DNA of 64,000 nucleotides from an uncultured Candidatus Rokubacteria bacterium. GTDB lineage: Bacteria; Methylomirabilota; Methylomirabilia; Rokubacteriales; CSP1-6. The stretch is taken from contig CAVXJS010000014.1 of assembly GCA_963762145.1 (NCBI GenBank), positions 256,001-320,000 on the forward strand. Direction: 5' to 3'. Shown piece after piece: positions 1 to 64,000 of this stretch. The translations under genes and the position numbers were made by a program. The notes beneath the pieces are model-generated. The model searched no databases, was not told the origin of the DNA, and saw only the letters and a program-made list of their open reading frames with translations. Position 1 is the first letter of the stretch, and each line of letters starts with the position of its first letter.

Positions 1-357
1 CAGCGCGAGCGTGCCGATCGCGAAGTAGGCGCCGCGCAGGCGAAAGGCGGCCGCGCCGATGAGGAGCGCGAGCGCGACGGCCACCAGCGCGCCCGCGCCC
101 ATCGCGAGCAGGATCGGCGTCCCCGCGATCCAGAGCGTGCGCGCGGTCAGCGCGCCCAGGCCGAAGAAGGCGGCGTGGCCCAGGTTCACCTGGCCCGCGT
201 AGCCCGCGATGATGTTCCAGCTCTGGGCCAGCGTGATCGAGAGCAGGATCAGCAGCACGAAGTTGAGCACGTCGTCGCGGCGGGTGAGCAGCGGCAGCGG
301 CGCGAGCGCCGCGAACCCCGCGAGGATGGTCAGGGCCCATCCACGCTGACTGCTCAT
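1..357 (-). CDS. livM: Branched-chain amino acid ABC permease, LivM-like (3' part runs off the window)
   Basis: Read manually from ATG 357: MSSQRGWALTILAGF...LAQSWNIIAGYAGQVNLGHAAFFGLGA, the LivM-type WN..GY.GQ..LGHAAF motif. Confidence 0.85.
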   Translation of the reverse strand, partial: MSSQRGWALTILAGFAALAPLPLLTRRDDVLNFVLLILLSITLAQSWNIIAGYAGQVNLGHAAFFGLGALTARTLWIAGTPILLAMGAGALVAVALALLIGAAAFRLRGAYFAIGTLAL

Positions 358-359
358 TC

Positions 360-418
360 TGAGCGCCCGGCGCTGGAGGACGTCGCGCGGCGGTTCGGCC
401 TCTTCGCGCAAGCGCTCA
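360..418. repeat. 59-bp insert with 7-bp terminal inverted repeats, encoding a 21-aa coupled mini-ORF (354..419, minus strand)
   Basis: TGAGCGC (360-366) and GCGCTCA (412-418) are reverse complements; on the minus strand ATGAGC occurs at both ends (419 and 357). Confidence 0.4.
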
Positions 419-1315
419 TCGGTGGGACCGCTGGCCGAACAGGCCCTGCGGCCTGAGCACGAGCACCACCACGAAGATCACCAGGCCGACGACCTCGCGA
501 TAGGGACCGCCGAAGGCGGCCGCGCTGAGCGCCTCGGCCACGCCGACGAAGAGACCGGCCGCGAAGGTGCCCAGCATGGAGCCGAGGCCGGCCAGCACCA
601 CCACGATCAGGGCCTTGAGCGTCCATTCCAGACCCATCGCGGGGCTGATCGAGTAGCCGACGCTGACCAGCGTGCCCGCCGCCCCCGCGAGCGCGGTGCC
701 GATGGCGAAGGCCAGCAGGTAGGCGCGCCGCACGTCGATGCCGGTGAGCAGCGCGGCCTGCCAGTCCTCCGCGGTGGCGCGGATGGCCTTGCCCCAGCGC
801 CAGCGCGCCAGGAGCAGGTGGAGCCCCGCGATCAGCGCGAAGGCGAGGGCCAGGCTGACCAGCCGGATCACCGGGATCGCGAGCGGCCCCACGTGGAGCA
901 CCGCGCCGCTGTAGGCGGTGGTCACCGACCGGTCGTCGGCGGTCCAGAGCTGTACCGCCAGCGCGTGCAGGGCCAGGGCCAGACCGAAGCCCACCAGAAG
1001 CGAGTTCTTGATGCGCGTCTCCTCGTGGGCCCGCACCACGAAGCCGAACAGGACGGCGTAGAGCACGGCGCCCAGCAGGAGCGTGGCCGGGATGACCACG
1101 AGCAGGGAGGCGAACGGGTCCATGCGGAGCAGGGCGAAGAGCCAGTAGGTGCCGTAGCCGCCCAGCATGATCAGCTCGCCGTGGGCCACGTCCAGCACCT
1201 TGAGCACGCCGAACACGAGCGACAGCCCCGCGGCGGCGAGGCCGTAGAGCCCGCCCAGCAGCAGGCCGAGCACGATCTGCTGCGCCAGCACGGTGAGGGC
1301 GATCGCGTCCATCAC
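416..1315 (-). CDS. livH: Branched-chain amino acid ABC permease, LivH-like
   Basis: GLLLGGLYGLAAAGLSLVFGVLKVLDVAHGE ... LRPQGLFG motifs; hydrophobic. Confidence 0.9.
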   Translation of the reverse strand: MMDAIALTVLAQQIVLGLLLGGLYGLAAAGLSLVFGVLKVLDVAHGELIMLGGYGTYWLFALLRMDPFASLLVVIPATLLLGAVLYAVLFGFVVRAHEETRIKNSLLVGFGLALALHALAVQLWTADDRSVTTAYSGAVLHVGPLAIPVIRLVSLALAFALIAGLHLLLARWRWGKAIRATAEDWQAALLTGIDVRRAYLLAFAIGTALAGAAGTLVSVGYSISPAMGLEWTLKALIVVVLAGLGSMLGTFAAGLFVGVAEALSAAAFGGPYREVVGLVIFVVVLVLRPQGLFGQRSHR

Positions 1316-2031
1316 TCGCCCACCGCGAGCGGTCCCAGGTAGGCGCGCCGCACGTGCGGGTCGCGCAGCAGGGCCGCGCCCGCGCCCTCGCCCGCCACGC
1401 GCCCGCCCTCGAGGATGTAGGCGCGGTGGGCCAGGGTCAGGGCCGCCCGCACGTTCTGCTCGATCAGGAAGATCGCGACGCCCGCGCGATTGATCTCGGT
1501 CAGCGCGTCCAGGATCGCGCGCACGAGCTGCGGCGCGATGCCGAGCGAGGGCTCGTCGAGCATGAGCAGGCGCGGGCTCGCCATCAGCGCGCGGCCCACC
1601 GCCACCATCTGCTGCTGGCCGCCCGAGAGCGCGCGCACGACCTGCCGCCGCCGGTCGCGCAGGGCGGGGAAGAGGGCGTAGACCCGCTCGTAGCTCTCGC
1701 GGCGTGCGGCGCGGGCGCGCGGGGCGAACGCGCCCATCTCGAGGTTGTCCTCCACCGTCATGGTCCCGAAGAGCCGCCGGCCCTCGGGCACGATGGCGAG
1801 GCCCCGCTCCACGACCAGGTGCGCGGGCACCGCGCGCAGGTCCTCGCCCTCCCAGCGGATGCGGCCCGCGCGCGGCCGCACGAGGCCGGCCACGCAGGCC
1901 AGCAGCGTGCTCTTGCCCGCGCCGTTGGGGCCGAGCAGCGCGACGATCTCGCCGGGCCGCACCGAGAGCGTCACGCCCGAGAGCACGCGGACGTCGCCGT
2001 AAGCCGCCTCGAGGCCTTCGATCTCAAGCAT
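1312..2031 (-). CDS. livF: ABC ATP-binding protein, LivF-like
   Basis: Start MLEIEGLEAAYG at 2031; Walker A GPNGAGKS, LSGGQQQM, LMLDEPSLG. Confidence 0.9.
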   Translation of the reverse strand: MLEIEGLEAAYGDVRVLSGVTLSVRPGEIVALLGPNGAGKSTLLACVAGLVRPRAGRIRWEGEDLRAVPAHLVVERGLAIVPEGRRLFGTMTVEDNLEMGAFAPRARAARRESYERVYALFPALRDRRRQVVRALSGGQQQMVAVGRALMASPRLLMLDEPSLGIAPQLVRAILDALTEINRAGVAIFLIEQNVRAALTLAHRAYILEGGRVAGEGAGAALLRDPHVRRAYLGPLAVGE

Positions 2032-2039
2032 GCGCGGCC

Positions 2040-2777
2040 TCAGGCATGCACGTCCGGGGGCCGGGCGGCTCCCAGGTAGACGTCCACCACGCGGGCGTCG
2101 GCGGCCACCACCGCGGGCGCGCCGTCCGCGATCATCTCGCCCGCGCTCAGCACCATGATCCGGCGCGCGAGGTCCATCAGCGCCCACACGATGTGCTCCA
2201 CCATCAGCACGGTGAGGCCCTCGGCGACCAGGCGACGGATCAGGGCCATCGCGGCCGCGGTCTCGGCGGGGTTGAGCCCGGCCATGAACTCGTCGAGCAG
2301 CAGGAGCTCGGGCCCGGTGGCCAGCGCCCGCGCCAGCTCGAGGCGCTTGCGATCCATCAGGGTCAGCGCGGAGGCCGGCGTGGCGGCGCGGCCCTCGAGG
2401 CCGACCAGCGCGAGCAGGCGCGCCGCCTCTGTGTGGGCGCCGCCGCGGCCGCGCGTGCGGCCGTAGAGGCAGCCCACGCGCACGTTGTCGAGTGCGGAGA
2501 GCCCGGCGAAGGGCCGGACGAGCTGGAAGGTGCGGGCCACGCCGCGCGCGCAGAGCCGGTGGGGCGCCAACCCGGCCACGTCGCGCCCCTGGAGCCGGAT
2601 GCGCCCGCGATCGGGCCGCAGGGCGCCCGCGATCAGGTTGAAGAGCGTGGTCTTGCCGGAGCCGTTCGGCCCCATGATGCCGAGCAGCTCGCCGGGCTCG
2701 ATCGTGAAGCTGACGTCGCTGACCGCGAGGACTCCGCCAAAGCCCTTCGATAGCCGCTCGACCTCGAGAAGAGCCAC
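2040..2777 (-). CDS. livG: ABC ATP-binding protein, LivG-like
   Basis: GPNGSGKTT, ARTFQ, LLLDE, VEH; ends VYLG. Confidence 0.9.
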   Translation of the reverse strand: MALLEVERLSKGFGGVLAVSDVSFTIEPGELLGIMGPNGSGKTTLFNLIAGALRPDRGRIRLQGRDVAGLAPHRLCARGVARTFQLVRPFAGLSALDNVRVGCLYGRTRGRGGAHTEAARLLALVGLEGRAATPASALTLMDRKRLELARALATGPELLLLDEFMAGLNPAETAAAMALIRRLVAEGLTVLMVEHIVWALMDLARRIMVLSAGEMIADGAPAVVAADARVVDVYLGAARPPDVHA

Positions 2778-2783
2778 GCGCGC

Positions 2784-3800
2784 TCAGGCGCCGCGGACGA
2801 CGATCGGCTTCAGCGACGGCTGTGCCAGCGCCTCCGCCGCCCGGTCCCACGGGACGATCTCGGAGGTCACGCGCTCGGGGCGCAGTCCGCCGTGCGCGAT
2901 CAGCTCGAGCACGTGCGGCAGCGCCGCGCGCGAGTTCACCCGGCCGGTGACGAAGCGGACGCCGCGCGTGTACATGGCCAGCAGCGGCAGCGGGACGTCA
3001 CCGCCGAAGTAAATGCTGACGCTGGTGCAGATGCCCTCGGGCTCGAGCGACTGGATCGCTCGCCGGAGGCCGCGCGGATCATTGCTGCCGTCCACCGTGA
3101 TCGGGTAGGTCTCGGGCGTGGCGGACGGCCGCAGGCTCGCGTGCGCGCCGAGGGCGGCGGCCACCTTGACGCGGTCCGGATTGGCGTCCACGTAGTCCAC
3201 TTGCGCGGCGCCGGCCGCGACGGCGCAGGCCACCGCGTAGAGCGGCACGCTGCCGATGCCGCCCAGCACCAGCACGCGCGCGCCCGGATTCTCCGCGAGC
3301 GGTGGGCCGACGGCGCGCCAGCCGTCGGCGACATTGTCGCTGACGCTGGCCACCGTGGCCGGGTCCAGGCCGGCGGGCAGCCGGACCAGCATGTGGGCCG
3401 CATAGGGCACGCGCACCAGATCGGCCAGCGCGCCGCCCCAGCGGCCGCCGAGGGGCTCGAAGCCGTACATGGACACGGGCGGCACGGTCTCGCAGCTCCC
3501 GGTGCGTCCGGAGCGACAGCAGGCGCAGGTCCCGCAGGCGATCTGGAACGGCACGATGACGCGGTCGCCCGGGCCGAAGCCCGTCACCGCGCTCCCGACC
3601 GCCACGACCTCGCCCACGAATTCGTGGCCGATCGGGAACGGCCCCTGGAACGGGATCAGCCCGCGCAGCAGCGCGACGTCGAGGTCACAGGCGGCCACTG
3701 CCAGCGGCCGGACGAGCGCGTCGTCCGGCGTCTCGATCGCCGCGTCGGGCGCCTCCTGCCACTCGAGCCGGCCGGCCTCCAGGAAGACGAGCGTCCGCAC
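2784..3800 (-). CDS. Zinc-dependent alcohol dehydrogenase (MDR family)
   Basis: ACDLD, GHEFVGEV, CGTCACC...C structural zinc motif. Confidence 0.85.
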   Translation of the reverse strand: MRTLVFLEAGRLEWQEAPDAAIETPDDALVRPLAVAACDLDVALLRGLIPFQGPFPIGHEFVGEVVAVGSAVTGFGPGDRVIVPFQIACGTCACCRSGRTGSCETVPPVSMYGFEPLGGRWGGALADLVRVPYAAHMLVRLPAGLDPATVASVSDNVADGWRAVGPPLAENPGARVLVLGGIGSVPLYAVACAVAAGAAQVDYVDANPDRVKVAAALGAHASLRPSATPETYPITVDGSNDPRGLRRAIQSLEPEGICTSVSIYFGGDVPLPLLAMYTRGVRFVTGRVNSRAALPHVLELIAHGGLRPERVTSEIVPWDRAAEALAQPSLKPIVVRGA

Positions 3801-3801
3801 C

Positions 3802-4983
3802 CTAGCGCTTGGCGAAGGGCGGCGCGGGAAACGCCAGCGGGGCGGTGGCGACGTCCTTCGGCCACACCAGCTCCTGCTTGCCGTTGATCCACTGCAGCAG
3901 CGCCTGCTGCACGATGCCGGTGCCGTCGGGCCGGAACGTCACCGCGCCGACCGCGGTGTTCATGCTGGTGGCCGCGATCGCGTCGCGGACCTTCTCGCGG
4001 TCGAGGCCGCCGGCGCGCGTGACCGCGGCGGCCAGGATCTGCACGCAGGCGTAGGCCGGGCCCACCAGGGGATCGGCGGGGCGGCCGGTCTTCTTCTGGT
4101 GCGCGTCGTTCAGCTCCTTCACGCCCACGCCCTTCATCGCGTGGTGCCAGCCCGCCGCGAGCACCATGTAGTCGCCGTCCTTGCCGAGGTTCTGCGACCA
4201 GATCTGGGCGTCGGGGGCGCGAATGAAGAGCGCGAGCTTGGGGCTGTAGCCGAGCTCCTTCATCTGCTTCACGATGGTCATGCCGTCGGGCGGGGTGGGC
4301 AGGGCCAGCACCATCTCCGCGTTCGCGGTCCGGGCCTTCAGGATGATGTCGGAGAAGTCCTTGGCGCCGGGCGCGTACTCGCCGGTGAGCACGACCTCGT
4401 AGCCGGCCCCCTTGCTGGCTTCCGTCCACGCCGCCGCCATCTCGCGCCCCCAGTCGGTCTTCTCCTGGAAGATCGCGACCGTCTTCGGCCGCGCCGCCGC
4501 CGGGATCAGCTCCAGGAGGCCCTGGGTGGCCCGGCCGATGTCGGGCGACTTCCAGAACGGCGAGAAGAGATAGCGAAACCCCTGCTGGTGGATCTTCTGC
4601 AGCGCGAACGCGACGCCCAGGTACGGCACCCGGTTCTTCTCGGCCACCGAGGCGGCGGCCGCGTGCAGGTCGGAGCCGAAGCCGCCGAGGTAGCCCACCA
4701 CGCCCTGCGCGGCCAGGCCCTCGAGCCGCGCGACGGTCTTGGTGGCGTCGGACTCGTCGTCCTGCAGGATCAGCTCGATCGGCATCCTGGTCGCGCCGAC
4801 GGTCACGCCGCCGGCCGCGTTGATCTGCTCCACCGCGATCTCGTAGCCGGCGCGGATCTGGGCGCCGCCGGCGCCGTAGCGGCCGGTGAGCGGGACCACC
4901 GCGCCCATCTTCACGGTTTGGGCCCAGGCGGCGGCGGGAGCCAGGCCGAGCAGCGCGAGCGCGAGCAGAGCCAGCATTCTCAT
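3802..4983 (-). CDS. Liv-family ABC substrate-binding protein
   Basis: Signal peptide MRMLALLALALLGLAPAAAWA; GAVVPLTG, QDDESD; the ORF track fuses it to the upstream gene through a frameshift. Confidence 0.85.
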   Translation of the reverse strand: MRMLALLALALLGLAPAAAWAQTVKMGAVVPLTGRYGAGGAQIRAGYEIAVEQINAAGGVTVGATRMPIELILQDDESDATKTVARLEGLAAQGVVGYLGGFGSDLHAAAASVAEKNRVPYLGVAFALQKIHQQGFRYLFSPFWKSPDIGRATQGLLELIPAAARPKTVAIFQEKTDWGREMAAAWTEASKGAGYEVVLTGEYAPGAKDFSDIILKARTANAEMVLALPTPPDGMTIVKQMKELGYSPKLALFIRAPDAQIWSQNLGKDGDYMVLAAGWHHAMKGVGVKELNDAHQKKTGRPADPLVGPAYACVQILAAAVTRAGGLDREKVRDAIAATSMNTAVGAVTFRPDGTGIVQQALLQWINGKQELVWPKDVATAPLAFPAPPFAKR

Positions 4984-5012
4984 GGGGGTCTCCTTGAGGT
5001 CGATCCTTGGGA

Positions 5013-6115
5013 TCAGTCGGTCCAGATGGATCGGGCGGTCTCGGCCACGCGGTGGAGCTTGGCGCGCTGCTCCTCCGGCGAGATCCGGTTGCCCTCCATG
5101 GTCGAGGCGAAGCCGCACTGCGGGCTGAGGGCCAGGCGCTCCCGCGGCAGGTAGCGGGCGGCCTCGTCCACGACGGGCGCGCAGCTCGGCCACGGATTCC
5201 AGGCGCGGGGTCTTGGTCGTCACCAGGCCGAGGACGACCGTGCGGTCCTCCGGCATCGCGCGTAGCGGCTCGAAGCCGCCCGAGCGCGCGTCGTCGTACT
5301 CCAGGAGGAAGCGCTGGAAGCGGCTCCGGGTGAAGACCCGCGCGATCGGCTCGTAGCCGCCGCTGGCGTAGAACATGGACTGGTTGTTGCCCCGGCAGAT
5401 GTGCAGGCCGAAGGTGACCCCGGCGTGATTCACCGTCCCGATGACCGCGTTATCCATCTCGATGCACGCGTCGATCAAGCGATCGGGATCGCTGCCGCGC
5501 TTGCGGTAGCCCTCGCGCAGCTCCGGATCGAGCAGCGCCGCGTACTGGGGCGCGTCGATCTGGATGTAGGTGCAGCCGAGCGCGACGAGCTCCAGGACCT
5601 CCCGCCGGGTGAGATCCACGATGTCGGCCAGGTAGGCGTCGCGGGTCGGGTAGGCGCCGGCGGACTTCTCGGGATCGTAGTAGGCGGCGGCCTGCTGGCT
5701 GCTGATCAGGGTGACCTTGGTGGGGCGCGTCGTGCGGGCGCGGAGATAGGCGAGCTCCTCGGTGCACATGCTCCGGCGCCAGCGCAGCTTCTCGACGACC
5801 ACGGGGCGCTTGAACACGAGCCGCTCGCCGTGCTCGTTGTGGAACGGAATGGCCCAGCCGCCCTGCTTGTCGAACCCGTCGAGCGCGTCGATCAGGTGGC
5901 CGAAGAAGGCGTAGCGGCGCAGCTCGCCGTCGGTGACCACGTCGAGGCCCGGCTTCCTCCTGCAGGCGCACCGCGTCGTCCACCGCGCGGTCCTCGATCT
6001 GCTTGAACGCGGCGGCGGAGAGCTCGCCGCGCTCCCGGCGGGCGCGGGCGGCCTTGAGGCCTTCCGGGCGTAGGAGGCTACCGACTACGTCGCTGCGGAT
6101 GGCGTGGGCGGACAC
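5013..6115 (-). CDS. Cobalamin-independent methionine synthase II family (single-domain MetE-like) protein with two frameshifts (about 5950 and 5175)
   Basis: Pieces in three frames: RSDVVGSLLRP; VTDGELRR...IQIDAP...HICRGN...LEYDD; LSPQCGFAST...IWTD-stop. Confidence 0.8.
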
Positions 6116-6184
6116 CCCGGCTTCCTTTCATGTTCGTCCCGGTAGTTCGATCGCGGCAGACCGCTTGGGCAGATTGCCCTTGCT

Positions 6185-6300
6185 GCTTCATTTCTTGTAT
6201 CCGCTCGGCTCGCCTTCGGCTGCACCTCGCCATGCCACTGCCGCTTCATTTCTTGTATCCGCTCGGCTCGCCTTCGGCTTCGCCTCACCCTGCAACTGCC
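6185..6300. repeat. 58-bp tandem duplication with a 37-bp perfect core and a GCC-TTC-GGC hairpin
   Basis: GCTTCATTTCTTGTATCCGCTCGGCTCGCCTTCGGCT at 6185-6221 and 6243-6279; the following 21 nt are also similar between units. Confidence 0.85.
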
Positions 6301-6320
6301 GCGCGGCGGCTCGCTCCGGG

Positions 6321-7544
6321 TTATTGGCCTGAGACCTTGAACATAACGCCCTCGATCCCGAGGGCGGCCTTGCCGATGCCTTCGAGCATGCGATCGACCG
6401 TCGGGGGCATCAGGGTCGAGGTGCGGAGGTCGCGGAAGGCGCGCTCGGCCGGGAACTCCTTGTAGGCGCCGCGGCCGCCCACCACCTGGATCACCTTGGA
6501 GGTGACCGCGAGGCCGACCTCGGTGGCGAGGTACTTGGCCTTGTTGCCGAGGACGCCGCGCTCCACGAGGTCGCCGGCCTCCCAGCGCTCGGCGGTGTCG
6601 GCCAGCACCAGCAGCGCGCCGTCGAGGTGCGCGGACAGCTCCCCGATGTGCCGCTGCACGGTCGGATCGTGCGCGACCGGGATGTTCTCGGGCTTGACGA
6701 TGCGCTTGCGCGCGTAGTCGATCGCGAAGGCGAGCGCGCCTTCCGCGATCCCGAGGTAGACCGCGGCGTAGCCCAGCGCGAAGCTCTCCACCACGCCCAC
6801 CCGGAGGCCGGCGCCGGGATCGCCGAGCGCCGCGTCCTTCGGCACGCGCACGCCGGTGAAGGTGACCGAGGGGCTGAACGTCGCGCGCATCCCCAGCGTG
6901 TTCCACTTGCCGTCGGTGGCGATGCCGGGGGCGTCCGCGGGCACCAGCACCTGGAGGAGGGACTTGCCCATGTCGGTGCCGCCCTCGAGCGCGCACCAGA
7001 CCATGTAGTGCGACGCGCCCAGGGCCATGGTGCAGAAGTGCTTCACGCCGTCCACCACGTAGGCGTCGCCGTCCTGGCGGACGGCGGTCTCCATCAGGAA
7101 GGTGCGGGAGAGGCTCACCGCGGGCTCGCTGCCCCAGCTCCCGAAGAGCTTGCCGTCGCGCACCACGTCGCCGAAGTAGCGGCGCTTCTGGGCCGCGGTG
7201 CCGAGCGCGTCGATGAAGCGCATGACCGTGGAGTGCATGTGCACGGTCATCGCGGTGTTGGCGCAGCCCCGGGCGATGGTGCGGATCACGCCGATGTAGG
7301 TCGGCATGTCGAGGCCGAGGCCGCCGTGGGCGGTGGGGATGCACGAGCCCAGAAAGCCCTCCCGAGCGAGCACGCGCCAGGAATCGATCGGGTTGGCGCC
7401 CGCCGCGTCGTACTCGGCCGCGCGCGGGGCGATGTGCTCCCGCGTCAGCCGGGACACCAACTCCAGCAAGGCTTGTTTGGACTGGGGGGGAGCGGCCGCC
7501 GCTCCTCCCCCAGACCCCCCCACCGGTTTGCCGTCAACCGTCAT
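6321..7544 (-). CDS. Acyl-CoA dehydrogenase-fold flavoprotein
   Basis: APRAAEYD, HGGLG, SEP, DGVKHFC, LGMRAT, GGRG, ERAFRD. Confidence 0.85.
   Translation of the reverse strand: MTVDGKPVGGSGGGAAAAPPQSKQALLELVSRLTREHIAPRAAEYDAAGANPIDSWRVLAREGFLGSCIPTAHGGLGLDMPTYIGVIRTIARGCANTAMTVHMHSTVMRFIDALGTAAQKRRYFGDVVRDGKLFGSWGSEPAVSLSRTFLMETAVRQDGDAYVVDGVKHFCTMALGASHYMVWCALEGGTDMGKSLLQVLVPADAPGIATDGKWNTLGMRATFSPSVTFTGVRVPKDAALGDPGAGLRVGVVESFALGYAAVYLGIAEGALAFAIDYARKRIVKPENIPVAHDPTVQRHIGELSAHLDGALLVLADTAERWEAGDLVERGVLGNKAKYLATEVGLAVTSKVIQVVGGRGAYKEFPAERAFRDLRTSTLMPPTVDRMLEGIGKAALGIEGVMFKVSGQ
7474..7524 (-). repeat. In-frame palindromic element, copy 1 (encodes VGGSGGGAAAAPPQSKQ)
   Basis: GGGGG-a-GGAGCGG-cgg-CCGCTCC-CCCCC hairpin; 42/51 nt identical to the copy in ligD. 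Confidence 0.7.
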
Positions 7545-7550
7545 TCGCGC

Positions 7551-8006
7551 CTAGCTCATGCCCCCGACCGGCTTGCGATTGGACGTGACGCAGCGGCAGG
7601 TGCCGGCCTGGTGGAGCTCGATCATGTTGCCGAACGGGTCGTACATGAAGATCTGCTGCGACTGCGGGCCGACCACGCCGGTGGTCACCCAGAAGTCCAC
7701 GCCCATCCGCTCGAGCTCGGCCTTCGCCTCCTGGATGTCGGGCACCGCGAGGGCGACGTGCGGGCGCGAGGGATCCTTGTCGGGCCCCTGGGCGAACTTG
7801 GACGCCCCGTCCACGCCCATGAGGTGGATCTGGGCGGCGCCGCCCACGTCCATCCAGTAGCCGTCGATCGTCGGGATCGTCGGGCGACCCTGGTCGGCGT
7901 CGAGGCCGAGCACGTCGTGATAGAAGCCGTAGGCCTTCTTCACATCCGTGGGCGACGGCCCGACCCGGATGCCGTGGTGGTGGAGCTCAAGCACTTTGAC
8001 GGCCAT
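7551..8006 (-). CDS. VOC/glyoxalase family protein
   Basis: LHHHGIRV, FYHDVLGL, HVALAV, DPFGNMIELH. Confidence 0.85.
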   Translation of the reverse strand: MAVKVLELHHHGIRVGPSPTDVKKAYGFYHDVLGLDADQGRPTIPTIDGYWMDVGGAAQIHLMGVDGASKFAQGPDKDPSRPHVALAVPDIQEAKAELERMGVDFWVTTGVVGPQSQQIFMYDPFGNMIELHQAGTCRCVTSNRKPVGGMS

Positions 8007-8955
8007 AGATGCCTCCTGTGAGCGTGCCCCAGATCCCCTTGGGGAGGAACAGAACGAACGCGGAAAAGATCGCGCCGACGACGAGGGGCCACCATTCGAG
8101 GACGAGGCTCAACCGCTCCTCCAGCACCAGGAAGGTCGCGGCACCTACGAAGGGACCGAAGAAGGTCCCCGCGCCGCCCAGCAGCGTCATCATGACGACC
8201 TGGCCCGAGGTGGTCCAGTACAGTGACTCGACCGGCACGACCGTGAGCCGCAGGGCGTCCAGCGACCCCGCAACCCCGGCGAAGCAGGCGGAGAACACGA
8301 ACGACAGATGCTTGACCCGGTTGACGTCGTATCCGCAGGCCTCCGCGCGGCTGCTGTTCTCGCGAATGGCCTGCAGCACCGCCCCGAAGGGGGAGTCGAG
8401 GATGCGCCGGAGCGCCAGCACCGCGAGCCCCACCAGGACGTAGGCGAAGTAGTAGAAGCCGAGGGTGCTCTCGACGGAGTACTGCCACGGCCCCAGCCCG
8501 AGCGCGAGCTGCGGGATGCCGCGCAGGCCGTCGTCGCCGCCCGTCACGTCGGCGAGGTGGAAGCCGATGAAGTACAGCATCTGGGCGAAGGCCAGCGTCA
8601 GCATCGCGAAGTAGATCCCGCGGCGCCGCAGGCAGAAGAAGCCGATGATCGCGCCGCCCAGCCCGGCGAGCAGCAGCCCGGCGGCGAGCCCGAGCCAGAG
8701 CGAGCCCACGTGCAGCTTCGCGAGCGCGAGGCCGCACCCGTAGGCCCCCAGGCCGTAGTAGGCCGCGTGGCCGAAGGAGAGCAGGCCGGTGTAGCCGTAG
8801 AGCAGGTTGAAGCCCATCGCGAGCAGCCCGAAGATCAGCACCTGGGTGGCCATGGTGCGGTTGGGCACGATGAAGGGGAACACGGCGAAGAAGAGCCAGA
8901 AGGCGAGCACCGGGTGCGCGGCGATGCGGAGCGCGACCTGGCGCAGAGCGCTCAT
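7987..8955 (-). CDS. ABC permease, LivM-like
   Basis: GFNLLYGYTGLLSFGHAA, GIYFAMLTLAF, LPKGIWG. Confidence 0.9.
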   Translation of the reverse strand: MSALRQVALRIAAHPVLAFWLFFAVFPFIVPNRTMATQVLIFGLLAMGFNLLYGYTGLLSFGHAAYYGLGAYGCGLALAKLHVGSLWLGLAAGLLLAGLGGAIIGFFCLRRRGIYFAMLTLAFAQMLYFIGFHLADVTGGDDGLRGIPQLALGLGPWQYSVESTLGFYYFAYVLVGLAVLALRRILDSPFGAVLQAIRENSSRAEACGYDVNRVKHLSFVFSACFAGVAGSLDALRLTVVPVESLYWTTSGQVVMMTLLGGAGTFFGPFVGAATFLVLEERLSLVLEWWPLVVGAIFSAFVLFLPKGIWGTLTGGIYGRQSA

Positions 8956-9830
8956 TCGGCCAGGCCCGCCTCGCCGAAGAGGCCGCTCGGTCGCACCAGC
9001 AGGACCACCGCCATCGCCACGAACACCATGATGTCGGCCGCCTTGGGCAGGAAGAGGGTGGTGAGCCCGACGACCTGGCCGATGAGGAGCCCGGCCACCA
9101 CCGCGCCGAGCAGGCTGCCCATGCCGCCCACCACGATGACCACGAACGATTCGATCACCATGGTCACGCCCATCTCGGCGTAGGCGCCGCGCATGGGCCC
9201 GGCCAGGATGCCGGCCAGCCCGGCCAGCGCGGTGCCGATGCCGAAGACCACCAGCCAGACGCGCCCGAGGTCGATGCCGAGCGCGCGGACCATGAGGGGG
9301 TCGCGCGAGCCCGCACGGATGATGAGCCCGATGTTGGTGCGTCCGAGGAAGAAGTAGAGGCCGATCAGCACCGCCACGGTGATCCCGATGAGGAAGAGGC
9401 GGTACGCCGGGAAGGCCATGAAGCCCAGGTCCACCGCCCCGGAGAGGGCCCGAGGCGGATCGAGCGTGAGCCCGATCTTGCCCCAGAGCACCTTGACGCC
9501 TTCGACCAGGATCAGCGAGAGGCCGAAGGTGAGCAGGAGCGGGTCGTCGGGCGATCGCCCGTAGAGCCGCCGGATGAGGAAACGCTCCATGAGCAGCCCG
9601 ACCGCGCCAACCATGAGCGGCGCCACGATCAGCGCCACCCAGAAGCTCTTGGTGTAGTTGATGAGGAACACGCCGAAGTACGCCCCCAGCATGAAGAGCG
9701 CGCCATGAGCGAAGTTCACCACCGTCATCAGCCCGAAGATCAGGGACAGGCCGATGGCCAGCAGGACGTAGATCATCCCCAGCACGAGGCCGGTGAATAC
9801 CTGTGCCAGGAGCGTCGAGAGCTCGGGCAC
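8952..9830 (-). CDS. ABC permease, LivH-like
   Basis: GLSLIFGLMTVVNFAHG, VVGGMGS, RPSGLFG. Confidence 0.9.
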   Translation of the reverse strand: MPELSTLLAQVFTGLVLGMIYVLLAIGLSLIFGLMTVVNFAHGALFMLGAYFGVFLINYTKSFWVALIVAPLMVGAVGLLMERFLIRRLYGRSPDDPLLLTFGLSLILVEGVKVLWGKIGLTLDPPRALSGAVDLGFMAFPAYRLFLIGITVAVLIGLYFFLGRTNIGLIIRAGSRDPLMVRALGIDLGRVWLVVFGIGTALAGLAGILAGPMRGAYAEMGVTMVIESFVVIVVGGMGSLLGAVVAGLLIGQVVGLTTLFLPKAADIMVFVAMAVVLLVRPSGLFGEAGLAE

Positions 9831-9834
9831 GAAG

Positions 9835-11046
9835 CTAGGCTAGGCCCTTCTCCTTGCAGGTGCGGTCGTACTCCTCGTTCGCCCCCACCTTGGCCACGAT
9901 ATCCATCAGGCCCCAGTCGCCCTTGGCCTTGTCGCGGCCCTTGACGATCCAGAGGTCCTGCATCGACTTGTTGTCGCACGCCCGCCACCACTGCTTGCCC
10001 TTGAAGTGGTCGTAGGTCGGGTTCTTGCGCAGCGCGTTCGCGACCGCGTCCGCGTCGGTGGACTTGGCCAGCTCCACGCCGCGAGCCACCTCGAGCACGC
10101 CGCTGTAGGAGTACGCGCCGTAGTCGCCCGGGGGCAGGTTGAACTTCTTCATCGAGGCGTCGACGAACTTCTTGGCGGTCGGGATCGAGTCCTGCAGCTC
10201 CCAGTACCAGTTGATGACGCCGTGCACGTCCTGGTAGAGCTCGGCTCCGCCTTCCTTGAGGTAGGAGATCCAGAGGAGGGGCTGCGCCATCTTCATGGTC
10301 TTCTTCATGCCGAAGCTGATCACCTGCTTGTGGAGCGCGATGTTGTCCGCGCCCGGCGCCACGTTCATGAGGACGTCCGGCTTGGCGGCCTGGATCTTCG
10401 GCAGGTGGGCGGAGAACTCGGCCGAGCCAAGCGGATACGGGGTGGCTCCGAGGAGCGTGCCGCCCGCCTTCTGCAGCGACTCCTGCAGCACCGCGTTGCA
10501 CTGCTTGCCCCACGCGTAGTCCGCGTAGACGATCCACCACTTCTTGCCGAGGTTCTCCGCCGCCCACTTGCCCATGACCCGACAGGTGATGGTGGGATTC
10601 AGCGCCTCGTGGAAGGTGATCGGGCTGCCGTCGGGCTTGGCGCTGATCTCGTCGGACTGGCTCGTCGAGATGTAGAGGACCTTGGACTTCTTGGTCTGCT
10701 CGTTGATGGCCATCTGCACGTGCGCGGCGAGGCCGCCCACGATGAAGAGCGCCTTGTCGTTCTCGATCAGCTCCTTGGTGCGCTGGGCGCCCACCGCCGG
10801 CTTGAGCTGGTCATCGCGGAAGAGCACCTCGACCTTGCGCCCCATGATCCCGCCCTGCGCGTTCAGCTGCTCCTCCGCCAGCTGCGCCCCGCGCTGCATG
10901 TCGGCGGCGAGGGCCGCGAAGGGGCCGGTCAGCGGGAGGGGGCAGCCGATCCGGAGCGGGTCCTTGCTCTGCGCCCGCAGGATGGCCGGGAAGGACAGGG
11001 CCGCGGCACCCGCCGCGGTGGTAGTCAGGAATGAGCGCCGATCCAT
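9835..11046 (-). CDS. Liv-family ABC substrate-binding protein with Tat signal
   Basis: MDRRSFL twin-arginine leader; PLTGPFA, RDDQLKP, ADYAWG. Confidence 0.9.
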   Translation of the reverse strand: MDRRSFLTTTAAGAAALSFPAILRAQSKDPLRIGCPLPLTGPFAALAADMQRGAQLAEEQLNAQGGIMGRKVEVLFRDDQLKPAVGAQRTKELIENDKALFIVGGLAAHVQMAINEQTKKSKVLYISTSQSDEISAKPDGSPITFHEALNPTITCRVMGKWAAENLGKKWWIVYADYAWGKQCNAVLQESLQKAGGTLLGATPYPLGSAEFSAHLPKIQAAKPDVLMNVAPGADNIALHKQVISFGMKKTMKMAQPLLWISYLKEGGAELYQDVHGVINWYWELQDSIPTAKKFVDASMKKFNLPPGDYGAYSYSGVLEVARGVELAKSTDADAVANALRKNPTYDHFKGKQWWRACDNKSMQDLWIVKGRDKAKGDWGLMDIVAKVGANEEYDRTCKEKGLA

Positions 11047-11102
11047 GGGTTGTCTCCTCTGCGTTGAGTGAGCGCGCCTCTTGCGGGGGTCAGGTGGCCG
11101 GT

Positions 11103-11131
11103 ATCATAGGAGGGCCGTCGGGCCGTGTCAA
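11103..11131 (-). promoter_or_regulatory. Sigma70-type promoter for the SBP/liv operon
   Basis: TTGACA (11131-11126)-N17-TATGAT (11108-11103); back-to-back with an extended -10 TGnTAAGAT (11135-11143) on the plus strand for tctC. Confidence 0.7.
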
Positions 11132-11172
11132 TCGTGTTAAGATGCCGCACCTTTACGAACCAGGAGGTGCTC

Positions 11173-12141
11173 ATGCTCCGCTTCGCGTCCAGCATCCTGA
11201 CCCTTGTGCTGCTCCTGCTTGCCGGCGCCTGGCCGGCCGCCGCCCAGTATCCGGAGCGGCCCCTCACCATTCTGACCGGCTACCCGGCGGGCGGCATGGT
11301 GGACATCGTCGCCCGCTCCCTGGCGGAAGGTCTCAAGAAGAAATACCCGAAGGGCGTCAGCATCGTCACCCGACCGGGCGCCGGCGGGTCGCTGGCGGTG
11401 GCCGAGCTGGTGCAGGCCAAGCCGGACGGCTACACGGTCATCCTGGCGCCGATCTCCACCCTGGTCATCCATCCGCAGCTCAACGACCTGCCGTACAAGA
11501 CGCCCGACGACTACGAATCGATCATCAATACCGTCGCGTTCTACTCGGTGATCGCGGTGAAGGCCGACGCGCCGTGGAAGACGATGCAGGAGCTCGTGGC
11601 CGCGGCCAAGGCCAGCCCCGGCAAGCTGCGGGCGGGCTCGCCCGGCGAGGGGACGTCGAGCCACCTGAACCTGGAAGAGCTCAAGCGCCTGGCCGGCGTG
11701 AACATCACCCACGTGCCGTTCGCGGGCTGGGGGGAGTCGAGCCCCGCGCTGCTCGGCGGTCACATCGAAAGCCTGGTGGCGCAGCCGGGCGAGGTGCGGC
11801 CGCTGGTCGAGGGGGGCAAGCTCCGCACGCTCATGGTCTTCCAGGCGAAGCGGAACCCGCTCTTCCCCGACGTCCCGACCGCCAAGGAGCTGGGGTGGGA
11901 CGCCGCGAGCGGCATCTTCTTCGTGGTGGTGGCGCCCAAGGGCACCCCGGGACCCGCGCTGAAGTACATCCACGATGCCACGAAGGCCGCGATGGAGGAG
12001 CCGCAGTTCATCACCATGGTCAAGCAGCGGGCCATCGAGATCGATTACCGCGCGGGAGATCAGCTCAAGGCGGATATCTGGAAGGAGTACAAGTTCCACA
12101 CCGAGGTGCTGACGCGTCTGGGGATGTTGAAGAAGAAGTAG
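11173..12141 (+). CDS. tctC: Tripartite tricarboxylate transporter substrate-binding protein (Bug/TctC)
   Basis: RBS AGGAGG; YPERPLT, PAGGMVDIVAR, PGAGG, KPDGYT, PDVPTAKELG. Confidence 0.9.
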   Translation: MLRFASSILTLVLLLLAGAWPAAAQYPERPLTILTGYPAGGMVDIVARSLAEGLKKKYPKGVSIVTRPGAGGSLAVAELVQAKPDGYTVILAPISTLVIHPQLNDLPYKTPDDYESIINTVAFYSVIAVKADAPWKTMQELVAAAKASPGKLRAGSPGEGTSSHLNLEELKRLAGVNITHVPFAGWGESSPALLGGHIESLVAQPGEVRPLVEGGKLRTLMVFQAKRNPLFPDVPTAKELGWDAASGIFFVVVAPKGTPGPALKYIHDATKAAMEEPQFITMVKQRAIEIDYRAGDQLKADIWKEYKFHTEVLTRLGMLKKK

Positions 12142-12145
12142 CTGG

Positions 12146-12592
12146 ATGACCGAGCGGCTCGTGGCCCTCGTCGTGGTCGCGGCCAGCGGTGCGTATCTGC
12201 TGAGCGGGCTCGCCCTGCCGCTCGGCACCACCGCGAAGCCGGGAGCCGGCTTCTTCCCGCTCGCCATCGGCGCATTCGGCGCGGTCTTGGCGCTGGTGTG
12301 GACGGTGACCGCGTTCCGGCGCGTCCCGGAGGCGGCGAAGGAGCCGGCCCTCGCGGCGGACGCGCAGGAGCGCGTCCTGGCCACCACGGCCGCCCTGATC
12401 GGGTTCTGCTTCCTCCTGCGGTGGGTGGGCTACCCGGTCGCCGCCCTCGTCTTCATGACGCTGCTCCTGCGGTGGCTCGGGGCCGGCTGGCGCTCGGCCG
12501 TCGTGACCGGCGTCGCCAGCGCCGCGGTGTCGTACTACCTCTTCGGCGTGCTGCTCAACGTGCCCCTCCCTCACGGCTTCCTGTTCGACTGA
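12146..12592 (+). CDS. tctB: TctB family small membrane protein
   Basis: PGAGFFP ... LFGVLLNVPLP; lies between tctC and tctA. Confidence 0.85.
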   Translation: MTERLVALVVVAASGAYLLSGLALPLGTTAKPGAGFFPLAIGAFGAVLALVWTVTAFRRVPEAAKEPALAADAQERVLATTAALIGFCFLLRWVGYPVAALVFMTLLLRWLGAGWRSAVVTGVASAAVSYYLFGVLLNVPLPHGFLFD

Positions 12593-12599
12593 GAGCCTC

Positions 12600-14117
12600 G
12601 TGGGACCACTCGAAGGTCTGGCGTACGGCTTCTCGATCGCGCTGACGCCGGGCAATCTGTTCGCCTGCTTCATCGGGGTGCTCATCGGCACGGTGGTCGG
12701 GATCCTCCCCGGGATCGGGCCGGTCGGCGCGATGGCCCTCCTGCTGCCGTCCACCTTCACGCTCGAGCCCGCGACCGCGCTGATCATGCTCGCGGGTATC
12801 TACTACGGCTCGATGTACGGAGGCTCCACCACCTCGATCCTGGTCAACGTGCCCGGCGAGGCGGGCTCGGTCGTCACCGCGATCGACGGGTACCAGATGA
12901 CCCGGAAGGGGCGCGCGGGCGCGGCCCTGGCCGTCGCGGGGGTGGGCTCCTTCGTGGCCGGCTCGCTCGGCGTGGTCGGCATCGTGCTGGCTTCCTCGTG
13001 GCTCGCCGACCAGGCGCTCCGCTTCGGTCCGCCCGAGTACTTCGCGCTGGCCTTCGCCGGTCTCCTGCTGCTCTCGCGCCTAAGCGGCGGCTCGGTGCTC
13101 CAGGCCTTCGTGCTGGTCGCGATCGGCCTCGCGCTCGGCACCGTCGGCATGGAGCCGATCTCGGCGGTCCGGCGCTTCACCTTCGGCTCGACCCAGCTCT
13201 CGCAGGGGGTCGAGCTGGTCCCGGTGATCATGGGGCTCTACGGCGTGGCCGAGGTGCTCCTGCTCGCCGAGGTGGGTGCCCGGCGCGCGAAGATCATCTC
13301 GGTGAAGCTCCGCGAGCTGATGCCGACCCGCGACGAGTGGCGCCGATCGGCGGCCCCGATCGCGCGCGGCTCGGTGGTCGGCTTCTTCACCGGCCTGATC
13401 CCGGGGCCCGCCGCGGTCCTCTCCACCTTCATCTCCTACGCGCTCGAGCGCCGGATCTCGAAGACCCCGGAGCGCTTCGGCCATGGGGCGATCGAGGGCG
13501 TCGCGGGCCCCGAGGCGGCCAACAACGGCGCCACCGCGGGCGCGATGGTGCCGCTGCTCTCCCTGGGGATCCCGTTCTCGCCCGCCACCGCCATCCTGCT
13601 GGGCGCGCTGGTGATCACGGGCATCCAGCCCGGCCCCCTGCTGATCAGCCAGCGGCCCGAGGTGTTCTGGGGCGTGGTTGCCAGCATGTACGTGGGCAAC
13701 GCGCTGCTGCTGGTCCTCAACCTCCCGCTCGTCGGGGTCTTCGTGAGCGTGCTGCGTCTGCCCCAGCACGTGCTCGCGACCATGGTCCTGCTGCTCTGCC
13801 TGGTCGGCGCCTACAGCCTCAACAACAGCCAGCTCGACCTGTGGGTGCTGGTCGGCTTCGGCATCTTCGGCTACGGGCTGCGCAAGCTCGCCATCGATCC
13901 CTCCCCGCTGGTCGTCGCGCTCGTGCTGGGGCCGATGATGGAGAAGACGCTCCGGCAGTCTCTCTTCATGGCGCGGGGCAACGTGCTGGAGATCGTGGGC
14001 CGGCCGCTCACCCTCACCCTGCTGATCCTGGGTCTGGCCGCCGTCGTCGCTCCGCTCGTGATGCGCCTGCTGCGCCGGAGAGCGATCAGCGTGGAGCCGG
14101 CTCAACCGGCTCGTTGA
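12600..14117 (+). CDS. tctA: TctA family large transmembrane protein
   Basis: GILPGIG, YYGSMYGGS, PEAANN, LGIP. Confidence 0.9.
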   Translation: MGPLEGLAYGFSIALTPGNLFACFIGVLIGTVVGILPGIGPVGAMALLLPSTFTLEPATALIMLAGIYYGSMYGGSTTSILVNVPGEAGSVVTAIDGYQMTRKGRAGAALAVAGVGSFVAGSLGVVGIVLASSWLADQALRFGPPEYFALAFAGLLLLSRLSGGSVLQAFVLVAIGLALGTVGMEPISAVRRFTFGSTQLSQGVELVPVIMGLYGVAEVLLLAEVGARRAKIISVKLRELMPTRDEWRRSAAPIARGSVVGFFTGLIPGPAAVLSTFISYALERRISKTPERFGHGAIEGVAGPEAANNGATAGAMVPLLSLGIPFSPATAILLGALVITGIQPGPLLISQRPEVFWGVVASMYVGNALLLVLNLPLVGVFVSVLRLPQHVLATMVLLLCLVGAYSLNNSQLDLWVLVGFGIFGYGLRKLAIDPSPLVVALVLGPMMEKTLRQSLFMARGNVLEIVGRPLTLTLLILGLAAVVAPLVMRLLRRRAISVEPAQPAR

Positions 14118-14455
14118 AGCGGAGGCGGTTGCCGAAGGGATCGGTCACCTCCATCACCCGGGCGTTCCACGGCGCGAGCTCGATGCCCGGGCGCATGAAG
14201 CGGTAGCCCTTCGCGGTGATCTCGCGGTGGTACCCGTCGAGGCCGGTGGTCTGCACGAGCACCGTCGAGCCCGGACTGGTGCTCGCTCAGGTGGAGCACG
14301 AGCCCGTCGCGCGAGACCTGTATGTAGAGCGGGGCCGTCTCCTCGAAGCGATGCTCCCAGTCCACGCGGAAGCCGAGGAAGCCCACGTAGAACTCCCGGG
14401 CCTTCGCGACGTCGAAGATGCGGAAGATCGGGATGGCGCGGAAGGTGGCGGGCAT
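14086..14455 (-). pseudogene. Glyoxalase/bleomycin-resistance family protein with a frameshift near 14278 (about 11-nt deletion or sequencing error)
   Basis: IPIFRIFDVAKAREFY...LHLSEH, then in another frame SPGSTVLV...DPFGNRLRFNE; the usual HGD linker is missing. Confidence 0.7.
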
Positions 14456-14459
14456 GGGC

Positions 14460-15125
14460 TCACTCGACCAGGCGGCCCAGGCAGCCCGCGAGGGCGCGCG
14501 GAGACTCGCAGAGGAGATCGACCCCGGCGCCCGCGAGCTCGCCGGGGTCGCCGTAGCCCCACGACGCGCCGATCGAGCGGATGCCGTTGACCTTCGCGGC
14601 CACGATGTCGCTGGCGCGGTCGCCGACCATGACCGAGGTGTCGGCCTGGACCACGCCCGCCTCGATCAGGTGCGCGAGCAGGTCCCGCTTGGCGTCGAAT
14701 CGTCCCCCCGGCTCGGCCCCGTAGATGCCCGCGAAGTGCCGGGTCAACCCGAAGTGCTCCACGATGCGCGCGGCCGCGTGCTGCAGCTTCGCGGTGGCCA
14801 CGAACAGGGTGCGCCCGGTGCGCGCGGCCGCGTCGAGCATCTCGGGCACGCCGTCGTAGACGCGGTTCTCGAAGAGGCCCACGTCGTCGTAGCGGGCGCG
14901 GTAGTGCGCGACGGCTTCCTCGATGAGCGTCGGATCCCGGGTGTCGAGCAGGGTCGACAGGGTGCCGCGCAGCGGCGGGCCGACGAAGGTCGTCAGCGCG
15001 TCGTTGTCGGGGCACGCGCGCCCGAGCTTGTCGAGCGCGTGTCGGATGCAGGCGGTGATGCCGGCGCGAGAATCGGTGAGCGTGCCGTCGAGATCGAACA
15101 GGATCGCGGGCCGGGAGCGCGGCAT
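14460..15125 (-). CDS. HAD-family hydrolase (phosphoglycolate phosphatase-like)
   Basis: FDLDGTLTDS, VATAK, MVGDRASD. Confidence 0.9.
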   Translation of the reverse strand: MPRSRPAILFDLDGTLTDSRAGITACIRHALDKLGRACPDNDALTTFVGPPLRGTLSTLLDTRDPTLIEEAVAHYRARYDDVGLFENRVYDGVPEMLDAAARTGRTLFVATAKLQHAAARIVEHFGLTRHFAGIYGAEPGGRFDAKRDLLAHLIEAGVVQADTSVMVGDRASDIVAAKVNGIRSIGASWGYGDPGELAGAGVDLLCESPRALAGCLGRLVE

Positions 15126-15189
15126 GGAAGCATGGTGCCACGAGTCGGAGCGGCGAGGCCATGCTATGCTCGGCCGACCGGGACATCAG

Positions 15190-16155
15190 ATGCGTCGGCT
15201 GGCCCTCGCCCTCCTGCTCGCGATTCTCGCCGCGCCGCTCATCGCGGCGGCGCAGACGCCCGGCAAGATCTATCGGGTCGGGGTCCTGTCGTACCTCACC
15301 CCCGACGTGCTCCAGCCCAATCTGGCCACGTTCCGGGAGGCGCTCCGGCTACAGGGCTACGTCGAGGGTCGGAACATCGTGTTCGAGGTGCGAACGTCGA
15401 GCGGACGTCTCGACGCCCTCCCGGAGCTGGCCGCCGAGCTCACCCGGCTCAACGTCGACGTGATCCTGGCGATCGCTCCGCTCGCGATCCGTGCGGCGCG
15501 CCAGGCCACCACCGCCATCCCGATCGTGATGGCCCTGGGAGACCCCGCCACGTTCGAGAGCCTCGCGCGGCCGGGCGGCAACGTCACCGGGGTCACCGCC
15601 CTGGCCGCCGAGCTGGCGGGCAAGCAGGTCGAGCTGCTGAGGGAAGCCCTGCCGCGGGTGACGCGGGTCGCGGTGCTCCGGAACCCCGAGCAGCCGGTTC
15701 ACGTGGCCAAGCTGAAGCAGGCGGAGACGGTGGCGCGGGCCCTGGGGATCCGGCTGATCGTGGTCGACGCGCGCGGTGCCGACGATTTCGACCCCGCGTT
15801 CGCCACGATCACGGCCGAGCGCGCCGAGGGGCTCATCGTGTTCGCGGACGGCGGGTTCCTGGCCCAGCGGAAGCGGCTCGTCGAGCTCGCCGCGCGGCTC
15901 CGCCTGCCCGCGGTCTACGCCTCGAACGGATTCTCGCAGGCGGGCGGCCTGATCGCCTACGTGCCCGACAACGCGGAGACGTATCGCCGGGCCGCGTCGT
16001 TCGTGGACCGGATCTTCAAGGGGGCGAATCCGGCCACGCTCCCGGTGGAGCAGCCGACCCGCTTCGAGCTGAGCGTCAATCTCGCGACGGCCCGGACCCT
16101 CGGGCTCACGATGCCCCAGTCCCTTCTCGTCCGCGCCGATCAGGTGATCGAGTAG
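15190..16155 (+). CDS. Orphan ABC substrate-binding protein (PF04392-like)
   Basis: Signal peptide; GYVEGRNI, SLARPGGNVTG, LPVEQPTRFEL, RADQVIE. Confidence 0.85.
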   Translation: MRRLALALLLAILAAPLIAAAQTPGKIYRVGVLSYLTPDVLQPNLATFREALRLQGYVEGRNIVFEVRTSSGRLDALPELAAELTRLNVDVILAIAPLAIRAARQATTAIPIVMALGDPATFESLARPGGNVTGVTALAAELAGKQVELLREALPRVTRVAVLRNPEQPVHVAKLKQAETVARALGIRLIVVDARGADDFDPAFATITAERAEGLIVFADGGFLAQRKRLVELAARLRLPAVYASNGFSQAGGLIAYVPDNAETYRRAASFVDRIFKGANPATLPVEQPTRFELSVNLATARTLGLTMPQSLLVRADQVIE

Positions 16156-16635
16156 CTACGTCGTCGTCCCCACCCCCGCGACCCGGATCTCCGTCTTCAC
16201 CGAGTTGGCGATGAAGCACTGCTCGTGAGCCAGATGGTGGAGGCGCTCCACGTCCGCCGGGGTCGGCTGCCGGTCGCCCCCGTAGACGATGCGCGGATTC
16301 AAGGTCGCCGCGCTGACCCAGAACGCGCCGCGCTCGTTCTTGCGCAGCACGCCCACCGCGTCGTCCTCGTAGGACGAGACGACGAATCCCTCGCGCATGG
16401 CCACGTAGAGGAACGTGAGCATGTGGCAGCTCGAGATCGCGGCCACGAACGCCTCTTCCGGATCCAGGCCGGCCGGGTTGGACCAGGGCGCGGGGATCAC
16501 GCCCGGCGAGGGCGAGCCGGGCACGGTCAGGCCGCCGTCGAAGGTCCACGTGTGCTCGCGCGAGTAGCGTCCCTTGAGGAACGCGGTCCCGTCGCCCACC
16601 AGCTTCCACCGCACCGCCGCCTTGTGCTCAGCCAT
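16156..16635 (-). CDS. OsmC family protein
   Basis: YSREH, DPEEAFVAAISSCHML, AHEQCFIANSV. Confidence 0.9.
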   Translation of the reverse strand: MAEHKAAVRWKLVGDGTAFLKGRYSREHTWTFDGGLTVPGSPSPGVIPAPWSNPAGLDPEEAFVAAISSCHMLTFLYVAMREGFVVSSYEDDAVGVLRKNERGAFWVSAATLNPRIVYGGDRQPTPADVERLHHLAHEQCFIANSVKTEIRVAGVGTTT

Positions 16636-17248
16636 GACGGGCCTCCTCGAGCCTCGCGATCTGGCGGTCGTGGACCCGGCTCAGGAGGAGCAGCGCGGTC
16701 GCCGCGCCCAGGAGCGCCACGAACATGTCCCATTGAGTGTCCCACTGATCGCCCTGCGTGCCCAGGAAGGCGTCGGCGCTCTCGCCGCCGAGCAGGGCGG
16801 CCCACCATTCGACGAGCTCGTAGAGCGCGCTGATCGCGAGGCACACGCAGAGCACCAGGAACGTGAGCCACTTGCCCGGCCGGAGCGGGGAGCGGCGGAT
16901 CAGCACCTCGCGCACCACGATGGCCGGCACCAAGCCCTGGGCGAAGTGGCCGAGCCGGTCGTACGGGTTCCGGGCGAGGCCGAGCGCGTCCTTCATCCAG
17001 AACCCGGCCGGGACCTCCGCGTAGGTGTAGTGCCCGCCCAGCATGAGGATCAGCGCGTGGACGAAGATGAGCCGGTAGGCGAGCGGGGTCAGCGGGAAGC
17101 GGCGCGCGGTCAGGGCCAGGACCGGGACCGCGATCAGGATCGGGGCCACCTCGAGCCACCACGTGGTCCGGTCATGCGGACCGATCCCGGAGAGAACGAG
17201 GAGGACGCCGCCGACGACGAGGAGAAGCCGCCGCTCTCTACCAGTCAC
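16628..17248 (-). CDS. DUF2238-type inner membrane protein
   Basis: GGHYTYAEVP, RNPYDRLGH, FLGTQGDQWDTQWDM. Confidence 0.85.
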   Translation of the reverse strand: MTGRERRLLLVVGGVLLVLSGIGPHDRTTWWLEVAPILIAVPVLALTARRFPLTPLAYRLIFVHALILMLGGHYTYAEVPAGFWMKDALGLARNPYDRLGHFAQGLVPAIVVREVLIRRSPLRPGKWLTFLVLCVCLAISALYELVEWWAALLGGESADAFLGTQGDQWDTQWDMFVALLGAATALLLLSRVHDRQIARLEEARHG

Positions 17249-17747
17249 CCGCGTACTCGGTGCGGTGCGGCGCGGCGAGGGCGAGCAGCCGGGCGCGGCG
17301 CAGCTCGAGGAGCTGGCGCGTGTGCAGCAGATCGTGCGCGGCCCAGGAGGCGGCCAGGTCCCCGGCGGTGATCGGCCCGAAGGACGCCTGGTACGTGCGG
17401 CTCCAGTCGGGGGTGGTGAGCGCGGCGAGCCAGGCCAGCGACTGCTCGCGCTCGCCGAGGAAGGCGCTCAGGGTCGCCCCGAGCTCGCGGTCGCTGTAGC
17501 CGCGTGCGGTGACCCAGCCCGCGGGATCGATGGGCGTCCACGTCTCGTTCGGCCGATGGAGAACCAGGTCGAGGCGCGGGCGAAAATCCTCGCGCTCCTC
17601 GTCGAGGAGATGGGCGACGACTTCCAGGATGGACCACGCCTCGGGGGACGGCCGTACGCGCGCCTCGGCCGGCGAGACCCCCGCCACGAGGCCCTGGATG
17701 GTCTCCGCGCCCTGGGCCAGCTCACGCCGGAGGACCTCGAGTCGCAT
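17238..17747 (-). CDS. DinB family protein
   Basis: WSILEVVAHLLDEE ... HDLLH. Confidence 0.85.
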   Translation of the reverse strand: MRLEVLRRELAQGAETIQGLVAGVSPAEARVRPSPEAWSILEVVAHLLDEEREDFRPRLDLVLHRPNETWTPIDPAGWVTARGYSDRELGATLSAFLGEREQSLAWLAALTTPDWSRTYQASFGPITAGDLAASWAAHDLLHTRQLLELRRARLLALAAPHRTEYAGDW

Positions 17748-17763
17748 GGACGTTGGGCCCCGC

Positions 17764-18942
17764 CTACTGGAACTCGAGGGTGGCCGCGCGCAGCCCGCAG
17801 AGGAGCTTCCCCGCGGTCTCGAGGCACCGGTCGTTCGAGGGCGGCATCACCGGGCCGGCGAGCGAGTCGCGGTGCCAGCGCTCCAGGGGCAGCTCCTTCA
17901 GGATGCCGCGCCCGCCCGCCAGGCGCATCGCCCGCTCGGTGGCCATCAGCCCCACGTCGGCGGCGAAGGTCTTGGCCTGGTTCACCGCGAGCATGGTGGC
18001 CTCGCGGTCGCCCGCCATCTTCACGCAGGCGGCCTCGTGCAGCAGGAGCCGGGCCGCGCGGATCTGGGTGCCCACCTCGGCCACCGTGCGCTGCACGAGC
18101 GGGTGATGGCTCATCGGCTCGGTGGAGGGCCGCTGGACCTTGGTGCGCGCGTACTCGGCCATGTACTCGAAGGCGGCCTCCCCGATGCCCAGGTAGACCG
18201 CGGCGTAGCCGAGCGCGAAGCCCTGGAGATCGATGGTCAGGTACTGGCCGGGCTGCCCGACCACGTTGCCGGGGTCCACCGCGCAGTCGTACCGGATGGT
18301 ATGGCTGATCGTGCCGCGCATGCCGGTGGCGTTCCAGGTGCCCTCGATCTTCACCCCGGCGTCGCGCCCCGGGATCATCGCGGAGATCACGCCGTCGCGC
18401 GCGCTGGTCTTGCCCGCCTGGATCCCGGTGATGAAGAAGTAGTCGGCCGCGTCGCCGAGCGAGCAGAACTGCTTCACCCCCGCCACCCGATACCCGCCGC
18501 CCTCCATCGGATGGAACACGGTGTTGAGCACGAACTTGTCGCGGAAGCTCTGCTCGGGCTCGCTGGTGATGGAGGCGATGCGCGCCCCGCGGCCCACGAC
18601 CTCGCCGAAGTAGCGGCGCTTCTGCTCCTCGGTGCCGAGCGCGGCCACGAAGGTGGTCACCGTCGAGTGCATGTTGAAGGTGAGGGCGGTGGCCGAGCAG
18701 CCCTTGGCGATCTCACGCAGGGCGTGCACGTAGGTGACCGGATCGGCGCCGACTCCGCCGTACTCGCGGGGGACCGTGAGCGCGAACAGGCCGGCCGCGT
18801 GCAGGTCCGCGTAGTTCTCGTACGGAAACGCGGAGTCGGCGTCGTACCGGGCCGCGCGCGGCGAGAAGCGCTCGCGCGAGAGGGTTGCCACCCGGTCGAT
18901 CACCGAGCGCTGCGCATCCGTCAGGGGCGGAAGAGGGAACAT
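17764..18942 (-). CDS. Acyl-CoA dehydrogenase-fold flavoprotein (paralog of 6321..7544)
   Basis: RAARYD, VPREYGG, NMHS, SEP, GMRGTIS, GGRG, ERWHRD. Confidence 0.85.
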   Translation of the reverse strand: MFPLPPLTDAQRSVIDRVATLSRERFSPRAARYDADSAFPYENYADLHAAGLFALTVPREYGGVGADPVTYVHALREIAKGCSATALTFNMHSTVTTFVAALGTEEQKRRYFGEVVGRGARIASITSEPEQSFRDKFVLNTVFHPMEGGGYRVAGVKQFCSLGDAADYFFITGIQAGKTSARDGVISAMIPGRDAGVKIEGTWNATGMRGTISHTIRYDCAVDPGNVVGQPGQYLTIDLQGFALGYAAVYLGIGEAAFEYMAEYARTKVQRPSTEPMSHHPLVQRTVAEVGTQIRAARLLLHEAACVKMAGDREATMLAVNQAKTFAADVGLMATERAMRLAGGRGILKELPLERWHRDSLAGPVMPPSNDRCLETAGKLLCGLRAATLEFQ

Positions 18943-19036
18943 GGCCCCGCTAGGGTAGCGCCCCTGCATGCGCCGGCGCAATCCGGCCGTCCAGCCGGAG
19001 GCCGCCGGCGCGCGGTGTGGTACTGTTACGGACGAT

Positions 19037-19873
19037 ATGGCCGCACGAAAACGCGAGGTTATCCCCGTCCGGCCCGACTTCCTGATCCTGGGCCTGGCCG
19101 CCGCCGGCTTCGCCATCGCCGCCTACCTCACCGGGCTCAAATGGATGGGCGGCAATGCCGCCTTCTGCCTGTCCGGCAGCGGCTGCGACATCGTGCAGGG
19201 GAGCCGGTACGGAACGCTCCTGGGCGTGCCGACCGCGCTCTGGGGCGCGCTGATGTACGCGGCCATCGGCGCGCTGGCCGCTCTCGGGTTCACCGCGCCG
19301 CGGTGGAGCTGGGCCTTCTACCTGGCCGCCGCGGGGGTCGGGGTCTCGCTCTACCTCACCGCGGTGTCGGTGCTGGTCATCCACGCCACGTGCGCCTACT
19401 GCCTGGCGTCGGGGGCGATCATGGTGGCGATCCTGGCGCTGCTGGTTCGCCGGCGCGCGGTCCTGCCGGGGCGCCGGAAGCTCTCCGCGCTCGTGCCCGG
19501 GGCCCTGGCCGCGGCGATCCTGGCGCCGCTCGGCGCCGCCTTCATCTACGCGGCGCCGGCGGGCGGCGGCGCCGGCTTCGAGGGCGCGCTGGCGCGGCAC
19601 CTGCGCGAGAAGGGCGCGGTGATGTACGGCGCGCACTGGTGCCCGCACTGCTCCGAGCAGAAGGCCCTCTTCGGCGACGCGGCCAAGGACGTGCCCTACG
19701 TGGAGTGTGCGACCGACACGGTCAACGGCCGCCCCGACCTCTGCGAGAAGGCCGGGGTGAAGTCCTTTCCGACCTGGGTGATGGGCGCCGAGCGCCTCAC
19801 CGGCGTGCAGTCGCTCAAGGCGCTGGCCACCTTCTCCAAGTTCGAACCAGAAGCGGCGCCGCCGCCGAAGTAA
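19037..19873 (+). CDS. Vitamin K epoxide reductase (VKOR) fused to a thioredoxin-like domain
   Basis: Loop cysteines C-x5-C (FCLSGSGCDIV), active-site CAYC, C-terminal YGAHWCPHC...FPTW. Confidence 0.9.
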   Translation: MAARKREVIPVRPDFLILGLAAAGFAIAAYLTGLKWMGGNAAFCLSGSGCDIVQGSRYGTLLGVPTALWGALMYAAIGALAALGFTAPRWSWAFYLAAAGVGVSLYLTAVSVLVIHATCAYCLASGAIMVAILALLVRRRAVLPGRRKLSALVPGALAAAILAPLGAAFIYAAPAGGGAGFEGALARHLREKGAVMYGAHWCPHCSEQKALFGDAAKDVPYVECATDTVNGRPDLCEKAGVKSFPTWVMGAERLTGVQSLKALATFSKFEPEAAPPPK

Positions 19874-19957
19874 CCCCCTCACCCTGCCCTCTCCCCTGAG
19901 GGGAGAGGGTGATTGCCAACCCTCGCCCCCGGAGGGGGAGAGGGTTGGGTGAGGGGG
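19874..19957. repeat. Intergenic palindromic (REP-like) element, full two-hairpin form
   Basis: CCCCTCACCCTGCCCTCTCCCC-tga-GGGGAGAGGG ... CCCTCGCCCCC-gga-GGGGGAGAGGGTTGGGTGAGGGG, between convergent genes. Confidence 0.85.
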
Positions 19958-19967
19958 GGGGCTTCCC

Positions 19968-21560
19968 TCAGTGCGCCCCGGTCGCCGGCCGCGTCCGCGC
20001 GCGCTTGAGAAATACCGCCAGCGGGATGCAGCAGAGCGCCAGCACCGTGATCAGCCGGAAGTTGTCCACGAAGGCCAGCAGCGTCGCCTGCGCCACCAGC
20101 GTCTTGTAGAGGATGCCGAGCGCCTGCTGTCCGGCCTGGCTCGCGCCCACCTTGGGCGTGAGGACCTTCCGGAGCGCCTCGAGCCGCTGCTGGAACACCG
20201 GGTCGTAGGGCGTCATCCTCGCCACCATGATGTTCTGGTGCACCTGCGCGCGCCGCGCCAGGATCGTGGTGGCCATCGAGATGCCGATGCTGCCGCCGAG
20301 ATTGCGCATCAGGTTGTAGATGCCGGTGGCGCCGCCCATCTGCTCGCGCCGCAGCGTGGCGAAGGACATGGTGGAGAGCGCGATGAAGATCAGGGGGTTG
20401 GCGAGACCGTTCACGAAGGTGACCAGGGCGATGTTCGACCACGCCACGTCGAAGGTGAGCCGGCTCATCCAGATGCCGGAGAGCGCGAGCAGGCCGAATC
20501 CGGCCGAGACGATCAGCCGCGAGTCCACGACCCCGATGAGGCGGCCCGCGGTGATGGCGGCGAGCAGGGCGCCCAGGCCGCGCGGGCTGATCGCGAGGCC
20601 GGCCTCGAGCGCGGGGTAACCGAGCAGGGTCTGCAGGAAGAGCGGGAGCATCGCGGTGGTGGCGTAGAGGACGATGCCCATCGCGGTGATCAGGATCGTG
20701 CCGATCGCGAAGTTGCGGTCGCCCAGGATTCTCAAATTCACGATGGGCTCGTCCGTCACGAGCTCGCGCACGACGAAGGCCACCAGCGCCGCCGCGGAGA
20801 GGGTGAGGGCCCAGCGGATCCACACCGCGGCGAGCCAGTCGTCCTGCTGGCCCTTGTCGAGCACGAGCTGGAGCGTGGCCAGCCCGATGCCCATGAGCGC
20901 GAGCCCCCAGTAGTCGATGCGACGCAGCGTGGTGCGCTGCAGGTACGGCGGATCCTCGATGAACGCCTGGGTCATCGCGAGCGCGATCAGGCCGACCGGC
21001 AGGTTGATGTAGAAGATCCACCGCCAGGAGTAGCTGTCGGTGATCCAGCCGCCGAGCGTGGGGCCCATGATCGGCGCCACGATCACGCCCATCGAGTAGG
21101 CCGCCATCGCGCGGCCGCGCCGGGACGGGTGGAAGCTCTCGAGCAGGATCGCCTGGGCGATCGGCTGGAGCGCGCCGCCGCCGATGCCCTGGATCACGCG
21201 GGCCAGGATCAGCATCTCGAGGCTGATCGCGGCTCCGCACGCGGCGGAGGCGAGCGTGAAGATGACGATGCACGTGAGCAGGAGACGCTTGCGGCCGAAC
21301 GCGGCGCTGAGCCACGCGGTGACCGGCAGGACGATCGCGTTCGAGATCAGGTAGCTCGTGAGCACCCACGTGGCCTGCTCGGGCGTCGCGGAGAGGCTGC
21401 CCGCGATGTGCGGGAGCGCCACGTTCGCGACCGAGGTGTCGAGCACTTCCATGAAGGTGCCGAGCATCACGGAGATCGCGATGAGCACCGGGCTCGAGCG
21501 GGGCCGCCACTCGGCCGCGGCGTCCGCGGGCGGAGCGGTCGGCGGGTTCTCGTCTGCCAT
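19968..21560 (-). CDS. DHA2 family MFS efflux permease (EmrB/QacA-like)
   Basis: MEVLDTSVANVALPHIAG, WRWIFYINLPVG, NLMRNLGGSIGI. Confidence 0.9.
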   Translation of the reverse strand: MADENPPTAPPADAAAEWRPRSSPVLIAISVMLGTFMEVLDTSVANVALPHIAGSLSATPEQATWVLTSYLISNAIVLPVTAWLSAAFGRKRLLLTCIVIFTLASAACGAAISLEMLILARVIQGIGGGALQPIAQAILLESFHPSRRGRAMAAYSMGVIVAPIMGPTLGGWITDSYSWRWIFYINLPVGLIALAMTQAFIEDPPYLQRTTLRRIDYWGLALMGIGLATLQLVLDKGQQDDWLAAVWIRWALTLSAAALVAFVVRELVTDEPIVNLRILGDRNFAIGTILITAMGIVLYATTAMLPLFLQTLLGYPALEAGLAISPRGLGALLAAITAGRLIGVVDSRLIVSAGFGLLALSGIWMSRLTFDVAWSNIALVTFVNGLANPLIFIALSTMSFATLRREQMGGATGIYNLMRNLGGSIGISMATTILARRAQVHQNIMVARMTPYDPVFQQRLEALRKVLTPKVGASQAGQQALGILYKTLVAQATLLAFVDNFRLITVLALCCIPLAVFLKRARTRPATGAH

Positions 21561-21606
21561 TGCTTGACGGGGGTCGCTACCGCCCGCCATTATAAGCTTG
21601 AAAGCA

Positions 21607-22929
21607 ATGACCGACCTGGACCAGGAGGGAATATCCGGGCGGCTGCGCGCCCGGTTCTCGGCCTACCAGGACGGGCCGCCGCGCCGCCGCTACCTCCTCC
21701 TCGCGATCGTGGGCGTGGTGCTCGGCCTGGCCGGGTACGCGGGCTACCTGCTGTACTACTGGCACTACCACATCTCCACCGACGACGCCTACATCACCGC
21801 CCGCATCGCGCCGATGAGCGCGCGCATTCCCGGCACCGTGATCGAGGTCCTCGTCAACGACAACCAGGACGTGAAGGCGGATCAGGTGCTGGTGCGTCTC
21901 GATCCGCGCGACTACGAGGTCGCGGTGGCCCAGGCGCGCGCCGCGGTCGCGAGCGCCAAGGGCGATCTGGAGACCGCGGTCGCGGGCGTGCCCCTCGCCG
22001 ACGAATCCACCCGCAGCCTGGTCCAGCAGGCGGACGCCGCCCTCGGGGCCACCCAGTTCGGCTCCGAGATGGCGCGGCACGATCTGGAGGAGCGACGCGG
22101 CGTGCTCCAGGCCAAGCAGGCGGCGGTGGCGGCGGCCGACGCGGCGGTGCGCGCCGCGCAGGCCGACTACGATCGCAGCAAGAACGAGCGCGACCGCATG
22201 GTGTCGCTGGTGAAGTCGGGTCTCGTCGCGCAGCAGGAGTGGGAGCGCGCGGATGCCACGTTCAAGACCGCGGAGGCGACCCTCGACGCGTCCCGCAAGC
22301 GGCTCGATCAGTCGCGCAGCGAGGTCGTCCAGGCCGAGGCGTCTCTGCGCGCGCAGCAGGCCGCCATCGGCCAGTCGGTGAGCCGGATGGACGAGAGCCG
22401 GGCGTCGCTCCAGAACGCGCGCAGCCAGCGCCAGCAGGTGCGGCAGCGCCAGGCCCAGGTCGAGGCGGGGCAGGGCCGGCTCGCGCAGGCCCTCGCGAAC
22501 CTGCAGCAGGCGGAGCTGAACCTGGTCTACTGCACGATCCGGGCGCCGATGCCGGGCCGCGTGAGCCGGAAGTCGGTGGAGATGGGCCAGGTGGTGTCGA
22601 CCGGCCAGGCGCTCCTCGCGGTGGTGGACCTCGACGACGTGTGGGTCGTGGCGAACTACAAGGAGACCGAGCTCACCCACGTGCGTCCCGGCCAGCGCGC
22701 CACCGTGACGGTCGACACCTATCCGGGCAAGGTCTTCAAGGCGCGCGTGGATTCGATCCAGGCCGGCTCCGGCGCGGTGTTCTCGCTGCTGCCGCCCGAG
22801 AACGCCACCGGCAACTTCGTGAAGGTGGTCCAGCGCGTGCCGGTCAAGCTCGTGTTCGAGCGCGGGGAGAACGCGGAGCACCTCCTGGTGCCCGGCATGT
22901 CCGCGGTCCCGATCATCGCCATCCGCTAA
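21607..22929 (+). CDS. HlyD/EmrA family membrane fusion protein
   Basis: STDDAY, coiled coil, ANYKETEL, FSLLPPENATGNFVKVVQRVPVK. Confidence 0.9.
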   Translation: MTDLDQEGISGRLRARFSAYQDGPPRRRYLLLAIVGVVLGLAGYAGYLLYYWHYHISTDDAYITARIAPMSARIPGTVIEVLVNDNQDVKADQVLVRLDPRDYEVAVAQARAAVASAKGDLETAVAGVPLADESTRSLVQQADAALGATQFGSEMARHDLEERRGVLQAKQAAVAAADAAVRAAQADYDRSKNERDRMVSLVKSGLVAQQEWERADATFKTAEATLDASRKRLDQSRSEVVQAEASLRAQQAAIGQSVSRMDESRASLQNARSQRQQVRQRQAQVEAGQGRLAQALANLQQAELNLVYCTIRAPMPGRVSRKSVEMGQVVSTGQALLAVVDLDDVWVVANYKETELTHVRPGQRATVTVDTYPGKVFKARVDSIQAGSGAVFSLLPPENATGNFVKVVQRVPVKLVFERGENAEHLLVPGMSAVPIIAIR

Positions 22930-22945
22930 CTCCCTCCGCGAATCT

Positions 22946-22980
22946 CCCTCTCCCCTCTGGGGAGAGGGCAGGGTGAGGGG
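22946..22980. repeat. REP-like element, right half
   Basis: CCCTCTCCCC-tct-GGGGAGAGGGCAGGGTGAGGGG, followed by a short duplication (GGGTGAGGGG..CATGAAG twice). Confidence 0.8.
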
Positions 22981-23001
22981 CATGAAGGGGTGAGGGGTCC
23001 C

Positions 23002-23811
23002 ATGAAGATCGATCTGCTCCTGATTCCGGTCGGCGCGCGCTACGCGGAGATGCGCGCGGCCGCGCTCGCCGCGGAGAACGCCGGCTTCGACGGCCTCTGG
23101 ACCTGGGATCACCTGCGCGATCCGGACGAGCGCGCGGAGGCCGGCGTGCCCGAGGCCTGGACGACGCTCACCGCGCTGGCCGAGGCCACGCAGCGCCTCA
23201 CCGTGGGCCCGCTCGTGCTCAACACCGGCCTGCGGCATCCGGGTCTGCTCGCCAACATGGCGGCCACGCTGCAGCAGGTGTCGAGCGGGCGCCTGCTCCT
23301 CGGCCTGGGCGCCGGCGCCACGCGGTCCATGTCGTACGCGCGCGAGCAGGAGGCGCTCAACATGGAGGTCTCGCCGGATCGCGTGCGCGCCGAGCGCGTG
23401 GCCGAGACCGCGCAGGTGCTGCGCCGCCTGTGGGCGGGGGACGAGTCGAGCTTCGTGGGCTCGCAGTTCCGGCTCGATCGGCCGTCGGGCTTCCTGCGGC
23501 CGGATCCGCCGCCCCCCATCATCATCGCGGGCTTCGGCCCGCGCATGGCCGGCATCGCGGGGCGGTACGGCGACGGCTTCAACACCCAGGCGATGCACCC
23601 GGATCTGGCCGAGCTGGCTCGCGTGGCGCGGGAGGCGTACGCCGCGTCGGGACGCGACCCCAAGCGTTTCAGCGTGAGCGTGTTCGCGGGCCTCAGCGCG
23701 CGGTGGCTCCGGCCCGAGGCGGCCGAGCGCGCGCGCCTCGAGCGCGTCGGCGTGGACCGGCTGATCCTGCTCGTGTCGCCGCCCTACGAGCTCGACAACA
23801 TCCGCTTGTAA
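23002..23811 (+). CDS. LLM-class flavin/F420-dependent oxidoreductase
   Basis: GFDGLWTWDH, RHPGLLANMAATL, SSGRLLLGLGAG. Confidence 0.85.
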   Translation: MKIDLLLIPVGARYAEMRAAALAAENAGFDGLWTWDHLRDPDERAEAGVPEAWTTLTALAEATQRLTVGPLVLNTGLRHPGLLANMAATLQQVSSGRLLLGLGAGATRSMSYAREQEALNMEVSPDRVRAERVAETAQVLRRLWAGDESSFVGSQFRLDRPSGFLRPDPPPPIIIAGFGPRMAGIAGRYGDGFNTQAMHPDLAELARVAREAYAASGRDPKRFSVSVFAGLSARWLRPEAAERARLERVGVDRLILLVSPPYELDNIRL

Positions 23812-24298
23812 CCCTTCACCAATATCTCCGGCGCGGGCCGGAAGTCGAGCTCCGGCGCGCGCACGAAGCCCATGCGCTCGTAGAGCCGCATCGCGACGGC
23901 CATGATGTCGGCGGTGTGGAGCGCGAGCGCCGGCGCGCCGGCGGCGCGGGCCCGATGGAGACACTCGTCCATGAGCCGGCGGGCCACGCCCTTCCCCGTG
24001 CCGCCGGGGCCACGGCGAGGAGACGCACCTCGGGCCACTCGCGCGTGGCGGGTCGGTCGCCGGGCTTGGCCATCACCGCGCCCGCGGGAAAGAGCAGCAC
24101 CGCGCCGATCAGCGCGCCGCCGTCCTCCGCCACGATCTGGGCGGCCGGCCCCACGTCGGCCAGCGTCGCCTGGATGTTCTGCCGGTACGCGGCCCAGAGC
24201 GGCGGCGCGAGGACGGCGGCGTACTGCTCGTACGCCGCGAGCGTCACGGCCAGGATGGCGTCCCGATCGTCCGGGCGCGCGTCGCGGATCGCGGTCAC
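23784..24298 (-). CDS. GNAT acetyltransferase with a frameshift near 24008
   Basis: IRDARPDD...EVRLLAVAP, then GKGVARRLM...LHT...AMRLYERMGF in another frame. Confidence 0.8.
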
Positions 24299-25185
24299 GC
24301 CGCCGCGGGCTTGACCTCACCCGCGAGCCGCTCCATCGCGCGCACCATCGCGGGGATGCCGTCGCGCGGCAGGTCGAAGGTCATCCAGGAGGCGCCCAGC
24401 TTCTGCGCCCGCTTGACGTCGGCGGCCACCTCGGCCACCGAGCCCTGGAAGGCGGCGCGGCCGGCGCCCTTGGCGGTGCCGGTCAGGTCGAGCATGTTGC
24501 GGGGGGCGAGCCCGAGCGTCTCCCGCCGTCCGGCACGGCCGGCCAGGTCGCGCAGGGTGGCGTAGCCTTTCTCGATCTCGTCGAGCCCGAGCGCGAGGGG
24601 ATGCCAGGCATCGCCCAGCTCGGCGCAGCGCCGCACCGCGGGCCCGGAGACCGCGCCGGGCGAGCCGCCCACCCAGATGGGCGGATGCGGCTGCTGAACG
24701 GGCCGCGGGGAGAACGTGGCGCCCGAGAAGCTCACGTGCTTGCCGTTGTACTGCGGGATGTCGGCGGCGAAGGCGGCCTTGATGGCGCGGATGTAGTCGT
24801 CGCTGAGCTGGCCGCGCTCGCGGAACGGCAGCCGCAGGTCGACGAACTCGGCTTCGTCCCAGCCGACGCCGACGCCGAAGATGAAGCGGCCGTTGGAAGC
24901 CTGATCCACCGTCGCCGCCGACTTGGCCGCGACCAGCGCGTTCCGATAGGGGAGCACGATCACGCTGGCCCCCAGGCTGATCCGCGTCGTGCGCCCCGCG
25001 AGGAAGGCGAGCAGCGCGAAGGGATCCGGCCAGTGGCCGCCGTAGTGCTGGGTGGTAGCCGGCTTGGCCAGGATGTGGTCGGGGACGAAGACGCCGTCCA
25101 GCCCCAGCTCCTCCGCGCGCGTCGCCAGCGATGCCGCTTCCGCTACCGTGAGCTGCCAGATGGGAAGTACCACGCCGTACTTCAT
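24295..25185 (-). CDS. LLM-class F420-dependent oxidoreductase
   Basis: VFVPDH, LPYRNALVAAK, GVGVGW, PRPVQQPHPPIWVGG. Confidence 0.88.
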   Translation of the reverse strand: MKYGVVLPIWQLTVAEAASLATRAEELGLDGVFVPDHILAKPATTQHYGGHWPDPFALLAFLAGRTTRISLGASVIVLPYRNALVAAKSAATVDQASNGRFIFGVGVGWDEAEFVDLRLPFRERGQLSDDYIRAIKAAFAADIPQYNGKHVSFSGATFSPRPVQQPHPPIWVGGSPGAVSGPAVRRCAELGDAWHPLALGLDEIEKGYATLRDLAGRAGRRETLGLAPRNMLDLTGTAKGAGRAAFQGSVAEVAADVKRAQKLGASWMTFDLPRDGIPAMVRAMERLAGEVKPAAA

Positions 25186-25201
25186 GCGCTCCTCCTTGAG
25201 A

Positions 25202-25496
25202 TCACATCACGAGTGTGTCGACGATCTCGTACCGCTCGGTCGTCACCTGGGCGCCGGTGGCCGCCGACGTGGCGGCCTGGCGGCGGAGGCGCGCTTCCTC
25301 GCTCGCCCGCATCGCCTCCTCGCTCTCCCAGAAGGTGACGATGAGACCCTTGCCGCCGTCACGGTCGACCAGCCAGTAGGCCGCCTTGAGCCCGGCGGTC
25401 CTGCTGGATGCTGGGCTTGACGTGCTCGCGGGCGCGCTCGATCCACCGCTCCAGCTCGTCGGCGGATCCCTGCCAGGCACCGAGTCGGGCGAACAT
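25202..25496 (-). CDS. Small ferredoxin-fold (ABM-like) hypothetical protein, frameshift near 25395
   Basis: MFARLGAWQGS...KPSIQQD / GLKAAYWLVDRDGGKGLIVTFWESEEAMRASE; RBS GGAGGAG. Confidence 0.65.
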
Positions 25497-25547
25497 GGCG
25501 CTCTCCTCCGGGCTCCGAGGCTACACGGTTGCCCGGGCGGGGACAAC

Positions 25548-25591
25548 CGGAGTCAGGGCGGAGTCAGGGCGGAGTCAGGGCGGAGTCAGGG
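25548..25591. repeat. 11-bp tandem repeat, four copies (CGGAGTCAGGG)
   Basis: Perfect copies at 25548, 25559, 25570 and 25581; the 25581 copy supplies the mgsA stop codon. Confidence 0.9.
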
Positions 25592-25996
25592 CGTGGTCAC
25601 GCGGGTGGCGACGGGGGCGCCGGCGCAGGCGGGAAGGCCGGCGATGATGAGGTCGGCGGTGGCGAGGTTGGTCGCCACCGGGACGTTGTGGACATTGCAG
25701 ACCCGGAGCAGCGCGCGGATGTCGGGGTCGTGCGGCTGCGCGAAGAGCGGATCGACGAAGAAGAACACCGCGTCGATCTCCCGCATGGCGACACCGGCCG
25801 CGATCTGGGCGTCTCCTCCTTCCGGCCCGCTCAGGAGCTCCTCGATCTCCAGTCCGACCTTGTCCCGTACCAGGCGCGCGGTGTGCCGGGTCGCGATGAG
25901 GGGGAACGCGGCGAGCGTGTCGCGGTTGAACGTCGCCCACGCGACGAGGTCTACCTTCTTGTGGTCGTGCGCGATCAGGGCCAGCTTCTGGATCAT
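25586..25996 (-). CDS. mgsA: Methylglyoxal synthase
   Basis: LALIAHDHKK, SGPEGGDAQI, DPLFAQPHDPDIRALLR, PVATNLATAD. Confidence 0.9.
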   Translation of the reverse strand: MIQKLALIAHDHKKVDLVAWATFNRDTLAAFPLIATRHTARLVRDKVGLEIEELLSGPEGGDAQIAAGVAMREIDAVFFFVDPLFAQPHDPDIRALLRVCNVHNVPVATNLATADLIIAGLPACAGAPVATRVTTP

Positions 25997-26257
25997 GGTC
26001 TGGAGTCCTTTCCCAAAAAGAAAGAGCGCCGTCATCGTACGGCGACGGCGCTCCGGATTTCGCGACGACGCGATGAATTGCTTGCTACTCGAGGCTGCAG
26101 AGGGCGTGCCAGTCGAGCGCATATCGATCGCGACGGGATTCCGCGAAGCGCGGCGGCTACTTGCGGCGCTCGGATGCGCCGCGTGCGGCGACGGGACGCC
26201 CGGAGATCGCTCGCGGACCAGGCAGCGCGGGTCCCGCTGCCGCAGCCGGAGGCAGCG

Positions 26258-26647
26258 TCAGACGACCTTCGCGCCGTGCTGGATCAGCAGCTCACGCAGG
26301 AGCGAGCGGTGGCAGTGGCTCTCGTCCTCGCAGTAGCAGCCTACCGAGAAGTCGGTCCGCGTGGACAGCGCGGCGAGCAGCGCGATCTGCCGCTGGGCCG
26401 CCGGCTCGCGCATCTCCCGCCGGTACCGGCGCGCGTAGCTCGCCCAGCGCGCGGGGGTGAAGGGCTTCGAGAGCGCCCAGGAGACGAGCGGCGCGGTGGG
26501 CGCCAGCTCGGGCAGCCACACGTCGTAGAAGTTCCGCGCCGCATAGTCGGCCTTGCGCACGCCGCGCGGCGGCCGCCGTACCGTGCCGATGCGCAGGCCC
26601 TCGCCCGCGTGCCGCGGGGTTCCGAGTCGCACGATACGCACCGCCAT
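26258..26647 (-). CDS. DUF488 family protein
   Basis: RRPPRGVRK, WLPELAP, CYCEDESHCHRSLL. Confidence 0.85.
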   Translation of the reverse strand: MAVRIVRLGTPRHAGEGLRIGTVRRPPRGVRKADYAARNFYDVWLPELAPTAPLVSWALSKPFTPARWASYARRYRREMREPAAQRQIALLAALSTRTDFSVGCYCEDESHCHRSLLRELLIQHGAKVV

Positions 26648-26663
26648 CGCCGGCTCCGCGGCC

Positions 26664-27014
26664 CTAGATGACCCGCCGGGTCGCGGCGGTGGCAGGATCG
26701 CCGGTGTTCGGCGTGCCGGCGGGCTCGATCAGGAGGATGTGCACCTCCTCCTTCGCCACCGGCCGGTGCTCCACGCCCTTGGGCACCACGAAGAGCTCGC
26801 CCGGGCCCAGCTCGACCTGGCCGTCGCGCAGCTCGATGGTCAGACGCCCCTCGAGCACGAGGAAGAAGTCGTCGGTGTCGTCGTGCTTGTGCCAGACGAA
26901 CTCGCCCTGCGCCTTGACCACCATGAGGTCGTGCCCGTTGAACTGGCCGATGGTGCGCGGCTGCCAGTGGTCCTTGAAGGTGGCCAGCTTCTCTCCGAGA
27001 TTGACCGGGTTCAT
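26664..27014 (-). CDS. Cupin domain protein
   Basis: GEFVWHKHDDTDDFF, VPKGVEHRP, PNTG. Confidence 0.88.
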   Translation of the reverse strand: MNPVNLGEKLATFKDHWQPRTIGQFNGHDLMVVKAQGEFVWHKHDDTDDFFLVLEGRLTIELRDGQVELGPGELFVVPKGVEHRPVAKEEVHILLIEPAGTPNTGDPATAATRRVI

Positions 27015-27580
27015 GCGCGCGGATTCTCCGCCGGCGGGTACAGGCGGTTGGACTCCTCGAAGAGGGCGAGCGCCTTCTCGACGTCGAACGCCTGCTCGAC
27101 GAGTCGTTCCGGATCCCATTCGCTGCGCGGCATCGCGAAGAAGTCACCGCCGTACACGTGAATCGCCCCGGTCAGCCGCTTGATCGGATTGACCACCGAG
27201 TGAATGATGTCCTGCCCGAGGGGCGCGACGTCACCGTCACAGAGCGCTTTCGCCCCGGCGGCCTCGATCCGGCCATCGGGCGCGCTCGCCACCCGGCGCC
27301 AGAAGATGTTGTCCTCTCGACCCGTGTACATCCCGATGACCGCCCACATCTTGTGGTTGTGGGGGAGCTGGCACATGCGCGGCCCCCAGACGACGTTGAG
27401 GATCGTCAGCTCCGGCGATCGGAAGACCACGTGGAGCCCGGCTCGTCGCGGCTCCCCGAGCGCCTTCAGAACCTCCGAGGGCGCCGCGACCGCGCTCGCC
27501 ACGACCTCGAGCACGCCCGGCGACCCGCTCGCGACGCCCGCGCTGCGGCATTCGGCAATGAATCGGTCCACGTCAAACAT
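27011..27580 (-). CDS. Metal-dependent cupin (cysteine dioxygenase-like fold)
   Basis: PHNHKMWAVIGMYTGREDN, IHSVVNP, IHVYGG. Confidence 0.8.
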   Translation of the reverse strand: MFDVDRFIAECRSAGVASGSPGVLEVVASAVAAPSEVLKALGEPRRAGLHVVFRSPELTILNVVWGPRMCQLPHNHKMWAVIGMYTGREDNIFWRRVASAPDGRIEAAGAKALCDGDVAPLGQDIIHSVVNPIKRLTGAIHVYGGDFFAMPRSEWDPERLVEQAFDVEKALALFEESNRLYPPAENPRA

Positions 27581-27629
27581 GGCACGCCCTCCTTCCGGTC
27601 TGAACATTCAGAGCGAAGTTCATCTCTTC

Positions 27630-28490
27630 TCACTCGATCACTCGGTCAGCACGCTGGCGGAAAGACTCCACGATCGTCATCCCGAGTGCCTTCGCCGTCT
27701 TGAGGTTGAGCACCAGCTCGAAGGTGGTCGGTTGTTCTACCGGCATCTCGGCCGGTTTTGCGCCTTTGAAGATCAGGCTCACCTGGTCCGCCGCGCGCCG
27801 GTAGAACTCCGAGAAGTTCGGCGCGTAGGAAAGTAGCCCACCGGCGTCCACCCACACGGCATTGCCGTACATCGAGGGCAGGCGATGCCTCAGCGCCGAT
27901 TCAGGAATCTGTCGTCTCGCGGGCACAAAGTTGCCGGAGGTGAGGACCAGCAGCGCCTCGGCCCTGGCGCGTCCGATTCAGTGAAAGCGCCTTCGTAGTC
28001 GTACGGCGAGCGTGTGAACTCGAGGACCTGCAGCGCGACGCCCAGCCGCTTGGCACCCGTCTGCACCGCCTTGAGCTGGCCTACGGTGGAAGTGTCGGAG
28101 AACACGGCGATTCGCCTGGCTCTCGGCAGGAGCTCCTGCGAACAGCTCGAGGCGTTTCGCAGCGAGGTCCGTTTGCTGCAGTGATACCCCGGTGATTCGC
28201 CCTCCTGGGCGCCCAGGCTCGAGATATGGCCGGTGGCCACGGGGTCATAGTCGATCGCAACCATGACGATCGCGGGTCGGTGTCCTGCTTGATCGCGGCC
28301 GATTCCCGGTCCGTCGACGCAGCTCTTCTGCGCAAGGCATGGCCAGCTCGGGGAGACGTCAATCCGCCCTTGCGTCGAGCGGAATTCGACACATTGCGGC
28401 CCTCGACGAACCCGAGTAGGTCCGCTCGCTCGCGGGAGCTGGGCCAGGCCGCCCACCGGGATCCGGAGGTGCTCCAACTTCAGCATGGGG
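27630..28490 (-). pseudogene. PF04392-like ABC substrate-binding protein, multiply frameshifted
   Basis: Fragments LGFVEGRNV, IVMVAIDYDPVATG, ELLPRARRIAV, GGLLSYAP, MPVEQPTTFELVLNLKTA, RADRVIE in different frames. Confidence 0.7.
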
Positions 28491-28533
28491 GCACCACTCG
28501 ATCTGATTCGAGCCGTGGCGCATACGCGCGTCG

Positions 28534-29427
28534 TTCACCCTCGGGCCGGCGAAAGAAACCCGACAGCCCGGCGGGCAGCATCAGCACCACCGCGATCAGC
28601 ACCAGCCCCAGGCTCAGCATGTAGGCGTAGCGGAACTGCAGCAGCAGCGTCTCGGACAGGAGGCCCGAGGAAGACCGCGCCCAGCACCGGGCCGACGACG
28701 GTGGTCGGCGCCGCCGAGCAGGGCCATGATCACGGTCTGGAACGAGACGAGCGGATTGAAGACCTGGGGATCGAGATAGGTCCAGCGCGGGGCCATCGCC
28801 CCCCCGACCGCGCCCATGACCGCGGCGCTCAGGGCGAAGACGGTGATCTTGATCCGCGTGGTGTCGATGCCGAGGGTCTCCGCGCGCTCCTCGTCGGCGC
28901 CGATGCCCACGAGCGCGATGCCCCAGCGGCCGCGCGGCAGCCATACCGCGATCCCCACCGCGATCGCGGCCACGCCGAGCACCGTGTAGTAGAGGGTCAC
29001 CGCGCCGGGCGGGTTCAGCATCAGGCGGCCGACGGTGCCGGTGACGCCGGTCTCGTACCAGATCAGCGTGTGCTTGGCCAGCTCGGCCAGACCGAAGGTG
29101 AAGATCGCGAAGTAGGGCCCGCGCAGCCGCAGCGCGAGGGTGCCCACCAGCAGCGCCATGACGGCGGCCACCGCGGCGGCGGCCACGACCGGCAGCGGCC
29201 ACGGCAGGCGCGCCATCACCACCGCGGTGGTGTAGGCGCCGGCGCCGAAGAAGGCCCCGGTGGCGAGCGAGAGATAGCGCGTGGGGCCCGAGAAGAAGGC
29301 CCACGAGACCGCGAGGGCCACGTCGGCCAGGAGGGCCAGCGCGAGCGAGCGGTAGTACGTGGGCAGCAGGAGCGGCGCGAGCGAGGAGCGCCGCGCCGAG
29401 GGCGGCGCCGGCGACCCTAGCGGCCAA
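28534..29427 (-). CDS. ABC permease, LivM-like (frameshifted)
   Basis: SWAFFSGPTRYLSLATGAFFG, LRLRGPYFAIFTFGLAE, MALLGG; ends are approximate. Confidence 0.7.
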
Positions 29428-30296
29428 AGAGGCCCGAGGGCTTGAGGACCAGGATCAGCGAGAGCACCGCGTAGGACGAGATCAGCCGGATGTCGACGGA
29501 GGCGAGGTAGACCCCGGCGGTCTCGACCAGGCCCAGCAGCAGCCCGGCCATGAGGCAGCCCAGCATGTTGCCGAGGCCGCCCAGGATGACGACCACCAGG
29601 GCGGTCACCGTGTAGGGCAGGCCCATGAAGGGCGTCAGCTCGAACAGCATGCTGACGAGCGAGCCGGTCACCGCCGACATCGCGATCCCCGCGCCGAAGC
29701 AGAGGCCGTGAATGCGCGAGGTCTGGATGCCCATGAGCCGCGCGCCCTCCGGCTCCTGCATCAGGGCGCGCACCGCCTTGCCGGTCAGGCTGTAGCGGAG
29801 ATAGAGGTAGAAGGCCACGCCCAGGGCGAGCGCGATCGCGGCCGCGAGCACCCGGTTGGCGGGGAAGACGGTGCCGAGCCACCGCAGGGGAATCGCAAGG
29901 TAGCTGTAACCACGGAGATCGGCACTCCATATCGAGGAGCGCCGCGTTCTGGAGCACGAACATGAGCCCGAACGACAGCAGGAGCGAGCGGGACTCGAGG
30001 CTCTCCGCCGCGCGCCGCGCCAGCAGCGGGGCGTAGAGCAGCCGGTGCAGCACGAGCCCGACGGCGAAGGCCGTCGGGCCCGTGATCAGCAGGGTCAGCA
30101 GCGGGTTGACGCCCCAGCCGGTGTGGAGCGAGAACGTGACGTAGGCGCCCAGCATCAGGAACTCGCCGTGCGCCACGTTGAGCACCCGCATGAGGCCGTA
30201 CTGGAGATTGAGGCCGAGGGCGACGAGGGCGTAGATGCCGCCCGTGGTGAAGCCCCCGACCACGACGTCCAGCAGCAGGGTGGGCGAGAGCGTCAC
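29417..30296 (-). CDS. ABC permease, LivH-like (frameshifted)
   Basis: GLNLQYGLMRVLNVAHGE ... ILGGLGN ... KPSGLFGR. Confidence 0.75.
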
Positions 30297-31505
30297 GCCC
30301 AGGCCGGCTTCGGCACCACCGCGGGCCCGGTGGCCGAGCCCTTGGGCCACACGAGCTCGAACTCGTTCTTCTGCCACTGCCCCACGATGCCCGGCGTGGC
30401 CACGTTCTCTCCCTTCGTGAACTTGATGGGCCCGGCCACCGTCTGGAACTCGGTGGCGTCGAGCATGGCCTTGATCTTCGGCCGGTCCAGGCCGACCTCG
30501 CCCACACAGCGCTCCAGGATCTGCAGCGACGCGTACGCGAACGCGCTCGCCCAGCGATCCGGCTCCTTCTGATGCTTCTTCACGTGGGCGTCGAAGTACT
30601 CCTTGGCCCCCGGGAACTTGACCTTCGCGTTCCAGCCCGCGATGCCCATCACGCCCTCCGCGCCCTTGAACCGGTCGCGGTAGAACGGGAACGCGGTGCC
30701 CACCCCGGTGAAGAAGACGGCCGGGTTCCAGTCCACCTCCTTGGCCTGGGAGGTGGCGAGGATATTGTCCGGCGGATAGGTCAGCCCGACGAACGCGTCG
30801 GCGCCCGCGTCCTTGAAGCCCTTGAGGACCGGCGAGAGATCCTTGGCGCCCAGCGGGTAGCTCTTGGTGTCCATGACCTCGAGGCCCGGCTGCCTTGAAC
30901 GCGGGGCCGGTGGCGGCGTTCAGCTCGATGCCGAAGAGATCGTTGACGTAGGCCACGCGCGACCTTCTTGATCTTGCCCTGCGCCTTGCAGGTCCTTCAG
31001 CAGCGCCGGCGACCGCCTGCATCTGGCGGCCGGGCTGGACGAGGATCGTGTAGAAGTAGGGCAGGGCCAGCTCCTTGAACTTCCCGGAGATCGCGGTGGG
31101 GCCGATCATCGGGTAGCCGTACTTGGTCGCCAGCGGGGCGATCGCGAAGTTCATCGCCGAGCCCCACGGCGGCAGCAGCAGGTCCACCTTGTCGTCGGTG
31201 GCCAGCTTCTCGTAGAAGCGCACCGCGGTCTCGATCTCGCTGCGGTCGTCGATGGAGACGAACTCGACCGTCCGGCGCCCCTCGCCCTTCACCGCGAGAC
31301 CGCCCTTGGCGTTGACCTGCTCCTGCCACAGCGTGTAGTTCGGGGCCTGGGTGATGCCGGCGCCCACCGCGTAGGGGCCGGTGCGCCGACAGGGTGTAGC
31401 CGATCCGGACCGGCTTGGCCTGGGCGCGGGCGCGCCGTGCGCCAGGGGGGGCCGTGGCGCCGCCCGCGGCGCCGTCGTGAGGAAATCCCGTCTGCGCATG
31501 CTCAT
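30293..31505 (-). CDS. Liv-family ABC substrate-binding protein with Tat signal (frameshifted)
   Basis: [42 protein letters not shown]. Confidence 0.75.
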
Positions 31506-32226
31506 GCGTGCCTCCTTGCCTGCTGGGGAGTTGGTGGTGGCGCCGAGATACGCCTCGAGAACGCGGGGATCCGCGCGACCGCCGCGGGCGATGCCCTCCG
31601 CAGATGACCTCGCCGTGGTGCAGCACGATGAGCCGCTCCGCCGTCTGCCATGATGGCGTGCATCACGTGCTCGGTCCAGAACAGGGCCACGCCGCGTCGT
31701 CGCGGATCTGCCGGAGCACGCCGACCGCCGCGTTGCCCTCGGTCGGGGTGAGGCCGGCCAGGAGCTCGTCGAGCAAGACGATGCGCGGCCGGAGCGCCAG
31801 CGCCATCGCCAGCTCGAGCAGCTTCCGCCTGCGGTCGGCAGGCGGCTCGCCGGCACGTCGCGCCGGCATCCCGACCAGCGCCAGCAGCTCCTCGGGCGGC
31901 GCCGCCGCGCGCTCGCCGAAGCTCGCGGCCGCGCGCACGTTGTCGAGGGCGGCCAGCTCGAGGAACGGGCGCGGCGTCTGAAACGTGCGGCCGAGGCCGA
32001 GCCGACTGATGCGGAATGCGGGAAGCGCGTGATCCGGTGCTTGCCCAATCGGATCGGCCCGCGGAGGGCCGGAGGAGCCCGCTGACCAGGTTGAACAGCG
32101 TCGTCTTGCCGGCGCCGTTGGGACCGATCAGCGCGACGATCTCGCCCTCGTCGACCGGAAGCTGACGCGCGTGAGGACGCGGAGGCCGCCGAAGCTCCGG
32201 GCGACGTCGGTGCCTTCGAGGATGAT
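31502..32226 (-). CDS. ABC ATP-binding protein, LivG-like (heavily frameshifted)
   Basis: [57 protein letters not shown] in alternating frames. Confidence 0.7.
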
Positions 32227-32654
32227 CCGCCCTGCGCCTGCAGCAGCAGCGAGCCGCCCACGATCATGGCGATCGCGAGCAGACGCATCCACATGAACGG
32301 CTCCTGGAACAGCAGGAAGCCCACGAGCAGGACGAGCACGGTGGAGGTGCCGCCGATGTAGAAGGACGACGTCACCCTCAGGCCCCGCTCGTAGGCGAGC
32401 AGGCCGAAGATGTCCACCCCGGCCGCGGCGACGCCCGCGAGGACCATGAGCCACAGCGCCTCGCGGGTGAAAACAACCTCGTGCCCGTGGGCGCGCGTGG
32501 CCAGGAGGACGAGTGAGTTCATCACGAGGGCGCCGGTGGTGATGACCAGCGCGCCGAGGGCCGGGGTGATCTTGGTCGAGGCCAGCTTCAGGCAGAGCGT
32601 CCAGGTGGCGGCCGACACGCCGGCGAGGATCGCGAAGAGGACGGCCCGGCTCAC
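32223..32654 (-). CDS. Small DMT/EamA-like membrane protein
   Basis: About five hydrophobic segments ([12 protein letters not shown]...FLLFQEP...GGSLLLQ); stop apparently lost by one substitution at 32224. Confidence 0.6.
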
Positions 32655-32753
32655 GCGGTGCGGGCCGGCTCGATCGCGAGCGGCTGGAGACGGGCGATCA
32701 GGAGCCGGGGACGCCCATGGGCGCTTCACCAGACCACACGGCGCGGCCGGCTG

Positions 32754-33233
32754 TCAATACGCGGCGGCCTCGTCGAGCCCGGCCGCCTTGTGATGGGCCC
32801 GCCACATCAGGATCACCGCCAGGCCCCGCCAGATAATGTGGACGAGCAGCGCCCGGTGCAGGTTGTGGCCGATCGGGAAGCTGAGGAAGGCGAACAGGTT
32901 GATGAGCAGCGCCAGCGCCTGGTAGATCGTGAGCACGATGACCGGCGCCAGGCCCGGCCGCAGGAAGCAGCCAGACGACGCCGATGAGCAGGATCGCGAT
33001 GTCCACCAGATCCACGGTCAGCGCCCCGATGACGATCAGGCCGACCGCGATCCACAGCAGGTGACCGGCCTGCACCGCGGCGGCGGCCACGTAGCCGGGT
33101 GAGCGACCGGGAATCGTTTCCGGGCCGCCCACCAGATCAGGCCGGTGAGGGCCAGGGGGATGAGGAGATGGGGGCCGGAGTACACGCCGACGGCGATCGC
33201 GACCACCGTCGCGACGATGGTGGAGGCCTTCAT
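32754..33233 (-). CDS. Hypothetical membrane protein (frameshifted)
   Basis: Hydrophobic pieces MKASTIVATVVAI..., AAAAVQAGHLLWI..., LTIYQALALLINL... in successive frames. Confidence 0.5.
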
Positions 33234-33956
33234 CGGTTGCCCGCCGGCACGCGCTGCTCGTAGAGCGCGGAGGGCATTTCGTCGATCGCCGCCGCGGCCC
33301 GCCCCTTGAAGAAGGGCGATTGCTGCATGATCGCCCCAGTCGTGCAGGAAGCGCTCCCAGGCCTGCTCCCGCGTCTCGCCCGGCCGGGCCGCATGCATCG
33401 CCGGAGACGAGGCGGTCCCGGGGAAAGAGCGCGGGGCGCTCCGTGTAGTGATAGAGGTATCGGGTGCGTCGGTGTTGAAGACCACGACCGGAATCGACTG
33501 AAGGTCCGGCCGTCCTGCTCCCGGAGGAACATCGTTCATGAGATCGGCGTTGGGCGACTCCGCGGGATCCGCCTTTGGCTCGCGCCCAGGCCCGCTGGCC
33601 GTCGCGCGGGAAGATCCGCAGCTCGAGCGGAGCCGGCCTCCGCCAGCCGCCCGAGCATCGGGATGACCCGGCGGCAGTCCGAGGACCATTCCTCCGAGAT
33701 CACGAGGATCTTGGCCGGCCCCTCCGGCTGCGCGGCGAGCCACCGGATCGCGGCGACCTGATCGTCGTCGGAGCTGGAGGGTCTCGTACCATGTCCGCAA
33801 CGGGCCGGTCCAGTCCACTGCGCTCGGGCCCTCGCCACCAGCCGGCCTCGCGGACGAGGTTCTCCGGAGTGCCGATATAGGTCATGTACTCATCGAAGGT
33901 CATGCCGGTCGCGAAGCGTGCCGGCGTGACAACACGGCTGCCGCGACCGCGGCCAT
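33230..33956 (-). CDS. Thioredoxin-like family protein (frameshifted)
   Basis: GMTFDEY..., KILVISEEWSSDCRRVIPML, QSIPVVVF. Confidence 0.6.
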
Positions 33957-33958
33957 GA

Positions 33959-34395
33959 CTAGAGGATCCCGGAGCGGTGCAGCCCGAGCAGCAGAAAGGC
34001 GACCGCGCTCACGACGCTGCGAACCGCGTGCAGCCGGCCCCAGCGGGCCAGGAGCGCCGCGGCCTCGGGCGCGTTGCGGTCGAGCCCGGCATCGAGCAGA
34101 CGCTTGTTGGTCGGCCGGATCACGATCAGAGTGAACGGGATCAGGGCCCCGAGCAGGAGGCCGGCGATGAGCACCGGGGGGGGGCTGCCCTGGGTCCAGG
34201 CGGCCACCGCCGCGAGGCAGCCCCCGACCGCGAGCGACGCCTGCATCACGGCGCCCCGCCGATAGCTCGGCCCGAACTCGGCGATGGCGAGAGCCGGTCC
34301 ACACTCGAGGCGCGCGGGGTGCTCGACCAGGTGACGTAGATGGCCGCCCCGGCGAAGAGCCCGGTGCAGAGCAGGGCGGCGAGCTCGAGGATCAC
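33959..34395 (-). CDS. DUF1772/anthrone oxygenase-like membrane protein (frameshifted)
   Basis: GLFAGAAIYV / VEHPARL, PFTLIVIRPTNKRL, WGRLHAVRS. Confidence 0.7.
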
Positions 34396-34403
34396 GGTGT
34401 GAT

Positions 34404-35244
34404 CTAGTAGCGCAGGTCGGCGACGACCGCGTAGTGATCGGAGGGGACGACGCCGTCCACGGGCTCGACCCCCGCGATCGCGGAGCCGACAACGTGCCCG
34501 GCCCCGCCGCGGCGCGGCCGGCCCACCAGGATGTAGTCGATGCGCCGGTCCGGCAGGAGCGCCGGCGCGGTCCAGGGATTGCACCGCGCCCAGGTATGCC
34601 CGCTCCCGTCTCCGGCCATCTCCCAGGCGTCGAAGAGCGCGAATCCCGGCACCGCGGTGTCGGTGCGTCCGGTGAGCATGCGGAGCTCGTCCGAATCGGG
34701 GGGCGCGTTGAAGTCCCGCAGATGACGGTCGGGAAGGCCGGGCCCGCGACCTCGAGCGCGAACGAGACGAGGTGCCGGACCGAGGATTGCCGTACCGCGC
34801 TGGCATGCGGCGGCCAGTCGAGGGCTACCGAGAACGCGGGATAATGGCCCGCGCGGCCCCGCGATGCGTCCGAAGAGCGCGGCCCCGCCCCATCGGTCCG
34901 GGGCGGAAGCGGGGAACTCGCGATACTCGTGATGCTCGATCGGCCACCGAGACAGGAGGCCGGATCCGGTGCCCCAGTCTTCGGCAAGGAATGTTCCGCG
35001 CCCGTAAACTCCGTGGTATCCGAGGGCCTTGGCGAGCCGCGTCGCCTGATCCTGGCCTCCACGGTCGCACCAGGCCTCTTGCAGCGCGACGACGTCGGGA
35101 GCGAGAGCCTCGAGAGTCCCGATCAGCGCGGCTTCACAGTTCTTGCCATGGCCCGAAGCGGCCCCAGACGTTCCAGGTGAGCACGCGGAGCGTTGTGGTG
35201 ATCAACTCGCCGTATGGGCCGGTCTCCGGAGAGCTCGGGCTCAT
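34404..35244 (-). CDS. Endonuclease/exonuclease/phosphatase family protein (frameshifted)
   Basis: LRVLTWNVWGRFGPW, GDFNAPPDSDE, RRIDYILVG, PSDHYAVVADL. Confidence 0.75.
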
Positions 35245-35753
35245 GCCGGACGGGCTCGGTCGATCTTCCGCTGCAGGAACCAGCAGAACCAGCCCCGATA
35301 CTTGGCCTGCAGCTCCGGCTTCATCCAGTCCTTGCCGGTGATGGTCCCGCGGCAGCGGGCGCTCCCGCAGCGGCACACCATCTGGTAGTCGCCGTCGTCG
35401 GTGGTCGCCCAGTCGATGGTGAGCTCCTCGTCGGGCGCGACGTCCCGCATCGCGACCAGCACGATCTGGCCCTGGATCGCCAGGTTGGGGTCGCAGGAGT
35501 GGTTGGTGTAGAGCATGCTGCCGTCGCGCTCAGCCGGCGTGGCCGGCGCGATGAACAGGTCCTCGGCAATCTGGATGTCGGCCGGGCCGAGCGTCGGCTC
35601 GAGCGCCGCCCACTGGGGCGCGGTCAGGACGTGGCCGCCCTTGACCGCGACGATCTCGCCCTTGGCGATGGCGGCCTTTGCGAACAGGCCCTTGCCCTGG
35701 ATCGGGCTCGGGCGCACGTCCGTCTTCGGGGAGCGATAGGTGAGAGCGGTCAT
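35241..35753 (-). CDS. SET domain protein with post-SET zinc cluster
   Basis: GKGLFA, NHSCDPN, EELTIDW, CRCGSARCRG. Confidence 0.9.
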   Translation of the reverse strand: MTALTYRSPKTDVRPSPIQGKGLFAKAAIAKGEIVAVKGGHVLTAPQWAALEPTLGPADIQIAEDLFIAPATPAERDGSMLYTNHSCDPNLAIQGQIVLVAMRDVAPDEELTIDWATTDDGDYQMVCRCGSARCRGTITGKDWMKPELQAKYRGWFCWFLQRKIDRARPA

Positions 35754-35780
35754 GCGTTGGCCGCCATGGTTGCTGCCGCG

Positions 35781-35816
35781 CCCCCTCACCCTGCCCTCTC
35801 CCCGGAGGGGAGAGGG
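35781..35816. repeat. REP-like element, left half
   Basis: CCCCCTCACCCTGCCCTCTCCCC-gga-GGGGAGAGGG. Confidence 0.8.
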
Positions 35817-35838
35817 TGGAGGGAAGGGAGGGCGCCGG

Positions 35839-37476
35839 CTACTTGAACATCGAGAAGTTGATCTCTTTCTCGGTGATGAACTCGAGGAGGACCGGGACGC
35901 CGTCCTTGGTCTTGGCGATGCCGCGCTTGAGGGCGGGAATGATCTCGCCCGGCTCGGTGATGCGCTCGCCGTAGCCGCCGAAGGCCTTCGCCATGTCCGC
36001 GTAGTGGCCGCTGATGTCGGTGGAGCGGTACTTCTCGGTGGCCGTCTTCATGATCGGCAGCTCGATCGCCATCGAGAAGTTGTTGAGCAGGATCGACAGG
36101 ATCGGGATGCGCTCGCGCACCGCGGTCTCGAAGTCCATGCCGGTGAAGCCGATGGCCGCGTCGCCCCACACGTTGATGCAAAGCGACTCCGGCTTGGCGA
36201 GCTTGGCCCCCATGGCGAGGCCCAGACCGTAGCCGAGCTGGGTGGTCTTGCCCCAGCCGATGTAGGTGAGCGGGTGCGTGCTCTCCCAGAAGGGCGAGAG
36301 CTGATCGCGCGGGCTGCCCGCGTCGTGGGTGATGATGGTGTTGGCCACGTCCACCGTGTGCAGCAGATCCCAGATCACGCGGTAGGGCGAGAGCGGCTTG
36401 TCGTTGGCGGTCAGCTTGGGCATCCACTGCGCGAGCCACTCGCTCTTCATGGTGGCGATCTGCTTGGTGACCTCGGCCTTGCGGCCGCGCGCCTTGCCCT
36501 TCAGGCGGTCGCGCACCTCGGCGAGCAGCGCCTCCAGCACGAGGCCCGCGTCGCCGATCAGCGCGTGCTCGGCCACGATGTCCTTGTTGAGGTCGGCCGC
36601 GTCGAGGGTGGCGTGGATGATGGTCTTGCCCTTCGGCATCGTGACGCCGTAGTTCGTGGTCGCGAAGCTGCAGCCGATGCCGAAGATCACGTCGGCGTTC
36701 TTGAGGAACTCGTGGACCGTCTTGGGGATCGAGCGGCCGCCCGAGCCGAGCGACAGCGGGTGGTTCTCCGGGAACGCGCTCTTGCCCTCGAGGCTCGTGG
36801 TGACCGGCGCCTCGAGCAGCTCGGCCAGCTCGCGGAGCTGCTGCCACGCGCGCGCGTAGTGCACGCCCTGGCCCGCGTAGATCACCGGCCGCTCCGCCTC
36901 CACCAGGATGCGCGCGGCCTCGGTGACCGCGTCCGGATCGGGAGCGACCCGCGTGCGCGGAGTCATCTTGTAGTTGAGCGGCTCGGGCACTTCCTCCTGG
37001 TAGACGTCGACGGGAATCTCCACCAGCACCGGCCGCGGACGGCCGTTCTTCACCTGGGTGAAGGCCCGGCGCATCGCGTCGGGCACCGCGTCGCCCATGA
37101 TGACCTGCTCGCACCACTTGGTCACGTTGCGGTAGTTGATGAACGAGTTGAAGTTGGGCGGGATGTTGGTGAGGCGGCGCGGGTAGCCGCCGGGCAGCAC
37201 CACGATCGGCACCGAGTCGCCGTAGGCCTGGGCCACGCCGCCGAAGGCGTTCTCCGAGCCGGGCCCGTGCTGCATCGTGAACACGCCGATCTTCTGGCCG
37301 GAGGTGATGCGGCTCACCGCGTCCGCCATGTGCAGCCCCGTGCGCTCCTGGCGCACGATGATGGTGCGGATATCGGCCTGGGCGGCCGCCTCGATGATCG
37401 GGTTCACCGGATAGCCGATCAGAAAAGTGGTACCTTCGCGCTTCAGGATCTCGGCAACTGCGGCGACCGCCTTCAT
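35839..37476 (-). CDS. Thiamine pyrophosphate-dependent enzyme (acetolactate synthase-like)
   Basis: RQERTGLHMADA, QHGPG, RPRPVLVEIP, GDAAIGF...LNN. Confidence 0.88.
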   Translation of the reverse strand: MKAVAAVAEILKREGTTFLIGYPVNPIIEAAAQADIRTIIVRQERTGLHMADAVSRITSGQKIGVFTMQHGPGSENAFGGVAQAYGDSVPIVVLPGGYPRRLTNIPPNFNSFINYRNVTKWCEQVIMGDAVPDAMRRAFTQVKNGRPRPVLVEIPVDVYQEEVPEPLNYKMTPRTRVAPDPDAVTEAARILVEAERPVIYAGQGVHYARAWQQLRELAELLEAPVTTSLEGKSAFPENHPLSLGSGGRSIPKTVHEFLKNADVIFGIGCSFATTNYGVTMPKGKTIIHATLDAADLNKDIVAEHALIGDAGLVLEALLAEVRDRLKGKARGRKAEVTKQIATMKSEWLAQWMPKLTANDKPLSPYRVIWDLLHTVDVANTIITHDAGSPRDQLSPFWESTHPLTYIGWGKTTQLGYGLGLAMGAKLAKPESLCINVWGDAAIGFTGMDFETAVRERIPILSILLNNFSMAIELPIMKTATEKYRSTDISGHYADMAKAFGGYGERITEPGEIIPALKRGIAKTKDGVPVLLEFITEKEINFSMFK

Positions 37477-37568
37477 TGAGGCCTCCTCTGGGGTGCTGCT
37501 AGGATGGGGCCGACTGTAACCCAATCCGCGGGGGAAGGGAAATCCGCGGCACGAAAGGACGGCGAGGC

Positions 37569-38660
37569 ATGGCTCGGAAGAAGCACCGCGTGGGCATCGT
37601 CGGGCTCGGCTTCGGCCGCGCCCACATTCCGGCGTTTCAGGCCAACGGCTGCGAGGTGGTGGCGGTCTGCCAGCGCAATCAGGAAACCGCCCGCTCGATC
37701 GCCGAGCGCTACAACGTTCCCGGCGTCTTCGAGCGGTGGGAGCAGATGCTCGAGGAGACCAAGCCGGACATCGTGGTGATCGCCTCGCCGCCCAACCTGC
37801 ACCGCGAGATCGCGCTGCGCGCGTTCGAGCAGGGCGCGCACGTCCTCTGCGAGAAGCCACTCGCCATGACCGCGGCCGAGGGTCGCGACATGGCCGAGGC
37901 GGCCCGCCGGGCGCAGCGCGTGGCCATGACCTCGTTCAACTGGCGCTTCATCCCGGCCATGCAGCGCTTCCACTCGCTGGTGGAGGAGGGCGGCGTGGGT
38001 CGGCTCTTCCACGCGGCGGGTCGCTGGCTCGGGGCGCGCTGGGCCGACGAGGCGGCGCCGTCGACCTGGCGGATGGACCGCGCCCAGGCCGGCCACGGCG
38101 CCATGGGCGACATGGGCGTGCACGTGATCGACCTCATACGCTGGCACTTCGGCGAGTTCGCACGGGTGACCGCGCAGGCCGGCGTGGCCTATCCGACCCG
38201 CAACGCTCCCGGCGGCAAGCCGACCGACGCGGAGGACTTCTGCAGCGTGATGGGCGAGCTGGTTTCCGGCGGGCAGGTGACGTTCTCGGTGAGCCGCGCC
38301 GCCCGCGGGGCGAACGAGTCGTTCCTGGAGGCCTACGGCAGTCAGGGCTCGCTTGTTTACCGGCTCGACCGCGAGAAGCCCAAGTGGTACGTGGGCGAGC
38401 TGCGCGCGGCCGGGGCGAGCGGCACGCTGCAGCCGGTTCCGATCACCGCAGGGCTGCCACGCTCGGCTGGCGAAGGCGACCAGATGGAGGTCACCGGGAA
38501 AGCCACGATAGCGCCGCTGGTGAAGCGCTTCCTCGAGGGCATCAAGAAGGGCGAGAGCCCATCGCCCACGCTCGAGGACGGCGTCGCGGCCCAGCTCGTT
38601 CTGGACGCGGTGCTGCGCTCGCTCAATGATGGCGGCTGGCAGCGGGTCGAGGCCGCGTGA
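37569..38660 (+). CDS. Gfo/Idh/MocA oxidoreductase
   Basis: VGIVGLGFG, HVLCEKPLA, GAMGDMGVHVID. Confidence 0.9.
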   Translation: MARKKHRVGIVGLGFGRAHIPAFQANGCEVVAVCQRNQETARSIAERYNVPGVFERWEQMLEETKPDIVVIASPPNLHREIALRAFEQGAHVLCEKPLAMTAAEGRDMAEAARRAQRVAMTSFNWRFIPAMQRFHSLVEEGGVGRLFHAAGRWLGARWADEAAPSTWRMDRAQAGHGAMGDMGVHVIDLIRWHFGEFARVTAQAGVAYPTRNAPGGKPTDAEDFCSVMGELVSGGQVTFSVSRAARGANESFLEAYGSQGSLVYRLDREKPKWYVGELRAAGASGTLQPVPITAGLPRSAGEGDQMEVTGKATIAPLVKRFLEGIKKGESPSPTLEDGVAAQLVLDAVLRSLNDGGWQRVEAA

Positions 38661-38664
38661 CGTC

Positions 38665-39186
38665 ATGACGAAGCCGGCACGCGCCGGCCTCCACGTGGGC
38701 GTGATCGGCGAGGGCGTCTGCTCGCGCCGGGTGGCCGCGCTGGCCGAGCGGGTGGGCCGCGCCATCGCGGAAGCGGGCGCGGTGCTGCTGTGCGGAGGCC
38801 TCGGCGGCGTGATGGAGGCGGCCTCGCGCGGCGCGGCCCGGGCCGGGGGCACCGTGGTGGGGCTCTTGCCCGGATTCGAGGCGCGCGACGCCAATCGCTG
38901 GGTCTCCATTCCGGTCGTCACCGGCATGGATCAGGCGCGCAACGTGATCCTGGTGCGCTCGAGCGACGCGGTCATCGCGGTCGGCGGCCGGTACGGCACG
39001 CTCTCCGAGATCGCGCTCGCCCTCAAGCTCGGCCGGCCGGTGGTGGGCCTCGGCACGTGGCGCCTCGCGCAGCCGGAAGGCCGACGGGTGCCGCTTCTCA
39101 CCGCGCGCACGCCGGAGGACGCGGTGGCTCGCGCGCTGCGCGCGGCGCGGCGGGCCGGCCGCGGCTCGCGGGGCTGGCTCGTGTAG
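38665..39186 (+). CDS. TIGR00725-like (LOG/Smf-type Rossmann fold) protein
   Basis: CGGLGGVMEAA, TGMDQARN, GGRYGTLSEIA. Confidence 0.85.
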   Translation: MTKPARAGLHVGVIGEGVCSRRVAALAERVGRAIAEAGAVLLCGGLGGVMEAASRGAARAGGTVVGLLPGFEARDANRWVSIPVVTGMDQARNVILVRSSDAVIAVGGRYGTLSEIALALKLGRPVVGLGTWRLAQPEGRRVPLLTARTPEDAVARALRAARRAGRGSRGWLV

Positions 39187-39217
39187 TCGACGTCGTCGTG
39201 TCGTGACCCGCGCGTCG

Positions 39218-39247
39218 TTGACCCTTCGCGCGGGCGCGTGCTAGCCT
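39218..39247 (+). promoter_or_regulatory. Sigma70-type promoter, probably producing a leaderless mRNA
   Basis: TTGACC-N18-TAGCCT with extended TG; GTG start 6 nt downstream with no SD. Confidence 0.5.
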
Positions 39248-39253
39248 CCCGGC

Positions 39254-40285
39254 GTGGTTCGCGTCGGCGTCTCGGCCGTCTCCAAGCGCTACGGTGTAGT
39301 CGAGGCGCTCCGGTCCGTCTCGCTCGACTTCGAGCCCGGCCGTCTGACCGCGATCCTCGGCCCATCCGGCTGCGGCAAGACCACCCTCCTCCGCTCGATC
39401 GCGGGCTTCGTGTCGGTGGACACGGGGGCGATCCGCTTCGACGGCGCCGACGTGACCGCAGTGCCGCCGCAGCAGCGCGGGACCGCGATGGTCTTCCAGA
39501 GCTACGCGCTCTGGCCGCACATGACCGTGTTCGACAATGTCGCGTACGGCCTGCGGCTCAAGCGGGTACCCGGCGCCGAGATCACCCGCCGGGTGCGCGA
39601 CGCGCTCGCGCTCGTGGAGATCGGCGACGTGGAGACGACCGCGCGCCGCAAGCCGGCCGCGCTGTCGGGCGGCCAGCAGCAGCGCGTGGCGCTCGCGCGG
39701 GCCATCGTGGTGGAGCCCCGCGTGCTCCTGCTGGACGAGCCGCTCTCGAATCTCGACGCCAAGATCCGGCAGCGCCTGCGGGTGGAGGTGCGTCGTCTGC
39801 AGCGGCGCGTGGGCATCACCACCATCTACGTCACCCACGATCAGGAGGAAGCCCTCGCCATCGCGGATCACGTGGTGCTGATGAACCGCGGCGTGGTCGC
39901 GCAGGCGGGGACGCCGGAGCAGGTCTATCTCGAGCCCGCGTCCGAGTTCGTCGCCGACTTCCTGGGCGTGGGCAATCGCCTGGAGGGGCGCGCCGAGCCG
40001 GGTGCGCTGCATCTCGAAGGCCAGCGTCTGCCCTACGGCGGCCCCGCGCGCGGGCCCGTGCTCGTGATCCTGCGCTCGTCCGATCTCGGCCTCGCCGGCG
40101 CGACGGGTGGGGCGCCCGCGCTCGCGGGCACGCTGGAGGAAAGCCTGTTCCTCGGCGCGTACTACCGGCACTACGTGCGGGTGGGCGCGGCCGTGCTCAT
40201 GGTGGACGGGCCCGCTCCGGCGCCGCCCGGCCCCGTCACCATCACCGTCCCGTCGGATCGCGTGCGCGTGTATCCGGCGGCCTGA
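39254..40285 (+). CDS. ABC ATP-binding protein (PotA/FbpC-like)
   Basis: GPSGCGKTT, VFQSYALWPH, LSGGQQQRVALAR, YVTHDQEEA. Confidence 0.9.
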   Translation: MVRVGVSAVSKRYGVVEALRSVSLDFEPGRLTAILGPSGCGKTTLLRSIAGFVSVDTGAIRFDGADVTAVPPQQRGTAMVFQSYALWPHMTVFDNVAYGLRLKRVPGAEITRRVRDALALVEIGDVETTARRKPAALSGGQQQRVALARAIVVEPRVLLLDEPLSNLDAKIRQRLRVEVRRLQRRVGITTIYVTHDQEEALAIADHVVLMNRGVVAQAGTPEQVYLEPASEFVADFLGVGNRLEGRAEPGALHLEGQRLPYGGPARGPVLVILRSSDLGLAGATGGAPALAGTLEESLFLGAYYRHYVRVGAAVLMVDGPAPAPPGPVTITVPSDRVRVYPAA

Positions 40286-40301
40286 CCAGAGGAGTCCAAC
40301 G

Positions 40302-41432
40302 ATGCTGCTGCGAAGCGTGCTCGCCGTCCTGCTGGCCCTCGCGGTCCCCGCGTCCGCGGCGACCCGGCTCAACGTCGCCATCGGGGCCGACGTCAACGTG
40401 GTCGAGGTGCACAAGACCCTCCTCGGGCCCGGCTTCCGGGCCACCGTCCCGGACGTGGAGATCAACGTGGTGGGCACCGGCACCGGCGAGCCGGCCAGCC
40501 GCGCGATCTACACGAAGATCAAGGCGCAGGCCGACACCGGCCGCAAGCCGTGGGACCTCGACGTGGCGCTGGTGAGCATGGCGGTGGCCTCGCAGATGGC
40601 GAAGGAGGGCCTGCTCCACCGGTTCGTGCCCCAGATGAAGAACGCGGCGCTCGTGAAGGGCGCGGAGGTGAAGGAGGCCTTCGGCGTCTCGGTGGACGGG
40701 TACGTGGTGCCGATGTTCCACAACCAGATCGCCGTCGCCTACGTGCCGTCCAAGGTGGCCAATCCGCCGAAGTCGTTCGACGAGCTGGCCGCGTGGGTGA
40801 AGGCCAATCCGGGTCGCTTCGGCTACAACGGGATCAAGGGCGGGGTGAGCGGCGTCGGCTTCACCATGGGCTGGGTCTACTGGAAGACCGGGCTCTACAA
40901 GGAGCTCACCCAGGGCCCGTTCGACAGAGGCAAGGAGGCGGCGATCCGCGAGGCGATCACCGCGCTGCGCGACTTCAACAAGCAGGCGACCATCACCAAC
41001 GGCAACGCGGGCACGCTGGACGCGCTCAACCGCGGTGAGATCTGGATGGGCGCGGTGTGGATCGACCAGCTCGTGGCCTGGAAGAACGAGGGTCGCATGG
41101 ACCCGGCGGTGACGCCGGTGCTGCCCGCGCCGGGGCTGCCGATCTACCCGCTCTACCTGGTGGTGCCGCGCGAGGCGGCGAGCCGGGACATGGCGGTGCG
41201 CTACATCGACTACATCGCGACCCCCGAGGTGCAGGCGAAGGCGATCGTCGAGAAGTTCGGCTGGTACCCGGGGGTGGACGCGGAGAAGGTGCTGCCGCTC
41301 ATCAACGCCAAGAGCCGCGAGCTGCTCTTCGCGGGCGTGAGCGCGCAGGATCTCGCCCGCTACTCGCGCCAGATGCCGATCAAGGAGTACCACGACCTGA
41401 TCAGCCTGGCGTACGAGGAGATCGTCCGCTGA
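40302..41432 (+). CDS. ABC extracellular solute-binding protein
   Basis: Signal peptide; PPKSFDEL..W..ANPGRFGY; RBS AGGAG. Confidence 0.85.
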   Translation: MLLRSVLAVLLALAVPASAATRLNVAIGADVNVVEVHKTLLGPGFRATVPDVEINVVGTGTGEPASRAIYTKIKAQADTGRKPWDLDVALVSMAVASQMAKEGLLHRFVPQMKNAALVKGAEVKEAFGVSVDGYVVPMFHNQIAVAYVPSKVANPPKSFDELAAWVKANPGRFGYNGIKGGVSGVGFTMGWVYWKTGLYKELTQGPFDRGKEAAIREAITALRDFNKQATITNGNAGTLDALNRGEIWMGAVWIDQLVAWKNEGRMDPAVTPVLPAPGLPIYPLYLVVPREAASRDMAVRYIDYIATPEVQAKAIVEKFGWYPGVDAEKVLPLINAKSRELLFAGVSAQDLARYSRQMPIKEYHDLISLAYEEIVR

Positions 41433-42190
41433 CCCTGGCCGAGCGGGTGCTGTGGGGGGCGCTCTGCGCCCCCGCGCTCGCGGTGCTCGCGGCCGTGTTC
41501 CTCTGGCCGCTCGGGGCCTCGGTGGTGGCGAGCTTCACGCGCGAGGGGCAGTGGACGCTGGCCAACTACGGGACGGTCGCCAGCCTCTACGCGCGCGACG
41601 TGGGCTACACGATCGGGGTCGCCGCGGCGGGGACCGCGCTCACCTTTGCCCTCGCGATCCCGGTGTGCGGATGGCTTCGCCTCCGCGCCTTCGGCCCGGT
41701 GGAGTTTCTGCTCAAGGTCCCGCTCTTCGTGCCCTTCGTGGTGGTCGGCCACGCGCTGCGCGTGTTCTGGAGCCCGTACGTGCCGTCGTTCTCGTCGTCG
41801 TGGGCGGGGATCGCCACCGCGCTCGCCTGGAAGCACCTCGGCCTGGCCGCGCTCCTGCTGCTGGGCGCCTTCCGCGGCACCGACGATTCGTACCTGGAGG
41901 CGGCGCGCCAGCTCGGCGCGTCCACCGGCCGGCTCACCCGCGACATCCTGGTGCCGATGGCCGCGCCGGCCCTCGCGGTGACCGGCATCCTGATCTTCTC
42001 CTCGATGCTGGCCTCGTTCTCGATCCCACTCATGATGGGCCGCGGCGGCGGCCCGCAGATGCTGATGATCGACGTGTACTACCGTTATGGCCAGCACGGG
42101 GATTTCGCCACCGCCTCCGCGCTGGGCGTGGTGGCCTACCTCCTGGCGATGGGCGCCGCGCTCGTGTACGTGCGCCGGCTCACCCGGTAG
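41429..42190 (+). CDS. ABC permease (PotB-like), probable CTG start
   Basis: EAA loop YLEAARQLGAS; CTGA overlap with the upstream stop and GAGGAG 8 nt upstream. Confidence 0.8.
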   Translation: MTLAERVLWGALCAPALAVLAAVFLWPLGASVVASFTREGQWTLANYGTVASLYARDVGYTIGVAAAGTALTFALAIPVCGWLRLRAFGPVEFLLKVPLFVPFVVVGHALRVFWSPYVPSFSSSWAGIATALAWKHLGLAALLLLGAFRGTDDSYLEAARQLGASTGRLTRDILVPMAAPALAVTGILIFSSMLASFSIPLMMGRGGGPQMLMIDVYYRYGQHGDFATASALGVVAYLLAMGAALVYVRRLTR

Positions 42191-42196
42191 ACCGTC

Positions 42197-43012
42197 GTGA
42201 TCGCGCCCGCCCGGTCCCTCGGCGCCATGACCGGGCGCGCGGCCGCGCTCGCCCTGGCCGCCTTCTTCATCCTGGGCCCATTGCTGAGCCTCGGCGTCTG
42301 GTCGTTCGCGGAGCGGTGGACCTACCCGAGCCCGTGGCCGCAGCGGTTCGGGCTCCGCTACTGGGCGCGCATGCTCACCGGCGACTTCCTCGATCCCCTC
42401 TACACCGGCCTGATCGTGGCGGTGATCGTGACGGTGCTGGCCCTGCTCTTCGCGGTGCCGCTGGGCTACGCGCTCGCCCGGCTGAAGTTCGCGGGCCGCA
42501 CCGTGATCCTGCTCGCGTTCCTGCTGCCCCAGGCCTTCCCGCAGCTGCCGGTCTTCGCGAGCGCCACTCGCGAGTTCTACCGCTTCGGGCTCGCCGGCAC
42601 CGTGACCGGGGTGGTGCTGGTGCACCTGGTGGGCGGCCTGGTCTTCGCGGTGTGGACGATGACCGCGGTGTTCCGCGCGATCCAGCCGGAGCTCGAGGAG
42701 GCCGCCTGGAACCTGGGCGCCTCGGTGACCCGCACCTTCCTGACCGTGTCGCTGCCGCTGGCGGTGCCCGGTATCGTGGCGAGCGCGCTGCTCGTGTTCC
42801 TCTACTCGCTGGATGAGTTCACCGGCACGCTGCTGGTGGGCGCCCCGTTCGTCACCACGCTCCCCGTCTACATGTACACCGCCAGCGTGGGCTACGAGCT
42901 GCAGATCGCCTCGGTGACCGCGATCGTGCTGATGGTGCCCGGGGCGGTCCTGCTGCTCCTGCTGGAGCGCGTGCTCAAGGCCGAGTACCTGGTCTTCTTC
43001 GGCCAGGTCTGA
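42197..43012 (+). CDS. ABC permease (PotC-like)
   Basis: LEEAAWNLGAS, SLDEF, TTLPVYMY. Confidence 0.88.
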   Translation: MIAPARSLGAMTGRAAALALAAFFILGPLLSLGVWSFAERWTYPSPWPQRFGLRYWARMLTGDFLDPLYTGLIVAVIVTVLALLFAVPLGYALARLKFAGRTVILLAFLLPQAFPQLPVFASATREFYRFGLAGTVTGVVLVHLVGGLVFAVWTMTAVFRAIQPELEEAAWNLGASVTRTFLTVSLPLAVPGIVASALLVFLYSLDEFTGTLLVGAPFVTTLPVYMYTASVGYELQIASVTAIVLMVPGAVLLLLLERVLKAEYLVFFGQV

Positions 43013-43016
43013 CGCG

Positions 43017-43099
43017 CCCCCTCACCCTGCCCTCTCCCCCTCCGGGGGCGAGGGTTCCAAGACACCCTCTCCCCTCAGGGGAGAGGGCAGGGTGAGGGG
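43017..43099. repeat. REP-like element, full two-hairpin form
   Basis: CCCCCTCACCCTGCCCTCTCCCCC-tcc-GGGGGCGAGGG ... CCCTCTCCCC-tca-GGGGAGAGGGCAGGGTGAGGGG, between convergent genes. Confidence 0.85.
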
Positions 43100-43103
43100 C
43101 GGT

Positions 43104-43658
43104 CTAGCGCTTCAGCCGGGTCGTCCACGCGACGAGCTCGGTCAGCAGCTTCCGGATCAGCTCCCTCGACGTCTCGTCGGTCAGCTCGCCCTGCTCGTTG
43201 AAGCGCTGGGCCGCGTTGGCGATCAGCACCTCCGGCTGGTTGACCTGGTACATGTTGAGGTAGATGAAGCACTGGCGCAGGTGGTACTGAGCGCGCGCGC
43301 TGCCCAGCATGCCGACCGAGGCGCCCATCACCGCCACCGGCTTGCCCTGCCACGCGCTGTCGCCGTAGGGGCGCGAGGCCCAGTCGATCGCGTTCTTGAG
43401 CACCCCGGGCATCGAGTAGTTGTACTCGGGGGTGGAGAAGAGGATGGCGTCCGCCGCGCGCACGCGGGTCTTCATCTCCACCACGCGCGCGGGCGGCTCC
43501 TTCTCCAGGTCCTGGTTGTACGGAGGAATGCCCTCGAGCTCGAAGATGTCGAGGCTCGCGCCCGGGGGCAGGAGCGACTGGGCCGCGCGGAGCGCGAAGC
43601 GGTTGAAGGACGCCCGGCGCAGGCTGCCGGGAATGCCGAGGATCTTGAGGTCGGGCAC
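43104..43658 (-). CDS. NAD(P)H-dependent FMN reductase (ChrR/YieF-like)
   Basis: GSLRRASFN, TPEYNYSMPGVLKNAIDWASR, RAQYHLRQ; GTG start after GGAG. Confidence 0.9.
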   Translation of the reverse strand: MPDLKILGIPGSLRRASFNRFALRAAQSLLPPGASLDIFELEGIPPYNQDLEKEPPARVVEMKTRVRAADAILFSTPEYNYSMPGVLKNAIDWASRPYGDSAWQGKPVAVMGASVGMLGSARAQYHLRQCFIYLNMYQVNQPEVLIANAAQRFNEQGELTDETSRELIRKLLTELVAWTTRLKR

Positions 43659-43675
43659 GCGGGGTCTCCTTCCGC

Positions 43676-44725
43676 CTAGAACGAGGTGAACACGCCCTTG
43701 CCGGTGGTCTGGGTGTCGAAGCGCTTGTAGGCCTCCGCGGCCTGGTCGAGGCGGAACTGGTCGGTGAAGATCCGGCCGAGCGGGATCTTGCGGTCGGCCA
43801 CGAAGCGCGCGCACTCCCACTGGCCCATGCTGCTGAACGTCCACGAGGCCACCAGTGTGAGCTGCTTGCGGATCAGGTCACGGCTCACGTCGATGGAAGT
43901 GGCGCCCCCCTCGCCCACGAAGCACATGCGTCCCCACGTGGCGGCGCTGCGCACCGCGGCCACCCGGGGCTCGGGGAGGCCGGTGCAGTCCATGGTGGCC
44001 TCGGCCCCCTCGCCGTGGGTGAGGTCCATGATGGCCTTCACCGGGTCGGTCTCGCGCGAGTTGACGACCGCGTCGGCGCCGAACTGCTTCGCGAGGGCGA
44101 GCCGCTCCGCCGCGATGTCCACCGCGATCACGCGCGCGCCCATCGCCACGCCCAGCATGGTGGCGGAGAGGCCGACCGGTCCCTGGCCGAACACGGCCAG
44201 GGTGTCGCGCCCGGACACGTCGATGCGCTTGAGCGCGCCGTAGGCGGTGCCGGTGCCGCAGGACACCGCCGCGCCTTCCTCGAAGGTGAGCTCGTCGGGC
44301 AGGGGCACGTTGGTGCGCGCGGGCACCTTCATGTACTTCGCGTGCGCGCCGTCTCCGGTGGCGCCGAAGACGGTGATGCCGGCCTTGCAGAGCTGCGACC
44401 ACCCCACCCGGCAATGCTTGCAGTGGCCGCATCCGGTGTAGTGATGATTCATCACGCGCTGGCCCACGCGCCCCTCGGTCGCGCTCACGCCGGGGCCCAG
44501 CGCCGCGATCACCCCGCAGGGCTCGTGCCCCGCGATCACCGGCTTGCCGCTGCCGCCCAGGCCGAGCGCGGCCGTCTCGTTGCCGTCCGCGCGGTAGAAC
44601 TTGAGATCGCTCCCGCACATGCCGGAGGCCTTGATCTCCAGCACGACCTCGCCCGGCCCGGGCGTCGGATCGGGGAAGTCTCGCAGCTCGAGCTGTCGAT
44701 TGCCGGTGAAGACGATACCGCGCAT
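43676..44725 (-). CDS. Zinc-dependent dehydrogenase (sorbitol/threonine dehydrogenase-like MDR)
   Basis: GMCGSD, GHEPCG, CGHCKHC, GQGPVG. Confidence 0.88.
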   Translation of the reverse strand: MRGIVFTGNRQLELRDFPDPTPGPGEVVLEIKASGMCGSDLKFYRADGNETAALGLGGSGKPVIAGHEPCGVIAALGPGVSATEGRVGQRVMNHHYTGCGHCKHCRVGWSQLCKAGITVFGATGDGAHAKYMKVPARTNVPLPDELTFEEGAAVSCGTGTAYGALKRIDVSGRDTLAVFGQGPVGLSATMLGVAMGARVIAVDIAAERLALAKQFGADAVVNSRETDPVKAIMDLTHGEGAEATMDCTGLPEPRVAAVRSAATWGRMCFVGEGGATSIDVSRDLIRKQLTLVASWTFSSMGQWECARFVADRKIPLGRIFTDQFRLDQAAEAYKRFDTQTTGKGVFTSF

Positions 44726-44824
44726 GGGTGCACCCCCTCGTTGTCGTTAGAGCCCGGTGTAGTGTAAAAGATGAGGTGGTCGACGGCCAGCAGTGCTCAC
44801 TCTCACGATCTCTGGAGGTGATCG

Positions 44825-45481
44825 ATGTCGCGGCTCGTCCTGACGCTGGCCCTGGCGCTCCTCGCCAGCGCCTGCGCGCCCGCGACCGAGCCGCGCACCG
44901 TGATCGCCGCCGGTCCGCGCGTGCTCTTCGACGATGACCTCCGGATCGCCCGCAACTGGTCCGCCGGCACCGGGACGATCTGCAAGTCCTCCTACGCCGA
45001 CGACGGCTTCGTCGTCGAGAACATCGCGGCCTCCGCGCCGTGCCTGCTGGGCCCGGTGCGTCCGGAGCCATTTCCGGCCGGCGTGCGCATCGAGGTGACC
45101 GCCCGGCAGCGCAAGGGCACCCGCGAGGGCGCGTTCGGGCTCATGTTCGCCAGCCGCGGCGGGGCCGACAACCGGACCTTCGCCACCTTCGGACTCACCG
45201 CCAACGGCACCTACCGGGTGGCGAGCTGGAGCGGCGGGAAGTGGAACTATCCGGTGCCGCCCACCGCAACCCGGAGCGTGAAGACCGAGTACGGCGCCCC
45301 GAATACCCTGGCCGTCGAGCTGCGCGACCGATCCATCGTGGCCTACGTCAACGGCCGGCCGGTGGCGACCGCGGAGCTGGCCGCCGAGGCCAGCGGCACG
45401 CTGGGACTCTACGTGGACCAGCGGGGCATGGAGGTGCTCTTCGGCAACCTCCGTGTCAGCGAGCTGCCCCCGGTTCGCTGA
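44825..45481 (+). CDS. Hypothetical lipoprotein, beta-sandwich (DUF1080-like)
   Basis: Lipobox LASAC; beta-rich with NTLAVE...YVNG...GTLGL...FGNLRV. Confidence 0.6.
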   Translation: MSRLVLTLALALLASACAPATEPRTVIAAGPRVLFDDDLRIARNWSAGTGTICKSSYADDGFVVENIAASAPCLLGPVRPEPFPAGVRIEVTARQRKGTREGAFGLMFASRGGADNRTFATFGLTANGTYRVASWSGGKWNYPVPPTATRSVKTEYGAPNTLAVELRDRSIVAYVNGRPVATAELAAEASGTLGLYVDQRGMEVLFGNLRVSELPPVR

Positions 45482-45493
45482 TCCGCCCGCCGA

Positions 45494-46549
45494 TCAGTTT
45501 CCCGCGCGCTTGAGCGCGAGCTCGATGTGCTCGGGCGCCGGCTTCCGCGTTCCCGCGTCCACCTCGCGCATCAGGGCGACCACCGCGCTCGACACCGGCG
45601 TCGGCACGCCGACCTCGCGGCCCTTGTCCACCACGAGGCCGTTCATGTAGTCGATCTCGCTGCGGCGGCCCTTGATCGCGTCCTGGGCCATGGAGGCGCG
45701 CCAGTTGCGCGCGGAGCCGCCCTCCTTGGGGGTGAGCGCGGCGTCGAGCTCTCCGTAGACGTCGGGGCGGCCGGCCTGGGCCCACTGCTCGGCCTCGCGG
45801 CCGTTGAACTTGGGAATACGGTAGCCGAGCTTGAGCCCGACCGCGGCCGATTCCTGCGCGATCCGGATGGTGATCTCGCGCCCTCGCGCCTGCTTGGCGA
45901 TCTCGACCGAGCCCAGGCCGGTCATGGCCTGCACCGGGTTGCCCATGCAGTTCGCGCAGAGCTTGGACCAGCGCTCGCCCCATAGGTTGTCGGTGGGCCG
46001 CGCCCCGTCCACCACGCTCATGATATCGGCCAGCTCGGTGACCCGCTCGGTGATGCGCCCGTCGTGCTCGCCGGCGCGGAACACGTCGTGTCCGGCGCCC
46101 TGGCCCTTTTCCATGCCGCGCTCCACCTGGCCCGGCTTCCACAGGGCGACGCCGATCTTCGACATGATGAGGCCGACCGAGCGCTCCGCGCCCGCGATGC
46201 CGGCCACGATCGGATCGTTCCAGCAGTTCTGGGCGGAGACCAGGTAGCCCTCGGGCTTCAGATGCGGCAGCGCCATCCAGGTGGCCCACGCGGTGTCGTA
46301 GGCCTTCATGGCGATGAACCCGATGTCGAAGTCGGCTCCGAGCCGCTGGAGCTCGTGCACGTGGATCGCAACCGGCTTGGCCTCGAAGGGGTCGTGCGGG
46401 CCGGTGACCGCGATGCCCTGACGGCGGAGAGTCTCGACCTGCTCGGGCCACGGATCTACCAGGGTCACCTCGTGGCCGGCCCGCGCGAGGAACGCGCCCA
46501 GGTAGCTGCCGATCGCACCCGCGCCGATGAAGAGCATCCGCTTGGCCAT
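45494..46549 (-). CDS. Ketopantoate reductase (PanE/ApbA) family protein
   Basis: IGAGAIG, KAYDT, SAQN, WSKLCAN, ASMAQD..KGRRSEIDYMNG. Confidence 0.85.
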   Translation of the reverse strand: MAKRMLFIGAGAIGSYLGAFLARAGHEVTLVDPWPEQVETLRRQGIAVTGPHDPFEAKPVAIHVHELQRLGADFDIGFIAMKAYDTAWATWMALPHLKPEGYLVSAQNCWNDPIVAGIAGAERSVGLIMSKIGVALWKPGQVERGMEKGQGAGHDVFRAGEHDGRITERVTELADIMSVVDGARPTDNLWGERWSKLCANCMGNPVQAMTGLGSVEIAKQARGREITIRIAQESAAVGLKLGYRIPKFNGREAEQWAQAGRPDVYGELDAALTPKEGGSARNWRASMAQDAIKGRRSEIDYMNGLVVDKGREVGVPTPVSSAVVALMREVDAGTRKPAPEHIELALKRAGN

Positions 46550-46584
46550 CTCGAGTTCCTCCTGGTTCGGTGAGAGACCCCGCG

Positions 46585-46613
46585 ATCTTAGCCCCGCGCG
46601 AGGCCGTTGCCAA
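46585..46613 (-). promoter_or_regulatory. Sigma70-type promoter for the ketopantoate reductase gene
   Basis: TTGGCA-N17-TAAGAT on the minus strand. Confidence 0.5.
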
Positions 46614-46618
46614 GCCGC

Positions 46619-46759
46619 ATGCTCTCCAGCAGCCGGCAGTACATGAACGTGGCGCCGCACGTGGCCGCGCTGCCCGGGCTCGCCATCTTCCTCGCCGTCC
46701 TCGGCTTCAACCTGCTGGGCGACGGACTGCGCGATGCGCTCGATCCGCGCCTCCGCTAG
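46619..46759 (+). pseudogene. Orphan C-terminal fragment of a DppC/OppC peptide ABC permease
   Basis: [46 protein letters not shown]-stop; no upstream part is present. Confidence 0.8.
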
Positions 46760-46771
46760 AATGCGGGCGGC

Positions 46772-46984
46772 ATGAGCGACGCGGAGGCGGTGCGCGCGGA
46801 GGTGGACACCATGCTCGCGCTGGTCCGCGAGCGGTACGGCAGCCGGCTGGACGCCGACCAGCTCGCGGGCGTGCGGACGTCGATCGAGGCGATCGTGCAG
46901 GCCTCGCGCGCCCTCCGCGCGGTGCGCCTCACCAACGCCGACGAGCCCGCCCAGCCCTTCGCGGTCTACCGCGCGGAGCCGTGA
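46772..46984 (+). CDS. Small GatC/AtzG-like amidase partner protein
   Basis: 70 aa helical protein ending ALRAVRLTNADEPAQPF; stop overlaps the amidase ATG. Confidence 0.6.
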   Translation: MSDAEAVRAEVDTMLALVRERYGSRLDADQLAGVRTSIEAIVQASRALRAVRLTNADEPAQPFAVYRAEP

Positions 46985-48414
46985 TGGCCGAGGACGTGGT
47001 CTTCACCCCGGTCCGGGAGCTCGCGGAGGGTGTCCGCACCCGGCGCCTCTCCCCGGTCGCGCTGGCCGAGACGTTCCTCGGGCGGCTCGAGCAGCTCGGC
47101 CCGCGTTACAACGCGGTGGTCACGGTCACGCGTGCCCGCGCGCTCGAGCAGGCGCGGCGTGCGGAGGCGGAGATCGCGGCCGGGCGTTACCGCGGCCCGC
47201 TCCACGGCATTCCCTACGGGGCCAAGGATCTGCTCGCGACGTCCGGCGGCATCCCGACCACGTGGGGCGCGGCGCCCTTCAAGGACCGATGCTTCGATTT
47301 CGACGCCACCGCGATCCTGAAGCTGGAGGCCGCGGGCGCGGTGCTCTGCGCGAAGCTCGCCATGGTGGAGCTGGCCGGCGGCATGGGCTACCGGCAGCCC
47401 AATGCCGCGTTCACCGGGCCCGGCGTGAATCCGTGGAACCGGGAGGCGTGGAGCGGCGGCTCGTCGAGCGGCTCGGGCTCCGCGGTCGCGGCGGGGCTCG
47501 TCCCGTTCGCGATCGGCTCGGAGACCTGGGGCTCCATCCTCTCGCCCGCCGGCAACTGCGGCCTCGCGGGGCTGCGGCCGACCTACGGGCGGGTGAGCCG
47601 CCACGGCGCGATGGCCCTCTGCTGGACCCTCGACAAGCTCGGCCCGCTCGCCCTCACCGCGGACGACTGCGGCCTGGTGCTCGAGGTCATCGCGGGGCGA
47701 GACGCCGCCGATCCGACCACGGTGGACCGGCCCTACCGCTACGACGCGGGCGAGCCGGCGGGCCGGCGCTTCCGCTTCGGGGTGCTGCGCGGCATCACCG
47801 ACGGCTGCGAGGACGAGGTCCGGGAGAACTTCGCGCGCTCGCTGGACGTGCTGCGCGGGCTCGGTACCGTCGAGGAGGTCACGCTGCCGGATCTGCCCTA
47901 CGACGACATCACGCGCACCATCCTGTTCGCGGAGGCGGCGAGCGCGTTCGAGGACGTGATCGAGAGCGGCGCCATCGCCGGGCTCACCGCGCCGGAGGAC
48001 CGCTACACCGCCTACGCGCGCGACGCGATCCTCGCCAAGGACTACGTGAAGGCGCTGCGGCTGCGCGGCGTGATGGCGCGCGAGGCGGACCGCGTGCTGG
48101 CGCGGCTGGACGCGCTGGTCGCGCCGGGGCGCTCCACGGTGGCCGCGATGCTGGGCGGCGAGGTGCGCAGCGCGATCCGCGGGACCGCCCGGGACGTGAT
48201 GGGCGCCGTCGGCAACGGGGCGGGCCTGCCCGGGGTGGCGGTGCCGAATGGCTTCGGCGCGCGCGGACTGCCGACGAGCGTGCAGTTCATGGGGCGCGCC
48301 TGGGAGGAGAACACGATCCTGGCCGCCGCCCGTGCCTACCAGTCGGCCACCGACTGGCACCGGCGCCATCCCGCCGACGTCTCGACGAGCGGGGTGGCCG
48401 GATCGACGAGGTGA
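46984..48414 (+). CDS. Amidase signature family protein (GatA-like)
   Basis: GPLHGIPYGAKD, GGSSSGSG, GSETWGSI, GLRPTYGRVSR, GLPTSVQF. Confidence 0.9.
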   Translation: MAEDVVFTPVRELAEGVRTRRLSPVALAETFLGRLEQLGPRYNAVVTVTRARALEQARRAEAEIAAGRYRGPLHGIPYGAKDLLATSGGIPTTWGAAPFKDRCFDFDATAILKLEAAGAVLCAKLAMVELAGGMGYRQPNAAFTGPGVNPWNREAWSGGSSSGSGSAVAAGLVPFAIGSETWGSILSPAGNCGLAGLRPTYGRVSRHGAMALCWTLDKLGPLALTADDCGLVLEVIAGRDAADPTTVDRPYRYDAGEPAGRRFRFGVLRGITDGCEDEVRENFARSLDVLRGLGTVEEVTLPDLPYDDITRTILFAEAASAFEDVIESGAIAGLTAPEDRYTAYARDAILAKDYVKALRLRGVMAREADRVLARLDALVAPGRSTVAAMLGGEVRSAIRGTARDVMGAVGNGAGLPGVAVPNGFGARGLPTSVQFMGRAWEENTILAAARAYQSATDWHRRHPADVSTSGVAGSTR

Positions 48415-49424
48415 CGGGCCCGCTGCGATCGGCCCCCCGCAAGGGGGCGATCGGTCTCGGCGCTCTCGTCCTGGCACTGGTCTTCCTGGCTCTGACGCTC
48501 GCCGCCGACGCCCAGCCGGCCCGGAAGGTGCCGACGGTCGGCTACGTGGGGCTGCCCACCGATTCGGCCGAGCCCCGGTGGCAGGACGGCTTCGTGCGCG
48601 GTCTTCGCGAGGCCGGGCACGTCCCGGGGCAGACCATCGTCGTCGAGGTCCGCAGCTACACGACCGGCGACGAGCTGCGGAAGGTGCTGGACGACTTTGT
48701 CCGGCAGAAGGTCGACGTCATCTTCGTCGGGCAGCCATTCGTCGCGCTCGCCGCGAGACAGGCGACCCGGGACACTCCCATCGTCTGCGGGTCCTGCGGC
48801 GATCCGATCGAGAACGGTCTCGCGAAGAGCCTGGCCAACCCGGGCGGTAACGTCACGGGCCTCGCGAGCCTGTCGGCGGAGCTCATCGGGAAGCGCGTGG
48901 CCCTGATGAAGGAGGTGCTCCCGGGTGCCTCGCGCCACGCGGTCTTCGTGTTTCCCTCCAACCCCGGGACCCGGGCGACCTCGAGGGCACTCGACGCGGC
49001 GGGCCGGACGCTCGGGGTCGAGATTCAGCGCATCGAGATCCGGCGCCCGGGTGACTTCGAGGGGGCGTTCCGGTCGGCGGCCAGAGGCGGCGCCGGCAGC
49101 GTCCTGCTCCAGGACGATCCGCTGCTCCGTCCCTCCGCGACTCAGATCGCGGAGCTGGCGCTGAGGCACCGGCTTCCGGTATCAGCCGGCGTGCTCGAAC
49201 TGACCGAGACGGGGGTCCTGATGGCCTACGGGCCCGACCGTGTCGACCTGTATCGGCGTGCCGCGGGGTTCGTGGACCGGATCCTCAAGGGGGCCAAGCC
49301 GGACGATCTGCCCTTCGAGCAGGCGGCGAAGTTCACCCTCGTGCTGAACCTCAAGACGGCCCGGGCTCTCGGCGTCACGATTCCGCCGTCGCTCATCCTG
49401 CGCGCGGATCGGGTCATCGAATGA
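48411..49424 (+). CDS. Orphan ABC substrate-binding protein (PF04392-like)
   Basis: SLANPGGNVTG, LMAYGPD, ILKGAKPDDLPFEQ, RADRVIE. Confidence 0.85.
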   Translation: MTGPLRSAPRKGAIGLGALVLALVFLALTLAADAQPARKVPTVGYVGLPTDSAEPRWQDGFVRGLREAGHVPGQTIVVEVRSYTTGDELRKVLDDFVRQKVDVIFVGQPFVALAARQATRDTPIVCGSCGDPIENGLAKSLANPGGNVTGLASLSAELIGKRVALMKEVLPGASRHAVFVFPSNPGTRATSRALDAAGRTLGVEIQRIEIRRPGDFEGAFRSAARGGAGSVLLQDDPLLRPSATQIAELALRHRLPVSAGVLELTETGVLMAYGPDRVDLYRRAAGFVDRILKGAKPDDLPFEQAAKFTLVLNLKTARALGVTIPPSLILRADRVIE

Positions 49425-49462
49425 CCCGACCGGGAGTCCGGGGCTCGGTGGATGCGGGGGCG

Positions 49463-49729
49463 CTACTTCGGATCCGGGGCGCCGTTGCGGCGCTCCCGCT
49501 TGTCCTTCGACGGCTCGTTGCGGGTCTTCTGGTAATTCTCCCGCGCGGTCTTGATCGCCCCGGGATCACCCGACTTGTACGCCTCGCGAAGCTTCTGACG
49601 CGAGGTCTCCACGTCTTTCCGCTCGTGCTTGACGTCCTGGCTACCCTGCACGGGCAGCGCCAAGCCTCCGCTCACGATCACGGTGGCGCACGCGGCGCCC
49701 ATGGTCCAGCCGATCAGCGTCCTCATCAT
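49463..49729 (-). CDS. Small secreted, highly charged hypothetical protein
   Basis: Signal-peptide-like N-terminus followed by a charged helical segment; RBS GAGGGAG. Confidence 0.55.
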   Translation of the reverse strand: MMRTLIGWTMGAACATVIVSGGLALPVQGSQDVKHERKDVETSRQKLREAYKSGDPGAIKTARENYQKTRNEPSKDKRERRNGAPDPK

Positions 49730-49899
49730 CTTGCTCCCTCGGGGATGGATAGAAGTACGACCCACGATGCCCGAGGACACTGCAATGGCGTTGCCAGGCT
49801 GGAAGTATCTGGATTAGCAGGCGAATCGAGCTACTGCACCCCCGGGCTCTGACGCCACCCGTCACTCGCGCGGCCCACTTTTCGGCAGCTGCCGGAGTC

Positions 49900-50779
49900 C
49901 TATTTCCTGCCGCCCTGTGCCTTTCGGTCGGGCGCGGCGGCGCGGCGGGGCGCCTTCACGGGGGGCTTCTTGGCGCTCGGGGTGCCGCCCTCCGCGGGGG
50001 CGGCGGCGCGCTTGGCCAGGCTCTGCTTGAGCGCGTCCATCAGGTCGATCACCTGGGCCCGCTGCGCCTCCGGCTCGACCGCGGTGATCTCCTTGCCCTC
50101 CACCTTCGAGTTCGCGAGGTCGAGCACGCGGCTCCGGTAGTCGTCCTCGTACTGCTCGGGCTTGAACTCGTCGTGCGAGAGCTCGCCGATCAGGCGCTCG
50201 GCGAGGCCGAGCTCGCCCTCGCGCAGCTTCACCGACTTGCCCTTCTCGATCTCGCCGAAGTCGCGCACCTCGTCGGCGAAGTACATCGTGTGCAGCATCA
50301 GCCCGTCCTGCGCGGGGCGGATCGAGCACGAGGCTCTCCTTGCCGCGCATCACGAACGTGGCCAATGCCACCTTGTCGCTCTTGGCCATCGCCTCGGCGA
50401 GGAGACGGTACGGCTTCTCGCCGCCCTTGTCCGGTCCGAGGTAGTACGTCTTCTCGAAGTAGATCGGGTCCACCGACGAGAGCGGGACGAACTCGGCGAT
50501 GTCGATGACCTTCGAGGCCTCGCCTTCGAGCGACTTCAGCTCCTCGTCGGTGAAGCGCACGTACTGGTCCTTCTGGAACTCGTAGCCCTTGACGAGCGCG
50601 CTGCGCTCGACCACCTCGTTGCAGGCCGGGCAGAAGGTCTGCTGCTTGATCCGGCTGCCGCACTTGGCGTGCAGCAGGTTGAAGCTCACTCCGCCCGACG
50701 ACGCGGCGGTGTACAGCTTCACCGGGATCGAGACGAGCCCGAAGGAAATGGTGCCGGAACCGAGTGAATGAGGCGCCAT
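49900..50779 (-). CDS. ku: NHEJ DNA end-binding protein Ku (frameshift near 50324)
   Basis: GTISFGLVSIPVKLY, LVKGYE, VDPIYFEKTYYL, VIDLMDALKQSL, basic tail. Confidence 0.92.
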
Positions 50780-50791
50780 GACCGTGAGACT

Positions 50792-50820
50792 TTGCACAGT
50801 ACCACGCGGGCAGCTATGCT
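50792..50820 (+). promoter_or_regulatory. Sigma70-type promoter for ligD
   Basis: TTGCAC-N17-TATGCT. Confidence 0.55.
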
Positions 50821-53655
50821 CCAAGACTCCGATGGCAACCGCACGGGATGGTGGTGCACGGGGCGAAAAGGGGCGACGTATTGGGCCCCCGAGCTCACCA
50901 CGTATCGCAAGATGCGGGACCCGCAGCGCACGCCGGAGCCCTTCGGCGGGCGGCCGCCCACCGGCGGCCGGCTCTTCGTGGTGCAGAAGCACGCGGCGCG
51001 GCGGCTGCACTACGATCTGCGCCTCGAGATGGACGGGGTGCTGAAGAGCTGGGCGGTGCCGAAGGGGCCGTCGGTCCACGCGGAGGAGAAACGGCTCGCG
51101 GTTCACGTCGAGGATCATCCCATCGAGTACGGCGATTTCGAGGGCGTGATCCCGCCCGGCAACTACGGGGCCGGCTCGGTCATCGTGTGGGACCGCGGCT
51201 GGTACCGGTCCGCCAAGCCCGAGGATCCCCTCGCGCAGCTCGCGCGCGGCAAGCTCGAGGTAGAGATCTTCGGCCACAAGATGCGCGGGCGGTGGACGCT
51301 GGCCCGCATGTCGGGCAAGGACAAGGACTGGCTCCTCCTCAAGAAGACGGACGGCGCCGCGCTCCCGCCCGACGCGGCCGAGCTGACCGAGCGGTATCCG
51401 CACTCGGTGCTCTCCGGTCTCACCGTCGAGGAGATGGCCAACGCCTCCGGGCGCCTCGCCACGATCCGCGCGCGGCTGGACGCGCTCGAGGCCCCGCGCG
51501 GCGAGGTCAGCGCGCGGCGACAGCCCTTCACGCTGGCCACCCTCGCCGACCGGCCGTTCTCGGATCCGGCCTGGCTCTTCGAGATCAAGTACGACGGCGT
51601 GCGCGTGCTCGCCGCGCGACGCGGGGACCGGGTCGAGCTGTACGGTCGGAGCGGCCAGGACACCACGTCGCGTTACCCGGAGGTGGTGCGCGCCCTGCGT
51701 GCGCTGCCGGTGGATTCGTTCGTGATCGACGGGGAGATCGTGGCCCTAGACGACGCGGGGCGGCCGAGCTTTCAGCGGCTGCAGCCGCGCATGGCGCTCA
51801 CGGATCCGCGCGAGATCGAGCGGATGGCGGTGCAGCGCCCCGCGATCGGCGTGTTCTTCGACTGCCTCATGCTCGACGGCCGCGATCTGCGGAAGCTGCC
51901 GCTCGTGGACCGCAAGGAATGCCTGCGCCGTCTGGTGCCCTCGCTCGGCGCGGTTCGCTACGGCGACCACGTATGGAGGAGGGGAAGGCCTTCTTCGACC
52001 TGGCCTCCGAGCAGCGGCTCGAGGGCATGGTGGCCAAGCGGGCGCGGAGCGTGTATTCGGGCGCGCGCACGCGAGACTGGATCAAGATCAAGTGCCAGCG
52101 GCGCCAGGAGTTCGTGATCGGGGGCTACACCGATCCCCAGGGCTCGCGCGGCCACTTCGGCGCCTTGCACCTGGGTGTCTACGACGGGCCCACCGAAGCC
52201 GCGCGCCTCGTGTACGTCTCGAAGGTCGGCACCGGCTTCGACGACGCCAGGCTCGAGGCGATCATGGCCAGGCTCCGACCGCTCGCCCGCGCCACGCCTC
52301 CCTTCGACGCGGGAGCCGTCCCCACCGGCCGGGGCCACCACTGGGTCGAGCCGCGCCTCGTCGCCGAGGTCCGCTTCACCGACTGGACCGACGACGGCGG
52401 CCTCCGTCACCCGACCTTCATCGACCTCAGAGACGACAAGAAGCCCCTCGAATGCCGACGAGAAGAGCCGGAGCAACCGCTGGAACCGGAGCCAGCGCCG
52501 GAACGACCGAAAGCGCCAAGTGCGCCGGAACGAAAGCCACCAGATCGCGCAATACGATCCGCGCGTCGCGGCCAGCGCAACCACGCGGGGGTGGGGGGGC
52601 TCGGGGGCGGAGCGGCATCCGCTCCCCCCCAATCAGAACAAGAAGCCCCTGTGGCACCAACACCGGCGCGCTTTCAGCCCACCAACGTCAAGAAAGTCCT
52701 CTGGCCCGGAGAGCCAGCCCTCACCAAGGGCGACTTGATCGGCTACTACGAGCGAGTCGCATCGCTGATGCTGCCGTATCTTCGCGATCGGCCGCTCGTG
52801 CTCACGCGGTTCCCCGACGGCATCACCGGCAAGTCGTTCTACCAGAAGGACGCGCCCGATTTCGCGCCGGCCTGGGTGCGCACCGAGCGCATCTACTCGC
52901 GCGACACCGAGCGCGACATCGCCTACCTGGTGGTGGACGACGTGGAGATGCTGCGCTACGTGGCCAACAGCGCGGCCCTTCCGATCCACGTCTGGGCCTC
53001 GCGGGTCCCGTCGCTCGAGCGGCCGGACTGGCTGGTGCTCGACCTCGACCCCAAGGGCGCGCCGTTCACCGACGTGGTTCGGGTCGCGCTCGCCCTGCGC
53101 GGCATCCTGGAGCGGCTCGAGCTGCCGAGCTACGTGAAGACGTCGGGGGCCACCGGGCTCCACATCATGCTGCCCCTAGGGGCGCGCTACACCTACGAGC
53201 AGTGCCGGACCTTCGCGCGGCTCCTCGCGGTGATGGGGGTGGAAGCGGAGCCCGAGATCTCGACCGTGGCCCGTCCGTTGCGGTCGCGAGGCGGAAAGGT
53301 CTATATCGACTTCGGCCAGAACGGCCACGGCCAGACCATCGTCGCGCCCTACTCGGTGCGGCCGCTCCCCGGCGCTCCCGCTTCGTGTCCGATCGAGTGG
53401 CGTGAGGTGACGTCCCGCCTGGATCCCGCGCGCTTCACGCTCGAGACCTTGCCCGCGCGCTTCGACAAGATGGCGGATCCGCTGACCCCGGTGCTCGGCG
53501 ACGGCATAGACATGGCCGCGGCCATCGAACGCATCGCGGAGCTGCACCAGAAACCCTCTCCCCTCAGGGGAGAGGGAAAGAGCAGGCTCAGCGGTCGAGC
53601 AGCTCCCGGAGCTGGCGGGCGAACGCGGGGCCGGTCCCGGCCTCCTCGTGCTTGA
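50816..53655 (+). CDS. ligD: NHEJ DNA ligase D, PE-LIG-POL domain order (frameshift near 51975; start uncertain)
   Basis: PE: FVVQKHAARRLHYDLRLE, SWAVPKGP; LIG: EIKYDG, DGEIV, EGMVAK, WIKIK; POL: TKGDL, RFPDG, LDLDP, KTSG..GLH, YSVRP. Confidence 0.92.
52591..52641 (+). repeat. In-frame palindromic element, copy 2 (encodes VGGLGGGAASAPPQSEQ), in the LigD LIG-POL linker
   Basis: GGGGG-c-GGAGCGG-cat-CCGCTCC-CCCCC hairpin; homologous to 7474..7524. Confidence 0.7.
53554..53576. repeat. REP-like core hairpin inside the 3' end of ligD
   Basis: CCCTCTCCCC-tca-GGGGAGAGGG, translated as PSPLRGEG. Confidence 0.75.
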
Positions 53656-54289
53656 AGTAGACGTAGGTGTCGCGCCAGCGTGCGTCGAGCTCCTTGATGC
53701 GCCGGCCCCAGCCCTCGAGATCTTCGGCGGTATAGCCCTGGTCGCGCAGGCGTAGATAGCCCCAGTCGGCGGTCACCTCGACCGGCGTGGTGTCCTCCTC
53801 GGTATCGGCCACGCAGAGCGAGGCGTTGGACGCGCGCAGGCGCTCGTAGACGTCGTCCGAGAACCAGCTCTCGTGGCGGAACTCCATCGCGCAGCGCAGG
53901 CCGGCGGGGAGCTGATCGAGCAGGCCGCCGAGCCGCACCAGGTCCTTCTTGAAGTTGGGCGGGAGCTGGAACAGCACCGGGCCGAGCTTGGGCCCGAGGC
54001 CGGCCGCGGTGTCGAGGAAGTAGCGGAGCGGATCCCCGATCTCGCGCAGCCGCGCGAAGTGGGTGATCCGCTGCGGCGCCTTCAGCGTGAACGAGAAGCC
54101 CGCGGGCGTCTCCGCGACCCAGCCCGCGATGGTCTTGGCATTGGGCATCCGGTAGAAGGTGTAATTGACCTCCACCGTCGAGAAGCGCTCGGCGTAGTAG
54201 GGCAGCATCTTGCCGGTGGGGAACTTCTCCGGATAGAACGAGCCGCGCCACTCCGGATAGTTGTAGCCGGACGTGCCGATGGCGATCAT
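53588..54289 (-). CDS. DUF72 family protein
   Basis: IGTSGYNY..W...FYP, VEVNYTFYRMP, LFQLPP, YLRLR, YVYFKH. Confidence 0.9.
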   Translation of the reverse strand: MIAIGTSGYNYPEWRGSFYPEKFPTGKMLPYYAERFSTVEVNYTFYRMPNAKTIAGWVAETPAGFSFTLKAPQRITHFARLREIGDPLRYFLDTAAGLGPKLGPVLFQLPPNFKKDLVRLGGLLDQLPAGLRCAMEFRHESWFSDDVYERLRASNASLCVADTEEDTTPVEVTADWGYLRLRDQGYTAEDLEGWGRRIKELDARWRDTYVYFKHEEAGTGPAFARQLRELLDR

Positions 54290-55089
54290 GCGAAGCGATG
54301 GAGCGCGATGCCGCAGGCGGCCGCGACGTTGAGGGAGTCGACGCCGGCGGCCATGGGGATGCGCACCTCGACGTCCGCGGCGGCGCGCGTCGCGTCGCTG
54401 AGCCCCGCGCCCTCGGCACCGAGCAGGAGCGCGAGCCGCGGCCGGCGCGGCGCCCGGCCCGCCACCTCGACGATGTCCTCCGCTTCCGCACCGGGGCAGA
54501 GGGCCACCAGCCGGTATCCGGCGTGGCGCAGCGCCGCGAGGGTGGCCGCCCAGTCGGGTACCTGCGCGAACGGCAGCGCGAGCGTGGCGCCCATGGAGAC
54601 CCGGATCGCCTTCCGGTAGAGCGGGTCGGCGCAGTGGCTCGACAGCAGCACCCCGGAGACTCCGAAGGCCGCCGCGTTCCGGAAGATCGCGCCGACATTG
54701 TCGGGATCGGTCACGCCCTCGAGCGCGAGCAGTGTGCGCGGGCCCATCGGGTCCATGAGCGCCCCGGGCGCGACGGGCTCGCCGCGCACGCCCAGCGCCA
54801 GGCAGCCGCGATGGAACTTGAAGCCCACGATGGCGCGGATCGTCTCGGCCGAGGCCACGTAGGCGGGCGTCGAGCCGTCGCGGGCGAGCAGGTCGCGGAG
54901 ATCATCGAGGACGGGCGGCGTCAGCAGGAGCGACTGGACCTGGAAGCGCCGGGTTTCGAGCAGGCGGCGAACCAGAAGACGGCCCTCGACGAGGAACAGA
55001 CCCTCGCGCCGCCGTAATTCACCGTCACGCGCGTCGCGGAATCCCGCGATGCGCGGATCGGTGGAATCCTCGACCATTTCGATCTTCAA
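54286..55089 (-). CDS. TrmH/SpoU family RNA methyltransferase
   Basis: DPDNVGAIFRNAAAFG, LGAEGAGL, IPM...DSLNVAAA. Confidence 0.9.
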   Translation of the reverse strand: MKIEMVEDSTDPRIAGFRDARDGELRRREGLFLVEGRLLVRRLLETRRFQVQSLLLTPPVLDDLRDLLARDGSTPAYVASAETIRAIVGFKFHRGCLALGVRGEPVAPGALMDPMGPRTLLALEGVTDPDNVGAIFRNAAAFGVSGVLLSSHCADPLYRKAIRVSMGATLALPFAQVPDWAATLAALRHAGYRLVALCPGAEAEDIVEVAGRAPRRPRLALLLGAEGAGLSDATRAAADVEVRIPMAAGVDSLNVAAACGIALHRFA

Positions 55090-55136
55090 CGCCGCCTCCG
55101 TGGCGGCTATGATCCCATGGCGAGGAAGGGACAGGA

Positions 55137-55162
55137 AAGGGCCCGGCGGGAACCGGGCCCTT
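55137..55162 (-). terminator. Intrinsic terminator downstream of the AT-hook gene
   Basis: Perfect 10-bp stem AAGGGCCCGG/CCGGGCCCTT with a 6-nt loop, running into TTTCCT on the minus strand. Confidence 0.7.
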
Positions 55163-55192
55163 CTACGAAGTTATTGGAAGAGGCGAGCGCGC

Positions 55193-55594
55193 CTACTGGT
55201 AGGCGACGATGCTCGTGGCCCACTCCGGGAGGTCGACGTCGGCCGGCCGGGGGAGGTCGAAGCGGATGCGGCTCAGCACGAACTGGGGAAGCGCGACGTG
55301 CTCCATGCAGCGCAGGCAGTAGAAATCGAGCTCGAGCTGGGCGCGGCGGCCCTGGAACTCGAGCGGCTGCTTGCAGACGGCGTGGTAGAGCTCGCCGTCA
55401 TGGCTCGCGTAGACCGTCGCGAGGGGCGACTTGGCGATCTCGGCGGCCAGCACCGAGTCCGGATGGCGCCGGCTGATGCCGGTGCTACCCTTCGGGCGGC
55501 CGCGCTTCCGCCGGACCTCAGGGGGGTGGGGATCGGTGGCGTGCTGCCTGGCTGCGCTCTCCCGGGGGCCGTGTACGCGATCTCGATTTCTCAT
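55193..55594 (-). CDS. Hypothetical AT-hook + zinc-ribbon protein (133 aa)
   Basis: RRKRGRPKGS; H-x2-C-x18-C-x2-C; GC-rich third positions; own terminator and an AT-richer upstream region. Confidence 0.7.
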   Translation of the reverse strand: MRNRDRVHGPRESAARQHATDPHPPEVRRKRGRPKGSTGISRRHPDSVLAAEIAKSPLATVYASHDGELYHAVCKQPLEFQGRRAQLELDFYCLRCMEHVALPQFVLSRIRFDLPRPADVDLPEWATSIVAYQ

Positions 55595-55757
55595 GCAAGG
55601 CGGTAAGAGCAAGAGGCGTTCCACAGGTGACACTATCAGCAACATATTGAAATAACTGACTTCGGATGCCGTCTATGGGGGCCATGGGGGCCTGGAAACC
55701 AACAAAATTCGGCGCACGATGGCCGGAGGTTGTCATCTCATCAACAGGAGGTTAGCG

Positions 55758-56045
55758 ATGCTCGGTGTCGTCGCGACGATCAAGGTGAAGCCGGGAATGG
55801 AGTCTCAGTTCGAGGCGGTGGCCAAGGAGCTGGTCGCCAAGGTCAACGCCAACGAGCCGGGCTGCCGGCTGTATGCGCTCCATCACGGTGAGGCCCCGCA
55901 GACCTACGTGTTCATGGAGCGTTACGCGGACCAGGCGGCGGTGGAGGCCCACCGGGCGACCGACTACTTCAAGGCGCTGGGCCGGAAGATGGGCGAGTTC
56001 ATGGAAGGGCGGCCGGAGATCCTCCGCCTGAAGGAAGTCGACTAG
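55758..56045 (+). CDS. ABM/putative quinol monooxygenase family protein
   Basis: EPGCRLY, FMERYAD..AVEAH; RBS AGGAGG. Confidence 0.88.
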   Translation: MLGVVATIKVKPGMESQFEAVAKELVAKVNANEPGCRLYALHHGEAPQTYVFMERYADQAAVEAHRATDYFKALGRKMGEFMEGRPEILRLKEVD

Positions 56046-56048
56046 CGG

Positions 56049-56312
56049 TCAGCCGCCGGCCAGCTTCACGGGGTAGCCGAGCGCGCGCAGCCGCGCGGCG
56101 AGGCGCTCCCGGTGGTCGCCCTGGATCTCGAGCACGCCGTCCTTCAGGGTGCCCCCGGCGCCGCAGAGCCGCTTGAGCTCGGAGAGGCGCGCTTCGAGCG
56201 CGGGGCCACGCTCGGGGAGCCCGTGAATCACGGTCACGGTCTTGCCGTTGCGTCCGCCGCGGTCGCGGAAGAGCCGGACGACGCCGTCGCGCGGAACGTG
56301 CGGAGCAGCCAC
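56049..56312 (-). CDS. yciH: SUI1/YciH translation initiation factor family protein
   Basis: GRNGKTVTVI, LKRLCGAGGTLKDG..EIQGDHR, VKLAGG. Confidence 0.85.
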   Translation of the reverse strand: MAAPHVPRDGVVRLFRDRGGRNGKTVTVIHGLPERGPALEARLSELKRLCGAGGTLKDGVLEIQGDHRERLAARLRALGYPVKLAGG

Positions 56313-56343
56313 CGCCAGAATCTAGCAGAAGGGGAGGAGCCTC

Positions 56344-57450
56344 GTGAAGATCACGGACGTCACGCTCACGCTGTTCGGCTGGGACAACATTCCCGCCACC
56401 ACCTACGGCCGGCACACCGGCAAGTTCGGCGGCCAGAGCCAGCTCGGGCTGCTCACCCTGCGCACCGACGAGGGCGCGGAGGGGCACGCCTTCCTGGGCT
56501 CGGCGAGCCGCGGCGCGAACTACGACGCCGAGTCGCTGATCGCCGCGCTCAAGCCCCTCGTGATGGATCAGGACCCGCTGGACCGGGAGCGGCTGTACCA
56601 GGCGCTGCTCTCGCGGAGCCGCCAGACCACGTGGCGCGCGATCGGCGCGGTGGACGTGGCGCTGTGGGATCTCGCGGGCAAGATCACCGGGCTCCCCATC
56701 CACCGGCTGCTCGGCTCCTACCGCGAGCGTCTCCCCGCCTACGCGAGCTCCGCGGTGCTGCCGTCCAAGCAGGCCTACGCGGAGGAAGCGGCGCGATTCA
56801 AGAGCGAGGGCTGGACCGCCTACAAGATTCACCCGCCGACCGATCCCCGGCTCGACATCGAGATCTGCGAGGCGGTGCGCGGGATGGTGGGCGACGCCTT
56901 CACCCTGATGCTCGACTCCACGTGGGCCTACGACTACCCGGCCGCGATCCGGGTGGGCCGCGCGGTCGAGCGCCTCGGCTACTACTGGTACGAGGACCCG
57001 CTGCCCGACGACGACCTCTACAACTACGTCAAGCTCAAGCAGCACCTCTCGATCCCGATCCTGGCCACCGAGTACGTGCCGGGCGGCTTCACCGCCTACG
57101 CGCCCTGGCTCGTCGCCCGCGCGACCGACTATCTCCGTGGGGACGTGGCGGTGAAGGGGGGTATCTCGGCGCTCGTGAAGACCGCGCACCTCGCGGAGGG
57201 CTTCCACATGAACTTCGAGATCCACCACGGCGGCAACTCGCTCAACAACGTGGCCAACCTCCACGTGGCGATGGCGATCCGCAACTGCGAGTTCTTCGAG
57301 GTGCTGCTCCCCGCGGAGGCCCAGAAGTACGGGCTCGTCGCCGACATCGAGGTGGACTCGCACGGCATGGTGCGGGCGCCGAGCGCGCCCGGCCTGGGGG
57401 CCCAGATCGACTTCGCGCTGATAGAGCGGAAGAAGATCGCGACGATTTGA
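56344..57450 (+). CDS. Mandelate racemase/muconate lactonizing enzyme family protein
   Basis: DVALWDLAGK, AYKIH, MLD, YEDP, ATE, PSAPGLG. Confidence 0.88.
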   Translation: MKITDVTLTLFGWDNIPATTYGRHTGKFGGQSQLGLLTLRTDEGAEGHAFLGSASRGANYDAESLIAALKPLVMDQDPLDRERLYQALLSRSRQTTWRAIGAVDVALWDLAGKITGLPIHRLLGSYRERLPAYASSAVLPSKQAYAEEAARFKSEGWTAYKIHPPTDPRLDIEICEAVRGMVGDAFTLMLDSTWAYDYPAAIRVGRAVERLGYYWYEDPLPDDDLYNYVKLKQHLSIPILATEYVPGGFTAYAPWLVARATDYLRGDVAVKGGISALVKTAHLAEGFHMNFEIHHGGNSLNNVANLHVAMAIRNCEFFEVLLPAEAQKYGLVADIEVDSHGMVRAPSAPGLGAQIDFALIERKKIATI

Positions 57451-57484
57451 TCGAAGGGGGCCTCGATGGCCCCCTCGGCCTCGA

Positions 57485-58372
57485 CTAGTCGAGGCCGGAA
57501 ACGATCGCGGTGAGGGCGGCGGCGGCGCGGTGGAGGGCGGCGGGCTCCAGCGTCTCGAGTGCGTCGGCGCTCGTGTGGTAGGTGTGGAACGGCGGGGGGC
57601 GGCGGATCAGGCTCCGCACGCTGGAGAGCACCGGGCTCAGCACGAAGCGGCGCAGGGCGTTCGCGTGAGCCCCTGGCACCATCGTGAAGCCGTAGGCGGG
57701 AATGCCCGCGGCCGCGAAGGCCCGGTGGTCGCTCCCGAACATCGGGATACGTCCGATCACCCGATGGCCCGCATCGCGCGCGAGGCCGATGGACTCGAGC
57801 GCCGCCGTCACCCCGTCCAGGAACGGGGTGAGCTCGCCCGCGTCCCAGAGGGCCACCGTGTCGCCGATGCCGCACAGCTCGAGGCTGAGTACGCCCGCGA
57901 TGTCGCTCAGCGGTGTGTCCTCCACGTAGGCGCGCGCGCCCAGGTAGTCGAGCTCCTCCGCGGCGGTGAAGAGCAGGCGCACCCGCCAGCCGCGCGGGAT
58001 CCGGGCGGGCAGGCGCGGGATCAGGTGCAGCAGGATGCCGACCGCGGCCGCGTTGTCGTTGGCCCCGGGACTGCCCGGCACCGCGTCGTGATGCGCGCAC
58101 AGCACCAGGACGCGCGGGCCCTCGCCGAGCTCGACCGCGAAGGTGTCGCCGCGGCCCTCGGGCCGCGTGAACCGATGGCGCGAGAACGCGATGCCGCGGT
58201 ACTGGAGGTAGCGGGGCAGGGCCGCCTCGCGTGCCGCGTTGTCGCGGCCGCAGAGCAGGCGGCTGAGCGCGGCGGGGGAATCGTCGCCCACCAGCACTCG
58301 CTCGAGCGGCGCGGGTGGCGCGATGGGGCCGCCGGGGCGGCGATTCAGCCACCGCCCCAGCGACCGCAGCAC
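57485..58372 (-). CDS. M28 family peptidase-like protein
   Basis: AHHDAV, PGANDNAA, FTAAEE, SDH..F, YHT..D; start uncertain. Confidence 0.8.
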   Translation of the reverse strand: MLRSLGRWLNRRPGGPIAPPAPLERVLVGDDSPAALSRLLCGRDNAAREAALPRYLQYRGIAFSRHRFTRPEGRGDTFAVELGEGPRVLVLCAHHDAVPGSPGANDNAAAVGILLHLIPRLPARIPRGWRVRLLFTAAEELDYLGARAYVEDTPLSDIAGVLSLELCGIGDTVALWDAGELTPFLDGVTAALESIGLARDAGHRVIGRIPMFGSDHRAFAAAGIPAYGFTMVPGAHANALRRFVLSPVLSSVRSLIRRPPPFHTYHTSADALETLEPAALHRAAAALTAIVSGLD

Positions 58373-58401
58373 GAGCTGGGCCGCCGCGTGGGCGACCCTT
58401 C

Positions 58402-59499
58402 TCAGTTGAACACGACCACGCCGCGGGCGACCTGGCCGGTCCGCAGCGCGGTGAAGCCCTCGTTGATGTCCTCGATCTTGTAGGTGCGGCTGACCAGCTC
58501 GTCGATCTTGAGGCGGCCGTCCAGGTAGAGATCCACCAGCTTGGGGAAGTCGATGTTCGGGCGCACCGAGCCGTACATCGTGCCCTTGATCGACTTCTCC
58601 TGGAGCGCCATGTTGTAGGGCGTGATCGGCGCGCGCACGTTGAGCGCGGCCATGCCCACGATCACCGCGGTGCCGCCCGGCCGGATCGCTTCCACGATCT
58701 GCAGCGTGGTGGCCTCGCCGCCGATGGCGTCGAAGGCGTAGTCCACCCCGCGCCCGCCCGGGGTCAGCTCGCGCACGCGGTCCACCACGTTCTCGCTCTT
58801 GGCGTTGATGGTGTGGGTCGCCCCGAAGTCCTTGGCGTAGGTGAGCTTGCTGTCGAGCAGATCCGCGGCCACGATGATGCCGGCCCCGGCCAGCTTCGCG
58901 CCCTGCACCACGTTGAGCCCGACGCCGCCGCAGCCGATCACCAGCACCGAGGCGCCCGCCTCCACCTCGGCGCAGCGAGTCACCGCGCCCACGCCGGTGG
59001 GCACGCAGCAGCCCATGAGCGCGGCCTGCGGCCACGGCATCTCCTTGCGGATGGGCACCAGCATCTCGGCCGGGCACACCACCTGCTCGGAGAAGGTGCC
59101 GATGCGCGCCATCTGGAAGATGTCCTGCCCGTTGCGCTTGAGCCGGAAGGTGCCGTCGAGCATGCCCCAGCGCGGCGAGGTGTGCCCGTCGCACAGGATG
59201 GAGCGGCCCATCGAACAGTAGAGGCAGTGGCCGCACTGCGGGCGGAACGAGAAGATGATGTGGTCGCCGGGCTTGACGTTCGTGACCCCCGGCCCCACCT
59301 CCTCGACCATGCCCGCCGCCTCGTGGCCCAGGACCATCGGCAGGGGCGGGGTCCAGTCCCCGTTCATGATGTGCCAGTCACTGTGGCAGATGCCGGCGGC
59401 CTTGACCTTCACGCGCGCTTCCCCGGCTTTCGGCCCTTCCTGGACCAGATCGACCACTTCGAGCGGAGTATTGGCCTTGTAGAGGACGGCGGCTTTCAC
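58402..59499 (-). CDS. Zinc-dependent alcohol dehydrogenase (class III-like MDR)
   Basis: GICHSD, GHEAAG, CGHCLYC, GCGGVGL, INEGF. Confidence 0.9.
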
Positions 59500-59516
59500 G
59501 GGGATCTCCTTCTTAT

Positions 59517-59550
59517 CCCTCTCCCCTAGGGGAGAGGGCCGGGTGAGGGG
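59517..59550. repeat. REP-like element, right half, in the ADH leader
   Basis: CCCTCTCCCC-ta-GGGGAGAGGGCCGGGTGAGGGG. Confidence 0.8.
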
Positions 59551-59573
59551 TGAAACACCGGGCTGCGCGGCCG

Positions 59574-59602
59574 ATGATGCGGTGGGGCGCTGGCCCTGTC
59601 AA
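59574..59602 (-). promoter_or_regulatory. Sigma70-type promoter for the ADH gene
   Basis: TTGACA-N17-CATCAT; a divergent TATCAT lies at 59609-59614. Confidence 0.55.
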
Positions 59603-59622
59603 GCGCGGTATCATCTGTCGCC

Positions 59623-60612
59623 ATGACGGGGGGCGCCATGACGGGCTTTCGATGGTCGCACCTGTTCTTCCTTCTCTCCACCTGGGTGGTGGTGTCGATC
59701 GTGGCCCTGCTGGTGGTCGGGCTGGCGTGGACGCTCCGGCTCAAGCCGCAGGCGCTCCGGGACGCGCGCGCCCAGCGCCAGGACATCGTCCGCGTGCTCG
59801 CGGGGCTGGCGGATGCCCAGGTGCGCGACAAGCTCGACGCCCTCGGCCCGCTCGCCGTCCACTTCGCGCAGGGCTGGGCCGCGCGCGAGCCGCGCGCGCT
59901 GCAGCGCGAGATCGACACGATCCGGGCGATGCTGCAGATGCCGACTCTCTTCGTGGTGTCGCCCGACGGCCGGCCGCTCGCGTTCAGTCCGCTCACCGGG
60001 CCGGACGGCACATCCAACCTCGATCTGCGCTACGCGGACCGGCCCCTCCTGCAGGAGGCCATTCGCCTCCAGGGGCCCGCGGTGTCCGGCATCATCTTCG
60101 GCCGGGCCTCGCGCGATTTCATCGTGGGCGCCGCGGTGCCGATCAAGGTGAACGAGCAGATCGTCGCCTATCTGATCGGCAGCATCCGGCTGCAGGGATC
60201 CATCGAGGCCATCGAGCAGGCCGGGCCCGGGGGCTGGCTGATCATGATCGACGCGGGGAAGCAGGCGATCTACCTGGACCGGAAGACGCGCCAGCTCACG
60301 CAGGAGGACTGGAAGAACCATCCATTCGTCGCCGAGCTGAGCCGCCGCCAGTCCGACGGCCTCGTCGCGCTGGGCGAGGACGACGAATGGCTGCTCACCA
60401 AGGCGGTGATGCCCACCCTCAAGGTGGATCTGGTCTTCGCCGCCTCGGTACGCCAGATTCTGGAGAGCCAGCGGGCGGTGCTGCTGACCCTGGTGGCCGC
60501 CCTCCTCGTCTCGGTGGCCATGAGCCTGGCCGTGAGCACGGTGACCGCCCTCCGCTTCGTACGGGAGCAGGAGGCGGCCGCGCTCAAGATGCGCGTGGGA
60601 ACGGGGGGTTAG
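59623..60612 (+). CDS. Membrane protein with an extracytoplasmic dCache-like domain and no cytoplasmic output domain
   Basis: TM1, LFVVSPDG, YADRPLLQEA, VSGIIFGR, AVPI, TM2, then about 20 aa to the stop. Confidence 0.7.
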   Translation: MTGGAMTGFRWSHLFFLLSTWVVVSIVALLVVGLAWTLRLKPQALRDARAQRQDIVRVLAGLADAQVRDKLDALGPLAVHFAQGWAAREPRALQREIDTIRAMLQMPTLFVVSPDGRPLAFSPLTGPDGTSNLDLRYADRPLLQEAIRLQGPAVSGIIFGRASRDFIVGAAVPIKVNEQIVAYLIGSIRLQGSIEAIEQAGPGGWLIMIDAGKQAIYLDRKTRQLTQEDWKNHPFVAELSRRQSDGLVALGEDDEWLLTKAVMPTLKVDLVFAASVRQILESQRAVLLTLVAALLVSVAMSLAVSTVTALRFVREQEAAALKMRVGTGG

Positions 60613-60628
60613 CGCGCCTCCGGGGGAA

Positions 60629-60661
60629 GCCGTTTCACACCCGGCCGGCGGCGGTGTCTCA
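60629..60661 (+). promoter_or_regulatory. Putative ECF-sigma promoter, copy 1 (autoregulatory)
   Basis: GCCGTTTCACACC-N9-GCGGTGTCTCA; both blocks and the spacing recur exactly at 62182. Confidence 0.7.
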
Positions 60662-60672
60662 TGGGCAGAGTG

Positions 60673-61200
60673 ATGGCAGAGGACGCGTTCGAGGCGGTGG
60701 TGGGGGCCCACCACGCGGAGATCCGGCGCTACCTGCTGCGGATCACGGCGCGCGGAAGCGACGCCGACGATCTCTCGCAGGAGACCTTTCTCCGCGCGTT
60801 CCGGGCGTACCGCGCCCTGGCGCCCGGCTCGAACGTGCGCGCGTGGCTCTTCACGATCGCCACGAACCTCGGGCGCAATCACTTCCGGGCCCAGGGGCGC
60901 CGGCGCCGGGCCTATGCGGCGGCGGCCCTCGAGATGAGGCCCGACGCGCCGGACCGGGCCGACGGCCAGGCGCTGGCCGACGAGGCGCGCGGGCGGCTGG
61001 AGCGGGCGATCGGGGAGCTGCCCGGCAAGCAGCGGCTGGCGTTCATCATGAGGAAAATGCACGAGCTCGAATACGCGGAGATCGGGGCGAGCCTGTCCTG
61101 CTCGGAGGAGAGCGCCCGCGCCCACGTCTTCCAGGCCCTCCGCAAGGTGCGGCGCAGCCTCGACGGTCATCTTCCGCTCGGAATGGAGTCCCGGTCATGA
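60673..61200 (+). CDS. ECF-family RNA polymerase sigma factor
   Basis: Region 2 DADDLSQETFLRAF...RAWLFTIA.N; region 4 LPGKQRLAF...YAEIGASL; start is 60670/60673, since the ATG at 60661 overlaps the promoter motif. Confidence 0.92.
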   Translation: MAEDAFEAVVGAHHAEIRRYLLRITARGSDADDLSQETFLRAFRAYRALAPGSNVRAWLFTIATNLGRNHFRAQGRRRRAYAAAALEMRPDAPDRADGQALADEARGRLERAIGELPGKQRLAFIMRKMHELEYAEIGASLSCSEESARAHVFQALRKVRRSLDGHLPLGMESRS

Positions 61201-62162
61201 GCCCTCAGCACCCCCTGTGCCGCGCCATCGAGCCGGACCTCCTGAGCGTCGCTGCGGGTGAGGCGGGATCCACCGCGGCGGGACGCGTGGAAGCGCACGT
61301 GGCCGGTTGCGGGCTCTGCCGGGACGAGCTCGCGCACTACCGGGCGCTCGAAGGCATGATGGGCACGCTGCGACGCGCCCCGCTCGAGGACGACGACGCG
61401 ACGCTCGCGCGCGCCCAGCTCGCCTCGCGCCTCTCGGACCTGCGCTCGCGCATGGTCGGCTTCGGGATCTTTCCGTCGCCGCTGGGGCGCATCCTCATCG
61501 GTCGCTCCGAGCAGGGCGTGGCCCTGGTACAGTACCTGCCCGCGGACGGATCGCTGTCCGCGCACGTGCGGCGGCTCCTGGGCGAGGACGCGGTCGAGGA
61601 CCGCGCGGCGACCGAGGCGCTGCGGGCGGAGCTGGTGGAGTATCTCGAGGGCCGGCGCGCGCGGCTCGACTGGCCGCTCGACCTGCGCCGGATGCGGAGC
61701 GAGTTCCAGCGGCGCGTGCTCGAGGCGACGGCCGCGCTGCCCTACGGTGCGGTCACCTCGTACGCGGGCATCGCCGCCCGCATCGGGGCACCCTCCGCGG
61801 TGCGCCCGGTCGCGCAGGCGCTGCGCTGGAACCCGCTGCCGATCGTCATCCCGTGCCACCGGGTGATTGGCGGCTCCGGCGCGCTCACCGGCTACGCGGG
61901 CCGGCGCGTGGAGCTCAAGCAGCGTCTGCTCGCGGTCGAGGGCGTGAAGACGGTCGCGACGCGGAACGACTTCAAGGTGGACCGCGAGGCCATGTACACG
62001 ATGGTCACCGGGGACAGCGAGTACTGCGTGCCCACCTGCGGCTCGCTCCTCTCCCGGCCGTTGTCCGCGCTCACGCTGTTCGGCACGCGGGAGGGCGCCG
62101 AGGCCGCCGGCTTCGAGCCCTGCACGAGCTGCCGGCCCGATCTGCACCCCCTCCCCGCCTAG
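61197..62162 (+). CDS. Fusion: ZAS anti-sigma domain + O6-alkylguanine-DNA alkyltransferase (Ogt) + Ada-type zinc domain (321 aa)
   Basis: C8-x25-H34-x3-C38-x2-C41; FQRRV, PYG...SY..IA, NPLPIVIPCHRVI (C220); C277-x3-C281-x27-GFEPC309-x2-C312RP; ATGA overlap with the sigma stop. Confidence 0.88.
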   Translation: MSPQHPLCRAIEPDLLSVAAGEAGSTAAGRVEAHVAGCGLCRDELAHYRALEGMMGTLRRAPLEDDDATLARAQLASRLSDLRSRMVGFGIFPSPLGRILIGRSEQGVALVQYLPADGSLSAHVRRLLGEDAVEDRAATEALRAELVEYLEGRRARLDWPLDLRRMRSEFQRRVLEATAALPYGAVTSYAGIAARIGAPSAVRPVAQALRWNPLPIVIPCHRVIGGSGALTGYAGRRVELKQRLLAVEGVKTVATRNDFKVDREAMYTMVTGDSEYCVPTCGSLLSRPLSALTLFGTREGAEAAGFEPCTSCRPDLHPLPA

Positions 62163-62181
62163 CCCGCCCGCGACGTCCTCC

Positions 62182-62214
62182 GCCGTTTCACACCGTCTCG
62201 CTCGCGGTGTCTCA
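62182..62214 (+). promoter_or_regulatory. Putative ECF-sigma promoter, copy 2
   Basis: GCCGTTTCACACC-N9-GCGGTGTCTCA, followed by AAGGAGG and ATG 62237. Confidence 0.7.
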
Positions 62215-62236
62215 ACGTGCGAAGGAGGACAGAACG

Positions 62237-62641
62237 ATGAGCTCGGAGACGGAGATCACGATCATGATTGTGCTGGTTCCCTTCCTCGCGGTCTGGGCGT
62301 TGCTCGCGCTGAGCCGCCGCGTCCAGCGGCGCCGCGAGGAGCGGGTGGTCCGGCAGATCGCCCTGACCGACGCCATCCACGGCGAGCTGGGCGCCGTCGC
62401 GGCCCCGGACGTGACGCGGAGCTTCGCCGGCGAGTGGACGGTCTCGATGCGCCTGCCGCTCCATCACGAGGGCATGGTGGGCGCGATCACGCGCCTCACG
62501 CAGGATCTCTTCCGCCGCCTCGACCGGCAGGATCCGCCGCGGCTGCGCCTGGTCCTGATCCCGCAGACGGTTCGGCCGTGGCGGCGGGACCGGGTGGTGG
62601 GCGTTTCCCGCGAGGCGGGGCGCCTCGACCGCGCGGCCTGA
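62237..62641 (+). CDS. Hypothetical protein with an N-terminal membrane anchor (134 aa)
   Basis: RBS AAGGAGG; ITIMIVLVPFLAVWALLAL followed by a basic stretch. Confidence 0.7.
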   Translation: MSSETEITIMIVLVPFLAVWALLALSRRVQRRREERVVRQIALTDAIHGELGAVAAPDVTRSFAGEWTVSMRLPLHHEGMVGAITRLTQDLFRRLDRQDPPRLRLVLIPQTVRPWRRDRVVGVSREAGRLDRAA

Positions 62642-62662
62642 GCGCAGAAGAGGAGAGCGGGC

Positions 62663-62878
62663 ATGGACATCAATACCTACGCCCTCGAGAAGATCGCCAA
62701 CGGGCGGCTCACCGAGCTCCGCGCCGCCGGCGCGCGGGTGGCCCTGATCGAATCGGCCCGGATCGGCCCCCGCGGGGTGGGGGTCGCGGTCGGATCCGCC
62801 CTCATCCGGCTCGGACACTGGCTGGCGCCCGCGGAGGAGGCGGCGGCGCCGAATGCAGGAGTGCGAGTCGCCCGCTGA
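62663..62878 (+). CDS. Small hypothetical protein (71 aa)
   Basis: RBS GAGGAG; amphipathic GSALIRLGHWL. Confidence 0.65.
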   Translation: MDINTYALEKIANGRLTELRAAGARVALIESARIGPRGVGVAVGSALIRLGHWLAPAEEAAAPNAGVRVAR

Positions 62879-62917
62879 AATAGTATGCTTGCCCCCAGGC
62901 CGGGGAGGGCCGGGGCC

Positions 62918-63787
62918 ATGGCGGGAACATTCGATCGGCGGGAGCAGGATCTGGGCAACATCGTGCTGCTGGAGCACGTCAACGTGCGGGTGCCGGATCA
63001 GCACGCGGCCACCCTGTTCTACATCGCCGGGCTCGGGCTGACGCGCGATCCCTACCTGATGGTGAGCGTGGAGAACATGTGGGCCAACGCGGGGCAGACC
63101 CAGTTCCACCTGCCGACCGGCGCGCCGAACGTGCTCCAGGGGCACGTGGAGATCGTGGTGCCGGATCTCGACGCGCTGATGCGGCGGCTGGCCGCAGTGC
63201 GCGAGCCGCTCGCGGGCACCCGGTTCGCCTACGAGATGCGCGACAAGCACGTGGCGGTGACGTGTCCGTGGGGCAACCAGTTCCGCTGCGTAGGCCCCGC
63301 CGCCGAGTACGGTGACATGACGCTCGGCATCTCACGGGTCGAGGTCCCGGTGGCGCGCGGCGCCGCCGCGGGCATCGTGTCCTTCTACAAGACCGCGCTC
63401 GGGGCCACCGCCTCCGTGAGCCAGGACGACGTCGGCCAGGCCGCGCGTATCAGCGTCGGCAACCGGCAGGAGATGGTGTTCCGGGAGACCGACGCCCCGA
63501 TCGCGCCCTACGACGGCCATCATGTCGCGGTCTACATCTCGGACTTCTCGGGCCCGCACGCGTGGCTGGTGGAGCACGGGCTCCTGTCCGAGGAGAGCAA
63601 TCCGTACCAGTATCGCTTCCAGGTCATTACCGACCCGGAGAGCGGCAAGAAGCTCTCGGAGATCGAGCACGAGGTGCGCTGCGTGACCCATCCCATGTAC
63701 ATGCGCCCGCTGATCAACCGCAACGCGGCCCAGCGTCAGGCCACCTACGTACGGGGGCGGGACGCTTTCGTCCCCGGGCTGCTCTAG
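62918..63787 (+). CDS. VOC/glyoxalase-like hypothetical protein
   Basis: LEHVNVRVPD..AATLFY..GLGL, QFHLP, CPWGNQF, HHVAVY. Confidence 0.7.
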   Translation: MAGTFDRREQDLGNIVLLEHVNVRVPDQHAATLFYIAGLGLTRDPYLMVSVENMWANAGQTQFHLPTGAPNVLQGHVEIVVPDLDALMRRLAAVREPLAGTRFAYEMRDKHVAVTCPWGNQFRCVGPAAEYGDMTLGISRVEVPVARGAAAGIVSFYKTALGATASVSQDDVGQAARISVGNRQEMVFRETDAPIAPYDGHHVAVYISDFSGPHAWLVEHGLLSEESNPYQYRFQVITDPESGKKLSEIEHEVRCVTHPMYMRPLINRNAAQRQATYVRGRDAFVPGLL

Positions 63788-63812
63788 GACAGCTCCGGGG
63801 CGCCGAGGAGGA

Positions 63813-64000
63813 ATGCGTATGCTCGCTGACCGCTACGTCAAGACTCTGCTCACCGTGATCGCGCTGGCGCTGGTGGCCATTGCCGCGCACCTGTGGCAGG
63901 GCCAGCTCCGGCCGGCCGCGGTGGACGCTCAGCCGGTCGCCAAGTACGGCGAGGTCGGTCTCCCCAAGGCGTGGGGCAAGCTCGTCGGCTTCTCGAACAA
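63813..64000 (+). CDS. Hypothetical exported protein (3' part runs off the window)
   Basis: RBS GAGGAGG; MRMLADRYVKTLLTVIALALVAIA... Confidence 0.6.
   Translation, partial: MRMLADRYVKTLLTVIALALVAIAAHLWQGQLRPAAVDAQPVAKYGEVGLPKAWGKLVGFSN

Follow-up and report, generated by a model that had tools for sequence, protein, structure and literature searches.

An ECF sigma factor paired with an inhibitor-like alkyltransferase fusion in Methylomirabilota suggests a gene switch triggered by the act of DNA repair

Related systems

The closest described systems are Escherichia coli Ada, the zinc anti-sigma (ZAS) factors ChrR of Rhodobacter sphaeroides and RsrA of Streptomyces, and the ECF122 group of sigma factors. 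Phosphotriester transfer to the N-terminal part of Ada (N-Ada) is generally seen as signalling rather than repair. The C-terminal domain of ChrR is needed for its response, and numerous ZAS proteins do not sense redox state. ECF122, a group of the Casas-Pastor et al. 2021 classification, is described in a 2022 review (PMC8999054) as having neighbouring O6-methylguanine methyltransferases, with an actinobacterial example, and the entry in that review lists it without a cognate anti-sigma factor and with its mechanism unknown. In the main text of Casas-Pastor 2021, as in that of the preprint, the terms ‘ECF122’ and ‘methylguanine’ do not occur, the group description being placed in the supplements.

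The locus described here lies in a 64,000-nt stretch (the window) of a contig from an uncultured Candidatus Rokubacteria bacterium, a soil organism. It couples an ECF sigma gene to a gene for a fusion of a predicted ZAS domain, a putative suicide alkyltransferase of the Ogt type and an Ada-type Cys4 zinc module. With Ada, the fusion shares both modules that alkylate themselves there, the four zinc cysteines aligning and the alkyltransferase matching Ada-C; like Ada, it would be a repair protein whose irreversible self-alkylation could switch on repair genes, its own included. It differs in its reversed domain order, in lacking, as the earlier note had claimed, an AraC helix–turn–helix (no HTH_18 or AraC match in Pfam) and in a zinc module without net positive charge. 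It would act by freeing a sigma factor, in place of the direct promoter binding of Ada. With ChrR and RsrA it shares solubility, an N-terminal H-x3-C-x2-C domain, here predicted to have four helices, and a gene that follows, and to judge from the sequence is co-transcribed with, an ECF sigma gene, here with predicted autoregulation. The putative sensor part is different: a suicide repair enzyme plus an Ada-like module here, a cupin in ChrR and the zinc site alone in RsrA.

The likeness to ECF122, as far as the review's entry describes that group, consists of an O6-methylguanine-DNA methyltransferase adjoining the ECF sigma factor, here in 29 of 30 loci of the order; moreover, a branch with 97/99 support puts this sigma factor and an actinobacterial Ogt-coupled one (Iamia) on one side. 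Unlike in that entry, a ZAS domain can be recognised in the Ogt partner here, which carries an Ada-type zinc module as well. The earlier note knew of no characterised system with such an inhibitor. As regards the pairing of sigma factor and methyltransferase, this has to be qualified, since ECF122 in the review's entry (PMC8999054) already has it in print; the ZAS-Ogt-Ada fusion appears to be a new form of it, and a literature search found no paper on an anti-sigma factor fused to Ogt or Ada. The fusion speaks for the Ogt partner as the anti-sigma factor.

Organization of the locus

The features of the locus, in positions of the window, are as follows:

60632..60661, + strand: putative promoter P1, GTTTCAC (-35-like), 17 nt, GTCTCA (-10-like) (motif conservation)
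60673..61200, + strand: ECF sigma factor gene, 175 aa (Pfam, NCBIfam)
61197..62162, + strand: fusion gene ZAS-Ogt-Ada zinc, 321 aa, soluble product (ORF, Pfam)
61197..61451, + strand: predicted zinc anti-sigma (ZAS) domain, fusion residues 1-85, four-helix, C8/H34/C38/C41 (invariance, zf-HC2, PDB profiles, predicted helices)
61464..61946, + strand: O6-alkylguanine-DNA alkyltransferase, fusion residues 90-250, both lobes, complete, acceptor C220 (codon 61854-61856) (Pfam, Foldseek)
61974..62141, + strand: Ada-type Cys4 zinc module, fusion residues 260-315, C277, C281, C309 and C312, low in basic residues (Pfam, alignment, Foldseek)
62185..62214, + strand: putative promoter P2, motif as P1, 23 nt past the fusion stop codon (motif conservation)
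62237..62641, + strand: 134-aa protein of no known family with one N-terminal membrane helix, conserved module member (hydropathy 2.74)
62663..62878, + strand: 71-aa ORF without assigned family, probable member of the P2 operon (21-nt gap to the preceding gene)
62885..63787, + strand: 300-aa protein of glyoxalase/bleomycin-resistance fold, probable final P2-operon gene in the genus (Pfam Glyoxalase, 24.6 bits)

The sigma factor is made of sigma2 and sigma4 domains only (Sigma70_r2, 60.5 bits; Sigma70_r4_2, 48.3 bits), matches the NCBIfam sigma70-ECF model TIGR02937 at 90.4 bits and has the size of ECF (group 4 sigma-70) proteins, about 170-200 aa with these two domains alone. Its stop codon overlaps the start codon of the fusion gene as ATGA, an overlap kept in 22 of 26 loci. 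The sigma gene stands directly upstream of the fusion gene in 29/30 orthologous loci, so that the adjacency expected from the first reading extends across genomes; in the remaining locus, a contig end cuts the upstream side. The coordinates and motifs first read from the window were confirmed (C8, H34-x3-C38-x2-C41, PCHR with C220, and C277-x3-C281-x27-C309-x2-C312), as was the lack of a transmembrane segment in the fusion, whose top 19-residue hydropathy mean is 1.10 compared with 2.74 in the downstream membrane protein.

The proposed three-domain architecture is supported by Pfam, with DNA_binding_1 at 97.1 bits (residues 169-250) and Ada_Zn_binding at 31.9 bits, above its cut-off of 23 (residues 260-315), and by invariant residues: all three key-residue sets are unchanged in 36 relatives with identities down to 32%, including the ZAS residues C8, H34, C38 and C41 (36/36), whose conservation had been at issue. 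A further relative, P0125 (50% identical), has PSHR in place of PCHR and keeps the other motifs. The fold of the full-length fusion is predicted with confidence (pLDDT 84.9, pTM 0.70). The three-domain form turned up in a single order of Methylomirabilota, besides a few metagenome proteins. An assembly artefact was considered and is ruled out, since independent soil-assembly contigs span the domain junctions and 82 of 151 genomes contain 84 full-length three-domain copies between them. Contigs from the RNA library of run X15 cover the sigma, Ogt and membrane-protein genes in part and are uninformative on transcription, starts or levels.

Proposed switch

The association of a sigma factor with an inhibitor-like alkyltransferase fusion suggests a gene switch triggered by the repair act itself. 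It is fairly probable, in our judgement, that the ECF sigma factor is kept inactive by a soluble three-part anti-sigma factor (ZAS domain, suicide alkyltransferase and Ada-like Cys4 module) and is freed by alkylation; we infer sigma binding, alkylation as the trigger and the manner of release. Sigma factor and inhibitor would be co-produced from the overlapping genes, plausibly in similar amounts, and the ZAS domain of the inhibitor would hold the sigma factor. On repairing alkylated DNA, the inhibitor would be irreversibly alkylated at its own C220, possibly also at C277, and would then change shape or be degraded, letting the sigma factor go. The free sigma factor would read TTTCAC-N17-GTCTCA promoters. 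Its targets would be its own operon, giving both amplification and new inhibitor with which to reset the switch, the next operon downstream, an operon of a DinB-like and an Ogt gene, and a few detoxification-type genes. In a bolder version, to which we give even odds, each lesion repaired would consume one inhibitor and free one sigma factor, and transcription would therefore count lesions stoichiometrically; co-translated fresh inhibitor would reset the switch. Elsewhere in the genome lies, as read from the sequence alone, a canonical Ada_Zn-type ORF with AlkA-like features, so the sigma/fusion system is not needed to explain an adaptive response.

Promoter motif and candidate regulon

The conserved putative promoter motif, TTTCAC-N14-GG(T/G)GTC, stands in front of the sigma gene and recurs shortly past the end of the fusion gene. 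The small regulon claimed for the sigma factor is thus borne out as a motif: GTTTCAC-N14-20-GTCT is found twice in the window (60632 and 62185) versus 0.03 expected. It precedes the sigma gene with constant spacing in 25 of 26 orthologous loci and lies within 140 nt past the fusion stop codon in 24 of 30, and at all 56 sites of the 30 loci the spacing between the two blocks is fixed. P1 is located in the 60-nt gap upstream of the sigma gene; because its end overlaps an ATG at 60661, the start at 60673 is likelier, with a presumably very short leader. No sigma-70 promoter or intrinsic terminator was found at 60400-64000. By motif conservation, the sigma factor is predicted to be autoregulated from a two-block promoter.

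The 6.26-Mb genome contains four exact sites versus about 1.2 expected, and a weight-matrix scan gave six sites of at least 24 bits, the next falling to 14. Across nine genomes of the genus, 42 sites were found versus 0 for the reversed pattern. In 9/9 of these genomes the motif is found ahead of a DinB-like gene with an Ogt gene behind it, and in one genome of the genus it stands directly before an Ogt gene; the same putative promoter at the DinB-like and Ogt operon supports the DNA-alkylation theme first proposed. The motif-preceded genes are mostly DinB-like, SRPBCC, glyoxalase-fold, ABM-like and MFS-like. This candidate regulon fits an alkylation or electrophile response, most of its genes being as compatible with a general response to electrophiles as with DNA alkylation.

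Downstream of P2, two target genes had been claimed. The P2 motif is present, but in the genus three genes are suggested because the gaps between them are tight (21 and 6 nt). The first, encoding the 134-aa membrane protein, follows the fusion gene in 27/30 loci. Its product has no Pfam match; named homologs, from Rokubacteria/Methylomirabilota and one Gemmatimonadales MAG, are all annotated ‘hypothetical protein’ save one with another automatic annotation. The 71-aa ORF is present in 14/30 loci and likewise has no Pfam match. The glyoxalase-fold gene, which starts 6 nt after this ORF, occurs in nine of the 30 loci, all of the genus, a count restricted by short flanks.

The Ada-type zinc module

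In an alignment, the C-terminal module corresponds to residues 20-76 of E. coli N-Ada, its four cysteines being matched to the zinc ligands C38, C42, C69 and C72, and Foldseek relates it to 1u8b with a probability of 0.99. C277, C281, C309 and C312 are invariant in 36/36 sequences. The first reading as an N-Ada methylphosphotriester site holds for these cysteines but not for the charge: the Cys4 region has a mean net charge of -0.4 (range -3 to +2; 30 orthologs), compared with +4 and +5 in the canonical Ada modules of the same genome and +6 in a paralog. Where E. coli Ada has Arg and Lys next to its cysteines, the fusion has V, G, L, E, T and S. Neither the charge of the 30 orthologs nor the alignment to E. 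coli Ada thus reveals the basic surface by which N-Ada holds the DNA backbone. The module, without the canonical basic residues, may not engage DNA, and in view of its charge a working methylphosphotriester acceptor is a weaker claim than was initially assumed.

The Ogt-coupled sigma clade

In the sigma tree, the branch with 97/99 support separates all 33 Ogt-coupled sigma factors, which comprise 11 from this order, 20 from Chloroflexota, one from Iamia and one from Limnocylindria. An Ogt gene is adjacent in 20/20 Chloroflexota members, in Iamia and in Limnocylindria. Because this branch unites all 33, Ogt appears to be the constant partner and ZAS the variable part. The Chloroflexota and Actinomycetota partners (two-domain ZAS-Ogt or short-extension forms) belong with the same sigma clade, have Ogt at the same +1 position and use a similar promoter type (TCAC, 17-18 nt, GT(C/T)); most of them differ in having an N-terminal extension of ~40 residues without zinc ligands and no Ada-type module. 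A strict shared pattern occurs in 5/20 Chloroflexota clade loci, once inside a gene, and a looser one, CTCAC-N17-CGTT, in 15/20. The H, C and C of the ZAS motif are also invariant in 16 two-domain relatives. A locus search with the two-domain alignment, keyed on a generic Ogt motif, returned at least 80 loci, mostly plain Ogt genes; among the matches listed, L102, L087 and L096 were informative, and a search of these three and of the paralog gave no exact Methylomirabilota motif. Related loci also carry a predicted DNA-repair oxygenase (PF09859, 259-264 bits). The Ogt-coupled clade probably corresponds to ECF122, its candidate membership being based on neighbourhood and tree.

This clade bears on the view that sensing falls, as it does in RsrA, to the ZAS zinc site itself. 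Electrophiles or oxidants would hit C8, C38 or C41, zinc would be lost and the sigma factor freed, the Ogt and Ada-like modules being repair cargo. Such a sensor would agree with the invariance of the ZAS ligands, with a C-to-H spacing like that of RsrA, with the loss of basic residues from the Ada-like module, and with a regulon in which proteins characteristic of thiol-linked detoxification (DinB superfamily, glyoxalase fold) abound. Yet the same sigma clade pairs with Ogt partners devoid of the ZAS motif in 18/20 Chloroflexota loci and in Iamia, which makes the alkyltransferase, not the zinc site, the constant element. In addition, invariance of the catalytic and Cys4 residues (36/36) seems to go beyond what cargo needs, and redox sensing is foreign to many ZAS proteins. 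A zinc-site sensor is, on balance, unlikely. Returning to an alkylation-triggered switch, we would put at even the chances that the suicide DNA-repair enzyme is itself the anti-sigma factor and that the fusion represents the clearest form of a cross-phylum Ogt-coupled ECF system, probably ECF122.

The alkyltransferase domain

The N-terminal lobe of the alkyltransferase matches Methyltransf_1N (residues 90-163; 23.8 bits, cut-off 21), and the C-lobe is about 45-50% identical to that of Mycobacterium tuberculosis Ogt. In Foldseek, the predicted fusion structure reaches TM values of 0.85-0.90 to Ogt and Ada-C structures, including Ada-C structure 1sfe. Invariant in the 36 aligned relatives are N212, P219-R222 (PCHR), Y233 and E248; N212, Y233 and E248 presumably represent the Asn hinge, the active-site Tyr and the Glu, as mapped to human residue numbers. 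By sequence and structural model, the fusion is predicted to possess all tested hallmarks of the Ogt/Ada-C/MGMT family, i.e. PCHR, Asn hinge, Tyr, Glu and both lobes. Proteins with the AGT fold are destabilised once alkylated.

These residues weigh against removal of the anti-sigma factor by regulated proteolysis or by a non-alkyl signal in the manner of ChrR, with the Ogt and Ada modules serving as DNA docking or scaffold. ChrR-type anti-sigma factors do join an N-terminal ZAS domain to a C-terminal domain required for the response, and PSHR replaces PCHR in one relative. Docking or scaffolding sits poorly, though, with a PCHR motif, an Asn hinge and catalytic-network Tyr and Glu residues that are invariant in the 36 aligned sequences, and with further Ogt genes in the regulon. 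Altogether, we regard this mode of release as quite improbable.

The N-terminal domain

The zf-HC2 match foreseen for the N-terminus is found at the expected place (residues 8-42) but scores below the Pfam cut-off of 22.2, with 14.9 bits in the window protein and 17.8 bits for the isolated domain. All 30 orthologous N-termini match zf-HC2 at E <= 1, the best at 4.2e-8. In a PDB profile search, six of the top seven matches cover the H-x3-C-x2-C region, individually weak at E 0.03-0.4; four of the seven are named anti-sigma factors (DdvA, RsiW and ChrR twice), and 3hug_B, also retrieved, is presumably M. tuberculosis RslA; DdvA, RsiW, ChrR and 3hug_B have E values of 0.03-0.3. Helices are predicted at 6-19, 25-35, 39-60 and 66-83 in the full-length model and, together with the sequence profiles, suggest an N-terminal anti-sigma fold. 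That the N-terminus is no anti-sigma domain and the fusion a repair enzyme co-expressed with a sigma factor controlled otherwise, e.g. by transcription alone, is very improbable: the sub-threshold score of the window protein and the review entry filing ECF122 under no cognate anti-sigma and unknown mechanism (PMC8999054) would favour it, but zf-HC2 in 30/30 orthologs, the PDB matches with 3hug_B among them, the predicted four-helix N-terminus and the ATGA coupling in the classic anti-sigma position all speak against it.

Significance

The idea of an alkylation-triggered sigma switch is directly testable, since the system is compact (a sigma factor, one soluble inhibitor and a short promoter) and offers clear point mutants (C220, C277 and the ZAS ligands). 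If true, it would bear on the role of an Ada-type zinc module once its DNA-binding charge is gone, and the system could serve for orthogonal sensing of alkylation damage. It would also supply the missing mechanism for an ECF group listed as unexplained. More broadly, it would represent a second, independent bacterial route from the irreversible self-alkylation of a repair protein to a transcriptional signal, an adaptive response of the Ada kind in which a sigma factor takes the place of the AraC activator.

The sigma/fusion gene pair

An ECF sigma gene overlapping the gene for a three-domain fusion of a zinc anti-sigma (ZAS) domain, an O6-alkylguanine-DNA alkyltransferase (Ogt) and a C-terminal Cys4 zinc site (Ada module) was described in an earlier note, and this observation is confirmed. 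The window (70% G+C) belongs to a 6.26 Mb assembly (25 contigs, 88% complete), and its nearest named proteins originate from Methylomirabilota/Rokubacteria.

Features of the gene pair
60673-61200: ECF sigma gene, 175 aa, 3' end overlapping the fusion start via ATGA
61197-62162: fusion ORF, 321 aa, four Pfam domains
fusion residues 8-42: zf-HC2, 14.9 bits, under the 22.2 cut-off
fusion residues 90-163: Methyltransf_1N, 23.8 bits
fusion residues 169-250: DNA_binding_1, 97.1 bits
fusion residues 260-315: Ada_Zn_binding, 31.9 bits (cut-off 23)

The Cys and His positions first reported for the fusion are exact, and all three expected families were found, zf-HC2 at a sub-threshold score. No hydrophobic segment was found in the fusion.

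A word-indexed search gave 2883 relatives at E <= 0.001 among 8000 candidates scored. The 120 best are mostly 319-331 aa long with 64-97% identity, and the named ones are from Rokubacteria/Methylomirabilota, plus one Dormibacteraeota. Full-length fusions occur in 82 of 151 genomes of the phylum (84 copies in total; the counts include G058, G029 and G101, flagged as unpublished), all in the window's order except one, from another family of the same class. Matches in the other orders of this set are Ogt-length or Ogt-plus-Ada only. Contigs from independent soil studies span the sigma/fusion overlap and the ZAS-to-Ogt junction (run X13 record 11, 61042-61545; run X7 record 28, 61125-61445) and the Ogt-to-Ada-module junction (run X10 record 5, 61475-62154; X13 record 14, 61817-62682). 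An assembly artefact is ruled out as the source of the fusion, since these soil-study contigs bridge every junction; together with the numerous relatives and genome copies, they indicate a real, conserved gene.

Zinc and acceptor sites are strictly kept. An alignment of 36 three-domain proteins, with identities as low as 32%, covers 30 of the order and six distant representatives from metagenomes. In it, the ZAS ligands C8, H34, C38 and C41, whose loss in homologs would have spoken against the first proposal, are invariant, as are Ogt residues N212, P219-C220-H221-R222, Y233 and E248 and Ada-module residues C277, C281, C309 and C312. Outside this alignment, the 323-aa metagenome representative P0125 (50% identical) has PSHR in place of PCHR, with its ZAS and Cys4 motifs retained; this is either a sequencing error or a natural variant that has lost catalysis.

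The repair modules and the N-terminal domain

The full-length fusion is modelled confidently (pLDDT 84.9, pTM 0.70), with four N-terminal helices (6-19, 25-35, 39-60 and 66-83). In Foldseek, the middle part of the model resembles complete structures of Ogt and Ada-C (TM on target 0.85-0.90) and the tail resembles N-Ada 1u8b (probability 0.99); the C-lobe is about half identical to M. tuberculosis Ogt. In HMMER, residues 258-316 align with E. coli N-Ada 20-76, all four Cys falling on its zinc-ligand Cys (C38, C42, C69 and C72). Judged from sequence, the acceptor sites are intact. The net charge of the Cys4 region averages -0.4 over 30 orthologs; the corresponding values are +4 and +5 for two canonical Ada modules of the same genome and +6 for the paralog.

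Each of the 30 orthologous N-termini has a zf-HC2 match, the best at E 4.2e-8. Searched against all PDB sequences, their profile gave weak matches, at E 0.03-0.4; of the first seven, six cover the H-x3-C-x2-C region. These six comprise four entries named as anti-sigma factors (DdvA, RsiW and ChrR twice), 3hug_B, which is M. tuberculosis RslA, and a CHAT-domain protein. The survey of ECF adjacency bears out the proposed arrangement: the sigma gene lies immediately 5' of the fusion in 29 of 30 loci, the 30th ending at a contig edge, with the ATGA overlap in 22/26. The fusion gene is thus in the classic anti-sigma position, and we infer that its N-terminus binds the sigma.

Promoter motif and putative regulon

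GTTTCAC and GTCTCA, spaced 17 nt, precede the sigma gene (60632-60661) and recur 23 nt past the fusion stop codon (62185-62214). The proposed mini-regulon holds as a motif: TTTCAC-N14-GG(T/G)GTC occurs 56 times in 30 loci at constant spacing, 5' of the sigma gene in 25/26 and within 140 nt past the fusion gene in 24/30. The -10-like word covers the ATG at 60661, so the sigma gene more probably starts at 60673, behind a leader only a few bases long. Just 5' of the first site, a 329-aa ORF (59623-60612) has an N-terminal hydrophobic helix; it has no Pfam or NCBIfam match and is kept only inside the genus (9/30 loci).

The whole genome has four exact sites (~1.2 expected from composition), and a weight matrix built on the 56 sites finds six at 24-42 bits, the next best scoring 14 bits. 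Nine genomes of the genus have 3-6 sites each (42 altogether), and the reversed pattern has none in the same nine.

Genes behind the motif (families by Pfam on one representative each, the remainder by visibly similar N-termini)
sigma operon: behind the 60632-60661 site
62237-62641: single-helix membrane protein, 134 aa, behind the 62185-62214 site; 27/30 loci; no Pfam family
DinB-like protein (DUF1706 / MDMPI_N / DinB_2), then stand-alone Ogt: 9/9 genus genomes
SRPBCC protein: 5/9
DUF2652: 4/9
ABM-like protein: 2/9
Ogt directly behind the site: one genus genome
arginase-family protein: one genus genome
DinB_2 protein: one genus genome

Two weaker sites of this genome precede MFS-like and DinB_2-like ORFs, read from sequence only. 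A private putative promoter is common to the operon and to alkylation/electrophile-defence genes.

The 134-aa protein has its one membrane helix at the N-terminus and a conserved stretch, ARQIALTDAI..ELGA; in the window its gene is followed by an ORF of 71 aa and by one for a glyoxalase-fold protein. On contig C11 of this genome (L002/L127, ~1250-1812 of L002), the DinB-like regulon gene is followed by an Ogt broken across two frames, by pseudogenization or assembly error; relatives carry this Ogt intact (e.g. L153:680-1258).

Related architectures and the sigma clade

In an exhaustive search, the proposed architecture recurs: the best 150 representatives include six clean cases of ZAS + Ogt + Ada module, at least 13 of ZAS + Ogt (~245 aa) and a third type in which Ogt + Ada module follow a non-ZAS N-terminus. 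Across 16 aligned ZAS + Ogt proteins, the H, C and C do not vary. A divergent second pair lies on contig C13 of the same genome (L004:648-2618): its ECF sigma shares 29% identity with that of the window, its Ogt-plus-Ada partner (242-251 aa) lacks ZAS ligands, and an 'oxygenase for damaged DNA' (PF09859, 264 bits) accompanies them. The order sigma-Ogt-oxygenase recurs at the Iamia locus L096. Elsewhere in this genome (contig C14 outside the window, L006:67-1866, and also L007, L001 and L005), reading of the sequence points to an Ada zinc module of canonical appearance with AraC-type-HTH-like and AlkA-like sequence after it, a second, apparently truncated Ada-zinc ORF, an alkyltransferase-like protein with PWHR for PCHR, and a plain Ogt.

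Among 301 Chloroflexota genomes, 28 gave 30 sigma matches at E <= 1e-22. Ogt lies directly 3' in 20 of these 30; two such Ogt have a ZAS, 17 a ~40-residue extension and one is frameshifted. Forty-four sigmas were placed in one tree: all 30 Chloroflexota matches, 11 from the order's 25 (chosen to span diversity), the paralog, and those of Iamia and Limnocylindria. One of its branches, supported at 97/99 and under midpoint rooting only, places all 33 Ogt-coupled sigmas opposite ten other-partner sigmas and the paralog. CTCAC-N17-CGTT precedes 15/20 Ogt-coupled Chloroflexota sigma genes (L165, L167, L168, L171 and 11 more), with just one more site elsewhere in 137 kb. It ends 12-34 nt (mostly 13-16) 5' of the sigma match start, which hints at short leaders and at a promoter type akin to the window's.

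Mechanism and relation to known systems

The earlier interpretation is partly supported. Coupling of the sigma and fusion genes, as seen in gene order, stands with the acceptor sites and the promoter; sequestration and release are the conjectural part. The ZAS domain would sequester the sigma; alkyl transfer to C220, the Ogt acceptor, and perhaps to C277, would alter or destabilise the fusion and free the sigma, and freshly made inhibitor would reset the system. The chief competing model is a thiol switch like that of RsrA, in which the repair domains are cargo. Against it, the Ogt partner is constant over phyla in the sigma clade whereas ZAS is present in some members and absent from others. 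Of the arguments for the alkyltransferase as the probable sensor, in preference to the zinc site, this comparison is the strongest.

Literature searches returned no description of an anti-sigma joined to Ogt or Ada; the ECF-Ogt pairing itself is already catalogued. In its passages on ECF122, a 2022 review (PMC8999054) places the group among those 'without cognate anti-sigma factors', notes conserved 6-O-methylguanine DNA methyltransferases nearby (with a Cellulomonas example) and gives an 'unknown mechanism', citing Casas-Pastor 2021. 'ECF122' and 'methylguanine' are absent from the main text of Casas-Pastor 2021 and its preprint; the supplementary group descriptions may bear on novelty. The methyltransferase neighbour is common to ECF122 and the fusion locus, but ECF122 is listed in the review without a cognate anti-sigma factor. 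The fusion locus is a variant of this catalogued yet unexplained pairing, and suggests a concrete, testable mechanism for it.
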